In this document: in pieces, positions 1 through 10,740 of the stretch
Position numbering within the stretch: the stretch's first letter is position 1
Layout: each line of letters starts with the position of its first letter
Virus record (IMG/VR): IMGVR_UViG_2579779116_000010
Span: 1 to 10,740 of that record
Strand: one strand, 5' to 3'
DNA length: 10,740 bases
Origin: a virus
Taxonomy: Duplodnaviria > Heunggongvirae > Uroviricota > Caudoviricetes
The notes under the pieces: model-generated
What the model was told of the DNA's origin: nothing
The model's input: the letters and a program-made list of their open reading frames with translations, nothing else
Databases searched by the model: none
Made by a program: the position numbers and the translations under genes

Positions 1-332
1 TCCCCGCCCCATTCGATGGCAGTTCCCAGCTCTGCGGCAGCCTGCTTAAATGCCTGCGCGATTTTCTCGTACAGAGGCCAGTCCCATGACACCTGGCTGC
101 CAACCCAGGCCACAACATCCACCGCATCACCGGTCAGGTGGCGGCTGTTCATGGTCTGGCTCTTGCCTTCTGCAACCAGCTGTTTCTGGCGTTCTTTCGT
201 GCGCAGGCCTTCCGTAATACCGAAATCAACCTCCGTCAGCTCCAGCGCACGGCGAACGACAGCAACCAGCTGTGGTTTAACGCCCTCCAGATTTTTCTCG
301 CTCCGACGACTGAATCTGAATTTACCCGACAT
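1..332 (-). CDS. Endolysin, peptidase M15 family (L-Ala-D-Glu / VanY-type peptidase), 5' part only; continues beyond the window start
   Basis: Minus-strand ORF with ATG at 330-332 and SD GAGGTG about 5 nt upstream, open to the window edge (so absent from the ORF track). Translation MSGKFRFSRRSEKNLEGVKPQLVAVVRRALELTEVDFGITEGLRTKERQKQLVAEGKSQTMNSRHLTGDAVDVVAW... contains the S-x-H-x3-D-x2-D zinc-site signature typical of M15 peptidases. It directly follows two membrane-protein genes. Confidence 0.7.
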   Translation of the reverse strand, partial: MSGKFRFSRRSEKNLEGVKPQLVAVVRRALELTEVDFGITEGLRTKERQKQLVAEGKSQTMNSRHLTGDAVDVVAWVGSQVSWDWPLYEKIAQAFKQAAAELGTAIEWGG

Positions 333-334
333 AT

Positions 335-610
335 TCACCTCAACAATGGAAAGATTTTTGTGACGTTCCCGCGTGCGCGTATCACCAGCACGCAGAACAG
401 CAGATTAAAAAACACTTCCAGCCAGCCCGTTGCTAACGGGCGACCACACAGATAGCTGAGGGGCGCAAAGGCATACAGCAGCATCAGCAGCCAGGCCAGC
501 CATGACATCAGCGGTTTGTGCGTGGCATCTTTTCGGCGATAAAAAAAGAACGTCAGCACGATAACCGTGCATAACGCCACATTCAGCAATCCGGGAAGGT
601 TACTTAACAT
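335..610 (-). CDS. Small membrane protein of the lysis cassette (putative holin or antiholin), 91 aa
   Basis: ORF-track ORF 335..610. ATG at 608-610 preceded by GGAGG about 7 nt upstream. Two to three hydrophobic helices (LPGLLNVALCTVIVLTFFFY, WLAWLLMLLYAFAPLSYL, WLEVFFNLLFCVLVI). Its start overlaps the stop of the upstream membrane-protein gene and its stop lies 2 nt before the endolysin start. Family not recognised. Confidence 0.5.
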   Translation of the reverse strand: MLSNLPGLLNVALCTVIVLTFFFYRRKDATHKPLMSWLAWLLMLLYAFAPLSYLCGRPLATGWLEVFFNLLFCVLVIRARGNVTKIFPLLR

Positions 611-992
611 TGCCGCCTCCTCCGCCCCTCAGGCGGGAGAACAGGCCGGACACCAGTGATGCGATATCCTGCTGGTGGATGAATGACAGAATCTTCACTG
701 ACACCACCGATACCAGCACCGCACACAGCGCATCTGCCGATGTACCGTCATACCCTGTTTTTGATGTAATCCAGGCTGACAGTACACGTGCTCCCAGCAC
801 GCCGACGATAAACGACACCAGAAAATGCGCCGCCACACGCCAGGCGGAAATCTTCTGCGGCACAGTTGCCACAAACAAAGCCCCCGCGAACGCACCAAAC
901 ACAATCCCGAAATCCGTTCCGGTGAACAGCCCGAATACCGTCGCCCCTCCGAGCGCAGCCGCCGTGCCGGAACCGGATAAGGGTTCAGACAT
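600..992 (-). CDS. Gly/Ala-rich multi-helix membrane protein, putative holin, 130 aa
   Basis: Part of ORF-track ORF 600..1064, re-started at the internal ATG 990-992 (MSEPLSGSG...) because it has AGGAG 8 nt upstream and a minus-strand terminator at 1012-1033 lies inside the longer ORF. Gly/Ala-rich transmembrane segments (GGATVFGLFTGTDFGIVFGAFAGALFVA, AHFLVSFIVGVLGARVLSAWI, ALCAVLVSVVSVKILSFI). First gene of the lysis cassette. Confidence 0.5.
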   Translation of the reverse strand: MSEPLSGSGTAAALGGATVFGLFTGTDFGIVFGAFAGALFVATVPQKISAWRVAAHFLVSFIVGVLGARVLSAWITSKTGYDGTSADALCAVLVSVVSVKILSFIHQQDIASLVSGLFSRLRGGGGGNVK

Positions 993-1011
993 ACTTTTTT
1001 CTCCTGTAAAT

Positions 1012-1033
1012 AAAAAAGGGCCACCAGCGGCCC
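1012..1033 (-). terminator. Intrinsic terminator-like hairpin immediately upstream of the holin-like gene
   Basis: Plus strand aaaaaa GGGCC accagc GGCCC (1012-1033). On the minus strand this reads as a 5-bp GC stem followed by T6. Confidence 0.4.
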
Positions 1034-1161
1034 GTAAAAAACACCCCGTCAAAAGCACCGGCATCCGCAGATGCCCTTTGCGTGGCGTTATTTGATGCGC
1101 GCCAGATGTGGCGCAAAGAAATGAAATAAGACTTATCGGAAATTAAGGTTAATTTGAGGAT

Positions 1162-1189
1162 TTGAACCACTTATGAAGCTTAGTAGAAT
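1162..1189 (+). promoter_or_regulatory. Candidate sigma-70 promoter (TTGAAC-N16-TAGAAT) for a plus-strand small transcript
   Basis: TTGAAC at 1162-1167, 16-nt spacer, TAGAAT at 1184-1189. Lies about 120-150 nt upstream of the plus-strand terminator at 1311-1343. No ORF with an RBS follows. Confidence 0.3.
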
Positions 1190-1195
1190 GAACAT

Positions 1196-1343
1196 GTCCC
1201 CGGAAGGGGCCAATACTTATTATTCTTCATGGACTTTGTCCCGCGGTCTTAATCCGACGACCACGCTACTTTTCACCCTCTCGCAAATTGCTATCTAAAG
1301 AACGTTGTCCCACGAGTATTCCTGGATGCTCGTGTCTTTTTTT
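1196..1343 (+). ncRNA. Candidate small RNA (about 150 nt) between promoter-like element and intrinsic terminator
   Basis: Predicted transcript from about 1196 to the terminator at 1311-1343. Has a 5'-proximal GC hairpin (CCCCGGAAGGGG, about 1197-1210). The only internal ORF (34 codons) lacks an SD. Identified from signals only, not homology. Confidence 0.25.
1311..1343 (+). terminator. Intrinsic terminator, plus strand
   Basis: CACGAG (1311-1316), 12-nt loop, CTCGTG (1329-1334), then TCTTTTTTT (1335-1343). Confidence 0.45.
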
Positions 1344-1356
1344 GTCCTGAGAAAGG

Positions 1357-1385
1357 AATAAAAAAAACCGCCAGATATGGCGGTT
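1357..1385 (-). terminator. Strong intrinsic terminator, minus strand
   Basis: Minus strand reads AACCGCCA-tatc-TGGCGGTT followed by a run of about 9 T (plus-strand A-run 1357-1367, stem 1366-1385). Convergent with the plus-strand terminator 12 nt away. Confidence 0.6.
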
Positions 1386-2319
1386 GGTCAATGCAAGGGA
1401 TGAATTTTTTAATTGTTATTAAACCGAGGCGCCGGGTGCCTCCCGAAGTATTCCGTGCTGTATGGATACTGTGGTTTCCCGCTAAACCGACTCTATAAAC
1501 CACCCTCGCGCTGAGGAACGCCCCAATTCATGTTTTTCAACACAGAGAAGCGCATCACTGGTTACTCAACGCTAAATCCGGCTTCCTGTCGTGGGCAATG
1601 CGCCATTTCTGTGTCATAAAAAAATACAGCACTGAATCCGTAACCGATCTCCATTACAGAATGAGGCCCAACAAAGGAATTAACGAGATCTGTTCCTCAC
1701 AAAAAACGCCAGTGCTGTAAAAACTCATCAAAGAACAATGAATGTGCGGAGAACAGGAATCGAACCAGTATCACTAACCTAAAAGGCTGAAGTAATAGCC
1801 ACTGTACGATACCTGTATATAGAGCGGGCCTCCGTAACCACAGTAATGATACTATAACAATATGATTAAACGGATGCCAGCAATGACCCGCGAGGCAGCT
1901 GGTCATGCGCCAGCGAACACAGACTCGCTGCCTTTTGGGTCGGGAGTAATATTACCGATAAATCATATGACATCAAAAAATAATTGGTTTTAAGATTTTA
2001 ATATGTGTATAAATATGTATCAGATAAATACAAATTATTTTATTTCATCCAGAATTCTGATTTTACGCAAGAGATTGCTAAAAAATAACACAAACATGAT
2101 CGGTTTGGGAACAAACCAATTCCGTTGTCGCAATAAATAACAGGAAATACTCCGGGCACAACGGAGCGCAAGAATTACATCAGCAGTGGTTTTTGTAACG
2201 TTTAACGTTAATTGTATCGTTGATAGAAAAGCTTTGACGCAATATAGTGAACTAACAGGGCCTGACGAATAGCCCTATTACGCCGAGCTAATAGCGCTGC
2301 CAGCTAAACTTGCATGGAA

Positions 2320-2396
2320 TGGTCCGCCACCGAGGACTCGAACCTCGCACCATCAACTTAGAAGGTTGATGCTCTATCCCGATGAGCTAGTGGCGG
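2320..2396 (-). tRNA. tRNA-Arg, anticodon UCU (reads AGA), 77 nt with encoded CCA
   Basis: Reverse complement CCGCCAC-TA-GCTC-ATCGGGATA-GAGC-A-TCAAC-CTTCTAA-GTTGA-TGGTG-CGAGG-TTCGAGT-CCTCG-GTGGCGG-A-CCA folds as a cloverleaf: 7-bp acceptor stem, D stem GCTC/GAGC, anticodon loop CU-UCU-AA, T loop TTCGAGT. Resembles E. coli argU and the argN-type tRNA of lambdoid/Stx phages. Confidence 0.85.
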
Positions 2397-2397
2397 T

Positions 2398-2473
2398 TGG
2401 TGGCCCTTGCTGGATTTGAACCAGCGACCTGGCGATTATGAGTCGCTCGCTCTCACCACTGAGCTAAAGGGCC
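2398..2473 (-). tRNA. tRNA-Ile2 (anticodon CAU, lysidine type; formally Met-like), 76 nt with encoded CCA
   Basis: Reverse complement GGCCCTTTAGCTCAGTGGTGAGAGCGAGCGACTCATAATCGCCAGGTCGCTGGTTCAAATCCAGCAAGGGCCACCA. Cloverleaf with anticodon loop CT-CAT-AA. Very close to my recollection of E. coli ileX/ileY; corresponds to ileZ of lambdoid phages. Separated from tRNA-Arg by 1 nt. Confidence 0.85.
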
Positions 2474-2590
2474 GGGCGCAGGATAATAACGTTACAAAAT
2501 CAATGTTGCAAGCATTCAAAAATCACCTGGTTAAAAATCCCCCTTACTTCCTCCACCAGCGCATTCACCATGTCTATCCGAGATAAGTGG

Positions 2591-2630
2591 CACAAAAAAC
2601 CCGCATTTGGGCGGGTTTTGTTTGCTTTTG
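2591..2630. terminator. Bidirectional intrinsic terminator; on the minus strand the tR'-like terminator of the late leader
   Basis: AACCCGC (2598-2604), loop atttgg, GCGGGTT (2611-2617). T-rich tract follows on the plus strand (2618-2630) and an A-run precedes it (2591-2598), which reads as T-run on the minus strand. Confidence 0.6.
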
Positions 2631-2670
2631 CCATCACGTACAAAATCGGCAAAATATCAGATTTGCATGA

Positions 2671-2699
2671 AATATATGCCTTTCAATCTACTTTTGCAA
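2671..2699 (-). promoter_or_regulatory. pR'-like late promoter (TTGCAA-N17-TATATT) overlapping the 3' end of the Q-like gene
   Basis: Minus strand -35 TTGCAA (plus 2694-2699), 17-nt spacer, -10 TATATT (plus 2671-2676). Predicted start near 2664, about 70 nt upstream of the tR'-like terminator. This matches the lambda Q/pR'/tR' arrangement. Confidence 0.45.
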
Positions 2700-3372
2700 C
2701 ACTTTGCTTTGAAAATGCCGCCTTTTGTTTTGAACGCGTTCTCATTACAAACAATAAAGCCCCACTATCCAGTCGGTAAAAAATGTGTTTCATTGCAACC
2801 CAGTGACGAGTAAATGTTTTGGACCAGTTTTTAGTTGTCACTCCCGCCAGTAATGCCAGCTCCTGGTATTCATAACCTTCCCCACCAAAAAGTTCTGCTT
2901 TTACTGCCTGCGCCGCCAGCCAGATTAATTTTTTCAGGCGTTCCTGCGTTTTCCCTGCAATTTTTCTGGTACCGGATTGAGTATTAAATTCATTCCACGC
3001 CCACTGTGTTATCGCGATCTGATATTCCCAACAAATACTCCCGCTGTAACACCACAACAACCAGGCTTTATGATGTTCTTCAAGAGACAGAACAGCCCGC
3101 CGCCACGATGATGTCGAAAACTCAACCGGACTGACCAGAGGAATTGACGTCCCCTTCGCCAGCGATTGTTTCCCCGGGATTGGTGGATTATCCCGCGTAA
3201 TCATTTTTCCGGTCACTTCATCTCGGTACCGGATTTTTTTACGCCTGTAACGCCCTGTATCAAACATGGCATTCTCCTGCCAGGCTTCAAGCTGACCTTT
3301 TGTTGCCCCACTCAAATCAGCGGTGGCGATAATGAGCTGCTCACGCACAAACTGTAAATACTGGTTATTCAT
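2683..3372 (-). CDS. Putative late-gene antiterminator (Q-like), 229 aa
   Basis: ORF-track ORF 2683..3378, trimmed to the ATG at 3370-3372, which overlaps the rusA stop as ATGA. Assigned by position only: directly downstream of rusA and directly upstream of the pR'/tR' module and phage tRNAs. I could not confirm family membership from the sequence. Confidence 0.5.
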   Translation of the reverse strand: MNNQYLQFVREQLIIATADLSGATKGQLEAWQENAMFDTGRYRRKKIRYRDEVTGKMITRDNPPIPGKQSLAKGTSIPLVSPVEFSTSSWRRAVLSLEEHHKAWLLWCYSGSICWEYQIAITQWAWNEFNTQSGTRKIAGKTQERLKKLIWLAAQAVKAELFGGEGYEYQELALLAGVTTKNWSKTFTRHWVAMKHIFYRLDSGALLFVMRTRSKQKAAFSKQSVAKVD

Positions 3373-3734
3373 GCGCACTCCAGTTCTGTGATTTTTATCC
3401 CCAGCCGCCCACCAGGAACGAGCTGACCGCGCACAATATTGATTTCATCAAACTGCTCGTCGTCTATAAGTAGTCCGGCATGCGTCAGCGCATCCAGTGG
3501 TGCCTTCAGGATATTGTCCAGGTCGCGGCGGCGCTTATCCGGTGGCTCCGCAATAATCTTTATCGCCAGCCTTCCGGACAGGTTTAATTTCAACCGCTGC
3601 TGGCGAACAATAAGCGCCACATCACGGCGATAACGCTCACCGGCTTTTGATACAAAATATGTGCTGCCACGACGTCGCCAGTAAGTGTTCACCGTTGGCG
3701 GGTAAGGCAAAACAAATTCTATGCGTTCAGTCAT
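3369..3734 (-). CDS. rusA: Holliday-junction resolvase RusA (crossover junction endodeoxyribonuclease), 121 aa
   Basis: ORF-track ORF 3369..3734. MTERIEFVLPYPPTVNTYWRRRGSTYFVSKAGERYRRDVA...PDKRRRDLDNILKAPLDALTHAGLLIDDEQ...GGRLGIKITE aligns motif by motif with E. coli RusA as I recall it (LPxPPSxNxYY, PDRRRRDLDN, DALT, DD, GGRL, ITE), including the catalytic Asp cluster. Confidence 0.85.
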   Translation of the reverse strand: MTERIEFVLPYPPTVNTYWRRRGSTYFVSKAGERYRRDVALIVRQQRLKLNLSGRLAIKIIAEPPDKRRRDLDNILKAPLDALTHAGLLIDDEQFDEINIVRGQLVPGGRLGIKITELECA

Positions 3735-4793
3735 TCATGCTTTCCACTTCAGGACACCCGAATTTCTCGCGTGCATTAAAAAACGAATCAGCAACAACAG
3801 CTGGCTGCCGTGTTTTTCTTCAAAATCTTTTACCCCGGCGTGCAGTTCGTTATGACATTTACGGCACAGCGGAATAACAAACAAATCATCAGCCTTTGTT
3901 CCCATCCCTCCCAGTCCATGACCAATGATGTGATGCGGATCATCTGCCTGATTACCGCACGTCATGCATTTCTGCGTTTTTACCCAGCGCGTGTATACAG
4001 GCATCTCTTCCCGTTGTGGTTTCTGGCGCTGGAGATACTGAGTCGGTGACTCCGGATCAACAGCAATGCTGACCACCGTCTTTTCCTGTGGCGGGTTCTG
4101 TTGCTGGTGGGCGTGAGGCAGCGGCGCAAGATTTTTTGTGCGCTGTTTCAGTATGCTGGTGGCGGTCTGCTCTCCCGGTACGATGTCGCTTTCACGGTAC
4201 ATTGAGCGGATTTTTTCCGCACGCAACCCCAGCGAACGACGTAATACCACTTCCGGTAGCGCGTCCGCCACCTGATTGCGGACCGCCCACCAGGATAATT
4301 CAGCCAGAGATAATTCACGCTCCTGCGTACCGCTTATTGCGTGACCGATGACGTCAATCATCCATGCTGACAGGTTTTGATGAGCAAGTTGCTCGAGTGA
4401 TTCGGATGTCTGGTCACGCAGCTGGTTGTCGCAGTGCCAGCACAACACCATTGCGCCGGTACCATAACGGTGAATAACGGTTTCGCTGTGATGATAATCG
4501 CCGTGTGGCCACTGGCAGGATTTAACATGACGCAGGAGCCAGTCAGACAGTGCACCAGCGCCGCCGGCAGCACGAATCACCCGCTCATCGCTGAAAAATG
4601 GCAGCAGAGATTTGTCTTCTGCCAGCGGCTGGCGAACGGCAGGAACGACCCCGGACGGCAGACCGCGCATGCTTTTTGGCTCCGGTTCAACCAGCACTCT
4701 GCCGTTATGGAATACCTGCATGGATTCACGACCTGGCTTAAGGACCACCAGCCCGAGTTCCGGTACCGGAACAGGTCGAAGTAATACGCGCAC
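3735..4793 (-). CDS. ydfU: DUF968-type protein with C-terminal HNH-like zinc-finger motif (YdfU-like), 352 aa, GTG start
   Basis: ORF-track ORF 3735..4793. GTG start with GGAG 5 nt upstream. C-terminus CMTCGNQADDPHHIIGHGLGG...IPLCRKCHNELH has a CxxC...HH...CxxCH pattern. The size and its position between a small ORF and the nin/Q region match my recollection of Qin ydfU; the gene symbol is by synteny only. Confidence 0.6.
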   Translation of the reverse strand: MRVLLRPVPVPELGLVVLKPGRESMQVFHNGRVLVEPEPKSMRGLPSGVVPAVRQPLAEDKSLLPFFSDERVIRAAGGAGALSDWLLRHVKSCQWPHGDYHHSETVIHRYGTGAMVLCWHCDNQLRDQTSESLEQLAHQNLSAWMIDVIGHAISGTQERELSLAELSWWAVRNQVADALPEVVLRRSLGLRAEKIRSMYRESDIVPGEQTATSILKQRTKNLAPLPHAHQQQNPPQEKTVVSIAVDPESPTQYLQRQKPQREEMPVYTRWVKTQKCMTCGNQADDPHHIIGHGLGGMGTKADDLFVIPLCRKCHNELHAGVKDFEEKHGSQLLLLIRFLMHARNSGVLKWKA

Positions 4794-4794
4794 G

Positions 4795-5067
4795 TTATCT
4801 CCAGATTCGTTGCTGGAATGTGCGGGACGGGCGTGGTGGGCGTTCGGAATAAGGGAGCCTGACGTAGATTATCCAGTGACGATAATCGAGGCTGAGAGCT
4901 TTCCTAAACTCATACCCACGTCTGCGGTAGTTATGAATCAGCCATTCGGCCTGTTCTTCAGTGCAGGGGTCATGCTGGTACCAGTCACATTTGAATGTGT
5001 GAGGGCGCCGCCCGTGCCCGCTGGCAAGGTCGGTATCAGAATTGTGATGTTTGGTATTGTGCGCCAT
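4795..5067 (-). CDS. Hypothetical protein, about 90 aa, in the position that rem occupies in Qin
   Basis: ORF-track ORF 4795..5148 uses a TTG start that lies inside the terminator at 5138-5165, so I shortened it to the first ATG (5065-5067, MAHNTKHH...). SD is weak (AGAGA). The stop abuts the GTG start of the DUF968 gene. No recognisable motif. Confidence 0.35.
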   Translation of the reverse strand: MAHNTKHHNSDTDLASGHGRRPHTFKCDWYQHDPCTEEQAEWLIHNYRRRGYEFRKALSLDYRHWIIYVRLPYSERPPRPSRTFQQRIWR

Positions 5068-5137
5068 CGGTTGTCTCTGCTGGCGCAGCAGGTGCCAGTT
5101 GTTCAGGCTGGCATGCGTATTGTAAACCAGAATGCCA

Positions 5138-5165
5138 GAAAAAAACAAAACCCGCCGAAGCGGGT
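5138..5165 (-). terminator. Intrinsic terminator downstream of the lipoprotein gene
   Basis: Minus strand reads ACCCGC-TTCG-GCGGG-TTTTGTTTTTTT (plus 5139-5165): 5-bp GC stem, UUCG tetraloop, T-rich tail. Confidence 0.6.
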
Positions 5166-5294
5166 ATGCTAAAACAAACTGAAGGTAATATGCCGGACTT
5201 GTAAAGGAACGATAGAATAATTATCGGATTAAATCCTGACTCAATCCATAGGGTTTACAGCGTTTTCACTAATAATTTACCGTCCCGCTATACA

Positions 5295-5687
5295 TTACTG
5301 CCCTGTTTTAACGAAGTTTTTAAAGGAAACAACTGCCTGATAGGGGTTTGGTTGACAGCCAAACATATTGTCGCAAAAAGGCTTGATGAAAATTCTTGAG
5401 GATCCATCTTCATTTGGCATTTTACTCACTTGATAAGCGAGGAATGGACTATTTGGAGAGGGATTATAAGTGGAAATTAGCGTGTCTGTCGCCGTTTGAA
5501 TTTTCCATGAGGAATTATTAGCCAACCAGAATTGCGCTCGTTTCCAATAAAAGTCACATTGCTTTTCATCATTACATGTTAGTGGCTTCATTGCTTCTGC
5601 TTTCAACGCTGGATCGACCTTTGCTGCACACCCTCCCAACATTACTGTTGCAATCATTACACCTGCGACTAAAACAAGTTTCTTCAT
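5295..5687 (-). CDS. Lipoprotein, 130 aa (signal peptide with lipobox LGG-C, mature part with four further Cys); moron-like
   Basis: ORF-track ORF 5295..5687. MKKLVLVAGVMIATVMLGGC... is a classic type II signal peptide with lipobox. Visibly more AT-rich than the flanking genes. Bracketed by terminator-like hairpins at 5745-5765 and 5138-5165. No family recognised. Confidence 0.7.
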   Translation of the reverse strand: MKKLVLVAGVMIATVMLGGCAAKVDPALKAEAMKPLTCNDEKQCDFYWKRAQFWLANNSSWKIQTATDTLISTYNPSPNSPFLAYQVSKMPNEDGSSRIFIKPFCDNMFGCQPNPYQAVVSFKNFVKTGQ

Positions 5688-5744
5688 CTCCCTGCCCCAT
5701 CAATAAAAGTTCGGTTCTCTAATAACTAGAGTTAATCAACGGAA

Positions 5745-5765
5745 AAAACGCCGAAGCGGGTTAAG
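5745..5765 (-). terminator. Weak intrinsic terminator-like element downstream of hokD
   Basis: Minus strand CCCGC-TTCG-GCG-TTTTTT (plus 5743-5761): short 3-bp stem with UUCG loop and T6. Shares the exact 13-mer CGCCGAAGCGGGT with the terminator at 5153-5165. Confidence 0.3.
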
Positions 5766-5830
5766 TGCGGGTGCGTTGAGGATGCCTGACACATCAGAGG
5801 TGGCGAGGGATTTCTCCCCCGCCAGGTCTC

Positions 5831-5986
5831 TTACTCCTCAGGTTCGTAAGCTGTGAAGACAGCGACCTCCGTCTGGCCGGTTCGGATTCGTACCTCGCAG
5901 AGGTCTTTCCTCGTTACCAGTGCCGTCACTATGACGGTTAAACAGATGACGATCAGGGCGATTAACATCGCCTTTTGCTGCTTCAT
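5831..5986 (-). CDS. hokD: Hok-family type I toxin HokD (RelF), 51 aa
   Basis: Not in the ORF track (under 60 aa). Reverse complement of 5831-5986 translates to MKQQKAMLIALIVICLTVIVTALVTRKDLCEVRIRTGQTEVAVFTAYEPEE, which matches my recollection of K-12 HokD. It lies directly downstream of relE, as in the relBEF operon. Confidence 0.85.
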   Translation of the reverse strand: MKQQKAMLIALIVICLTVIVTALVTRKDLCEVRIRTGQTEVAVFTAYEPEE

Positions 5987-6057
5987 AGCCTGCTTCTCCT
6001 GTCAACGCAAAGCAGAAGTGTCACCTTCGGTGCGAAACAGAGATGTCATGCTTTGGT

Positions 6058-6345
6058 TCAGAGAATGCGTTTGACCGCCTCGCTATATACTTCCGAGCGT
6101 TCTCTTTTCCCAACAGAAATCACGAAAACGACAACTTTCTCGTCTATAACCTGGTATACAAGGCGATAGCCTGAAGACCGGAGCTTAATCTTGTAACAAT
6201 CAGGCATACCACGGAGCTTGTTTGCTTCAATCCGGGGTGACTCAAGTACTTCAACCAGCTTCTTTTTCAACTGTTCACGTACCGTCGAGCCCAGCTTTCG
6301 CCATTCCTTTAGTGCCCGCTCGTCAAAATCCAGAAAATACGCCAT
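6058..6345 (-). CDS. relE: RelE mRNA-interferase toxin, 95 aa
   Basis: ORF-track ORF 6058..6345. MAYFLDFDERALKEWRKLGSTVREQLKKKLVEVLESPRIEANKLRGMPDCYKIKLRSSGYRLVYQVIDEKVVVFVISVGKRERSEVYSEAVKRIL is essentially the K-12 RelE sequence as I recall it. Its start overlaps the relB stop (TGATG). Confidence 0.92.
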   Translation of the reverse strand: MAYFLDFDERALKEWRKLGSTVREQLKKKLVEVLESPRIEANKLRGMPDCYKIKLRSSGYRLVYQVIDEKVVVFVISVGKRERSEVYSEAVKRIL

Positions 6346-6584
6346 CAGAGTTCATCCAGCGTCACACGTACTGGCTTAGGATTACGAAGCCGTTCTTTCA
6401 CTATCTCCACAAGTTCAGCATCTTCATCACTCAGGAGTGTCTGTTTGAACGGCAAGCGTTCATTGTCAGCGATATACTCGAGCATGAGACGAAGCGCTTC
6501 AGAAGGAGTTACACCCATTTTTTCAAGCGCGGCGTAAGAACGCGCTTTAAGTTCATCGTCAATACGCAGGTTAATGCTACCCAT
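6345..6584 (-). CDS. relB: RelB antitoxin, 79 aa
   Basis: ORF-track ORF 6345..6584. MGSINLRIDDELKARSYAALEKMGVTPSEALRLMLEYIADNERLPFKQTLLSDEDAELVEIVKERLRNPKPVRVTLDEL matches my recollection of K-12 RelB, with a ribbon-helix-helix N-terminus. Confidence 0.92.
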   Translation of the reverse strand: MGSINLRIDDELKARSYAALEKMGVTPSEALRLMLEYIADNERLPFKQTLLSDEDAELVEIVKERLRNPKPVRVTLDEL

Positions 6585-6596
6585 GTCTTACACCTC

Positions 6597-6648
6597 TTGT
6601 AATTACAAATGTCATTACAAGTATCGCACTACAACATGCTTAGGGCAA
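6597..6648 (-). promoter_or_regulatory. relBE promoter with relO operator (hexad repeats)
   Basis: Minus strand -35 TTGCCC (plus 6643-6648), 17-nt spacer, -10 GATACT (plus 6620-6625). Downstream lies TTGTAATGACATTTGTAATTACAAG (plus 6597-6621), containing TTGTAA/TTACAA-type hexads as described for the RelB operator. Confidence 0.7.
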
Positions 6649-6914
6649 GTCACGAAGGAAGTCAGAAAGTAGTCGTAAGAACGGTGATCACTGTCCGCTT
6701 TGTGCCAGGAGCAGCCATTGCTAAGTCCATCCTGTATTGTGCAGGTCAGCTCGTTTTTAAAGAGTCCGGCCATCATCTTACTGGTACAGACACCATATAC
6801 TTTGTGACGGTCAGGCTACATATGCACAACTCAACTTATTCATCTATTTTTTGCTTTAGCATGTCAGTGTTGCTTTCTCGTCGGCGGGTGAGCGGTGACC
6901 TGACCTGTCGATAA
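6609..6914 (+). CDS. ydfV: Doubtful ORF, 101 aa, in the position and size of K-12 ydfV
   Basis: ORF-track ORF 6609..6914. Same length as I recall for YdfV, between relB and flxA. It starts inside the relBE promoter/operator, has no convincing SD, and its composition is not protein-like (MSLQVSHYNMLRASHEGSQ...). Listed for completeness. Confidence 0.2.
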   Translation: MSLQVSHYNMLRASHEGSQKVVVRTVITVRFVPGAAIAKSILYCAGQLVFKESGHHLTGTDTIYFVTVRLHMHNSTYSSIFCFSMSVLLSRRRVSGDLTCR

Positions 6915-7066
6915 AGGAACGTAACACGTTTTATGCAACACCCGCATGCGGCAGAAAATTATTGCCGAACGTTTACCCCTGTCAACAAGCTTTACTTTCT
7001 GAGGCGCGCCAGCCCGCGAGGAAAACAATCTGAACATCAAACAATTAATGACACAAGAAATACGAT

Positions 7067-7093
7067 TAAAGATTTTTTTGTGCATGCCGATAG
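7067..7093 (+). promoter_or_regulatory. Sigma-28 (FliA) class 3 promoter of flxA
   Basis: TAAAGATT (7067-7074), 11-nt spacer, GCCGATAG (7086-7093), versus the consensus TAAAGTTT-N11-GCCGATAA. SD AAGGAG at 7105-7110, ATG at 7117. Confidence 0.75.
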
Positions 7094-7116
7094 TGCTTTT
7101 TTAAAAGGAGAAATCT

Positions 7117-7449
7117 ATGTCTGTCACAATTCAGGGAAATACCTCAACCGTTATTTCAAACAACTCCGCCCCGGAAGGAACATCAGAAATAGCCAAAATC
7201 ACAAGACAAATTCAGGTGCTGACTGAAAAGCTTGGGAAAATCTCATCGGAAGAGGGGATGACGACACAGCAGAAAAAAGAAATGGCTGCATTGGTACAGA
7301 AGCAAATTGAAAGCCTCTGGGCTCAACTGGAGCAGTTGTTAAGGCAGCAGGCAGAGAAAAAGAATGAAGACGCGACAGTTCAGCCTGATAAAAAAGAAGA
7401 GAAAAAAGACGATACAAATACCGCTGGCACCATTGATATTTACGTCTAA
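7117..7449 (+). CDS. flxA: FlxA, FliA-regulated protein of unknown function, 110 aa
   Basis: ORF-track ORF 7117..7449. Strong SD. Coiled-coil-like, Lys/Glu/Gln-rich sequence (MSVTIQGNTSTVISNNSAPEGTSEIAKITRQIQVLTEKLGK...). Position next to relB and the sigma-28 promoter match K-12 flxA as I recall it. Confidence 0.85.
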   Translation: MSVTIQGNTSTVISNNSAPEGTSEIAKITRQIQVLTEKLGKISSEEGMTTQQKKEMAALVQKQIESLWAQLEQLLRQQAEKKNEDATVQPDKKEEKKDDTNTAGTIDIYV

Positions 7450-7463
7450 GTGACAGCCGTATT

Positions 7464-7490
7464 GTGGCCCTCATCGGGCCACTTTTCGCC
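7464..7490 (+). terminator. Intrinsic terminator of flxA
   Basis: GTGGCCC (7464-7470), loop tcatc, GGGCCAC (7476-7482), then TTTT. Starts 15 nt after the flxA stop. Confidence 0.6.
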
Positions 7491-7759
7491 ATCAGCCTTT
7501 TCTTTAAAGACATATTATCTTTGTATCATTTCTGATAGTTAACATTACAAGATATAAGTAATGGACGCACTCCCAATTAGTCTATTTAAATCGCCACGAG
7601 TTTAACTGACAACCCATGATCAATTATGAATTGCAACTATTTCTGTAGTCACTTTTGTGGGGACAGTCCACAAAACTGCCAACTTCCGCTTCTTGCTCTT
7701 AGCGGACATTAGCATAGGCTATTTACCATAACGCCTCATTACGCGCACCGCCCAGACTG

Positions 7760-9270
7760 ACTCAGCGCGTTTCTGGCATATCCCCGGTAAAACAAGTAAC
7801 AAACCACCCGAAAATGAACACCAGAAACGCGACTTAAGAATCTACCCTATGAATGGATATGCACTCAACCGAATCGATCTTGGTTTCAATCTTTTTTATC
7901 GGGATCAGGCTTCTTTTTAGGTAACTTCGGGGGCTTAACTTGCTGATGACTTTGCGTTCGGCGCGTAAGCCAGGGATGGTCAGCTTTAGGTTTAACATAG
8001 TATTTTGAGCGTAAATCAATACGGGCATTATCCACTCGTTCATGGACACTCTTTTCATCATCCGGTGGTATAGGCTCCGGGCCATCAACATACTTTTCCC
8101 AGCCCAGCGCTTTCCCGTCATACAGAACGTTAATTTCACCGTCAAAGTTCTCGCATACAGTAACAACCGAATGCCTAAGTCGATATCCCCGGCCCTCACT
8201 GCGTACCTGAAACGCACTGCTTTTGTACTGGAAAGTGAGATTTTTAGACAGAACGCGCTTCGCCTGTAGGCTGAAGATATAACCCAGTTCCTCTTCAGAA
8301 TGGTGCACATCAAGATGAGCATTATCAGTAGTACGAGGCGACGTAGCGAACCGGTTGTTATAGGCTTCAATAAAGGTCGGCAACCATGCATTTGCTGTTT
8401 CAATATCACTGATATTCTGAAGCCGCATTTCTTTGACCAGCCTGTCCTGTAGTGTCTGATTGGCGCGCTCTACCCGCCCTTTTGCCTGCGGGCTGTTGGC
8501 ATGGATTGGCTCGATGCCCAGTGTCTTTATCGCACGAGTGAACTGGGTCAGCTCACCTTCCCGCTCTGGGTTATTTACCCTGAATATACTGTGTCTATCA
8601 GAGTAGAGAGCGAGCGGTACGCCATGATCATTAAGGTAACCCCGGAGGGTTTCCATGTAAGCCCGGGTTGTTTCAGCAGGCACAAAACGCAACGCCATCA
8701 ACGCACTGGTGGCATCATCAATGAAAACGATCAGTGTACATCTGGGGCCTCGATTTTCAAACCAGTCATGAGGTGAGCCATCAATCTGGATCAGTTCACC
8801 GTAAGATGGTCGTCGCATGCGGCGTTGATATATACGGGCAATTTTACGACGGCGTTCACGCCATAACCCCTCTTCTATCATCCACTTTCTGAGAGTTTCA
8901 ACGGATAAAGATAAACCGTGTATCTCGCGCAATTTTTCGCACGCAAACGTAGGTCCAAAATCAGCGTAACGGCCTTTGAGGAGTGAAATTACTGTTGCTC
9001 TGAATTCAGTAGAAAAGGAATTATTAGGACGCTTTCCACGTCGGTGGGAAACCAGACCAGAAGGCCCTTCATTTCTATACCGTTGCACCAGACGTTTAAC
9101 CTGCCGAATAGAAATGCCAATGCGTGCCGCAGCTTGTTCCTGAATAATCTGAAGTCGGTGGAGTTCCTTATGACTCATCGTAACAGTCTCTTTGATCATG
9201 AAAAATCCCCCAGAGAATTGTCTGGGGACATTTTAGAATGGTTCAAAGGGGACATTACAGCTTGGTGTTA
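7760..9270 (-). mobile_element. Insertion sequence carrying the DDE transposase; boundaries approximate
   Basis: Transposase gene plus flanking repeat-rich DNA: an 11-bp perfect inverted repeat CGCGTTTCTGG / CCAGAAACGCG at 7766-7776 and 7821-7831, and two GGGGACATT direct repeats at 9224-9232 and 9249-9257. I could not identify matching terminal inverted repeats or a target-site duplication. Confidence 0.3.
7886..9199 (-). CDS. DDE transposase (rve / integrase-core type, N-terminal HTH), 437 aa; IS481- or ISNCY-like, family not resolved
   Basis: ORF-track ORF 7886..9199. N-terminal HTH-like region (SHKELHRLQIIQEQAAARIGISIRQVKRLVQRY). Catalytic triad candidates are D in LIQIDGSPHDW, D in ALYSDRHSIF and E in GRVERANQTLQDR with basic residues after the E. 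Single long ORF with SD GGGGGA. Confidence 0.8.
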   Translation of the reverse strand: MIKETVTMSHKELHRLQIIQEQAAARIGISIRQVKRLVQRYRNEGPSGLVSHRRGKRPNNSFSTEFRATVISLLKGRYADFGPTFACEKLREIHGLSLSVETLRKWMIEEGLWRERRRKIARIYQRRMRRPSYGELIQIDGSPHDWFENRGPRCTLIVFIDDATSALMALRFVPAETTRAYMETLRGYLNDHGVPLALYSDRHSIFRVNNPEREGELTQFTRAIKTLGIEPIHANSPQAKGRVERANQTLQDRLVKEMRLQNISDIETANAWLPTFIEAYNNRFATSPRTTDNAHLDVHHSEEELGYIFSLQAKRVLSKNLTFQYKSSAFQVRSEGRGYRLRHSVVTVCENFDGEINVLYDGKALGWEKYVDGPEPIPPDDEKSVHERVDNARIDLRSKYYVKPKADHPWLTRRTQSHQQVKPPKLPKKKPDPDKKD

Positions 9271-9533
9271 ACAATAGCCTGCTTCTCCGTGCCTTTCGGC
9301 ACGTAAGAGGCTAACCTACATGTGTCTAGCATGAAATTGGCCTCAGATTAATGTTAAGCGTCTTGCAGGACGCGTAATGTTAACTGGGGCTTTTCTCTAT
9401 CTGCCGTTGGTGTCCATGCCCGAGGCAGATAGCCTCAAGCACCCGCAGTCATTCTACTTAACTAAGATTTCCCCGCAAACCGTTTTTGTCCAGCACAGTA
9501 AATATCCAACTAAACCAATGGAGTTCGCTGTAT

Positions 9534-9713
9534 TTACCGCCAGTATTCAATGCACATGACCGCCATGAACACCCCTAAAAAAAGGGCATTTATATATCCA
9601 AATATTAATATCAAAACATCAACTTTTTCCATATACCTTGCTGTGAAGATGATGGGCATACATGATGCGAACAACCAGAACGCAACAAACAAAAACTGCA
9701 ATGCGTTTTTCAT
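9534..9713 (-). CDS. Small two-helix membrane protein, 59 aa
   Basis: Part of ORF-track ORF 9534..9752, re-started at the internal ATG 9711-9713 because AGGAGG lies 4 nt upstream (GTAGGAGGAATA-ATG). MKNALQFLFVAFWLFASCMPIIFTARYMEKVDVLILIFGYINALFLGVFMAVMCIEYWR has two hydrophobic helices. Embedded in an AT-rich island. No family recognised. Confidence 0.45.
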   Translation of the reverse strand: MKNALQFLFVAFWLFASCMPIIFTARYMEKVDVLILIFGYINALFLGVFMAVMCIEYWR

Positions 9714-9967
9714 TATTCCTCCTACAATCAATGTGCAATTACATTTAAACACACCTCAATTTGGCCGGACATATAAATATCTAAACCAGAAAAAATCACT
9801 TACATAGCGTTACAAACTCTTTAGTCTAAAGGTTCATCGTAAAACATTCCCCATACTTATCAGTCCGTTCCGCGCCAGGTAGCTCATTGCCTTATCTGGC
9901 AACCTGTAATCAGGTTTCCGCTTTTTCAGTTGGCTGGTCGTTTAACCGACATAGTTAATCCATTAAT

Positions 9968-10255
9968 CTAGTTGCCGGATGTTGGTGGATTTTCGCGTTT
10001 TAGTTGTTCATAAAAGTGCACAGCTTTAACCAGTTCTTCTGATGTAACTGGGACTGGTGAGGCAGTGAATAAGGCCTGAATTTGATAGTTCGGCCTGTCG
10101 TTACAATCCTCTTTTTTCGGTACATATTTCCAGTCACCAGACCACTACTTCCCCTGAAAGTCCGTAACGCCTTTTTTCACGTAGCGATATCGCCATGCCA
10201 CTGGTTTTGCTTGCCCCGCCGTTTCATGCCCTTCCTGATAATTAATCTCGCTCAT
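9968..10255 (-). pseudogene. 95-codon gene interrupted by an in-frame TAG at codon 37 (36-aa ORF, then a 58-codon open continuation)
   Basis: ATG at 10253-10255 overlaps the upstream stop as ATGA. MSEINYQEGHETAGQAKPVAWRYRYVKKGVTDFQGK-TAG-WSGDWKYVPKKEDCNDRPNYQIQALFTASPVPVTSEELVKAVHFYEQLKRENPPTSGN-TAG. The TAG is at plus 10145-10147. Confidence 0.35.
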
Positions 10256-10443
10256 TCATCGCCCCACTCATCACAATATGCTTCGACCGGAGTTTTTCCC
10301 GCTTCATAGTCATCACGCTAGGATTCGACATCAGCAGCACTTCCACCGCGTAACTCACCATAGTCCATTAATAGTTCATCCCGCTCTTCAAAACTGATGT
10401 TATATTTAGCTGAACAAAAATCAGCCACTTTGTTCTTCCTCAT
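10252..10443 (-). pseudogene. 63-codon acidic gene interrupted by an in-frame TAG at codon 42; its final stop overlaps the start of the next gene
   Basis: ATG at 10441-10443. MRKNKVADFCSAKYNISFEERDELLMDYGELRGGSAADVES-TAG-RDDYEAGKTPVEAYCDEWGDE-TGA. The TAG is at plus 10318-10320. The terminal TGA (10252-10254) overlaps the downstream ATG as ATGA. Confidence 0.3.
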
Positions 10444-10492
10444 CGTCTTTTATTTCGTGGTATGAGTAATTGCAGTAGTTAAAGAAAATTTC

Positions 10493-10603
10493 TTATGCTC
10501 CGTCATGAATTTCCTCAGGTGTTGCGTCATCGTCCACTTCGAATACATCCTCAAAATCTCCACCAGCTATTCCCGTTTCAATAATAATTTTGAACTTTCG
10601 CAT
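10493..10603 (-). CDS. Short acidic ORF, 36 aa
   Basis: ATG at 10601-10603. MRKFKIIIETGIAGGDFEDVFEVDDDATPEEIHDGA. An AGGAGG lies 24 nt upstream, with a 6-bp GC hairpin (CCGCCC-gaaa-GGGCGG, plus 10611-10626) in between. Coding status uncertain. Confidence 0.2.
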   Translation of the reverse strand: MRKFKIIIETGIAGGDFEDVFEVDDDATPEEIHDGA

Positions 10604-10740
10604 TTCACTACCGCCCTTTCGGGCGGCCTCCTGATGTTCTGAGGGTGCAGAAATCCATCCGGTTAAGGATTAAATTTTATTTACAGAACTGAATTTAACT
10701 ATTCAGATATACGTATCTGTGATCTTACCCAGCAATAGTG

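Follow-up and report, generated by a model that had tools for sequence, protein, structure and literature searches.

Probable RNA-only cargo at the stx position of a prophage late region

Among the cargo positions of lambdoid phages, none is better known than the stx slot. A moron, in the sense reportedly given to the word by Juhala et al. in 2000, is a unit inserted between conserved phage genes, with a promoter and terminator of its own. Small RNAs (sRNAs) can also derive from the 3' trailers of tRNA operons, as for 3'ETS-leuZ of E. coli. At the moron site of Stx and other lambdoid prophages, convergent sRNA pairs have been described, in which STnc100 is matched with the AsxR/AgvB anti-sRNAs (Tree et al. 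2014, PMC4104026; Rfam RF02076, RF02703, RF02702); in phage 933W, STnc100 on the plus strand converges with AsxR on the minus strand directly after stx2B. A separate group of antisense sRNAs, PasA and PasC of EPEC E2348/69, lies directly upstream of the holin, and isoforms of 85 and 236 nt have been reported for PasA (Pearl Mizrahi et al. 2021, PMC8550237; Zhu, Shabalina, Storz 2026, bioRxiv 10.64898/2026.05.13.724894).

Here we present the analysis of a slot of this kind in a Caudoviricetes sequence (IMG/VR record IMGVR_UViG_2579779116_000010, positions 1 to 10,740; these 10,740 nucleotides are referred to as the window). Like the Stx-phage pairs, the window appears to hold a predicted convergent sRNA pair downstream of Q, pR' and the tRNAs and upstream of the lysis genes; unlike them, it has no protein cargo between the tRNAs and the pair. 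With a probability of roughly 0.65, we read the interval as an RNA-only "moron", that is, as non-coding RNA genes and terminators at the place where related phages carry stx.

The late genes of the window, every one on the minus strand, are ordered Q, pR'/tR', tRNA-Ile2, tRNA-Arg, a gap and a P27-type holin-holin-endolysin cassette. This scaffold had been proposed in the original prediction, and it is borne out by ARAGORN, Rfam, Pfam and the gene order in the near-identical PEC41 prophage, where PGAP calls "antitermination protein Q" and "putative holin" in the same order and leaves the gap without annotation. The gap from tRNA-Arg to the holin, 2319..993, is non-coding and 1327 nt long, in agreement with the predicted slot of about 1.3 kb without a credible ORF. 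The features are as follows.

2683..3378, minus strand: Q antiterminator gene of the phage 82 type, context (PF06323, E=1.8e-91)
2590..2699, minus strand: pR'-like promoter TTGCAA-17-TATATT (2699..2671), short leader RNA, and tR' hairpin with U-run (2619..2590), from the promoter/terminator scan
2483..2511, minus strand: pT1, a promoter-like site for the tRNAs, TTGCAA-17-TATTAT, ending ~10 nt upstream of tRNA-Ile2 (promoter scan)
2473..2398, minus strand: tRNA-Ile2(CAU) (ARAGORN; Rfam 72.5 bits)
2396..2320, minus strand: tRNA-Arg(UCU) (ARAGORN; Rfam 59.4 bits)
2041..2319, minus strand: tRNA-Arg trailer, its hairpins not convincingly conserved (alignment A7)
1945..2040, minus strand: predicted promoter pT2 in the AT-rich block, -35 TTGATG (1976..1971), 16-nt spacer, -10 TAATAT (1954..1949), upstream A/T tract (alignment A6)
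1745..1816, minus strand: decayed tRNA-Gly(UCC) pseudogene (Rfam RF00005 22.4 bits, against a gathering score of 29)
1616..1718, minus strand: T1, a branched hairpin closed by ACAGCACUG/CAGUGCUGU and followed by U7 (fold and conservation)
1386..1559, minus strand: multi-helix RNA of STnc100-like build, with an outer helix (1559..1551 paired to 1395..1386) around a core at 1527..1423 (alignment A4)
1358..1385, minus strand: T2, intrinsic terminator AACCGCCAUAUCUGGCGGUU followed by U8 (terminator scan)
1196..1344, plus strand: small RNA candidate X, on the strand opposite the late operon (covariation in alignment A3; predicted start site)
1162..1189, plus strand: X promoter, TTGAAC-16-TAGAAT (promoter scan)
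1012..1113, minus strand: hairpins 1113..1094 and 1075..1060 and terminator T3 (GGGCCGCUGGUGGCCC followed by U6, 1033..1012), directly 5' of the holin RBS (terminator scan)
600..992, minus strand: first holin gene, context (PF16931, E=5.7e-24; AGGAG RBS at ~1003..999)
610..335, minus strand: second holin gene (PF05449)

Q of the window is 77% identical in DNA to that of phage 82, and the roles given to pR' and tR' are those probably to be expected by analogy with lambda, phage 82 and 933W; isrJ/isrK-like Rfam matches at 2667..2594 are weak and under threshold. The 933W annotation places a "pT putative tRNA promoter" at the position equivalent to pT1, and the tRNA(CAU) of the window is identical in sequence to ileZ of that phage. 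Over 900-2800, signals of both kinds are in excess, with 9 terminator-like sites against 2.2 +/- 1.5 in shuffles and 9 promoter-like sites against 3.4 +/- 1.5. The first ~100 nt of the tRNA-Arg trailer are near-invariant in four lineages with diverged downstream sequence (A7); of 5426 complete E. coli genomes, no more than 32 have the trailer.

The Stx2e phage phiP27 (NC_003356) has the same tRNA-Ile/tRNA-Arg pair, the same holin-holin-M15 endolysin cassette and, before the holin, the same ~100 nt with T3. Its slot, however, holds stx2eAB and L27, its upstream gene is a methylase and not Q, and neither X nor the STnc100-like RNA was detected in it. An origin of the interval as a scar left by deletion of stx2e was rejected, as the P27 stx region is similar only at the tRNAs and the last ~100 nt. 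Nor is the interval a deletion scar common to many genomes, which the original prediction had named as grounds against its own reading: the full arrangement occurs in 7 of the 5426 complete E. coli genomes, and the modules occur separately in hundreds. The interval is a mosaic of conserved putative RNA modules with no deletion scar.

The AT-rich block that had been pointed out at about this place is real, with a GC content of 0.31-0.34 over 1901-2200 against 0.45-0.58 around it, and is, on the evidence of its alignment, a conserved predicted sigma-70 promoter, pT2. The pT2 hexamers are invariant across eight sequences (A6) while the spacer diverges, and the element stands ~135 nt upstream of an intact tRNA-Gly or tRNA-Thr in five other prophages; with 8/12 consensus matches, it falls just below the scanner cut-off. 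The tRNA-Gly relic downstream has 72-80% identity to the annotated tRNA-Gly genes of four loci with the same flanks (L002, L003, L005 and L006). It is damaged in the acceptor stem (3-4/7 pairs), the anticodon and the T stem (one mismatch) and has no CCA, and its RM11911 copy still reaches 31.8 bits against the Rfam tRNA model. We file it as a pseudogene because it has syntenic homology to tRNA-Gly(UCC) and scores too low for a tRNA. A third intact tRNA was rejected at this position, the Rfam score being sub-threshold and ARAGORN reporting nothing on 1816..1745 even with relaxed thresholds.

T1 folds at -34 kcal/mol (z=-3.7), a stability equalled by 0/200 shuffles. Each of the 41 distinct trailers keeps the U-run and the outer stem GCACUG/CAGUGC around a diverging interior; the stem, being invariant, offers no covariation. 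The modules are homologous: other prophages contain modules of the order "promoter - tRNA-Gly - ~390-nt trailer - terminator", to which 2038..1358 can be aligned as a single unit. By analogy, this unit may be likened to the tRNA 3' trailer sRNAs in having a structured RNA downstream of a tRNA, a tRNA-type promoter at its head and an intrinsic terminator at its end; unlike them, it is phage-borne, its tRNA has decayed, and its co-transcription and processing are presumed.

The helices of the STnc100-like RNA covary. Its core consists of four hairpins, one of them CGGG-AGGCA-CCCG, together with a closing helix and an A/U tail. The paired share of cells on A4 is 96.3%, whereas slid controls reach 40-53%, and eight pairs are changed on both sides, a count exceeded in 0/500 shuffles, although such controls, here and for X below, overstate significance because the homologs are closely related and recombining. 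GAGGCG/CGCCUC, for example, is replaced by GAGGUG/CACCUC, and the one-sided G-U changes fit the minus strand only. The single-sequence fold of 1562..1356 is no stabler than shuffles (z=-0.74). T2, at the end of the RNA, is conserved in all homologs, with loop and stem variants. No convincing promoter directly 5' of the RNA was seen in the lineage of the window, so that it would have to be produced by read-through or processing at T1.

In position, 1559..1358 corresponds to what is described for STnc100, on the late strand in the moron slot and convergent with an antisense sRNA (PMC12370729). As checked in 933W, the layout is common to both loci: a structured RNA of ~200 nt on the late strand, ended by a terminator of its own, faces a short sRNA on the antisense strand. 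In helix order the RNA resembles 933W STnc100, with which it appears to have in common the closing helix, a CCYC/GRGG hairpin in first place and, in last place, a hairpin with the identical AGGCA loop that abuts the closing helix. Apart from its own sequences, a covariance model built from it (R1) matches the STnc100 locus of 933W best (20.4 bits, E=0.0017 on a rough calibration), and it does not match PasD2. In contrast to STnc100 itself, the RNA lies below the Rfam threshold (RF02076 gives 13.5 bits, E=1.3, against a gathering score of 47, and aligns at the ends alone) and is linked to the tRNA-Gly promoter and relic instead of the stx 3' end.

On the opposite strand, candidate RNA X is laid out as a 5' hairpin, a U/A-rich single strand, a GGAC-UUU-GUCC hairpin, a terminator-like hairpin (1242..1265) and a second terminator (1311..1334) with U7. 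Its start and ends, like those of the other RNAs of the interval, are predictions; a short form would end at ~1290 and a long form at 1344, giving a length of ~90-150 nt. In the window, the central hairpin has a C-A mismatch (GACCACG) followed by only UUUU, and the short form may therefore terminate poorly here. The -35 and -10 of the X promoter, which read TTAAAC and TAGTAT or TAATAT in relatives, are kept across three sequence types with differing flanks. On A3 (52 distinct sequences of these three types), 94.4% of cells are paired against 31-48% when slid, and the covariation score of 0.216 against 0.128 was exceeded in 0/500 shuffles. Compensatory changes fall in the terminator and in both the 5' and the central hairpin, and the U-G pairs and U-runs fit the plus strand only. 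X contains no conserved ORF, and a small peptide was rejected, the ATG at 1194 not being conserved in type 2 and type 3 sequences.

With its 3' module conserved and its 5' part variable, X may be likened to AgvB and AsxR. These sRNAs are 51-60 nt long with a conserved ~42-nt 3' region, against the ~90-150 nt predicted for X, and X shows no sequence similarity to either, there being no Rfam match for X over 900..2800 at E<=1 while the model does detect AsxR in 933W. Assignment of X or of the late-strand RNA to a known Rfam family was rejected, neither having a match at the gathering score. Like PasA and PasC, X is a candidate Hfq-type sRNA gene antisense to the late operon and directly upstream of the holin, for which short and long isoforms are proposed; its neighbours, however, are tRNA modules and not a sialate esterase as at the Pas loci. 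Homology to PasA or PasD was rejected, because PasA, PasD2 and the complete esterase-holin spacer, when compared with the slot by blastn, gave only chance-level matches; the published PasB and PasC probe sequences (PMC8550237) were not seen in X on comparison by eye. A full-text search found no paper with the X core sequence. Duplex energies of X with the STnc100-like RNA, and with the translation starts of the local holin, second holin, endolysin and Q, were no better than those of shuffles.

X is found in about 300 of the 5426 complete E. coli genomes (~5%); among 50,697 phage records only 2 contain it, and neither is that of an Stx phage. Carriers of the predicted RNA genes include PEC41, ETEC1749 and phage vB_EcoS-683R6. 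It behaves as a discrete indel, missing from one SerU-LTIIb copy in which the flanks are retained. Its core also occurs with entirely different 5' parts and contexts, including a non-lysis island adjoining a tRNA gene in E. coli and Shigella, and the range established for X is Escherichia and Shigella. A 16-mer scan of genome contigs for X used a pattern too short for this purpose, most of the 120 loci listed being chance matches. Beyond X, T3 stands ~20 nt ahead of the holin start codon, and its region is conserved before P27-type holins and also before a lambda-S-type holin; the holin-proximal module (module B) is retained ahead of two unrelated holin types. Strains with module B include the mouse-gut isolates M6-M19, ST38 strains and MS14384.

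These elements suggest the following arrangement. pT1 would drive tRNA-Ile2 and tRNA-Arg; after the ~280-nt trailer, pT2, a second tRNA-type promoter, would start a transcript through the decayed tRNA-Gly, T1 and the ~175-nt STnc100-like RNA, stopping at T2. X would be an independent small gene with its own sigma-70 promoter, converging on T2 from the opposite strand. Its variable 5' part and invariant 3' module of small hairpin, terminator hairpin and U-tails would be the build of an Hfq-type trans-acting sRNA. In the lysogen, the promoters would express the RNAs while T1-T3 would keep transcription from running on into the lysis genes; upon induction, polymerase that had started at pR' and been modified by Q would pass all of T1-T3. 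We infer from sequence that the RNAs are made and processed, bind Hfq and have targets.

The original prediction had left open whether the slot was a decayed moron or carried RNA-level or regulatory cargo. The second half is upheld by the promoter, the tRNA pseudogene, the two covarying RNAs on opposite strands and the insulating terminators; the first, at least as a decayed protein-coding moron, is largely refuted. A toxin or other cargo gene, now a pseudogene of which the interval is what remains, might be suspected from the protein genes that relatives hold in the slot, and from PGAP "hypothetical proteins" over parts of homologous DNA, WP_064226585.1 in ETEC4085 and WP_001298832.1 in ST38-type strains. 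But the ETEC4085 ORF is in the frame of ORF 1291..1503 and runs straight through terminator T2. The two minus-strand ORFs foreseen here do exist (1291..1503, 70 aa; 1697..1906, 69 aa); in most of 43 distinct homologs the frame of the former is interrupted by a stop at codon 3, by frameshifting indels or by both, and the latter is broken in every lineage bar two near-identical copies. A coding signal is absent: scanning all ORFs of at least 30 aa in the interval against Pfam and PHROG gave nothing significant, and tblastn with 17 slot proteins of relatives (including StxA/B, L27, SASA esterase, TerB, DUF3927 and 933W p43) met only spurious ORFs overlying the same DNA. A conserved intact gene, the other ground that the original prediction had named against its own reading, was not found in the interval. 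The substitutions are also RNA-like, that is, paired compensatory changes, and we regard a decayed gene as highly improbable. As a moron, the unit varies in content between the same flanking genes among relatives and has predicted, conserved promoters and terminators, while Pfam, PHROG, ORF integrity and tblastn disclose no protein-coding gene in it.

The interval could instead be inert recombination debris of tRNA modules, in which only the terminators matter, for protection of the lysis genes, and the RNA structures hitch-hike on recently spread DNA. It is clearly mosaic, with a breakpoint near 1522 within the STnc100-like element, the tRNA-Gly is dead, relatives tolerate IS1 and IS21 insertions, and many helices are invariant (the T1 outer stem, GGAC/GUCC, CCUC/GAGG), with kinship inflating the shuffle statistics. 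Such debris would not be expected to show compensatory changes clustered in predicted helices, with slid controls only 31-53% paired, nor pT2 and X promoter hexamers kept amid diverged spacers; the recurrence of the X core with different 5' parts and contexts, including the tRNA-adjacent island, and the keeping of module B before two unrelated holin types tell against it as well, and we consider it unlikely, though not negligibly so. The structures might also be cis-acting late-leader elements of the Q-antiterminated transcript, governing processing, stability or lysis timing, with X a cis-antisense RNA acting by RNase III cleavage or transcriptional interference and having no trans targets. 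X does converge on the late transcript, to which it is fully complementary shortly before the holin, and module B is immediately upstream of the lysis cassette in all prophage loci examined. Yet the X core is also found outside a lysis context and is missing from one otherwise intact module ahead of the holin, the conserved independent promoters and terminators suggest expression in the lysogen, and X combines a variable 5' end with an invariant 3' module, as trans-acting sRNAs such as AgvB and AsxR typically do (PMC4104026); this account seems to us quite unlikely.

Within the preferred reading of the interval as RNA-only cargo, a further proposal is offered tentatively, and we hold it to be possible but doubtful. 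X may found an undescribed mobile-element sRNA family, with an invariant 3' module (AUGGACUUUGUCCCGCGG..., hairpin, U-tail) and swappable 5' targeting ends, in ~5% of E. coli genomes and in the non-lysis island of E. coli and Shigella; jointly, the promoter that drives the STnc100-like RNA may be one of tRNA type, possibly under growth-rate control, that was retained when its tRNA was left to decay. If so, the "toxin slot" of this prophage would serve host riboregulation purely.

An RNA-only slot would help to show what the conserved RNA "frame", an STnc100-type RNA with a convergent antisense sRNA, does alone, with no toxin confounding the phenotype, and X is a concrete, unannotated sRNA candidate. 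Annotation pipelines leave such stretches blank or put spurious "hypothetical proteins" across terminators. The original prediction had itself overlooked the tRNA-Gly relic (1816..1745), the conserved promoter within the AT-rich block and the small transcription unit on the plus strand (1162..1344).

The late operon of the window runs on the minus strand, and there is no annotated feature between tRNA-Arg and the holin start at 992; PGAP gives the same picture for the PEC41 prophage (99.6% identical). The elements in and around this interval (2319..993, here called the slot) are as follows.

3378..2683, minus: Q (PF06323, E=1.8e-91)
2699..2590, minus: pR'-like promoter and tR' hairpin (promoter and terminator scans)
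2511..2483, minus: tRNA promoter-like site, pT1 (promoter scan)
2473..2398, minus: tRNA(CAU), identical in sequence to ileZ of the Stx2 phage 933W
2396..2320, minus: tRNA-Arg(UCU)
1718..1616, minus: T1, 3' of a tRNA-Gly relic; branched hairpin with a closing stem of 9-11 bp, then U7
1162..1189, plus: sigma-70-like promoter (pX) of a candidate small RNA, X (promoter scan)
1311..1334 followed by U7, plus: terminator closing the ~150 nt that follow the X promoter (terminator scan)
From the start at 992, minus: holins (PF16931, then PF05449)

In the Stx2e phage phiP27, stx2eAB and L27 occupy the slot, flanked by the same tRNAs and lysis cassette, so the "stx slot" label, which the original prediction had given this interval, is correct. 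Its core observation, an stx-position slot with no credible ORF, was right, and its details held: both minus-strand ORFs (1291..1503 and 1697..1906) are real as ORFs, the AT-rich block has a GC content of 0.31-0.34, and terminator-like sites are in genuine excess (9 vs 2.2 ± 1.5 in shuffles). Of the two contents it proposed, our analysis supports RNA-level cargo, through a promoter, a tRNA relic and covarying RNAs, and goes against a decayed moron, of which there is no coding trace.

The two ORFs are real but broken in homologs. The first shares its frame with a PGAP "hypothetical protein" of ETEC4085, and its translation runs across a terminator hairpin with the adjoining U-run; in most of 43 distinct homologs the frame is interrupted by a stop at codon 3, by frameshifting indels, or by both. 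The second overlies the tRNA relic and is disrupted in all lineages but two near-identical copies. Nine translated ORFs of the slot gave no match in Pfam or PHROG, and tblastn with 17 slot proteins of relatives, among them StxA/B, L27, SASA esterase, TerB, DUF3927 and 933W p43, found no trace in the slot. An overlooked intact, conserved gene, sought by these searches and by the ORF comparison, was likewise not found, and a decayed protein moron is rejected. Several database "hypothetical proteins" lie across the conserved terminators and small RNA block in relatives (ETEC4085 locus L064, 2610..3008, minus; L063, 2392..2517, plus; L005, 2972..3289 and 3397..3522, minus); these entries (WP_064226585.1, WP_001298832.1, URC09393/4) are probably annotation artefacts.

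Because similarity to phiP27 is confined to the tRNAs and to the ~100 nt just ahead of the holin, the slot content is best read, from sequence, as a cassette exchange and not as stx decay. Nor is it the deletion scar common to many genomes that the original prediction had allowed for: among 5426 complete E. coli genomes the full arrangement occurs in just 7, chiefly porcine isolates, and its parts are distributed separately, with the proximal 480 nt in 32, the X block in 298 and any part in 425. Identities computed segment by segment indicate that two sequences recombined near 1522. Window 2319..~1433 is of the RM11911, ETEC1730 and OkiPb01675 type (~85% identity); 1522..993 belongs to a widespread type (93-97%) that elsewhere lies 3' of tRNA-Thr and tRNA-Gly, ahead of P27-type or lambda-S-type holins. 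IS1 and IS21-family (ISSso4) insertions are found inside the homologous slot of two relatives, H8 (LR-21-1) and L008 (OkiPb01675, 595..2902), the latter at the equivalent of window ~2040, the junction of tRNA-Arg trailer and promoter block.

The segment 1816..1745 (minus) gave a sub-threshold Rfam tRNA match (22.4 bits; 31.8 bits in the RM11911 copy) and no ARAGORN tRNA, and by blastn and alignment is 72-80% identical to intact tRNA-Gly(UCC) of related prophages. From this relic through the terminator T2 (1385..1358), the sequence aligns whole with a "tRNA-Gly, ~390-nt trailer, terminator" unit of those prophages; by these alignments the slot carries a tRNA-Gly unit with a dead tRNA. Upstream, 2038..1969, part of the AT-rich block, matches a ~70-nt element that several prophages (five of them examined) carry ~135 nt ahead of an intact tRNA-Gly or tRNA-Thr. 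Since the -35 (TTGAT/TTGAA) and -10 (TAATAT/TAGTAT) hexamers are invariant in an 8-sequence alignment while the spacer diverges, we read the block as a predicted tRNA-type promoter, pT2 (8/12 consensus matches), with an A/T-rich upstream tract. The T1 fold has z=-3.7, and its outer stem and U-run are retained in 41/41 distinct trailers around a divergent interior. In ETEC4085, an unannotated tRNA-like sequence (L064, 3207..3279, minus; Rfam 45.9 bits) adjoins the annotated tRNA-Gly at the place taken by tRNA-Thr in relatives, and is either a missed or a decaying gene.

The late strand carries a predicted nine-helix RNA structure (1559..1358, minus), with 96.3% of cells paired vs 40-53% when the 3' partners were slid. 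Among 34 distinct, closely related and recombining sequences, 8 pairs were altered on both sides vs 3.7 ± 0.9 in shuffles (reached by 0/500); several helices of the slot's predicted RNAs are invariant across such sequences. One-sided changes in the GUGGUUU/AAACCAC helix (G-C to G-U, U-A to U-G) are allowed on the minus strand only. The predicted order of parts (closing helix, CCYC/GRGG hairpin, middle hairpins, AGGCA-loop hairpin, A/U tail, terminator) matches that of 933W STnc100, down to an identical AGGCA loop in the last hairpin. By Rfam, STnc100 of 933W lies on the late strand directly 3' of stx2B, convergent with AsxR; it has been placed 75 nt downstream of stx2 (PMC12370729, 2025). A covariance model built from the core of the window RNA had 933W STnc100 as its best non-self match (20.4 bits, rough E=0.0017). 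Since the Rfam STnc100 model yields only 13.5 bits on the window RNA, we describe the latter as STnc100-like and not as a family member. The window lineage has no good promoter directly 5' of it.

X lies on the opposite strand in a ~240-nt block of the holin-proximal module that is present or missing as one unit. Its homologs, 52 distinct, closely related sequences from IMG/VR and genomes, fall into three sequence types with conserved promoter hexamers. The 5' hairpin covaries (CCCC/GGGG to CUCC/GGAG), and an invariant core, AUGGACUUUGUCCCGCGG, runs into a second covarying hairpin (U-A to C-G, 26:26). Overall, 94.4% of cells are paired (slid controls: 31-48%), with a covariation score of 0.216 vs 0.128 ± 0.005, and the terminator U-G pairs and U-runs are compatible with the plus strand only. 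In the window copy, the central hairpin contains a C-A mismatch. Because U7-8 directly follows the core-adjacent hairpin in types 2 and 3, this hairpin is the predicted terminator of a ~90-nt form; the window type has a weaker U-run there, and a ~150-nt product would arise via the second terminator. No conserved start codon was found in the homologs and no match in Rfam; the core is absent from the searchable literature, and X occurs in 2/50,697 phage records. Like X, PasA and PasC are antisense just upstream of a holin; X as PasA or PasD2 was rejected for lack of sequence similarity, and on comparison by eye X showed none of the probe sequences published for PasB and PasC. X apparently represents an sRNA family not described before. 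Type 3 stands outside the lysis context, adjoining a tRNA gene in an E. coli/Shigella flexneri island near Rfam matches to CssrB, IS009 and RNA-OUT; this type (L080, 730..850, plus; also L130 and L134) differs in its 5' part and comes with its own -10 box plus a U6 terminator.

The working of the slot can be predicted from its promoters, its terminators, X and the STnc100-like RNA. Since pT1, pT2 and pX are predicted to be Q-independent, the slot RNAs would be expressed in lysogens. This transcription would be kept out of the lysis genes by T1, T2 and above all T3 (1033..1012, ~20 nt ahead of the holin RBS), terminators that Q-modified polymerase would ignore after induction. By analogy, X would be a trans-acting sRNA of the Hfq type or an anti-sRNA, whose specificity would lie in the variable 5' part; its pairing with local translation starts was no better than in shuffles. 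X and the STnc100-like RNA are convergent, the same arrangement as in the sRNA pairs of EHEC prophages (Tree et al., PMC4104026); the slot falls under the already known convergent sRNAs of moron sites. Distinctive in the window are the lack of protein cargo, the tie to a decayed tRNA unit and the apparently undescribed sRNA family.

Further features were noted around the slot. The pR'-to-tR' leader (2594..2667, minus) weakly matches two sRNAs of Salmonella prophages in Rfam, isrJ (27.7 bits) and isrK (22.9 bits), both below threshold; it is possibly a terminated leader RNA of the StxS/6S-like kind. The ~100 nt directly 3' of tRNA-Arg (2220..2319, minus), with neither an Rfam match nor a tRNA, are near-invariant in 4 lineages while the sequence beyond is only ~80-85% identical, for which either selection or a recombination tract may account. 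Past ~5112 the window and the PEC41 prophage diverge; the early region of the window carries a ParE-family toxin ORF (6058..6345, minus) and a 437-aa IS-type transposase with HTH and rve domains (7886..9199, minus). The LT-IIb phage fragment SerU-LTIIb carries two tandem "tRNAs, trailer, holin" modules (1122..2424 and 3028..4127), with the X block in one copy and missing from the other.

Follow-up and report, generated by a model that had tools for sequence, protein, structure and literature searches.

The window, i.e., the whole stretch of 10,740 nucleotides analyzed here, likely contains a genuine plus-strand RNA gene at positions 1161-1343, as judged by comparison with related loci. An independent, noncoding plus-strand sRNA of ~150 nt had been proposed here by the original prediction, and this proposal is supported by a conserved promoter, covarying hairpins, the lack of a conserved ORF and an RNA 3′ end mapped at a relative in K-12, with the qualifications given below. 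On balance, the data as a whole are best explained by a self-contained sRNA gene of lambdoid prophages, whose product would be a trans-acting regulator or a decoy; for the narrower claim that this RNA acts in trans by base pairing, we put the chances slightly short of even.

Organization of the locus

The features of the locus are as follows.

3378-2683, minus strand: Q gene
2320-2473, minus strand: tRNAs
1386-1560, minus strand: body of a candidate sense-strand partner RNA, containing CGGGAGGCACCCGGC at 1445-1431
1357-1385, minus strand: convergent intrinsic terminator found by the scan, AACCGCC-loop-GGCGGUU (stem 1385-1366), then U8
1161-1343, plus strand: candidate sRNA gene with conserved promoter, hairpins and terminators, opposite the late operon and just before the lysis genes
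1139-1156, no strand assigned: inverted repeat GAAATTAA-GG-TTAATTTG, centered ~48 bp before the predicted start
1161-1189, plus strand: sigma-70-type promoter from the sequence scan, -35 box TTGAAC (1162-1167), -10 box TAGAAT (1184-1189)
G1196, plus strand: predicted transcription start, the seventh base after the -10 box
1198-1209, plus strand: 5′ hairpin H1, CCCC-GGAA-GGGG (1196-1211 with the start), from covariation and folding
1212-1230, plus strand: A/U-rich stretch AAUACUUAUUAUUCUUCAU, unpaired in the folds and in the consensus structure
1231-1241, plus strand: hairpin H2, GGAC-UUU-GUCC, with conserved pairing
1242-1273, plus strand: hairpin H3 from covariation, CGCGGUC, 10-nt loop UUAAUCCGAC, GACCACG (stem-loop 1242-1265), then CUAC-UUUU
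1274-1310, plus strand: subtype A-specific 3′ extension (CACCCUCUCGCAAAUUGCUAUCUAAAGAACGUUGUCC), part of the long RNA form
1311-1343, plus strand: second intrinsic terminator found by the scan, 10-pair stem 1311-1334, tail TCTTTTTTT / UCUUUUUUU to 1343
1008-1033, minus strand: intrinsic terminator (stem 1033-1018, then T6), directly before the holin Shine-Dalgarno sequence and ATG
992-335, minus strand: holin genes (holin ATG at 992)

The scan recovered the TTGAAC-N16-TAGAAT promoter that the original prediction had placed at 1162-1189 of the plus strand, its plus-strand terminator at 1311-1343 and a further minus-strand terminator, given there as 1012-1033; the 5′ GC hairpin named in it corresponds to H1. 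The convergent minus-strand terminator at 1357-1385 is also present, with the gap between the two tails being 13 nt (1344-1356) rather than 12 nt, and the internal hairpin with its U tract at 1242-1273 had been missed. The placement between the phage tRNAs and the lysis genes, antisense to the late operon, agrees with the orientation of Q, the tRNAs and the holin, all of which lie on the minus strand.

Promoter and predicted transcription start

Taken alone, the promoter match is ordinary and not beyond chance: it scores 9/12, and there are 20 such sites in the window, compared with 14.4 ± 3.3 in shuffles. The case for the promoter rests on conservation. Positions T1184, A1185, A1188, T1189, and G1196, the last being the inferred start, are invariant in 83 distinct homologues, while neighboring positions vary freely; the -10 variants among these sequences are TAGAAT, TAGTAT, TAATAT, and TAAAAT. 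The -35 box, TTGAAC in the window, reads ATTTAAAC in most relatives, and the spacer is 16-17 bp (16 bp in the window). The same geometry is seen in subtype D, subtype E (TATACT) and K-12 (TAGTAT), and both in the family and in the K-12 copy the promoter lies at a fixed distance from H1, with the predicted start at the H1 base. The upstream inverted repeat (mean majority fraction 0.91) is preserved in every subtype, and the K-12 copy retains part of it. A regulator might bind this repeat, or it might work as an UP-like element.

Hairpins and covariation

The three hairpins retain pairing in 94.6% of the 811 cells, compared with 40-54% when the partners are slid, and the covariation score of 0.239 (0.144 ± 0.009 in shuffles) was reached by 0 of 500 shuffles. 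The covariation among relatives that the original prediction had named as a check was indeed found, with six pairs changing on both sides: three of the six pairs in H1 (CCCC/GGGG, CUCC/GGAG, UCUCC/GGAGA; 94.3% paired) and three of the seven pairs in H3 (UC/GA to CU/AG, GC to AU; 92% paired). H2 is 99.5% paired, its sole change being C-G to U-G in four sequences, and the 10-nt loop of H3 is almost invariant across the family (consensus UUAAUCYGAC). H1 is present in the minimum-free-energy fold; the thermodynamic z-scores of the window copy, -0.9 and -0.5, are unremarkable, and other members reach -3.2.

Between H1 and H2, the A/U-rich stretch 1212-1230 gives way entirely to other sequence in subtypes D and E, in one further locus (L011) and in K-12, while the flanks are kept, and we consider it a candidate target-pairing (seed) region. 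The locus has features of the Hfq-dependent sRNA class, namely, an intrinsic terminator with a U tail and an unpaired A/U-rich region upstream of it. Conservation is highest in the structured 3′ module and not in the putative seed, which is unusual for a classical seed-driven sRNA. Since most related loci were retrieved with a pattern inside H2-H3, and the alignment (A4) was also fitted to the model, the conservation of H2-H3 is partly due to ascertainment.

The RNA family and its chromosomal relative in K-12

The covariance model R1, comprising H1, the variable stretch, H2, H3 with the loop UUAAUCYGAC, and the U run, defines what we call the yodB-serU RNA family. It scores 60-107 bits in every related locus, and 93.9 bits over positions 1196-1277 of the window, which was in the seed alignment. 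The family is present in ~5% of complete Escherichia coli genomes, mostly not classical EHEC or EPEC. The prophage of the window is also carried by strain PEC41, at 99.8% identity, and by M-series strains from mouse. A scan of one genome per species, with a pattern that excluded the K-12-type loop AATCTGAC, yielded only a prophage copy in Escherichia ruysiae, and only two records in a collection of isolated phages carry the element. The original prediction had suggested an Rfam scan and considered a new sRNA plausible; no family of Rfam release 15 matched the sRNA, either in the whole window at gathering thresholds or by E-value in positions 950-2400 and three related loci, the only matches being tRNAs and sok. 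A hok/sok locus is present elsewhere in the window. The family was unnamed in the literature searched by sequence strings and by yodB/serU, and the interactome tables examined do not cover this locus.

The spacer between yodB and serU of K-12, which was not in the seed, contains a homologue (57.3 bits, E = 7e-12). This single-copy, chromosomal and unannotated relative is found in 5418 of 5426 E. coli genomes (99.9%). It shares with the window the promoter block AAGACTTATC..AGGTTAATTT..ATTTAAACC..TAGTAT, the 5′ hairpin, an identical H2, and a nearly identical H3 with one base differing in the loop; it differs in the 5′ stretch, CGAAAUUCAACAACUCUUGGAAAUU, and in having a single terminator with U6, for an RNA of ~91 nt. 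A degraded relative of the 1274-1310 extension follows the K-12 terminator. Term-seq data contain an unannotated “orphan” 3′ end at 2,043,181 (+) in two of three condition tables (Adams et al. 2021, PMC7815308, Supplementary file 1). This position is the last U after H3, i.e., the predicted terminator, on the strand equivalent to the plus strand of the window, and thus a plus-strand transcript reaches H3 in K-12. RyeG, considered as a possible identity of the K-12 copy, was rejected, as it lies in CPS-53.

These data bear on the possibility that there is no functional RNA at all, the stack of terminators and hairpins merely insulating the tRNA or moron units from the lysis genes, and the promoter-like site and the conservation reflecting recent common descent of a mobile block. 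The ordinary promoter score is consistent with that, and so are the enrichment of terminator-like sites in the window (24, compared with 11.2 ± 3.1 in shuffles) and the many copies that are more than 90% identical. However, H1 is not a terminator, and yet its pairing is kept through three or more stem sequences; the key -10 bases do not share the free variation of their neighbors; relatives down to 45-70% identity, as well as the K-12 copy, keep the promoter, H1, H2, and H3 in register; and the K-12 3′ end demonstrates a plus-strand transcript. We regard pure insulation as quite improbable, and an RNA gene remains the preferred interpretation.

Terminators, RNA length and strand

In subtypes B-E and in K-12, H3 is directly followed by a run of U6-9 (U7 in subtype B); this combination serves as the family's standard terminator and would yield an RNA of ~80-90 nt. 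The window copy of this terminator is weakened by a C.A mismatch and by a short, interrupted U run (CUAC-UUUU). Due to this interruption, read-through of H3 is expected in the window copy, yielding an RNA of ~148 nt with its expected 3′ end at 1343. The extension that would be included, 1274-1310, is conserved among subtype A members; subtypes C and D, and in part B, have unrelated sequence in its place. Recombination breakpoints lie directly after the H3 U run. The stem positions of the second terminator change in step between subtypes (AGU/GCU, GAC/GUC, GGC/GUC, GGG/CCC).

The strand assignment requires comment, as the hairpins might instead function in minus-strand RNA, within the leader of the late transcript, and contribute to processing, stability or antitermination ahead of the lysis genes. 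G.U pairs are indecisive for H1-H3, the pairing being nearly as good on the minus strand (752 of 811 cells) as on the plus strand (767), H3 of the window pairs better on the minus strand and closes fully only there, and late transcripts must cross the region. Against this, U runs follow H3 and the second hairpin on the plus strand only, the conserved promoter points along the plus strand, the second terminator folds better on the plus strand in nine of ten variants (-12.7 vs. -7.5 kcal/mol in the window), and the 3′ end mapped in K-12 belongs to the equivalent strand. A minus-strand element therefore seems very improbable, and we proceed with a plus-strand RNA.

Coding potential

The original prediction reported no ORF with a ribosome-binding site in the sRNA span. 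A plus-strand ORF of 41 codons does exist at 1173-1298; nevertheless, no small ORF is conserved on either strand, as seen in the 83 variants and, for the opposite strand, by comparison across genomes. It had also been considered that the region might be a conserved fragment of a protein-coding gene, which was not found to be the case: the minus-strand “hypothetical proteins” called by PGAP in two related loci (L033 and L034) translate through a terminator and match the window in three frames. A minus-strand protein gene was rejected on these grounds, and the 41-aa plus-strand ORF, along with any internal peptide, for lack of conservation. Thus, “hypothetical proteins” called across this spacer are spurious annotations.

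Caution is warranted here, as some prophage “sRNAs” have proved to be mRNAs for small proteins, e.g., RyeG encodes YodE (PMC7498339). The locus might accordingly encode a small protein, possibly a toxic one, on a short mRNA, or be the antitoxin half of a type I toxin–antitoxin pair; apart from this precedent, one could point to the 41-aa protein called here by PGAP in one genome and to the hok/sok locus. The ATG at 1173, however, precedes the predicted start and is present in only seven of the 83 variants, the length of the ORF varies between 26 and 73 codons, with indels shifting the frame, and the longest closed ATG-initiated ORF inside the RNA does not exceed 7 aa in 79 of 83 variants, the opposite strand likewise offering nothing conserved. 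A coding role is hence the least credible of the explanations considered, and a noncoding RNA is assumed in what follows.

Conserved position and possible mode of action

The family invariably occupies the interval that separates Q (or a DNA methylase) and its tRNAs from the lysis cassette, and it runs against late transcription. Across 137 occurrences, each such neighbor (holin, TerB, Q or methylase) is encoded on the strand opposite to the sRNA, with the lysis-side genes behind its 5′ end and Q or methylase ahead, wherever a neighbor was detected. The gene adjoins at least three holin types and at least four Q/methylase types, some of them unrelated. The block 1005-1520 moves as one unit among related loci, and the 1008-1033 terminator, which late transcripts have to pass, accompanies the sRNA module beside different types of holin. 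The terminator at 1357-1385 is conserved, its loop varying, and probably marks where a sense-strand transcript arriving from the tRNA/pR′ side ends.

Such a position could mean that the lysis genes are safeguarded by the RNA, or by its transcription, in cis alone: transcription of the plus strand would collide with leaky late-direction transcription, and the RNA would pair perfectly with the leader of the late transcript ~200-350 nt before the holin, this, together with the two minus-strand terminators, keeping the holin silent in the lysogen or timing lysis. In favor of this, the sRNA is antisense immediately before the first gene of the lysis cassette in every case with a detected neighbor, whatever the holin type, and is bracketed by two minus-strand terminators within a block that travels together. 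On the other hand, the K-12 copy, kept in nearly all E. coli genomes, is not antisense to any phage operon and makes an RNA with no late operon running through its locus; primary sequence need not be conserved for cis-antisense action, yet hardly any base changes in H2 or in the loop of H3, and this extends to the K-12 copy, which was found independently; two copies lie ~1 kb apart in some prophages; and subtypes exchange the 5′ stretch as a unit, which suggests specificity in trans. Taking all this into account, we judge exclusive action in cis to be unlikely.

For the preferred explanation, that of a self-contained sRNA gene, the following scheme can be proposed. The sigma-70 promoter would direct transcription from G1196 in the lysogen. 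H1 would form a protective 5′ hairpin, followed by the unpaired, A/U-rich variable stretch, which would set specificity, and by the conserved H2-H3 module, which with the U tail would serve as a terminator and as a scaffold for a chaperone (Hfq or ProQ). Most transcripts of the window copy would pass H3 and end near 1343 at the second terminator, with a length of ~148 nt. The RNA would be one of two convergent sRNAs at the moron site downstream of pR′, namely, the antisense one, and would either regulate targets in trans by base pairing or act as a decoy for a different sRNA. Transcription of the window copy, its start site, read-through of H3, chaperone binding and trans action are predictions of this scheme. 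Predicted duplexes with the holin start region, all start regions of the window, the K-12 paralogue, the partner RNA, GcvB, and FnrS were not above shuffles; the method is weak, and in the GcvB and FnrS comparisons the AsxR control did not rise above them either.

A tentative and somewhat doubtful extension of this scheme is a modular system in which phage and host share a scaffold and exchange seeds: a core sRNA beside serU, and prophage paralogues that keep its promoter and 3′ module and swap the 5′ stretch. If it is correct, prophage copies would plug into, compete for, or redirect the protein partner or the regulon of the core RNA, at the gate of the lysis cassette. In any case, the prophage family is linked to an unannotated transcript in essentially every E. 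coli, and since the relative is present in K-12, where genetics is easy, the role of the core RNA, as well as phage mimicry or competition, can be tested in a model strain.

Comparison with known prophage sRNAs

IpeX, derived from the 3′ untranslated region of nmpC/lc in DLP12/PA-2, is a plus-strand RNA opposite to late transcription in the Q-to-S interval of a lambdoid prophage. It was rejected as the identity of the window RNA: there is no similarity of the window to the Q-nmpC-essD interval of DLP12, and no porin gene lies upstream in the window.

PasA and PasC (EcOnc51 and EcOnc52) are intergenic sRNAs opposite the late operon (“> < >”) before the holin, PasA directly adjacent to it and PasC with transposase insertions in between (PMC8550237, Table S6). 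Both end in intrinsic terminators; for PasA, tandem terminators give rise to a short form of 85 nt and a long one of 236 nt (PMC8550237, Table S6; preprint 10.64898/2026.05.13.724894). The window sRNA resembles PasA and PasC in being intergenic, before the holin, opposite the late operon, and terminated intrinsically; it differs in the upstream neighbor, which is a SASA esterase for PasA/PasC and tRNAs here. Moreover, Pas sRNAs are enriched in EPEC and EHEC, whereas the genomes in which the present family was encountered are commensal, porcine, murine, and ETEC ones, and a relative of it belongs to the core genome. A blastn-short comparison with PasA and PasC of E2348/69 gave only chance 8-14-mers, and even with filters off, the R1 score did not exceed 8.4 bits in any of the three E2348/69 loci searched, which contain pasA, pasC, pasD1, and pasD2 (the pasB locus being left out).

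STnc100/PasD (EcOnc27, EcOnc13; RF02076) is comparable only to the minus-strand partner, as it occupies the sense-strand place in a convergent pair. By analogy, the 1357-1385 terminator probably belongs to a second, sense-strand sRNA and is not mere insulation. The candidate body of this RNA, 1386-1560, is conserved across loci and contains a 15-nt exact match, CGGGAGGCACCCGGC, to a hairpin of STnc100 from Sakai, at a similar distance from the 3′ end and terminator. The Rfam model of STnc100 scores 13.5 bits in the window and 17.5 bits in a related locus (L035), far below its gathering score of 47 bits, and a distant relationship to STnc100/PasD is possible, as a lead only.

A close parallel in layout is provided by the anti-sRNAs AsxR and AgvB (EcOnc01-03; RF02703, RF02702) of EHEC lambdoid prophages, whose characteristics include Hfq binding and antagonism of a core sRNA. 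Convergent, Hfq-bound sRNA pairs are known at the pR′ moron site (PMC4104026). Like the window sRNA, they lie downstream of pR′/Q, antisense to the late/moron transcript, and converge with a sense-strand sRNA, the 3′ ends being a few bases apart; in the Sp5 layout of Sakai, as re-derived here, STnc100 and AsxR end 1 nt apart, the gap in the window being 13 nt. As in the window family, the 3′ part is conserved and the 5′ part varies (PMC4104026). The window RNA is predicted to be longer (80-148 nt vs. 51-60 nt) and differs from AsxR and AgvB in its 5′ hairpin and in the conserved 10-nt loop of its terminator. The AsxR and AgvB models, which represent a conserved 3′ portion of ~42 nt, gave no match in the window at the gathering score, nor at E-values up to 10 in positions 950-2400 and two other subtypes, the AsxR positive control scoring 88 bits in Sakai; conversely, nothing was found by R1 in the Sakai locus.

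Thus, by these comparisons, the window RNA is distinct from AsxR, AgvB, PasA-D, and IpeX. The family, absent from Rfam 15 and without a name in the literature searched, adds to the prophage sRNAs of the pR′ moron site (AsxR, AgvB, Pas, STnc100), a group known for rewiring the regulation of the host in pathogenic E. coli.

Genomic Context and Signals of the Candidate sRNA Locus

The window is late-region DNA from a lambdoid prophage, with the late genes on the minus strand. The candidate sRNA gene (1161–1343, plus strand) lies inside a non-coding stretch, 200–400 bp ahead of the first holin, and is surrounded by the following features.

3378–2683, minus strand: antiterminator Q
2473–2320, minus strand: two tRNAs (anticodons cat and tct)
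between the tRNAs and the first holin: non-coding stretch of 1.3 kb
992–600 and 610–335, minus strand: two holins

In an almost identical segment of the E. coli PEC41 chromosome, an M15 endolysin comes after the holins. The tRNA at 2398–2473 (minus strand, anticodon CAT), called Met by ARAGORN but tRNA-Ile in the RefSeq annotation of the PEC41 segment, occupies the place of ileZ in Stx phages, and a tRNA-like sequence at 1745–1816 (minus strand; 22.4 bits vs. a gathering score of 29, no ARAGORN call) is probably a third, decayed phage tRNA. A strong bidirectional terminator (2596–2619) is located approximately 65–90 bp past the Q stop codon (2683), and a promoter-like sequence TTGCAA-17-TATATT (2699–2671, minus strand) is found near this codon; judging by sequence, the two look like tR' and pR', an arrangement that would yield a short late-leader RNA, made constitutively, upstream of the tRNAs. 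Distant from the sRNA locus, a match to the sok antisense RNA (9273–9444, minus strand, 104 bits) indicates a hok/sok-type toxin–antitoxin locus in the prophage early region.

The original prediction, a plus-strand sRNA antisense to the late transcript, is supported by the conserved promoter, covarying hairpins, lack of coding capacity, and a mapped 3' end of a paralogue, and we consider the feature real. The underlying signals were all recovered: the promoter TTGAAC-16-TAGAAT at 1162–1189 (plus strand) in a scan of the window, the 5' GC hairpin CCCC-GGAA-GGGG (1198–1209), the plus-strand terminator (a 10-pair hairpin, 1311–1334, then UCUUUUUUU), the convergent minus-strand terminator (1385–1357), and a second minus-strand terminator (1033–1008) abutting the holin ribosome-binding site. 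The terminator tails do converge, their distance being 13 nt instead of the predicted 12 nt. The promoter match by itself (score 9 out of 12; 20 such sites in the window vs. 14.4 expected) means little. A perfect 7-bp inverted repeat AAATTAA-GG-TTAATTT (1139–1156), which is kept across subtypes and has its center about 48 bp ahead of the predicted start, may be an operator for some regulator.

Conserved Promoter and RNA Structure

Alignment of homologues (28, later 83 distinct ones) demonstrates conserved promoter geometry. T1184, A1185, A1188, and T1189 of the −10 hexamer are invariant among distinct homologues (the observed forms being TAGAAT, TAGTAT, TAATAT, and TAAAAT), the −35 box is ATTTAAAC in most copies, and G1196, seven bases past the −10 box, is invariant, while its flanking bases vary freely. 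The predicted RNA comprises the following elements.

1196–1211, plus strand: hairpin H1, predicted RNA start at its foot
1212–1230, plus strand: unpaired A/U-rich stretch
1231–1241, plus strand: hairpin H2, GGAC-UUU-GUCC
1242–1265, plus strand: hairpin H3, 7-pair stem with loop UUAAUCCGAC

R1, the covariance model built from these three helices, scores 60–107 bits in every related locus and yields no match in the EPEC Pas loci with pasA, pasC, and pasD, in the Sakai stx2 locus, or in DLP12. When the related loci are aligned by fitting to R1 itself, 94.6% of 811 cells are paired, compared to 40–54% with partners slid by 1–3 columns, and the covariation score is 0.239 vs. 0.144 ± 0.009 in shuffles, none of 500 reaching the observed value. 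H1, H2, and H3 covary, with six pairs altered on both sides, e.g., CCCC/GGGG to CUCC/GGAG in H1, UC/GA to CU/AG and G–C to A–U in H3. The near-invariance of H2–H3 is partly due to ascertainment, as most loci were fetched by a pattern inside this segment; the copy from E. coli K-12, found independently by blastn, has the same H2–H3 module. G·U pairs in H1–H3 are indecisive on the strand (767 vs. 752 cells), which is assigned from the promoter, the U runs, and the K-12 data.

Terminators and Subtypes

H3 leads directly into a U6–9 run in most relatives, and the similarity between subtypes ends right past this run; hence H3 is the usual terminator of the family, giving an RNA of about 80–90 nt. 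The subtypes are as follows.

Subtype A: the window's copy
Subtypes B and C: distinct in sequence past H3
Subtype D: different 5' half
Subtype E: additional copy found in some prophages, about 1 kb from the first

The tract past H3 in subtype A is CUAC-UUUU, and the H3 stem of the window's copy contains a C·A mismatch, from which we infer read-through to the second terminator (1311–1343) and an RNA of about 148 nt. The two arms of the second hairpin change together from subtype to subtype (AGU/GCU, GAC/GUC, GGC/GUC, GGG/CCC), and in nine out of 10 variants this hairpin folds more stably on the plus strand than on the minus strand. The family is modular, with a conserved 3' module and an exchangeable 5' stretch.

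The copies of subtype E (related loci L087 1960–2048, minus strand; L137 4464–4552, minus strand; L119 6806–6892, plus strand) are diverged (60–62 bits), have the same orientation as the first copy, their own promoter TTTAAAC-17-TATACT, and additional compensatory changes in H3. Subtype C has, in place of the STnc100-like RNA, an unusual tRNA-like gene of 82 nt (called Val-aac or Tyr-ata) as the sRNA's convergent neighbor.

L052 1469–1550, minus strand: 82-nt tRNA-like gene
L087 795–876, plus strand: 82-nt tRNA-like gene

Coding Capacity

The sRNA gene has no coding capacity, and ORF and frame comparisons on both strands showed no conserved fragment of a protein gene. The 41-codon ORF at 1173–1298 begins upstream of the predicted transcript, retains its ATG in seven of the 83 distinct variants, and has its frame broken by single-base indels; no closed ATG-initiated ORF within the RNA exceeds 7 aa in 79 of them. 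Two genomes (L033, L034) carry annotated "hypothetical proteins" on the minus strand; their translation runs through the terminator, and their matches to the window are spread over three frames, which places the likeness at the DNA level only. "Hypothetical proteins" called across the spacer on either strand (L002 3177–3302, L003 2997–3122, L033 2579–2890, L034 2484–2897) are likely miscalls, the comparison showing no protein-level conservation. A small-protein mRNA or a toxin–antitoxin pair fits the evidence worse than a purely cis-acting role of the antisense RNA.

Chromosomal Relative in E. coli K-12

With a subtype B copy as the query, the H2–H3 segment matches 5354 out of 5426 E. coli genomes, including K-12, where the match sits in the yodB–serU spacer (NC_000913.3 2,043,079–2,043,181, plus strand, corresponding to L141 3080–3182; also L140 2443–2547). 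R1 scores this copy at 57.3 bits (E = 7e-12), and its promoter block is homologous (AAGACTTATC..AGGTTAATTT..ATTTAAACC..TAGTAT). The 171 nt of promoter plus RNA recur at ≥95% identity in 5418 of the 5426 genomes and are annotated in none; the NC_000913.3 annotation likewise has no feature there. RyeG, located in CPS-53, was ruled out as the identity of this copy.

In two out of three condition tables of the MG1655 Term-seq data, an "orphan" 3' end was mapped at 2,043,181 (plus strand) (Adams et al., 2021, Supplementary file 1, PMC7815308). This position coincides with the final U of the U6 tract past H3, so in vivo transcription of a family member proceeds on the predicted strand and stops at the terminator as predicted; given the predicted start at 2,043,091, the K-12 RNA would be about 91 nt long. 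This unannotated RNA, which can be detected by experiment, is present in essentially all E. coli; its link to the family makes the latter more interesting and easy to study.

Distribution of the Module

The 1005–1520 block occurs in about 300–410 of 5426 complete E. coli genomes and in two records only among isolated phages. Its neighbors vary: the adjoining holins are of the two-holin type in the window and class II or S-like elsewhere, Q proteins differ or are replaced by a DNA methylase, and the tRNA sets vary too. Among the 137 occurrences examined, wherever a neighbor is detectable, the element points away from the holin or TerB lying behind it, and Q or the methylase in front of it runs in the opposing direction. 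Retaining its antisense orientation and fixed place before the lysis cassette beside differing neighbors, the element behaves as a mobile module. In two viral contigs, an insertion of about 680 bp (L009 about 803–1479; L030 about 700–1377) at window position 1091/1092 separates the holin-proximal terminator block (1000–1092) from the sRNA block (1091 onward), marking a module boundary.

Possible Function

The window's copy is likely transcribed from G1196 in the lysogen, ending mainly at 1343. The conserved H2–H3–U tail would serve as a terminator and chaperone-binding scaffold, and the variable unpaired stretch could pair with targets in trans, making the RNA either a regulator or a decoy of another sRNA. 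The chief alternative is a role in cis alone, via collision or pairing with leaky late transcription, which fits the position of the element but does not account for a chromosomal copy that is universal, the conservation of the loop sequence, or 5' stretches that differ by subtype. Passive insulation with no functional RNA and a minus-strand leader element of the late transcript both fit worse than the cis role. As for the targets of trans pairing, no duplex with the holin start region, the K-12 paralogue, the partner RNA, GcvB, or FnrS rose above shuffles, the test being weak, as the AsxR control also failed to do so.

Comparison With Known Prophage RNAs

The family is new to Rfam 15, where no family matches the element, and no name for it was found in the literature searched. 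Candidate identities with IpeX of DLP12 and with PasA, PasB, PasC, and PasD were rejected, as no similarity was found (for the Pas RNAs, to genes extracted by published coordinates).

The minus-strand partner (about 1560–1357) has a 15-nt hairpin sequence CGGGAGGCACCCGGC (1445–1431) in common with STnc100, and in both RNAs it lies about equally far from the terminator. Weak STnc100 matches recur in two subtypes (13.5 and 17.5 bits), and the partner may be a diverged STnc100/PasD relative, which we treat as a lead, not as membership.

Hfq-bound sRNAs have been described in convergent pairs at the moron site that follows pR' (Tree et al., 2014, PMC4104026). In Sakai Sp5, the ends of STnc100 (sense) and AsxR (antisense), re-derived here, are 1 nt apart, whereas the tails in the window are separated by 13 nt. 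Similarly to the window element, PasA and PasC of EPEC are intergenic, opposite the late operon, and precede the holin gene; PasA also has short and long forms. AsxR and AgvB are analogues by position, and their mode of action resembles the proposed trans pairing. The element is most probably an sRNA gene of the pR' moron site in a prophage, and the type of system is already known.

Follow-up and report, generated by a model that had tools for sequence, protein, structure and literature searches.

The gene analysed here is an ordinary, intact and typical copy of ydfU (DUF968), a widespread prophage gene, and its product would be a delayed-early protein with two domains, made by a Qin/lambdoid prophage. 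The C-terminus of this protein almost certainly has an HNH fold, and catalytic competence is likely. In the reading we prefer, to which we assign a probability of roughly 55%, the protein would play a role similar to that of lambda Rap, as a structure-directed HNH nuclease whose target would be branched phage DNA, working with, or ahead of, a junction resolvase. The evidence comes from the fold and residue conservation of the C-terminal module, from the genes found beside DUF968 across species and from a larger N-terminal domain with a Cys/His site of its own.

The window, meaning the whole stretch of 10,740 nucleotides that was analysed, belongs to a lambdoid prophage of the Qin type from Escherichia. 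On its minus strand lie hokD, relE, relB, a small lipoprotein ORF, an ORF of about 90 codons, the DUF968 gene, rusA, Q, two tRNA genes and a putative holin; ydfV and flxA are on the plus strand, and an IS transposase interrupts the early region of the prophage. The best full-length DNA match of the window is E. coli NCTC9699, with 97% identity over two thirds of the window and the same gene order around Q.

The DUF968 gene occupies a place in the nin region ahead of Q, in the order orf90-DUF968-rusA-Q (Table 1). Its ORF is intact, and the sequence reads GGAG about 5-6 nt ahead of the GTG start, which is supported because homologues share an M-R-x-L-L N-terminus. The small upstream ORF ends 1 nt ahead of this GTG; its true product has about 90 aa, and the counterpart in NCTC9699 is annotated as a 92-aa hypothetical protein. 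At the other end of the gene the stop codon TGA (3735-3737) abuts the ATG of rusA, giving on the minus strand the TGAATG junction that the preliminary description had read, and the 3' end of rusA overlaps the start of Q. The hairpin ahead of the whole block may be a nin-type terminator, as judged from its sequence.

Table 1. Features of the DUF968 gene, its product and the adjacent genes, in window coordinates
Feature	Position	Strand	Details
ydfU-type DUF968 gene	3735..4793	minus	352 aa, GTG start, TGA stop; from ORF list and sequence
rusA, Holliday junction resolvase gene, 121-aa ORF	3369..3734	minus	Pfam RusA E 8.7e-16, and PHROG 34
Q antiterminator gene, PF06323 type	2683..3378	minus	Pfam Phage_antiter_Q E 1.8e-91
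Small upstream ORF	4795..5148	minus	PHROG 1212 'unknown', covering residues 52-117 of the listed ORF
Terminator-like GC hairpin and T-run	5150..5165	minus	Consensus scan; 5' of the orf90-DUF968-rusA-Q block
N-terminal domain, residues 1-225	4119..4793	minus	AlphaFold model of the domain alone: pLDDT 92.3, pTM 0.81
N-domain Cys/His cluster, residues 93-123, putative second zinc site	4425..4517	minus	C93-Q...Y-H101-H...C118-W-H-C121-D-N
Interdomain linker, residues 226-240, low confidence	4074..4118	minus	pLDDT <50 at residues 227-237
C-terminal HNH (His-Me finger) module, residues 249-352	3738..4049	minus	Exchangeable as a cassette
HNH motif proper, residues 276-318	3840..3968	minus	C276xxC279, D284-D-P-H287-H288, K300, D303, P308-L-C310-x-x-C313-H314-x-x-x-H318

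Assignment of the protein to DUF968, already made in the preliminary description, lies far beyond chance. Pfam DUF968 (PF06147) is matched with E 1.5e-63 and 214.3 bits (cut-off 27.8) over residues 160-344, spanning profile positions 1-169 of 171, and the same profile is matched by 56 of the 57 aligned relatives. HNHc_6 (PF16784) is matched at residues 267-328 with 31.8 bits against a cut-off of 26.6, and PHROG 96, 'HNH endonuclease', over residues 1-349 with E 8e-165; Pfam NinG (PF05766) gave no hit at E <= 0.1. The window protein is 95-97% identical to large E. coli clusters of 'DUF968 domain-containing protein' and is colinear with K-12 YdfU, N-terminal part included (80% identity over 348 residues, no gaps). 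Of 5426 complete E. coli genomes, 4485 match the stretch from DUF968 to rusA, and 2429 do so with coverage of 80% or more, which bears out that the family is widespread.

The Cys/His strings on which the nuclease assignment had been based are all present: CMTCG at residues 276-280, DDPHHIIGHG at 284-293 and PLCRKCHNELH at 308-318. They are C-terminal, as described, but it takes the last 77 residues, not 60, to include them all. The AlphaFold model of the whole window protein, built on 57 diverse relatives, has a pLDDT of 90.5 and a pTM of 0.61, and contains a beta-beta-alpha metal core of strands 285-288 and 306-309 and helix 311-319 (pLDDT 88-98). Foldseek comparison of the whole protein with the PDB gave weak matches (E at least 0.4), headed by HNH domains (Cas5-HNH, CBASS Cap5 and IscB), with ScoMcrA and Gme HNH lower in the same list. 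In the BFVD the last approximately 95 residues matched phage DUF968 proteins of about 110 aa (E 1e-7, TM 0.79). A C-terminal profile built without YbcO retrieved YbcO (3g27) at E 0.014, the McrA HNH at E 0.039 and the IscB HNH at E 0.5; these hits among PDB sequences came from the C-terminal sub-profile alone, the full-length profile giving none. Scores of the module against the PDB, whether by fold or by profile, are all marginal (E 0.01-2), which is common with domains this small, and almost all of the matches are HNH domains. Structure prediction thus gives the HNH-type core that had been expected for this C-terminus.

Conservation agrees with the model. Among 15 homologues of the lambdoid clade with 31-43% identity, residues C276, C279, D284, D285, P286, H287, H288, K300, D303, P308, C310, R311, H314 and H318 are invariant, as are all Cys and His positions of the motif, C313 included. 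The Cys/His pattern is therefore conserved as in zinc-stabilised HNH domains, and the nuclease-type reading of the motif withstands alignment of its homologues. Asp303 aligns with the canonical HNH Asn position, is invariant in a 29-sequence alignment and pairs with the D-N of McrA. The motif of DUF968 is an H-D-H variant, in which this Asp may take the role of the Asn. A wider sample, made up of 34 intact full-length proteins that represent 50%-identity clusters, separates three states of the C-terminal domain. The complete set consists of four Cys (or CCCH) and four His; a subclade of eight has lost both cysteine pairs together and retains HH...H...H; and the P1 PdcB clade retains the four Cys with every catalytic His replaced. 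The catalytic His is kept in 30 of the 34, including the eight without zinc cysteines.

The N-terminal domain accounts for two thirds of the protein; this larger domain and its conserved Cys/His cluster had been overlooked in the preliminary description. The same 34 representatives, P1 PdcB clade included, have invariant C93 and C118; Cys or His occupies position 121 in every one of them and position 101 in all except one, and D122 is nearly invariant. This site is the most conserved feature of the family. In both AlphaFold models its ligands surround a beta-hairpin (strands 105-110 and 113-118) and a helix (119-125), and the modelled cluster looks like a second zinc site of the treble-clef type. 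From conservation and secondary structure, rather than from coordinates, we infer that zinc is bound at this four-ligand site.

Searches for relatives of the N-terminal domain placed it in no described family. Foldseek of the domain model against the PDB had a best E of 2 and TM below 0.25, with no solved structural relative. Pfam scans of residues 1-160 at E <= 10, run for 10 diverse members, left seven with no hit and three with stray, unrelated hits below threshold (E 0.05-0.16). The only PHROG match is PHROG 11007, 'unknown function'. There is a local likeness between LCWHCDNQL in this domain and LCRKCHNELH in the HNH helix, and we considered the domain as a degenerate second HNH that arose by internal duplication. 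Profile-profile alignment was colinear over 75 columns, but with E 0.063 and a probability of 0.9%; the domain model has no HNH match in the PDB by Foldseek and no conserved His in the first strand, and this origin was dropped as unsupported. An Orf-like N-terminal domain, proposed for Gram-positive 'DUF968' proteins (PMC4118853), likewise finds no Pfam or PDB support here, the HNHc_6 match being confined to profile positions 119-184 of 204, the HNH part only. The 'DUF968' of that report now fits Pfam HNHc_6, which is matched here in the HNH part alone. In seven sequences the N-terminal domain appears fused to tail-fibre, portal or other sequences; these were judged to be chimeras of assembly or rearrangement because the fusion points vary and the attached sequences belong to late structural proteins encoded by the same prophages. 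We treat the domain as a non-catalytic zinc domain.

The two parts of the protein meet at a mosaic joint. Identity to K-12 YdfU falls from 88% over residues 1-248 to 60% over residues 249-348, with a break in DNA similarity near nt 720 of the gene, and the N-terminal and HNH halves have therefore recombined as cassettes.

The genes beside DUF968 were compared at three depths. In close relatives from viral contigs, whose loci are not independent of each other, rusA is directly 3' of DUF968 at 76 of 78 assessable loci. The species-level sample comprised 80 loci from different GTDB species, taken from genome contigs and spanning 42-96% identity. Here the gene directly downstream of DUF968 is Q in 77 cases (PF06530 in 42, PF03589 in 16, PF06323 in 12 and PHROG 753 in 7) and RusA in three. 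RusA stands directly upstream at 16 loci and on the same strand within 3 kb at 56, commonly with a Rha/ANT antirepressor gene between it and DUF968; 24 loci have no RusA on the same strand within 3 kb. Weak HMMs for VRR_NUC and DUF1064, built from two seeds each, had no match at these 80 enterobacterial loci; the 24 loci without RusA may carry other types of resolvase. No NinG/Rap homologue was found at any of the 80. In the Qin prophage of K-12, ydfU abuts ydfT(Q) and rusA is not nearby. The joint role with RusA that had been proposed from the adjacency of the two genes remains plausible but was overstated from one junction, with Q as the usual downstream gene and a K-12 ydfU that has no rusA.

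In a set of seven remoter lambdoid representatives (29-38% identity), one of the next two genes encodes RusA in three, VRR_NUC in two and a DUF1064-like protein in two, three unrelated families that PHROGs label as Holliday junction resolvase. The clade that has lost the catalytic His has no nuclease neighbour: P1 pdcB and one relative precede lpa, and another lies among Ead/Ea22 genes. The case for a functional link to junction processing is made best by the occurrence of three resolvase families next to catalytically intact DUF968 genes and of none next to those without the His, a contrast drawn from a small sample and from lambdoid prophages in which gene order is positionally conserved anyway.

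The analysis itself establishes the structure of the gene, its family, the conservation of the motif, the fold as predicted and the genes nearby. These observations suggest the following mechanism, in which metal binding, nuclease activity, the substrate and cooperation with RusA are all inferred. DUF968, rusA and Q would be transcribed together as part of the early-right operon, downstream of the terminator-like hairpin. The C-terminal approximately 100 residues would form an HNH (His-Me finger) nuclease module, stabilised by zinc, of the DUF968/DUF1364 (YbcO) group, with H288 as the likely general base, H287, H314 and H318 binding the catalytic metal, D303 standing in for the motif Asn, and C276, C279, C310 and C313 holding a structural zinc. 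The family-specific N-terminal part, of approximately 225 residues, would most likely recognise a substrate or partner. During replication and recombination the protein would nick or cut branched phage DNA, such as D-loops, forks and junction precursors, in a step upstream of or alongside the junction resolvase, and would thus do the job of lambda Rap (NinG) from the equivalent slot before Q.

Several points count against this Rap-like role. The invariable neighbour is Q and not RusA, which is absent nearby at 24 of the 80 species loci and in K-12 Qin, and the positional gene order of lambdoid phages means that neighbourhood alone does not prove cooperation. The module has Asp for the canonical Asn, its PDB scores are marginal, and P1 pdcB is non-essential. 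Moreover, the zinc site of the N-terminal domain is the most conserved feature and persists in the members without catalytic His, and the core function may therefore not be catalysis. This leads to the main rival, which we regard as improbable: the N-terminal zinc domain would hold the main function, tied to the switch from early to late expression and not to recombination, with the HNH module as an accessory that can decay; the protein might, for example, bind DNA, RNA polymerase or the late activator. Such a function would fit the position of DUF968 directly before a late-gene activator at 77 of the 80 species loci, with four different Q families, and directly before Lpa in P1-type elements. 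It would also fit the retention of the N-domain ligands in every clade, including the P1 clade that lacks all catalytic His, and the independent recombination of the two domains. Against it, the N-terminal domain matches no DNA-binding or regulator family, conserved lambdoid gene order explains the placement before Q equally well, P1 lpa has its own C1-controlled promoter, and purifying selection on the HNH residues is clear in 30 of the 34 representatives. On a related and equally speculative note, the domain may be an undescribed zinc fold and the core of the family, placed before the late activator to serve the early-to-late transition, for instance by licensing or processing replication intermediates for the rolling-circle mode, together with a resolvase partner that can be exchanged (RusA, VRR_NUC or DUF1064).

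The remaining alternatives are less likely than a function in the switch. A nuclease directed by RecA or another recombinase, like P1 Ref, would cut host or phage DNA at D-loops independently of RusA, boosting recombination or degrading the host genome; the reported fusion of other DUF968 proteins to Erf/Rad52 annealases (PMC5714182, PMC4118853) is in keeping with such an activity. Three of the 57 relatives match Pfam RecA_dep_nuc weakly (best E 1e-3), and the BFVD fold matches include proteins named 'Recombination enhancement, RecA-dependent nuclease' (E 0.05-0.4). The window protein itself has no match to RecA_dep_nuc (PF16786) at E <= 0.1 and none to the Ref structure 3plw in sequence, fold or profile searches, and Ref has a disordered, basic N-terminus, unlike the folded zinc domain of 225 residues predicted here; we consider a Ref-like role doubtful. 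Less probable again is a selfish or accessory nuclease, be it a homing endonuclease cassette, an HNH protein that helps terminase in packaging or a weapon against phage or host. Such roles are common for HNH domains, and both the swapping of the module as a cassette and the mosaic neighbourhood would suit them. Yet the PADLOC defence models gave zero hits at E <= 0.1 with either the whole protein or the N-terminal domain, and expression in the lysogen seems unlikely from the terminator-like hairpin ahead of the gene in an early lytic operon. DUF968 is not terminase-adjacent, Q and the lysis cassette lying between the two at the two loci in which terminase is visible, and SfV has a separate HNH gene at the end of its genome. 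Finally, the position of the gene is fixed at 30-50% divergence, as for ordinary nin genes, in place of the sporadic presence typical of homing genes.

The HNH reading of this gene is not new, and the interpretation in the preliminary description is in essence the annotation already in the literature. In a 2017 classification of His-Me finger nucleases, DUF968 was placed with DUF1364 (YbcO, PDB 3g27) in group 7 and YdfU was named; the same work gave RusA, Q and antirepressor genes as neighbours and put forward a role in recombination or repair similar to NinG and Ref (PMC5714182). An HNH zinc finger had been noted in 'DUF968' proteins in a 2014 paper on Orf recombinases (PMC4118853), and the HNH label is carried by PHROG 96. 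Our literature searches found no biochemical test of YdfU, YbcO or PdcB and no functional study of ydfU. The family is thus functionally undefined, as the preliminary description had it, as far as experiments go, but not as regards fold class, neighbourhood and a recombination hypothesis. What is added here is the N-terminal domain with its own Cys/His site, Q as the constant neighbour, the loss of His in the PdcB clade and the mosaic joint.

As a sequence finding a typical copy of this gene adds little, the fold class and the hypothesis being in print. What still deserves attention is the uncharacterised N-terminal zinc domain, and the fact that a gene present in most E. coli genomes, where it belongs to the uncharacterised 'y-ome', is experimentally uncharted. 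The gene sits in the nin region of lambdoid genomes, the region whose Rap, Orf and RusA defined recombination functions of phages. If the protein proves to be an active branch-specific nuclease working with a resolvase, this would explain how intermediates are processed in lambdoid phages without Rap, including Stx-converting phages, and such processing of recombination and replication intermediates bears on prophage mosaicism and on the evolution of toxin phages.

Among known systems, K-12 YdfU of Qin is of the same family, architecture and prophage type, with hokD, relBE, ydfV and flxA downstream in both prophages. Its HNH module is a different allele, 60% identical, that reads CRKHH where the window protein has CRKCH, and its gene directly precedes Q, whereas the window has rusA in between. 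YbcO of DLP12 and phage 82 (DUF1364, PDB 3g27) belongs to the same His-Me finger subgroup (group 7, PMC5714182) and shares with the window protein H288, K300, D303, H314 and the C-terminal helices. It is, however, a protein of 96 aa that consists of the HNH module alone, without the N-terminal part of 250 residues, and has Ala at the position of H287 and Asp at that of H318. In DLP12 this HNH-only relative overlaps rusA, near Q, and is thus placed directly upstream of rusA like the DUF968 gene of the window.

P1 PdcB is homologous over its full length (26% identity over 90%) and shares both the zinc ligands of the N-domain and the four cysteines of the C-terminal domain. All of its catalytic His are replaced (PYIV...CQSCQRDIER), and its gene, reported as non-essential (PMC10695390), is upstream of lpa and has no nuclease neighbour. 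P1 Ref (RecA_dep_nuc, 3plw) and the HNH domains of McrA, IscB and Cap5 have in common with DUF968 the beta-beta-alpha metal fold and a motif of the HH...CxxCH type; among characterised enzymes they come closest by fold and by profile, at marginal scores, and differ in domain partners and biology (restriction, CRISPR-like systems and CBASS effectors).

For the Rap-like role the comparison of interest is lambda Rap itself, a branch-specific endonuclease of demonstrated activity in a phage that lacks RusA. Lambda NinG (PF05766) and the window protein are joined in BLASTP by a CxxCG match only (E 0.46), and their N-terminal parts differ. NinG also belongs to the His-Me finger superfamily (PMC5714182), with a CxxC...H...CxxC pattern, and in the lambda order NinG-NinH-NinI-Q it lies, like DUF968, in the nin region shortly before Q. 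The absence of NinG from the 80 DUF968 loci is consistent with the two genes filling one slot.

The N-terminal domain of the DUF968 protein holds a second conserved Cys/His cluster, composed of C93, H101, C118 and C121 followed by D122-N123, and across the family the HNH histidines are less conserved than this cluster. It lies outside Pfam coverage, and no fold match for the region was found in the PDB. In the clade of P1 PdcB, both putative zinc-ligand sets are kept and all catalytic His residues of the HNH motif are replaced. The late activator gene lpa is directly downstream of the clade's gene in P1 and in the locus of the homologue P0197, while the gene for a third member, P0226, sits amid Ead/Ea22 genes; no nuclease gene was found alongside in these three neighbourhoods. 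In the distant relatives listed in the table, the RusA place after DUF968 is taken by a VRR_NUC or DUF1064-like nuclease, which looks like a non-orthologous replacement of the resolvase partner. Both VRR_NUC cases fall in a DUF968 subclade in which the zinc cysteines of the HNH motif have been lost.

The pattern [KR]-E-[ST]-D-[IA], a short motif kept across clades, lies in a linker that is otherwise variable and predicted with lower confidence; it may be a partner-binding peptide. Compared with K-12 ydfU, the gene has a mosaic joint that falls at the interdomain boundary: the two proteins are 88% identical N-terminal and 60% identical C-terminal of the joint, and near the gene's nt 720 DNA identity drops from ~87% to ~60%. 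Chimeric entries named DUF968 are numerous in public protein sets (P0146, P0175, P0180, P0228, P0147, P0155, P0145 and P0220). In some of these the N-domain is fused to tail-fibre or other late proteins, with a junction whose place varies, and P0220 is an internal-deletion form. Such entries are probably artefacts of assembly or rearrangement, and could mislead surveys of domain architecture.

Features in the window and in loci of relatives (L-numbers)
Feature	Location	Strand	Remarks
Second conserved Cys/His cluster	window 4425-4517	-	residues 93-123, DUF968 protein
YRESDIVP motif	window ~4185-4208	-	residues ~196-203, DUF968 protein
Intragenic mosaic joint	window ~4049-4075	-	near residue 248
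tRNA genes, Arg (TCT) and CAT-anticodon tRNA called Met	window 2320-2473	-	two, phage-borne; just downstream of Q
Transposase ORF	window 7886-9199	-	intact, 437 aa
sok antitoxin RNA	window 9273-9444	-	Rfam match, 104 bits
Terminator-like hairpin	window 5150-5165	-	strong; ACCCGCTTCGGCGGGT then T-run
130-aa ORF	window 5295-5687	-	lipoprotein-type signal MKKLVLVAGVMIATVMLGGC; matches PHROG 16082, function not assigned there
P1 pdcB	L002 3905-4948		clade includes P0197, P0206, P0226
VRR_NUC or DUF1064-like nuclease genes after DUF968	L089 1359-1841; L095 4529-4999; L085 4903-5265; L090 1112-1450		distant relatives

Between flxA and the early region sits the inserted transposase ORF, annotated in related genomes as IS1202-like ISEsa1 / ISNCY family; its presence suggests that the prophage is defective. 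The sok match adjoins the transposase gene and no intact hok ORF was found downstream of the match, so this may be the remnant of a second hok/sok locus that the IS insertion cut short.

The terminator-like hairpin stands directly upstream of the orf90-DUF968-rusA-Q block and resembles nin-region terminators that require antitermination. Where K-12 Qin carries rem, the window has the 130-aa lipoprotein-type ORF. The window's two tRNA genes just after Q are arranged much as in Stx-type lambdoid phages. At the corresponding position, the related strain E. coli NCTC9699 is annotated with tRNA-Thr and tRNA-Ile.

What the first reader, a model, noticed from the sequence alone, without database searches (positions are those of the whole stretch)
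5138..5765. AT-rich lipoprotein moron bracketed by terminators that share an exact 13-bp direct repeat
A 130-aa lipoprotein gene (lipobox LGG-C, four additional Cys in the mature part) sits between hokD and the nin-region genes. It is visibly more AT-rich than its neighbours. It is flanked by terminator-like hairpins at 5745-5765 and 5138-5165, both containing CGCCGAAGCGGGT (5749-5761 and 5153-5165) after an A-run. That is the classic moron architecture and hints at insertion by recombination at a terminator. The downstream terminator also overlaps the start of the next ORF, so that ORF's annotated TTG start is unlikely. Phage lipoprotein morons often act in superinfection exclusion or host-surface modification (Cor, Llp, Bor), but this sequence resembles none of those that I can recall.
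Basis: partly seen in the sequence, partly recalled or inferred. Interest (0 to 1): 0.6.

Follow-up and report, generated by a model that had tools for sequence, protein, structure and literature searches.

The report
Phage lipoprotein cassette in hokD terminator
A 596-base extra piece of DNA carrying one gene for an uncharacterised phage lipoprotein was inserted into the transcription terminator behind the hokD toxin gene of a Qin-like prophage; this is an ordinary phage add-on gene (a 'moron'), but its protein family is widespread, unstudied and may block infection by other phages.

Summary
The observation largely holds. There is a 130-aa lipoprotein ORF at 5295-5687 (-). Its cassette has 39% GC, against 53-55% in the flanks. 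The 13-mer is exact at 5153 and 5749 (0 of 200 shuffles). Only the downstream copy is a real terminator; the hokD-proximal copy has lost its 3' stem arm and no longer folds.

Related E. coli prophages show an empty site with one intact hairpin. The insert is therefore 596 bp, with breakpoints inside the 13-mer. The empty junction is in about 2,100 of 5,426 genomes and the cassette in 255. An unrelated HTH + ImmA/IrrE cassette sits in the same slot with the same hairpin duplicated. The hairpin itself is a generic terminator sequence found in many unrelated phages. Short-homology recombination at terminators is the best explanation for the insertion.

The protein belongs to a phage-borne family with no Pfam entry (PHROG 16082/4186). 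A profile search found 1,141 cluster representatives. In other phages, homologs lie in several junctions of lambda-like tail-tip modules or directly behind CI-type repressor genes. The predicted fold is a helix-grip, resembling Flpp3 and the BamC N-domain. It is not Cor, Llp, Rtp45 or Bor.

The most likely function is a prophage-expressed block to phage entry, which is inferred and not shown. This is a new member of a known kind, of moderate interest.

The parts
5831..5986 (-). hokD (51 aa Hok/Gef toxin). Here it is the last gene of a relB-relE-hokD array. Its terminator is the insertion target.
   Evidence: Pfam HOK_GEF 1.2e-23. Annotated hokD in L001-L007.
5743..5765 (-). Left junction: truncated hokD terminator. 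On the gene strand it reads TTAACCCGCTTCGGCG followed by TTTTTT. It holds the left copy of the 13-mer (5749-5761). The 3' stem arm GGGT(T) is missing.
   Evidence: Exact 13-mer. The hairpin is not formed in the minimum-energy fold, -5.3 kcal/mol, z 0.31. Not reported by the terminator scan. The intact version is seen in the empty site, in K-12 and in other alleles.
5688..5748 (-). Cassette 5' leader. The block CTTTTATTGATGGGGCAGGGAG-ATG is conserved in homologous cassettes of other genera. Where the homologs have a -10-like TAGGAT, the window has TAGAGA. No consensus promoter was found.
   Evidence: Alignment A4. Sequences. Promoter scans negative.
5295..5687 (-). Lipoprotein gene, 130 aa. The signal peptide is residues 1-19 and the lipobox is LGGC, with the acylated Cys20 at codon 5628-5630. 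Residue +2 is Ala. Cys38, 44, 105 and 111 are conserved. The mature domain is 111 aa with a helix-grip-like fold.
5166..5294 (-). Cassette 3' UTR, short form. Most E. coli copies carry 68-69 extra bases between window 5248 and 5249.
   Evidence: Alignment. 13-mer spacing of +522 against +591 in 55 IMG/VR loci. Two-piece hits.
5139..5165 (-). Right junction: intact intrinsic terminator, ACCCGC-UUCG-GCGGGU followed by UUUUGUUUUUUU. It holds the right copy of the 13-mer (5153-5165). It now ends the lipoprotein transcript.
   Evidence: Terminator scan hit. -13.1 kcal/mol, z -3.53. The downstream flank is identical to that of the empty site.
4795..5067 (-). Downstream small ORF (90 aa from the ATG at 5067; PHROG 1212, unknown function). 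It is the first gene after the slot. The TTG at 5148 is not its start.
   Evidence: PHROG 1212, 1.2e-36, aligned to residues 52-117 of the 117-aa reading. RefSeq homologs of 92 aa start at the equivalent ATG. Sequence.
3735..4793 (-). DUF968/YdfU-type HNH protein. It is the conserved right-hand flank that, together with hokD, allows homologous exchange of the slot between lambdoid prophages.
   Evidence: Pfam DUF968 1.5e-63. Present next to the slot in all loci examined.

Best explanation
Window 5153-5761 is a 596-bp insertion into the intrinsic terminator that follows hokD in a Qin-like lambdoid prophage. It consists of 583 unique bases plus a second copy of 13 bases of the target.

**How it got there (inferred from comparison).** The insert carries one gene. 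It entered by recombination across a very short stretch of identity inside a GC-rich, UUCG-loop terminator hairpin. Many unrelated phages use this same hairpin sequence. Homologous lipoprotein cassettes in other genera carry such a hairpin at their own 5' end. The allele then spread among E. coli lambdoid prophages by ordinary homologous exchange through the conserved hokD and DUF968 flanks.

**Consequence for transcription (inferred from folding).** The event split the hairpin. The hokD-proximal copy lacks its 3' arm and cannot fold. Transcripts coming from hokD (here from relB-relE-hokD) are therefore predicted to run into the lipoprotein gene and to stop at the intact copy downstream. This would supply prophage-state expression even though no promoter of the cassette's own is evident.

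**The product (shown by sequence, not by experiment).** It is a Sec/Lsp-type lipoprotein. [quoted passage not shown] It has two probable disulfides and a helix-grip fold.

**What it does (inferred from context only).** It most likely acts from the periplasmic side of the outer membrane to block entry of incoming siphophages. It could do this by disabling a receptor or by interfering with the tail-tip and DNA-ejection step. That would be superinfection exclusion, analogous to Cor, Llp and Rtp45 but with an unrelated, larger protein.
For: **Insertion**
- The empty site has a single intact hairpin, and the breakpoints lie in the 13-mer.
- The empty junction is in about 2,133 genomes and the cassette in 255, of which 250 are in the same hokD context, out of 5,426.
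- The cassette is at least 97.8% identical everywhere, while the flanks are 90-97% identical.
- GC is 0.39 in the cassette against 0.53-0.55 in the flanks.

**Terminator as the recombination joint**
- An unrelated HTH + ImmA/IrrE cassette in the same slot is bracketed by two full copies of AACCCGCTTCGGCGGGTTTTGTT.
- At least nine different sequences follow the same hairpin in other prophages, including rem in K-12.
- The 20-mer hairpin is generic: 91 of 122 sampled viral-contig occurrences are unrelated to hokD.
- Homologous cassettes in Pantoea-like and Enterobacter prophages carry ACCCGCTTCGGCGGGT or CCCGCTTCGGTGGG at the same distance (-78) from the start codon, in unrelated surroundings. 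Other copies carry different but well-folding hairpins there.

**Read-through**
- The left copy does not fold (-5.3 kcal/mol, z 0.31). The right copy folds at -13.1 kcal/mol, and the intact K-12 hairpin at -12.8 kcal/mol.
- No promoter was found in 5688-5765.

**Protein**
- Lipobox and conserved cysteines.
- 1,141 representatives at E<=1e-3. The family corresponds to PHROG 16082/4186.

**Function**
- All 15 contexts examined outside E. coli are phage or prophage DNA.
- Close homologs sit in the H|M, M|L, K|I and I|J junctions, and before I, in lambda-like tail-tip modules.
- A Bordetella homolog lies just before a J-like gene.
- Distant homologs lie directly behind CI-type repressor genes: an S24 repressor in Achromobacter, and an HTH_3 gene that overlaps the lipoprotein start in L208.
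- Strong terminators follow the gene inside late operons.
- Known exclusion lipoproteins act from the periplasmic face of the outer membrane (PMC12685063).
Against: - No experiment or transcript data exists for this gene or family, and no paper mentions WP_000737636.
- No sequence or fold relation to Cor, Llp, Rtp45 or Bor was found. The mature protein is about twice their size.
- In the E. coli hokD slot the gene is no longer linked to tail genes.
- Some distant family members are fused to PDZ domains or duplicated. This hints at non-phage, housekeeping roles for the fold.
- The left junction reads GCG-TTTTTT rather than GCGGG-TTTT. A simple crossover between two identical hairpins therefore does not fully explain it; either a variant donor hairpin or a later small change is needed.
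- The junctions alone do not give the direction of the event, because deletion between the 13-mers would regenerate the empty site.
- The empty-site count may include a few occupied short-form sites because of the tool's piece-joining rule.
Confidence: 0.55

Rival explanations
1. The cassette is ancestral at this position, and the 'empty' alleles arose by deletion through recombination between the two 13-mer repeats.
For: Recombination between the direct repeats would regenerate exactly the intact hairpin of the empty site (sequence logic). Precise loss is therefore possible and probably does happen.
Against: Empty alleles are about 8 times more frequent and much more diverse (90-100% identity) than the nearly invariant cassette. 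Other alleles (rem, an AT-rich filler and others) keep an intact hairpin with no trace of the cassette. The cassette's GC is foreign to its flanks. Its homologs live in quite different phage positions.
Confidence: 0.08
2. The 13-mer is a target-site duplication, or the hairpins are the ends of a hairpin-guided mobile element. Such an element would be an IS200/IS605-type passenger cassette moved in trans by a Y1 transposase.
For: Similar hairpins in direct orientation at both ends resemble the ends of IS200/IS605-type elements. Two different cassettes in the slot show the arrangement.
Against: There is no transposase or integrase in the cassette. There are no terminal inverted repeats. The duplicated length differs between the two cassettes (13 against 23 nt). 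All E. coli copies share one junction, which implies one event followed by homologous spread. The hairpin plus U-run is a plain terminator found in many unrelated phages. Three of the eight homologous cassettes examined outside E. coli show no clear 5' hairpin: L011 and L203 do not fold, and L012 was not tested.
Confidence: 0.04
3. The lipoprotein is a lysogenic-conversion factor that is not aimed at phages. It might confer serum or complement resistance (like lambda Bor or plasmid TraT), or affect adhesion, envelope stress or colonisation fitness.
For: It is a prophage-borne outer-membrane lipoprotein. The nearest fold match, Flpp3, is described as a Francisella virulence determinant. The carriers include ST131, ETEC, APEC and STEC strains.
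Against: The repeated placement inside tail-tip modules and behind repressor genes, in phages of soil, plant and gut bacteria (Pantoea, Phytobacter, Achromobacter, Bordetella, metagenomes), points to phage-phage competition rather than an animal-host trait. There is no similarity to Bor.
Confidence: 0.25
4. The gene is a silent passenger in this cryptic prophage, not expressed or not functional.
For: No recognisable promoter of its own was found. The prophage is decayed: it carries an IS, a cut hok/sok locus and a relBE insertion.
Against: The ORF is intact and 95-100% identical in 255 genomes and 55 viral contigs. The family shows strong purifying conservation, with 51 invariant positions among 12 homologs of 68-83% identity. 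The broken upstream terminator predicts read-through expression.
Confidence: 0.06

Closest known systems
Morons of lambdoid phages (HK97/HK022 definition; for example lambda bor and lom, and rem in the same slot of K-12 Qin)
   Same: It is extra DNA between two genes that are adjacent in related phages. Its base composition is foreign, it ends in a strong intrinsic terminator, it lies at a module boundary, and it is transcribed in the same direction as its neighbours.
   Different: No promoter of its own is recognisable. It sits inside, not beside, the preceding terminator and disables it, so it probably borrows hokD transcription. It is flanked by a 13-bp duplication of the target.
Superinfection-exclusion lipoproteins Cor (phi80, N15, HK022, T1), Llp (T5) and Rtp45 (Rtp)
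   Same: These are phage-encoded, lipobox-bearing proteins predicted to sit in the inner leaflet of the outer membrane, with disulfides. Their genes are often placed next to tail-tip or receptor-binding genes. [quoted passage not shown]
   Different: There is no sequence or fold similarity. The Cor PHROG matches only the signal peptide (E 0.007, residues 1-44). There is no PDB or BFVD Foldseek match at E<1e-3. The mature protein is 111 aa with a helix-grip fold, against about 55-60 aa for the known ones. No target is known.
Lambda rexAB-type genes co-transcribed with the CI repressor
   Same: Distant homologs lie immediately downstream of, or overlapping, CI-type repressor genes in the same orientation. 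That is the classical place for prophage-expressed exclusion functions.
   Different: RexAB are cytoplasmic-membrane abortive-infection proteins and are unrelated. In the window the gene is in the nin region, not the immunity region.
Flpp3 (DUF3568, Francisella) and the N-terminal domain of BamC; KA1 and helix-grip folds
   Different: Sequence identity is only 13%. Neither the protein nor ten family members hit any Pfam family, so DUF3568 is not matched. The Foldseek E-value is only 0.012. Neither match suggests a mechanism.
'Linker' or boundary-sequence model of lambdoid mosaicism (short conserved sequences at gene boundaries as recombination sites)
   Same: One short sequence, the hokD terminator hairpin, is the common left boundary of at least nine alternative downstream modules. 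It is duplicated around two independent inserts.
   Different: Here the shared sequence is a generic terminator hairpin that recurs by convergence in unrelated phages. It is not a dedicated linker.

Membership tests
Moron (independent accessory unit in a phage genome) | Present between two genes that are adjacent in related phages | tested here: met
   The empty site in L002 has hokD, one terminator and the small ORF contiguous. The empty junction is in about 2,133 genomes and the cassette in 255, of 5,426.
Moron (independent accessory unit in a phage genome) | Own promoter upstream of the gene | tested here: inconclusive
   No sigma-70 consensus match was found on the gene strand in 5688-5765, nor upstream of homologs. 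A -10-like TAGGAT is conserved in homologs and reads TAGAGA in the window. The scan is a simple consensus test only.
Moron (independent accessory unit in a phage genome) | Own intrinsic terminator downstream | tested here: met
   Hairpin 5150-5165 plus U-run; scan hit; -13.1 kcal/mol, z -3.5. Homologs in tail operons also end in strong terminators.
Moron (independent accessory unit in a phage genome) | Base composition different from the surrounding phage genes | tested here: met
   GC 0.391 against 0.535-0.552 in the flanks. This is the lowest 1.7% of 583-nt windows.
Moron (independent accessory unit in a phage genome) | Expressed from the repressed prophage | not testable with these tools
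   Needs transcript data. It is inferred only from the broken upstream terminator and from homologs that lie behind repressor genes.
Bacterial lipoprotein (Lgt/LspA/Lnt pathway) | N-terminal signal peptide ending in a lipobox with an invariant Cys | tested here: met
   The sequence is MKK, a hydrophobic core, then L-G-G-C20. Cys20 is invariant in 44 family members. Homologs have LSGC, LVGC or LTAC. No dedicated predictor (LipoP or SignalP) was available.
Bacterial lipoprotein (Lgt/LspA/Lnt pathway) | Lipid modification and outer-membrane sorting | not testable with these tools
   Ala at +2 (not Asp) predicts Lol-dependent transfer to the outer membrane, according to the established +2 rule. 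This is an inference.
Intrinsic (rho-independent) terminator | Stable GC-rich hairpin immediately followed by a U-run (tested on both copies) | tested here: inconclusive
   The downstream copy meets the feature. The upstream copy at 5743-5765 does not: its 3' arm is truncated, no hairpin forms in the minimum-energy fold, and z is 0.31.
Cor superinfection-exclusion lipoproteins (PHROG 1119) | Sequence similarity over the mature domain | tested here: not met
   E 0.0071, and the match covers only residues 1-44 (the signal peptide) against profile positions 1-39 of 78.
Llp (T5) and Rtp45 exclusion lipoproteins | Sequence or fold similarity; mature protein of about 6 kDa | tested here: not met
Bor/Iss lipoproteins (Pfam Lambda_Bor) | Match to the family profile | tested here: not met
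   No Pfam, NCBIfam or PHROG match.
DUF3568 / Flpp3 | Match to the Pfam profile; common fold | tested here: not met
Insertion sequence, MITE or transposon | Terminal inverted repeats and/or a transposase, with a target-site duplication of fixed length | tested here: not met
   No inverted repeats at the ends. The lipoprotein gene is the only ORF of 60 aa or more in the cassette. The second cassette in the slot duplicates 23 nt, not 13.
Known anti-phage defence systems (PADLOC) | Match to a defence-protein profile | tested here: not met
   No PADLOC hit at E<=0.1.

The most novel reading that the evidence does not exclude
The family (PHROG 16082/4186, with more than 1,000 sequence clusters) could be a new, large class of phage exclusion lipoproteins. 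They would act on the entry step carried out by lambda-like tail tips (H, M, L, K, I, J) rather than masking one particular receptor. That would explain why the gene has been captured in several separate junctions of that module and behind repressor genes. In addition, generic UUCG terminator hairpins may serve as the portable crossover points that move such cassettes between phages, switching off the upstream terminator in the process so that the cassette is expressed by read-through.
Probability: 0.2. Interest if true: 0.65.

Novelty: new member of a known kind. Interest (0 to 1): 0.4.

Why it matters
If the protein blocks phage entry, it would add a widespread and structurally distinct family to the few exclusion lipoproteins that are understood (Cor, Llp, Rtp45). 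It would also offer a handle on an outer-membrane or periplasmic step of siphophage infection. About 5% of complete E. coli genomes carry the gene, including ST131, ETEC, APEC and STEC strains, which matters for the host range of therapeutic phages.

The locus is also a clean natural example of how accessory genes move between phages. It offers an empty site, an occupied site, a second unrelated insert with the same duplicated hairpin, and many alternative alleles, all joined at one generic terminator. That makes the 'recombination at terminators' idea directly testable.

Tried and rejected
- **Family profiles.** Pfam, NCBIfam and PADLOC gave nothing for the lipoprotein or for ten distant relatives.
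- **Structure comparisons.** PDB sequence searches with the single protein and with a 44-member profile gave only noise. Foldseek against PDB and BFVD gave no match at E<1e-3. The afdb50 library was unavailable.
- **Genome scan.** The genome-contig scan with back-translated motifs returned no confirmed locus.
- **Naming.** A second word-index protein search with the 44-member profile added few proteins and no informative names.
- **Literature.** Searches found nothing on this protein or on the slot.
- **Promoters.** Scans found no consensus promoter upstream of the gene, in the window or in three homologous cassettes.
- **Transposition model.** I considered it and rejected it. There are no inverted repeats and no transposase, the duplication length is variable, and all copies share a single junction.
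- **Shared ancestry of the hairpins.** I considered treating the identity between the hokD terminator and the 5' hairpin of the Pantoea-like cassette as proof of common ancestry. I rejected this as proof, because the 20-mer occurs in at least 91 unrelated viral contexts.
- **Not attempted.** I did not try to predict the receptor from the J proteins linked to homologs.
Full report
**Context.** The window is part of a Qin-like lambdoid prophage. All the following genes are on the minus strand.

| Coordinates | Feature |
|---|---|
| 6345-6584 | relB |
| 6058-6345 | relE |
| 5831-5986 | hokD |
| 5295-5687 | the 130-aa ORF |
| 4795-5067 | small ORF |
| 3735-4793 | DUF968/YdfU-type HNH gene |
| 3369-3734 | rusA |
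| 2683-3378 | Q |
| 2320-2473 | two tRNA genes |
| 335-1064 | holin genes |

flxA (7117-7449) lies on the plus strand beyond relB. An ISEsa1-like IS (transposase 7886-9199, minus strand) lies beyond flxA. No complete E. coli genome holds the whole arrangement. The nearest is NCTC9699, at 97% identity over 67% of the window.

**Checking the observation.** Most of it holds.
- The ORF, its lipobox (LGG-C20) and the four further cysteines are as described.
- The 13-mer occurs exactly twice, at 5153 and 5749. Two matches were never seen in 200 shuffles.
- The cassette 5166-5748 has 39.1% GC. The two flanks have 53-55% and the window as a whole 47.2%. Only 1.7% of equal-sized windows are as AT-rich.
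- The two 'terminators' are not equivalent.
  - The downstream one (stem 5150-5165, UUCG loop, U-run) passes the terminator scan and folds at -13.1 kcal/mol, z -3.5.
  - The upstream one keeps the 5' arm, the loop and three bases of the 3' arm before a T6 run. Its minimum-energy fold does not contain the hairpin (-5.3 kcal/mol, z +0.3).
- The TTG at 5148 lies in the terminator tail. RefSeq annotations of homologs start at the ATG that corresponds to 5067.

**Presence and absence.**
- In strain FDAARGOS_1265 (L002), hokD is followed by a single intact hairpin and then directly by the small ORF...AAAACC|CGCCGAACCGGGTTAAG. The window differs by exactly the 596 bases between the two 13-mers.
- A 221-bp probe across this empty junction is covered to at least 80% in 2,133 of 5,426 complete E. 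coli genomes. The tool's piece-joining rule could let a few short-form occupied sites into that count.
- The cassette is in 255 genomes, always chromosomal. In 250 of them it is in the same hokD context.
- All 55 E. coli-type viral contigs carry the same two junctions, apart from one locus cut by an insertion and two whose right-hand 13-mer is degenerate or not found. They come in a short form, as here, or a long form with 68-69 extra bases in the 3' UTR.
- The cassette is at least 97.8% identical everywhere, whereas the flanks diverge to 90-97%.
- Together these results indicate one insertion event, followed by spread through homologous exchange via the conserved flanks.

**The slot.** The hokD terminator is a general mosaic boundary.
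- K-12 has rem after an intact hairpin.
- Other strains have an AT-rich filler (L004, L081).
- At least nine different continuations follow the hairpin in the loci sampled.
- Strain OkiPb01681 (L080; also L157) has an unrelated 1.35-kb HTH + ImmA/IrrE cassette in the same slot. It too is bracketed by two copies of the hairpin, in this case 23 nt and both intact.
- Duplication of the terminator around an insert has therefore happened at least twice.

**What the hairpin is.**
- The 20-mer AACCCGCTTCGGCGGGTTTT is a generic terminator sequence.
- Homologs of the lipoprotein cassette in other genera carry a hairpin plus T-run at their own 5' end, about 78 nt before the start codon.
  - Some have nearly the same sequence: ACCCGCTTCGGCGGGT in L072, and CCCGCTTCGGTGGG in L008 directly after the tape-measure stop codon.
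  - Others have a different but well-folding sequence (L204, L071, L205).
- The simplest reading is recombination over 10-16 bases of identity between such hairpins. The route could be a double event, or Campbell-type insertion of a circularised cassette. I cannot distinguish these routes.
- The left junction (GCG-TTTTTT instead of GCGGG-TTTT) needs either a variant donor hairpin or a later small change.
- A transposition model is not supported. There are no terminal inverted repeats, no recombinase, and the duplication length is variable.

**Predicted consequence.**
- The insert disables the terminator of hokD and places the intact copy behind the lipoprotein gene.
- No sigma-70 consensus promoter is found between 5688 and 5765. 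The -10-like TAGGAT that is conserved in homologs reads TAGAGA here.
- I infer that the gene is expressed at least partly by read-through from hokD. In this window that means from the relB-relE-hokD array. No transcript data supports or contradicts this.

**The protein.**
- Pfam, NCBIfam, PADLOC and PDB sequence searches gave nothing.
- PHROG 16082 matches over the full length and PHROG 4186 matches weakly. Both are of unknown function.
- A profile search of 1.84 billion cluster representatives found 1,141 proteins at E<=1e-3 and 532 at E<=1e-10. Most are 125-135 aa lipoproteins. The lipobox Cys and three of the other four cysteines are invariant, and the fourth is nearly so. A few are fused to PDZ domains or duplicated.
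- The AlphaFold model is confident in the mature part (mean pLDDT 84, pTM 0.72). It shows a helix, a four-stranded sheet and a C-terminal helix.
- It is not a member of the Cor, Llp/Rtp45 or Bor families.

**Where the family lives.** Every context examined outside E. coli is phage DNA.

| Position | Loci |
|---|---|
| Between H and M | Enterobacter L008; L205; a Phytobacter remnant L012 |
| Between M and L | L203 |
| Between K and I | L204 |
| Between I and J | Pantoea ananatis L011, L073, L074 |
| Ahead of I, together with a second lipoprotein gene | L071, L072 |
| Just before a J-like gene | Bordetella homolog |
| Inside another tail module | metagenomic homolog |
| Directly behind CI-type repressor genes in the same orientation | Achromobacter S24 repressor; an HTH_3 gene overlapping the start in L208 |
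| In early/immunity regions | further distant homologs |

- Strong terminators follow the gene inside late operons. This is the classical sign of a unit meant to be transcribed in the lysogen.
- Linkage to tail-tip and receptor-binding genes, and co-transcription with the repressor, are the hallmarks of exclusion functions. Known exclusion lipoproteins (Llp, Rtp45) act from the periplasmic face of the outer membrane (PMC12685063).
- On that basis I rate superinfection exclusion as the most likely function, at roughly 0.4-0.5. Other lysogenic-conversion roles are the main rival.

**Verdict.** This is a real and well-delimited moron, inserted in the hokD terminator. The architecture is a known kind, and the protein family is uncharacterised but already catalogued. 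Interest is moderate. The value lies in a testable candidate exclusion family and in a clear natural example of cassette exchange at terminators.

Noticed in passing
window 9273-9444 (-), next to the IS at about 7800-9262: A full-length Rfam sok (RF01794) match of 104 bits. It is the 5' regulatory part of a second hok/sok locus. It ends at the ISEsa1-like insertion sequence with no hok ORF after it, so it appears to have been cut by the IS.
   Followed up: partly
window 5248/5249; L001 3528-3595, L015 about 6440-6508: The 3' UTR of the cassette has two forms. Most E. coli copies (about 245 of 255) carry 68-69 extra bases with a 7-bp inverted repeat (GGACTAA...TTAGTCC). The window has the rarer short form.
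   Followed up: partly
L080 875-2390 (E. coli OkiPb01681); also L157: An unrelated 1.35-kb cassette encoding an HTH protein and an ImmA/IrrE metallopeptidase occupies the same slot after hokD. It is bracketed by two intact copies of the terminator (23-nt duplication).
   Followed up: partly
L016 2622-2873 (K-12 rem); L004/L081; L089, L090, L166, L174, L178, L187: At least nine different sequences follow the same hokD terminator hairpin in lambdoid prophages. K-12's rem is simply one occupant of this hot-spot slot.
   Followed up: partly
L083-L202 (IMG/VR): The 20-mer AACCCGCTTCGGCGGGTTTT recurs as a terminator in many unrelated phage contigs from diverse metagenomes (91 of 122 sampled occurrences are not next to hokD). 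It is often followed by TTTATGCC or TTATTGCC and a ribosome-binding site.
   Followed up: no
L071 3374-3784; L072 3332-3679: In Pantoea-like prophages the lipoprotein gene is followed directly, with overlapping stop and start, by a second and unrelated small lipoprotein gene. Together they form a two-lipoprotein island in the tail module.
   Followed up: no
P0034, P0101, P0133 (PDZ fusions); P0117 (tandem duplication): Some distant members of the family are fused to a C-terminal PDZ domain or contain two copies of the domain. This suggests the fold also has non-phage periplasmic roles.
   Followed up: no
L053 2300-3000: One viral contig has two hokD copies in tandem. The first is followed by a rem-type junction and an N, and the second by the lipoprotein cassette. 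This may be an assembly artefact or a recombinant between two slot alleles.
   Followed up: no
L031 about 2927; L007 4604-5817; L017: Insertion sequences (IS10-like, IS1203) have landed within or next to the cassette or its left hairpin in several strains.
   Followed up: no
window 5715-5731 (+ strand TCTCTAATAACTAGAGT): A 5-bp perfect palindrome (CTCTA-N5-TAGAG on the gene strand) lies in the cassette leader, about 30-45 nt before the start codon. It could be an operator-like site or chance. It is not conserved in homologs of other genera.
   Followed up: no

What the first reader, a model, noticed from the sequence alone, without database searches (positions are those of the whole stretch)
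9534..9830. Small two-helix membrane protein with a near-perfect SD in an AT-rich island next to the IS
The 59-aa ORF has AGGAGG 4 nt before its ATG and two hydrophobic helices. It sits in a markedly AT-rich tract (about 9590-9800) with no partner gene. Small prophage membrane proteins of this kind are often toxic or exclusion factors (Kil-like, type I toxin-like, Imm-like). I cannot match it to a known family. Its position beside the transposase also raises the possibility that it is IS cargo.
Basis: partly seen in the sequence, partly recalled or inferred. Interest (0 to 1): 0.45.

Follow-up and report, generated by a model that had tools for sequence, protein, structure and literature searches.

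The report
Unannotated prophage small membrane protein gene
The 59-codon reading frame is very probably a real but uncharacterised gene for a tiny two-helix membrane protein, carried on a short insert in a Qin-type E. coli prophage just upstream of a hok/sok killer locus, and it is not cargo of the neighbouring insertion sequence.

Summary
The minus strand has ATG at 9713-9711 and TAA at 9536-9534, giving 59 codons. AGGAGG lies 4 nt before the ATG, two hydrophobic helices are predicted, and GC is 36%.

The window is a Qin-like lambdoid prophage of E. coli. The frame is intact in 113 of 116 independently sampled prophage contigs. A second lineage (41% identity, same length, no indels) sits in a prophage remnant between ttcA and uspF in B2 strains. 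Between the two lineages dN/dS is about 0.19, and a neutral simulation gives p of about 4e-4. This shows protein-coding constraint. The antisense ORF that phage annotators called 'hornerin' is not conserved.

No Pfam, NCBIfam, PHROG or PADLOC family matches. PGAP left the ORF unannotated in every RefSeq record inspected. The family consists of these two Escherichia/Shigella lineages only.

The gene lies on a roughly 340-bp cassette (9492-9833). Related phages have a 75-bp stretch with a 27-codon ORF at that position. The cassette sits directly upstream of a hok/sok locus. In this window a 3,274-bp block (ISNCY transposase, flxA, ydfV, relBE) has split hok/sok at the hok start codon.

IS cargo is refuted. 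No antisense RNA or structured leader was found. Translation and function are untested.

The parts
9534..9713 (-). 59-codon ORF (ATG 9713-9711, TAA 9536-9534) encoding a predicted two-helix inner-membrane hairpin protein, lineage A
   Evidence: Intact in 113/116 unbiased prophage loci. Homologous to lineage B with dN/dS about 0.19 and no indel.
9718..9723 (-). Shine-Dalgarno AGGAGG, 4 nt before the ATG. About half of the haplotypes carry AGGGGG instead.
9492..9833 (-). AT-rich cassette of about 340 bp (leader plus ORF plus short tail), present or absent as a unit between the upstream nin-region gene and the hok promoter
   Evidence: Related prophages keep both flanks (window 9938-9834 and 9491-9290) but have only 75 bp between them, encoding a 27-aa ORF. 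GC values.
9819..9831 (-). Palindrome CTTTAG-A-CTAAAG just after the stop of the upstream gene. Lineage B has CTTCAG-T-CTGAAG at the same place, so both arms changed together.
   Evidence: Meaning unknown. It may be a relic of the 5' end of the 27-codon ORF.
9834..9836 (-). Stop codon (TGA) of the upstream nin-region gene, which is a pseudogene in this prophage type
   Evidence: PGAP pseudogene at L001 10535-10956, equal to window 9834-10255. Intact homologues.
9550..9807 (+). Antisense 85-codon ORF, called 'hornerin' or hypothetical protein in phage records. Judged spurious.
   Evidence: Two stop codons in the corresponding frame of lineage B and no long antisense ORF there. A 1-nt insertion at 9723 in 2 haplotypes would frameshift it.
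9451..9478 (-). Probable hok promoter: TTGCGG, 16 nt, TAGAAT, ending 7 nt before the leader start
   Evidence: Best sense-strand hit of the position-weight promoter scan. Consistent with the model start at 9444.
9273..9444 (-). 5' half of a hok/sok locus (hok mRNA leader with the Sok-complementary region), now separated from its toxin gene
   Evidence: Rfam RF01794 sok, 104.1 bits (gathering score 59), E = 2.5e-23, full model length
9274..9288 (-). 15-bp direct repeat GGAGAAGCAGGCTAT (hok SD region), upstream copy at the insertion junction
6000..9273 (.). 3,274-bp block inserted at the hok start codon. It holds the ISNCY-family transposase (7886-9199, minus, 437 aa), flxA (7117-7449, plus), ydfV (6609-6914, plus), relB (6345-6584, minus) and relE (6058-6345, minus).
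   Evidence: Comparison with phage vB_EcoS-640R1, annotation, Pfam, translations
5985..5999 (-). Downstream copy of the 15-bp repeat. It overlaps the hokD start codon.
5831..5986 (-). hokD coding sequence (51 aa), the toxin half of the split locus

Best explanation
The ORF is a genuine, evolutionarily maintained gene for a 59-residue inner-membrane protein. The protein forms a helical hairpin. The basic N-terminus (MK / MRK) and the C-terminus are predicted to face the cytoplasm, with a short neutral-to-acidic loop outside. The second helix carries a conserved small-residue ladder, G39-x3-A43-x3-G47, of the kind used for helix-helix packing.

The gene rides on a roughly 340-bp cassette. [quoted passage not shown] It behaves like a phage 'moron': a discrete add-on that some related phages lack.

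Shown: the frame, the SD, coding constraint across two lineages, the cassette boundaries, the linkage to hok/sok, and independence from the IS.

Inferred: it is transcribed as part of the rightward early operon, because no convincing promoter of its own was found; it inserts in the cytoplasmic membrane; and it acts there by self-association or by binding a host membrane protein. The most plausible role is that of an accessory factor such as an entry or exclusion block, or a membrane-perturbing factor during lytic growth. That last step is a guess, which I put at about 0.25.
For: Frame and SD. An SD-preceded ORF of this length occurs in 0.17% of shuffles.

Unbiased sample: 116 prophage contigs were fetched through a flank pattern rather than through the ORF. 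Of these, 113 have the intact 59-aa frame. The three most divergent complete-genome copies I inspected are also intact and keep a G-rich SD.

Lineage B: 59 aa, same start and stop, 25/59 identical residues, tblastn E = 3e-10, phmmer E = 1.2e-8 against 1.84 billion proteins.

Codon-position identity between A and B is 34, 42 and 28 of 59 for positions 1, 2 and 3. Fisher p for position 2 against position 3 is 0.014. NG86 gives dN 0.45 and dS 2.33.

Neutral simulation with the same 73 substitutions: no premature stop in 1.8% of runs, at least 25 identical residues in 0.6%, both in 0.04%.

The ORF aligns without gaps, while the homologous upstream DNA needs several indels.

Hairpin model.

Cassette nature.

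Linkage to hok: the hok CDS starts 258-260 nt after the ORF stop in 73/84 loci.
Against: There is no evidence of transcription or translation. The ORF is absent from K-12, and the one Ribo-seq study of a strain that carries lineage B could not be opened.

PGAP did not annotate the ORF in any RefSeq record I inspected.

Within lineage A all 8 segregating substitutions are nonsynonymous and none is synonymous. This fits relaxed constraint better than ongoing purifying selection.

Frameshift variants at the T7 run and IS-truncated variants exist in the protein database.

No convincing sigma-70 promoter or terminator belongs to the cassette, so it does not meet the full textbook definition of a moron.

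The family is tiny (two lineages, one genus), so the conservation evidence rests on a single deep comparison.
Confidence: 0.7

Rival explanations
1. The ORF is a dead or dying relic. It once coded for a protein, which explains the A/B conservation, but in today's cryptic prophages it is neither expressed nor selected.
For: 8 nonsynonymous and 0 synonymous polymorphisms within lineage A. Frameshift and IS-disrupted alleles exist, and IS1 insertions occur nearby in several genomes. The upstream nin genes in this prophage type are pseudogenes, which would favour polarity on a read-through transcript. No promoter of its own was found. Lineage B lies in a heavily decayed remnant.
Against: 97% of unbiased copies are intact. 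Polymorphism density is lower in the ORF (8/180) than in its own leader (about 11/82) and in the flanks. The SD stays G-rich in both variants. It is also present in recoverable phages such as PhiR42_1 and vB_EcoS-640R1.
Confidence: 0.15
2. It is the toxin of a new type I toxin-antitoxin pair, held in check by an antisense RNA transcribed from the plus strand.
For: It is a small hydrophobic protein in a prophage, beside another type I system. Weak antisense promoter-like sites lie inside the ORF: TTGCTG, 17 nt, CATGAT at 9638-9666. A plus-strand terminator-like hairpin lies at 9901-9916.
Against: Rfam finds nothing over 9534-9830. The antisense promoter candidates score no better than background and lie at different ORF positions in lineages A and B. 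The terminator-like hairpin lies outside the block shared by all carriers. The leader folds no better than shuffles, z = 0.23, unlike the highly structured type I toxin mRNAs. The SD is strong and unpaired. Two transmembrane helices is atypical for enterobacterial type I toxins (my own knowledge of the Hok, Ldr, Ibs, TisB, ShoB, DinQ and ZorO families).
Confidence: 0.06
3. It works together with the adjacent hok/sok locus, for example by modulating Hok action or by influencing hok leader folding through read-through transcription and translation.
For: The spacing to hok is constant (258-260 nt) in 73/84 loci. There is no terminator between the ORF stop and the hok promoter. Both products are small membrane proteins.
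Against: About 104 of the roughly 120 prophage loci with this hok leader type lack the ORF, so hok/sok does not need it. Lineage B has no hok/sok nearby. The Sp5 hokW locus region of O157 Sakai lacks it.
Confidence: 0.07
4. It is passenger cargo of the neighbouring ISNCY element.
For: Proximity only: the transposase ORF ends 335 nt away at 9199.
Against: The hok leader (9273-9444) lies between the ORF and the inserted block. 73/84 loci have the ORF with no IS. The insertion junction maps to 9273/9274, at the hok start codon.
Confidence: 0.01

Closest known systems
Phage 'morons' that encode small inner-membrane proteins (for example the HK97 gp15 superinfection-exclusion moron; cited from my own knowledge of the literature, not tested here)
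   Same: A discrete extra segment between two genes that are adjacent in related lambdoid phages. Lower GC than its surroundings. It encodes a short membrane protein that is not needed for the phage life cycle.
   Different: No sequence or meaningful fold similarity to any characterised example. No own promoter or terminator detected. Expression from the repressed prophage is unknown.
Hok and other enterobacterial type I toxins
   Same: A small hydrophobic product in a prophage, 90 nt from a hok leader.
   Different: No Pfam hit to Hok or any other family even at E = 10. Two predicted helices instead of one. No antisense RNA or structured leader found.
Class II holins / pinholins (for example S21-68; from my own knowledge)
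   Same: Two transmembrane helices, with a small-residue (G/A/S-x3) ladder in the second helix.
   Different: No charged C-terminal tail, since the protein ends IEYWR right after helix 2. It is not in the lysis cassette, which lies at window 335-1064 with its own holin-family genes. No holin family hit.
27-residue hydrophobic ORF (MTWPEALTTVGIAMAVALVVYSICRWG) found at the same genomic position in other lambdoid and Stx phages
   Same: Same slot, between the same upstream gene and the hok promoter. Also a small hydrophobic peptide.
   Different: Single helix, and start codon overlapping the upstream stop (ATGA). Only vague similarity to helix 2 of the 59-aa protein (GIAMAVA against GVFMAVM). 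Weak edge similarity suggests that the cassette interrupted or replaced it; that is inference.

Membership tests
Type I toxin-antitoxin system | Small hydrophobic toxin ORF | tested here: met
   59 aa, two hydrophobic helices
Type I toxin-antitoxin system | Antisense or nearby base-pairing antitoxin RNA | tested here: inconclusive
   No Rfam hit over the ORF. Only weak antisense promoter-like sites, not conserved in position between lineages. Absence cannot be proven without transcript data.
Type I toxin-antitoxin system | Highly structured toxin mRNA that hides the ribosome-binding site | tested here: not met
   Fold of 9810-9640 gives -35.9 kcal/mol against a shuffle mean of -36.8, z = 0.23
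Type I toxin-antitoxin system | Growth arrest or killing on expression | not testable with these tools
   Needs an induction experiment
Hok/Gef protein family | Sequence match to the Hok family profile | tested here: not met
   Pfam scan with E up to 10 returned no family
Phage moron | Discrete segment present or absent between genes that are adjacent in related phages | tested here: met
   Window 9833-9492 is replaced by 75 bp in about 15-20 related loci with the same flanks
Phage moron | Base composition different from the neighbours | tested here: met
   GC 0.36 against 0.45-0.47 in the flanks. Third-position GC is 51%, so part of the skew comes from amino-acid content.
Phage moron | Own promoter and terminator, with expression from the repressed prophage | tested here: inconclusive
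   The consensus scan found no promoter and no sense-strand terminator for the cassette. The weight-matrix scan gave only weak candidates, while it did recover the hok promoter. Expression is not testable here.
Holin (class II / pinholin) | Two transmembrane helices plus a charged cytoplasmic C-terminal tail | tested here: not met
   There are two helices, but the protein ends 1-4 residues after helix 2
Holin (class II / pinholin) | Location in the lysis cassette next to the endolysin | tested here: not met
   Holin-family genes lie at window 335-1064. The ORF is about 8.5 kb away, in the nin region.
IS passenger gene | Lies within the element and travels with it | tested here: not met
   The insertion junction is at 9273/9274. 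73/84 loci carry the ORF without the insert.
Known superinfection-exclusion or anti-phage defence proteins | Match to a curated defence or phage protein family | tested here: not met
   No PADLOC, PHROG, Pfam or NCBIfam hit. Foldseek against viral models has a best E of 0.41.

The most novel reading that the evidence does not exclude
The 59-aa protein is a new kind of prophage-encoded membrane effector. It could be an entry or exclusion block, or a membrane-active factor that cooperates with Hok. It would be evolving under diversifying rather than purifying selection within lineage A (8 amino-acid-changing and 0 silent polymorphisms), and it has been missed by RefSeq annotation in the E. coli genomes that carry it: lineage A DNA is in 29% and lineage B DNA in 19% of complete genomes.
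Probability: 0.12. Interest if true: 0.6.

Novelty: new member of a known kind. Interest (0 to 1): 0.35.

Why it matters
The DNA of lineage A is found in 1,568 of 5,426 complete E. coli genomes, and that of lineage B in 1,045 of them, including CFT073, ATCC 25922 and ST131. In every RefSeq record I inspected the gene is not annotated. It is a concrete example of a conserved small membrane protein that automated annotation skips. It also offers a cheap target for functional work on what lambdoid prophages add to their hosts. Separately, the analysis shows that in this prophage type the relBE-hokD arrangement known from K-12 arose by insertion of a 3.3-kb block exactly at the hok start codon. 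This left an orphan hok leader and sok region that K-12 has since deleted.

Tried and rejected
1. The first set of related loci kept only the 80 best protein matches out of 184. It is therefore biased towards intact ORFs. I discarded its ORF-against-flank contrast and re-sampled through a flank pattern.

2. L087 (CP178302.1, 53% identity) looked like a divergent homologue. It is instead an assembly full of single-base indels across the whole region, so I ignored it.

3. Foldseek against viral models gave only non-significant helical-hairpin matches.

4. An exhaustive phmmer search and a profile search found no third lineage. The apparent extra hits (P0049-P0055) are truncated lineage-B variants, and P0041 is a repetitive, unrelated protein.

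5. Rfam on the lineage-B locus found nothing relevant.

6. Literature. Searching for the peptide strings found no paper. The hokW paper and the Hok survey preprint do not mention an upstream ORF.

7. A CFT073 Ribo-seq preprint (10.64898/2026.09.28.754932) appears in the search results but could not be opened under either DOI form. I know only its title and the first lines of its abstract. A term search shows that its main text does not contain uspF, ttcA or the coordinate. Its supplements are unseen. I draw no support from it.

8. Inverted-repeat searches did not define the IS ends.

9. The three-way MAFFT alignment misplaced the short L212 sequence. The cassette boundaries therefore rest on BLAST segments and a pairwise alignment.

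Full report
**What is there.** On the minus strand an ATG at 9713-9711 opens a 59-codon frame that ends with TAA at 9536-9534. AGGAGG (9723-9718) lies 4 nt upstream of the ATG. The product is MKNALQFLFVAFWLFASCMPIIFTARYMEKVDVLILIFGYINALFLGVFMAVMCIEYWR. It has two hydrophobic stretches. AlphaFold2 models it as helix 2-24, a short loop, and helix 30-58, with mean pLDDT 71. GC is 0.37 in the ORF and 0.32 in the 92 nt before it, against 0.47 for the window. Third codon positions are 51% GC, so the AT-richness largely reflects T-rich second positions of hydrophobic codons plus an AT-rich leader. An ORF of this length is not rare by chance: it appears in 17% of shuffles of the 401-nt island. With an SD match in front, the figure drops to 0.17%.

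**Where it is.** The window is a Qin-like lambdoid prophage of E. coli. Genes on the minus strand follow the rightward early operon: dicC, replication genes, small nin-type genes, this ORF, then hok, rem, ydfU, rusA, Q, two tRNAs and the lysis genes. K-12 MG1655 has deleted the segment between ydfW and ydfX, so the ORF is absent there. That explains why no K-12 small-protein study could have seen it.

**The neighbourhood is not empty.** Rfam's sok family matches 9444-9273 on the minus strand over its full length: 104 bits against a gathering score of 59, E = 2.5e-23. This is the leader half of a hok/sok locus. A promoter scan places TTGCGG, 16 nt, TAGAAT just upstream of it, at 9478-9451. I compared the window with phage vB_EcoS-640R1. 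Window 9920-9274 continues directly into window 6000-5743 in that phage. The window therefore carries a 3,274-bp block (9273-6000) holding an ISNCY-family transposase, flxA, ydfV and relBE. The block is inserted exactly at the hok start codon and is bracketed by a 15-bp direct repeat, GGAGAAGCAGGCTAT, at 9288-9274 and 5999-5985. The IS thus interrupts hok/sok. It does not carry the ORF.

**Is it IS cargo?** No. Among prophage contigs sampled through a flank pattern, hok starts 258-260 nt after the ORF stop in 73 of the 84 loci where hok could be placed. Only 11 have the large insert.

**Is the frame conserved?** My first sample kept only the best protein matches and was biased towards intact copies, so I re-sampled with a 30-base pattern from the upstream flank. 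Of 116 usable loci, 113 have the intact 59-aa frame. The most divergent complete-genome copies I inspected (97% DNA identity) are also intact and keep a G-rich SD. Within this lineage there are 8 substitution sites in the ORF. All change the amino acid, mostly conservatively: A16V, M28I, V31I, I37M, Y40H, L44I, V52G, M53T. None is silent. Polymorphism density is lower in the ORF (8/180) than in its leader and flanks. These numbers are small and recombination links many of the sites. I read them as compatible with relaxed constraint in recent times, and I flag the complete lack of silent changes as unexplained.

**The decisive evidence is a second lineage.** A translated search of plasmid records, two of which are really chromosome pieces, found a 59-codon ORF with 41% identity. 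Its product is MRKILMYLCISIWIVISCVPIILTSEYLTEASIMALMFGHANALCIGVFISIIYIECWR, with the same length, start and stop. It sits in a decayed prophage remnant (integrase and DUF1627 fragments) between ttcA and uspF. It is found in 1,045 of 5,426 complete genomes, including ATCC 25922, NRG 857C, ST131 and CFT073.
- Between the lineages, identity by codon position is 34, 42 and 28 of 59, and dN/dS is 0.45/2.33.
- Placing the same 73 substitutions at random keeps the frame open in 1.8% of runs. It reaches the observed amino-acid identity with an open frame in 0.04%.
- The ORF aligns without gaps, whereas the homologous upstream DNA needs several indels.
- The antisense frame that phage annotators called ('hornerin') has two stops in lineage B.
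- An in-frame stop lies 18 nt upstream of the lineage-B ATG (read). This shows that the 59-aa form, not the 72-aa GTG-extended form used in many GenBank records, is the conserved product.

**How wide is the family?** An exhaustive phmmer run over 1.84 billion representative proteins and a profile search over 5.8 billion clusters found only these two lineages and their truncated variants. All are from Escherichia or Shigella. There is no Pfam, NCBIfam, PHROG or PADLOC match and no informative fold match. GenBank submitters call it 'hypothetical protein' or 'membrane protein'. PGAP left it unannotated in every RefSeq record I inspected.

**A cassette.** I sampled prophages through the hok leader instead. 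About 104 of roughly 120 loci lack the ORF. In about 15-20 of them both flanks are kept (window 9938-9834 and 9491-9290), but only 75 bp lie between them. That short stretch encodes a 27-residue hydrophobic ORF whose ATG overlaps the upstream stop. This small ORF occurs in 91 phage records. The 59-codon gene with its leader (about 9833-9492) is therefore a discrete add-on, like a moron. Weak similarity at both edges suggests it interrupted or replaced the 27-codon ORF; this is inference. Lineage B shares the same upstream junction, so the event predates the A/B split.

**Mechanism.** No convincing promoter or sense-strand terminator belongs to the cassette. The leader is not unusually structured, z = 0.23. 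I therefore infer transcription with the early rightward operon and efficient initiation at the strong SD. Charges suggest that both termini face the cytoplasm. Conserved positions are W13, S17-C18, P20-I21-I22, T24, F38-G39, N42-A43-L44, G47, E56 and W58-R59. They include a G-x3-A-x3-G ladder in helix 2, which fits helix packing. The role is unknown. An accessory membrane function (exclusion, or membrane perturbation during lytic growth) is the most plausible guess.

**Limits.** I have no expression data. A CFT073 Ribo-seq preprint surfaced in searches but could not be opened. Its main text does not mention this locus by the terms I tried, and its supplements are unseen.

**Verdict.** This is a real, narrowly distributed small membrane protein gene that RefSeq annotation skips, carried on a moron-like cassette next to hok/sok. 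It is not IS cargo, and nothing supports a type I toxin. Interest is modest.

Noticed in passing
window 9273-9444 and 5831-5999, with the block 6000-9273 between them: The hok/sok locus is split. The leader and Sok-complementary half (Rfam sok, 104 bits) is separated from the hokD coding sequence by a 3,274-bp block carrying an ISNCY transposase, flxA, ydfV and relBE. The block is inserted at the hok start codon and flanked by a 15-bp direct repeat. This would explain how the relBE-hokD arrangement arose, and it leaves an orphan leader/sok region that K-12 has deleted.
   Followed up: partly
L212 about 2290-2375 (and L235, L243, L271); the equivalent slot in the window is 9492-9833: Related lambdoid and Stx phages have, in place of the cassette, a 27-codon hydrophobic ORF (MTWPEALTTVGIAMAVALVVYSICRWG). 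Its ATG overlaps the stop of the upstream gene (ATGA). It is found in 91 phage records, sometimes annotated as a hypothetical protein and sometimes not annotated. No PHROG match.
   Followed up: partly
window 9534-9713, compared across L088-L205: Within lineage A all 8 segregating substitutions are nonsynonymous and none is synonymous. Yet the ORF is about three times less polymorphic than its own leader and flanks. Relaxed constraint, diversifying selection and recombination history cannot be told apart with these numbers.
   Followed up: partly
window 9572-9586 (CCCTTTTTTTAGGGG on the minus strand): A T7 run inside the ORF. The protein database holds 55-aa variants ending FFRGVHGGHVH that correspond to T8 (clusters with 24, 11, 19 and 3 members), mostly from Logan assemblies. 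Whether these are real alleles or sequencing errors is unknown.
   Followed up: no
window 9819-9831; L207 about 4877-4889: A 13-bp palindrome CTTTAG-A-CTAAAG lies right after the upstream gene's stop. Lineage B has CTTCAG-T-CTGAAG at the matching place, so both arms changed together. It could be a protein-binding site, a weak hairpin or coincidence.
   Followed up: no
window 7886-9199 (minus): The ISNCY-family transposase ORF is intact here at 437 aa (HTH and rve_3 domains). In ATCC 8739 PGAP marks it as a truncated pseudogene. The K-12 'protein YdfW' corresponds to its last 49 codons in the same frame.
   Followed up: partly
window 9550-9807 (plus); L002 and L003 5907-6158: Phage GenBank records annotate the antisense ORF ('hornerin' or hypothetical protein) instead of the 59-codon gene. 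That antisense frame is not conserved in lineage B.
   Followed up: yes
window 2320-2473 (minus) and 2594-2667: tRNA-Arg(TCT) and tRNA-Met(CAT) genes lie just downstream of the Q antiterminator gene (2683-3378). Sub-threshold Rfam matches to isrK and isrJ sit between Q and the tRNAs.
   Followed up: no
window 1-5743 compared with L001: Only window 5743-10728 matches ATCC 8739 Qin at 99%. The late-regulation and lysis part (Q, rusA, DUF968, holins) is a different mosaic module, with 82% identity over 3841-5084 and none elsewhere.
   Followed up: no
L087 (CP178302.1): This genome-collection representative shows many single-base indels across the whole locus. It looks like an error-rich assembly, and its 53% 'homologue' is an artefact.
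   Followed up: partly
literature tools: The preprint 10.64898/2026.09.28.754932 is indexed by the search tool, although its date is after the library's stated cut-off. It cannot be opened by the reading tool. Only its title and the start of its abstract were seen.
   Followed up: partly

Follow-up and report, generated by a model that had tools for sequence, protein, structure and literature searches.

Why do consecutive small phage genes carry stop codons inside frames that stay open beyond them? The stretch of DNA analysed here, which we call the window, comprises 10,740 nucleotides of the IMG/VR virus record IMGVR_UViG_2579779116_000010 (positions 1 to 10,740) and raises this question near its end. 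On its minus strand, an ATG at 10443-10441 opens a frame of 41 sense codons that meets a TAG at 10320-10318 and runs on through 21 further open codons to a TGA at 10254-10252, which overlaps the next ATG, at 10255-10253, as ATGA; from that second ATG, 36 sense codons lead to a TAG at 10147-10145 and 58 open codons to another TAG at 9970-9968. A sequence-only reading of this stretch took the two frames for once-intact, coupled genes of 63 and 95 codons, and offered decay by nonsense mutation, an amber suppressor in the source strain, or sequencing error as explanations. Re-reading the sequence, we find both in-frame TAGs, the frames, the open codons and the ATGA overlap exactly as that reading described them. 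Open-frame length by itself is suggestive of former genes, since local base composition alone would leave 21 codons open with P ~0.24 and 58 codons with P ~0.02; homology decides the matter. Intact homologues of full length run through both TAGs in codon-for-codon alignment, and the alignment that the earlier reading had proposed returns sense codons at both sites in intact relatives (TGG at the first; CAG, CCG, ATG or CTG at the second). That both genes were once intact therefore stands, as the homologues are open across both TAGs; the sizes do not, the true lengths being 58 and 171 codons. The damage is also wider than had been thought, extending over three interrupted genes, which we call A, B and C, on the minus strand at 9834-10603.

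The middle gene shows how the earlier model went astray. Gene B (10252-10428, minus strand; phrog_519), as delimited by alignment with intact homologues, is a pseudogene of 58 codons. Every intact homologue starts with an ATG at the equivalent of window position 10428, overlapping the stop of gene A (ATGGCTGA); the window has GTG there, at 10428-10426. The ATG at 10441-10443 on the minus strand, from which the sequence-only reading began its first gene, occurs in none of the homologues and is owed to a T that replaced A at 10442, a change private to the window lineage (GAA→GAT in the frame of gene A). Because the homologues start at 10428 and the ATG at 10443 is lineage-private, gene B has 58 codons and its amber TAG at 10320-10318 is codon 37, which is TGG (Trp37) in intact homologues; its TGA at 10254-10252 overlaps the start of gene C. 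Besides the nonsense change, gene B carries nine private amino acid changes in a protein that is otherwise almost invariant. Nine of the ten private coding changes in this gene lie upstream of the TAG and one, synonymous, lies downstream, a distribution built on small numbers.

Upstream of gene B, and outside the coordinates that the earlier reading had covered, lies gene A (10421-10603, minus strand), a 60-codon pseudogene of the DUF7167 family according to its translation, its homologues, Pfam and PGAP. Its frame is interrupted by an ochre TAA at 10495-10493, at codon 37, where intact homologues have AAA (Lys37), and is then open to a TGA at 10423-10421. Intact homologues of 60 amino acids are represented by WP_001224662 and WP_001224672. 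An intact homologue, scored in place of the window copy, matches Pfam DUF7167 (PF23768) with 55.1 bits against a cutoff of 24.4, over model positions 1-60, and the intact homologues also match phrog_1997. Set against these families, intact gene A proteins fit the full-length model and the window copy is a remnant: relative to its closest intact relative it differs by four residues plus the stop, all of them private. In the PGAP annotation, a copy identical to it appears as 'DUF7167 family protein; internal stop'. Between a GGAGG motif and the ATG of gene A we note a hairpin, GCCGCCC-GAAA-GGGCGGT (10601-10631, minus strand), which is present in all aligned homologues; in one of them (L004) a C→T change keeps the pair as G·U. 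This hairpin may draw the Shine-Dalgarno sequence nearer to the ATG; termination or RNA processing is another possible role.

Gene C (9834-10255, minus strand; phrog_660) is damaged well beyond what the sequence-only reading could show, as alignment with the 171-aa proteins WP_001289995 and WP_021526748 and with other alleles brings out. Intact gene C proteins range from 104 to 171 aa by allele, and it is with the longest, 171-aa form that the window remnants align, up to its stop, giving an ancestral length of 171 codons. The first amber TAG, at 10147-10145, is codon 37, which is CAG, CCG, ATG or CTG in intact copies. The second, at 9970-9968, which had been taken for the natural end of the gene, is a further amber mutation where intact copies read CAG. 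In addition, 90 nt have been deleted in frame, with the junction in the sole remaining copy, at 9991-9981, of a direct repeat (AATCCRCCAG; 9981-9991, minus strand) that formerly flanked the deleted segment; intact copies (L003, L009 and L015) read AATCCGCCAG, ~80 nt, and then AATCCACCAG. A 4-nt frameshift deletion follows between 9937 and 9936, there are other small indels, and recognisable remnants end at the ancestral stop, a TGA at 9836-9834. PGAP labels the gene 'hypothetical protein; frameshifted; internal stop'. Another widespread allele of gene C (L002 6035-6458, L013 551-867, L019 2610-2867) has two additional nucleotides in an A-run 20 nt upstream of the shared TAG, which is thereby out of frame, and opens an 85-codon Arg/Lys-rich alternative frame that is given as a protein in one phage record and as frameshifted by PGAP; this allele is probably another pseudogene form.

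What kind of element harbours these genes? The window is an E. coli prophage, lambdoid and of the Qin type, with genes for a Q-type antiterminator, RusA, DUF968/YdfU, rem, hokD, relBE, ydfV, flxA and an ISNCY (ISEsa1-like) transposase, followed by A, B and C; in near-identical genomes, the sequence beyond A/B/C encodes a methyltransferase, a DUF977 protein, an O-like replication gene, ydaT and dicC/dicA. In intact relatives the A/B/C region is flanked by the replication genes on one side and by the hok / DUF968 / RusA / Q module on the other, and one locus (L027) has the complete arrangement A(60)-B(58)-C(171)-hok-DUF968-RusA-Q. Gene order and overlaps are conserved in the intact homologues found elsewhere in lambdoid prophages, some deposited phage genomes carry intact A and B, and Stx2a-converting phages also match the region. 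A, B and C are small accessory genes of the early-right, nin-like region, consecutive and translationally coupled. As to what they do, Pfam, PHROGs and NCBIfam offer only DUF7167 and PHROG families without known function. In K-12 MG1655, a deletion from the equivalent of window position 8070 to ydfX/dicC has removed the A/B/C segment, and because of this deletion the pseudogenes are absent from the K-12 reference and its literature. We found nothing specific in the literature on Qin pseudogenes or on the prophage record PhiR42_1, described below.

By comparison with locus L002, a 3.3-kb insertion (6000-9274) carrying relBE, ydfV, flxA and the ISNCY transposase gene lies ~400 bp downstream of gene C. 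This relB-relE-ydfV-flxA-ISNCY insertion sits inside the ancestral hok/sok locus and cuts hok off from sok and from the regulatory part upstream: the hokD coding sequence lies at 5831-5986 and the sok antitoxin, a full-length match to Rfam RF01794 with 104 bits, at 9273-9444, ~3.3 kb away, both on the minus strand. In K-12 MG1655 the sok side has gone through the ydfW-ydfX deletion. The transposase ORF (7886-9199, minus strand; 437 aa; NF033594, 456 bits) is uninterrupted, and PGAP labels the identical ORF in near-identical genomes 'incomplete'. YdfW (49 aa, in L001 and K-12) ends on the stop codon of this ORF and so represents its C-terminal end; the K-12 deletion endpoint, at the equivalent of window position 8070, falls within the same ORF. 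Farther along, downstream of the Q antiterminator gene, the minus strand encodes a tRNA-Arg(tct) and a CAT-anticodon tRNA (Met or Ile2-like) at 2320-2396 and 2398-2473; tRNAs after Q are usual in lambdoid late regions. Where it can be aligned, the first part of the window (1-5742) is ~85% identical to Qin of K-12 and to L001, the last 20 bases (10721-10740) differ from all close relatives, and among 5426 complete E. coli genomes there is not one that carries at least 80% of the window at one place. A search with the RusA protein of the window led only to other mosaic prophages. From the ~85% identity of the left half, the diverging end and the lack of any genome with at least 80% of the window, we take the source to be a mosaic, as yet unsampled, of modules from Qin-type and other lambdoid prophages.

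The damaged alleles themselves are common. A search of 5426 complete E. coli genomes with the A+B allele returned 480 records at >=99% identity, from humans, pigs, chickens, cattle, food and wastewater, with ATCC 8739 one of the carrier strains; the gene C region returned 511 records at >=99% and a further 698 at 95-99%. When the two stops in the A+B query were repaired, nothing matched at 100% or 99.7% among the 5426 genomes, and the best match, at 99.4%, had exactly two mismatches; in these complete genomes the window-type A+B allele never occurs intact or with just one of the stops. Gene C has a broader history. Five of its alleles read from outside the window clade (L002, L012, L013, L014 and L019) all have the 90-nt deletion together with intact A and B, and four of the five, all except L014, have the TAG at codon 37. 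PGAP places pseudogene flags on the identical sequence in strain WP7-S17-ESBL-04, with the same labels in the other carrier genomes examined; standard annotation already treats these genes as pseudogenes. Two records in this collection deserve comment. PV340562.1 (L016), deposited as 'Escherichia phage PhiR42_1, complete genome' (48.7 kb; host ECOR13), is a Qin-type prophage whose A-C segment is identical to that of the window. The 4.83-Mb 'DH5alpha' record NZ_CP026085.1 contains the window-type allele, and since K-12 MG1655 is without the segment, its 'DH5alpha' label looks doubtful.

Have the interrupted genes evolved under constraint? We polarised the substitutions private to the window lineage in A and B with eight intact alleles as outgroups, and obtained 19, comprising 12 nonsynonymous, two nonsense and five synonymous changes. 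Random mutation of the reconstructed ancestor at the observed transition/transversion ratio, which we used as the neutral expectation, yields 72% nonsynonymous, 4.5% nonsense and 23% synonymous changes. The share of nonsynonymous changes is no different from this expectation (binomial p=0.79), and two or more nonsense changes among 19 would arise under neutrality with P=0.21. By contrast, the intact alleles L003 and L004, whose silent sites have diverged to the same degree, are separated by three nonsynonymous and 16 synonymous changes (Fisher p=8e-4 against the window lineage); purifying selection on intact copies of A and B is strong. Pairwise dN/dS is 0.13-0.14 between the window and intact alleles, compared with 0.03-0.05 between L004 and L002, L003 or L005, which are deeply diverged and intact. 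Decay is, moreover, continuing within the window-type clade: the variants sampled inside it comprise six nonsynonymous and four synonymous changes, in one member (L029, NZ_AP045777.1) codon 6 of gene B has newly changed, TCA→TAA (at the equivalent of window 10412), and three others (L007, L008 and L030) have lost one nucleotide of gene C (at the equivalent of window 10170). From the dN/dS values of 0.13-0.14 against 0.03-0.05, we conclude that a long constrained history was followed by a recent neutral phase, and that most of the divergence predates the loss of constraint; the counts behind the neutral phase are small (19 + 10 substitutions).

Could the stops be harmless to expression, or not be real at all? 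An amber suppressor tRNA of the supE or supF type in the source strain, which would keep B and C expressed, draws on the fact that amber accounts for three of the four internal stops and that supE-type alleles exist among sequenced E. coli. Such a tRNA cannot correct the ochre TAA of gene A, nor the 4-nt frameshift and the indels of gene C, and a tRNA scan of the window finds only the Arg(tct) and CAT-anticodon (Met/Ile) tRNAs and no CUA anticodon. We searched the genomes with 49-nt probes centred on the anticodon change of supE (glnV CUA) and supF (tyrT CUA), with which wild-type genes cannot seed a megablast match. The supE-type allele is present in 158 of 5426 genomes, all 60 among the records listed being K-12 laboratory strains, and the supF-type allele in one of 5426, again a K-12 laboratory strain; K-12 MG1655 is without the A/B/C segment, and the ~480 carriers of the allele are isolates from pigs, chickens, humans and wastewater. 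Add to this a substitution pattern that is neutral, which argues against expression maintained by suppression, and we regard the suppressor explanation as extremely improbable. The predominance of amber is the expected outcome of CAG→TAG and TGG→TAG transitions: TAG should make up 30-37% of one-step nonsense routes, and at least three ambers among four stops would arise with P ~0.1-0.15. We also considered an alternative code with TAG reassigned, as in recoded phages or with pyrrolysine, and rejected it on account of the missing tRNA(CUA) in the window, the sense codons in close homologues and the ordinary E. coli host. Faulty sequencing or assembly of the source record, the last of the explanations offered by the sequence-only reading, would also account for isolated in-frame stops, and single-base errors do occur in assemblies, with nothing here that points to them specifically. 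Against error stand the 480 (A+B) and 511 (gene C) records at >=99% identity, those of A+B coming from many laboratories and platforms and representing ~480 independent complete genomes. Nine A+B copies at >=99% identity, read base by base, have both stops in nine of nine cases; L001 and L016 are identical to the window across the whole 770-nt A-C span; and in the carrier assemblies examined PGAP flags these very lesions. We give error practically no credence.

More subtle are the possibilities that the stops are real and still matter to the host. Readthrough or tolerance has been proposed for many bacterial in-frame stops, and conserved ones with low dN/dS exist (Belinky et al. 2021, PMC7918605); here, low-level readthrough or functional 36-residue N-terminal peptides might keep some activity. 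The spread of the stop-bearing allele would suit this, as would the occurrence of the gene C TAG-37 allele in several prophage backgrounds, one of them a deposited phage genome, the intact overlapping start and stop signals, and the fact that PGAP in some genomes calls the 36-aa fragment of gene A a protein (WP_001224658). In the scheme of Belinky et al. (PMC7918605), purifying selection counts as kept where dN/dS stays well under 1 once the stop has arisen; the private changes here stand at 14 nonsynonymous or nonsense to five synonymous, a neutral-like ratio without that signature, in a sample small enough to leave room for weak constraint. The six to four ratio among clade variants, with a new nonsense and a new frameshift mutation, the lost ATG start of gene B and the multiple frame-destroying lesions of gene C likewise speak against tolerated or regulatory stops, which we hold to be highly improbable. 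Positive selection for the knock-outs is the converse idea: if A, B and C were harmful when expressed from a defective prophage, nonsense alleles could have swept in the course of prophage domestication. That all three adjacent genes are damaged, that no complete genome has an intact or single-stop version of the diverged allele, and that the prophage still has relBE, hokD and the dicA/dicC region, which are other modules active in the host, would fit such sweeps. The nonsense count is, however, what neutrality predicts (2/19, P=0.21), so that selected loss is not needed, and intact A and B in well over a thousand E. coli genomes argue against strong toxicity; we consider selected knock-outs very unlikely. 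That the stop-bearing alleles are in one way or another not inert, with loss selected in domestication or with 36-residue peptides or readthrough products still active in the host, is very unlikely as well. If true, it would help to explain how the gene C TAG-37 allele came to be spread over several prophage backgrounds and well over a thousand genomes.

Weighing this evidence, we think it very likely that A, B and C are ordinary pseudogenes decaying neutrally in a defective Qin-type prophage. Decay by nonsense mutation, one of the explanations in the sequence-only reading, is borne out by the sense codons in homologues, by the neutral private substitutions and by the PGAP internal-stop pseudogene flags on identical copies. 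Under neutral decay, the window lineage would have lost its need for the three genes, presumably through the prophage having become defective, of which the 3.3-kb relBE-ydfV-flxA-ISNCY insertion may be one sign. Gene A has suffered AAA→TAA, gene B a change of its start from ATG to GTG and TGG→TAG, and gene C two CAG→TAG changes and the 4-nt deletion that shifts its frame; the 90-nt segment of gene C would have been lost by slippage or illegitimate recombination between the 10-bp direct repeats. The ATGA and (A/G)TGGCTGA (GTGGCTGA) overlaps would be relics of the ancestral coupled operon, still present because there has been too little time to erase them. We infer that the full-length A, B and C proteins are not made.

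The value of this result lies mainly in annotation hygiene. In-frame stops in coupled genes, two at first sight and really four, are explained by neutral decay alone, and neither a suppressor tRNA nor recoding nor a sequencing fault is needed to account for them. The analysis also yields corrected gene models of 60, 58 and 171 codons, together with the true start of gene B, and provides a compact, clean case in which the order and tempo of gene decay in a prophage can be followed. The decay pattern could, in addition, serve as a marker of a Qin-type lineage found in ~9% of complete E. coli genomes.

How does this locus compare with known systems? Classical amber mutants grown in supE or supF laboratory hosts, for example those of lambda, likewise have TAG codons in lambdoid genes that arose from CAG or TGG by transitions; the window alleles differ in being natural and widespread, in being accompanied by an ochre stop and frameshifts, and in showing no selection on the sequence past the stops. 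The in-frame stops described by Belinky et al. 2021 (PMC7918605) are similar in lying within alignable genes of many genomes, and differ in that the window has no signature of purifying selection after the stop. The closest likeness is to the pseudogenes of E. coli prophages of the Qin, Rac and DLP12 type, with which the window shares its Qin context, the combination of nonsense mutations, small deletions and an IS insertion, the neutral pattern of substitution and the RefSeq pseudogene flags, and from which it departs in no essential respect. From the Qin prophage of K-12 MG1655 itself, which is without the A/B/C segment, the Qin variant in the window differs in that it retains this segment.
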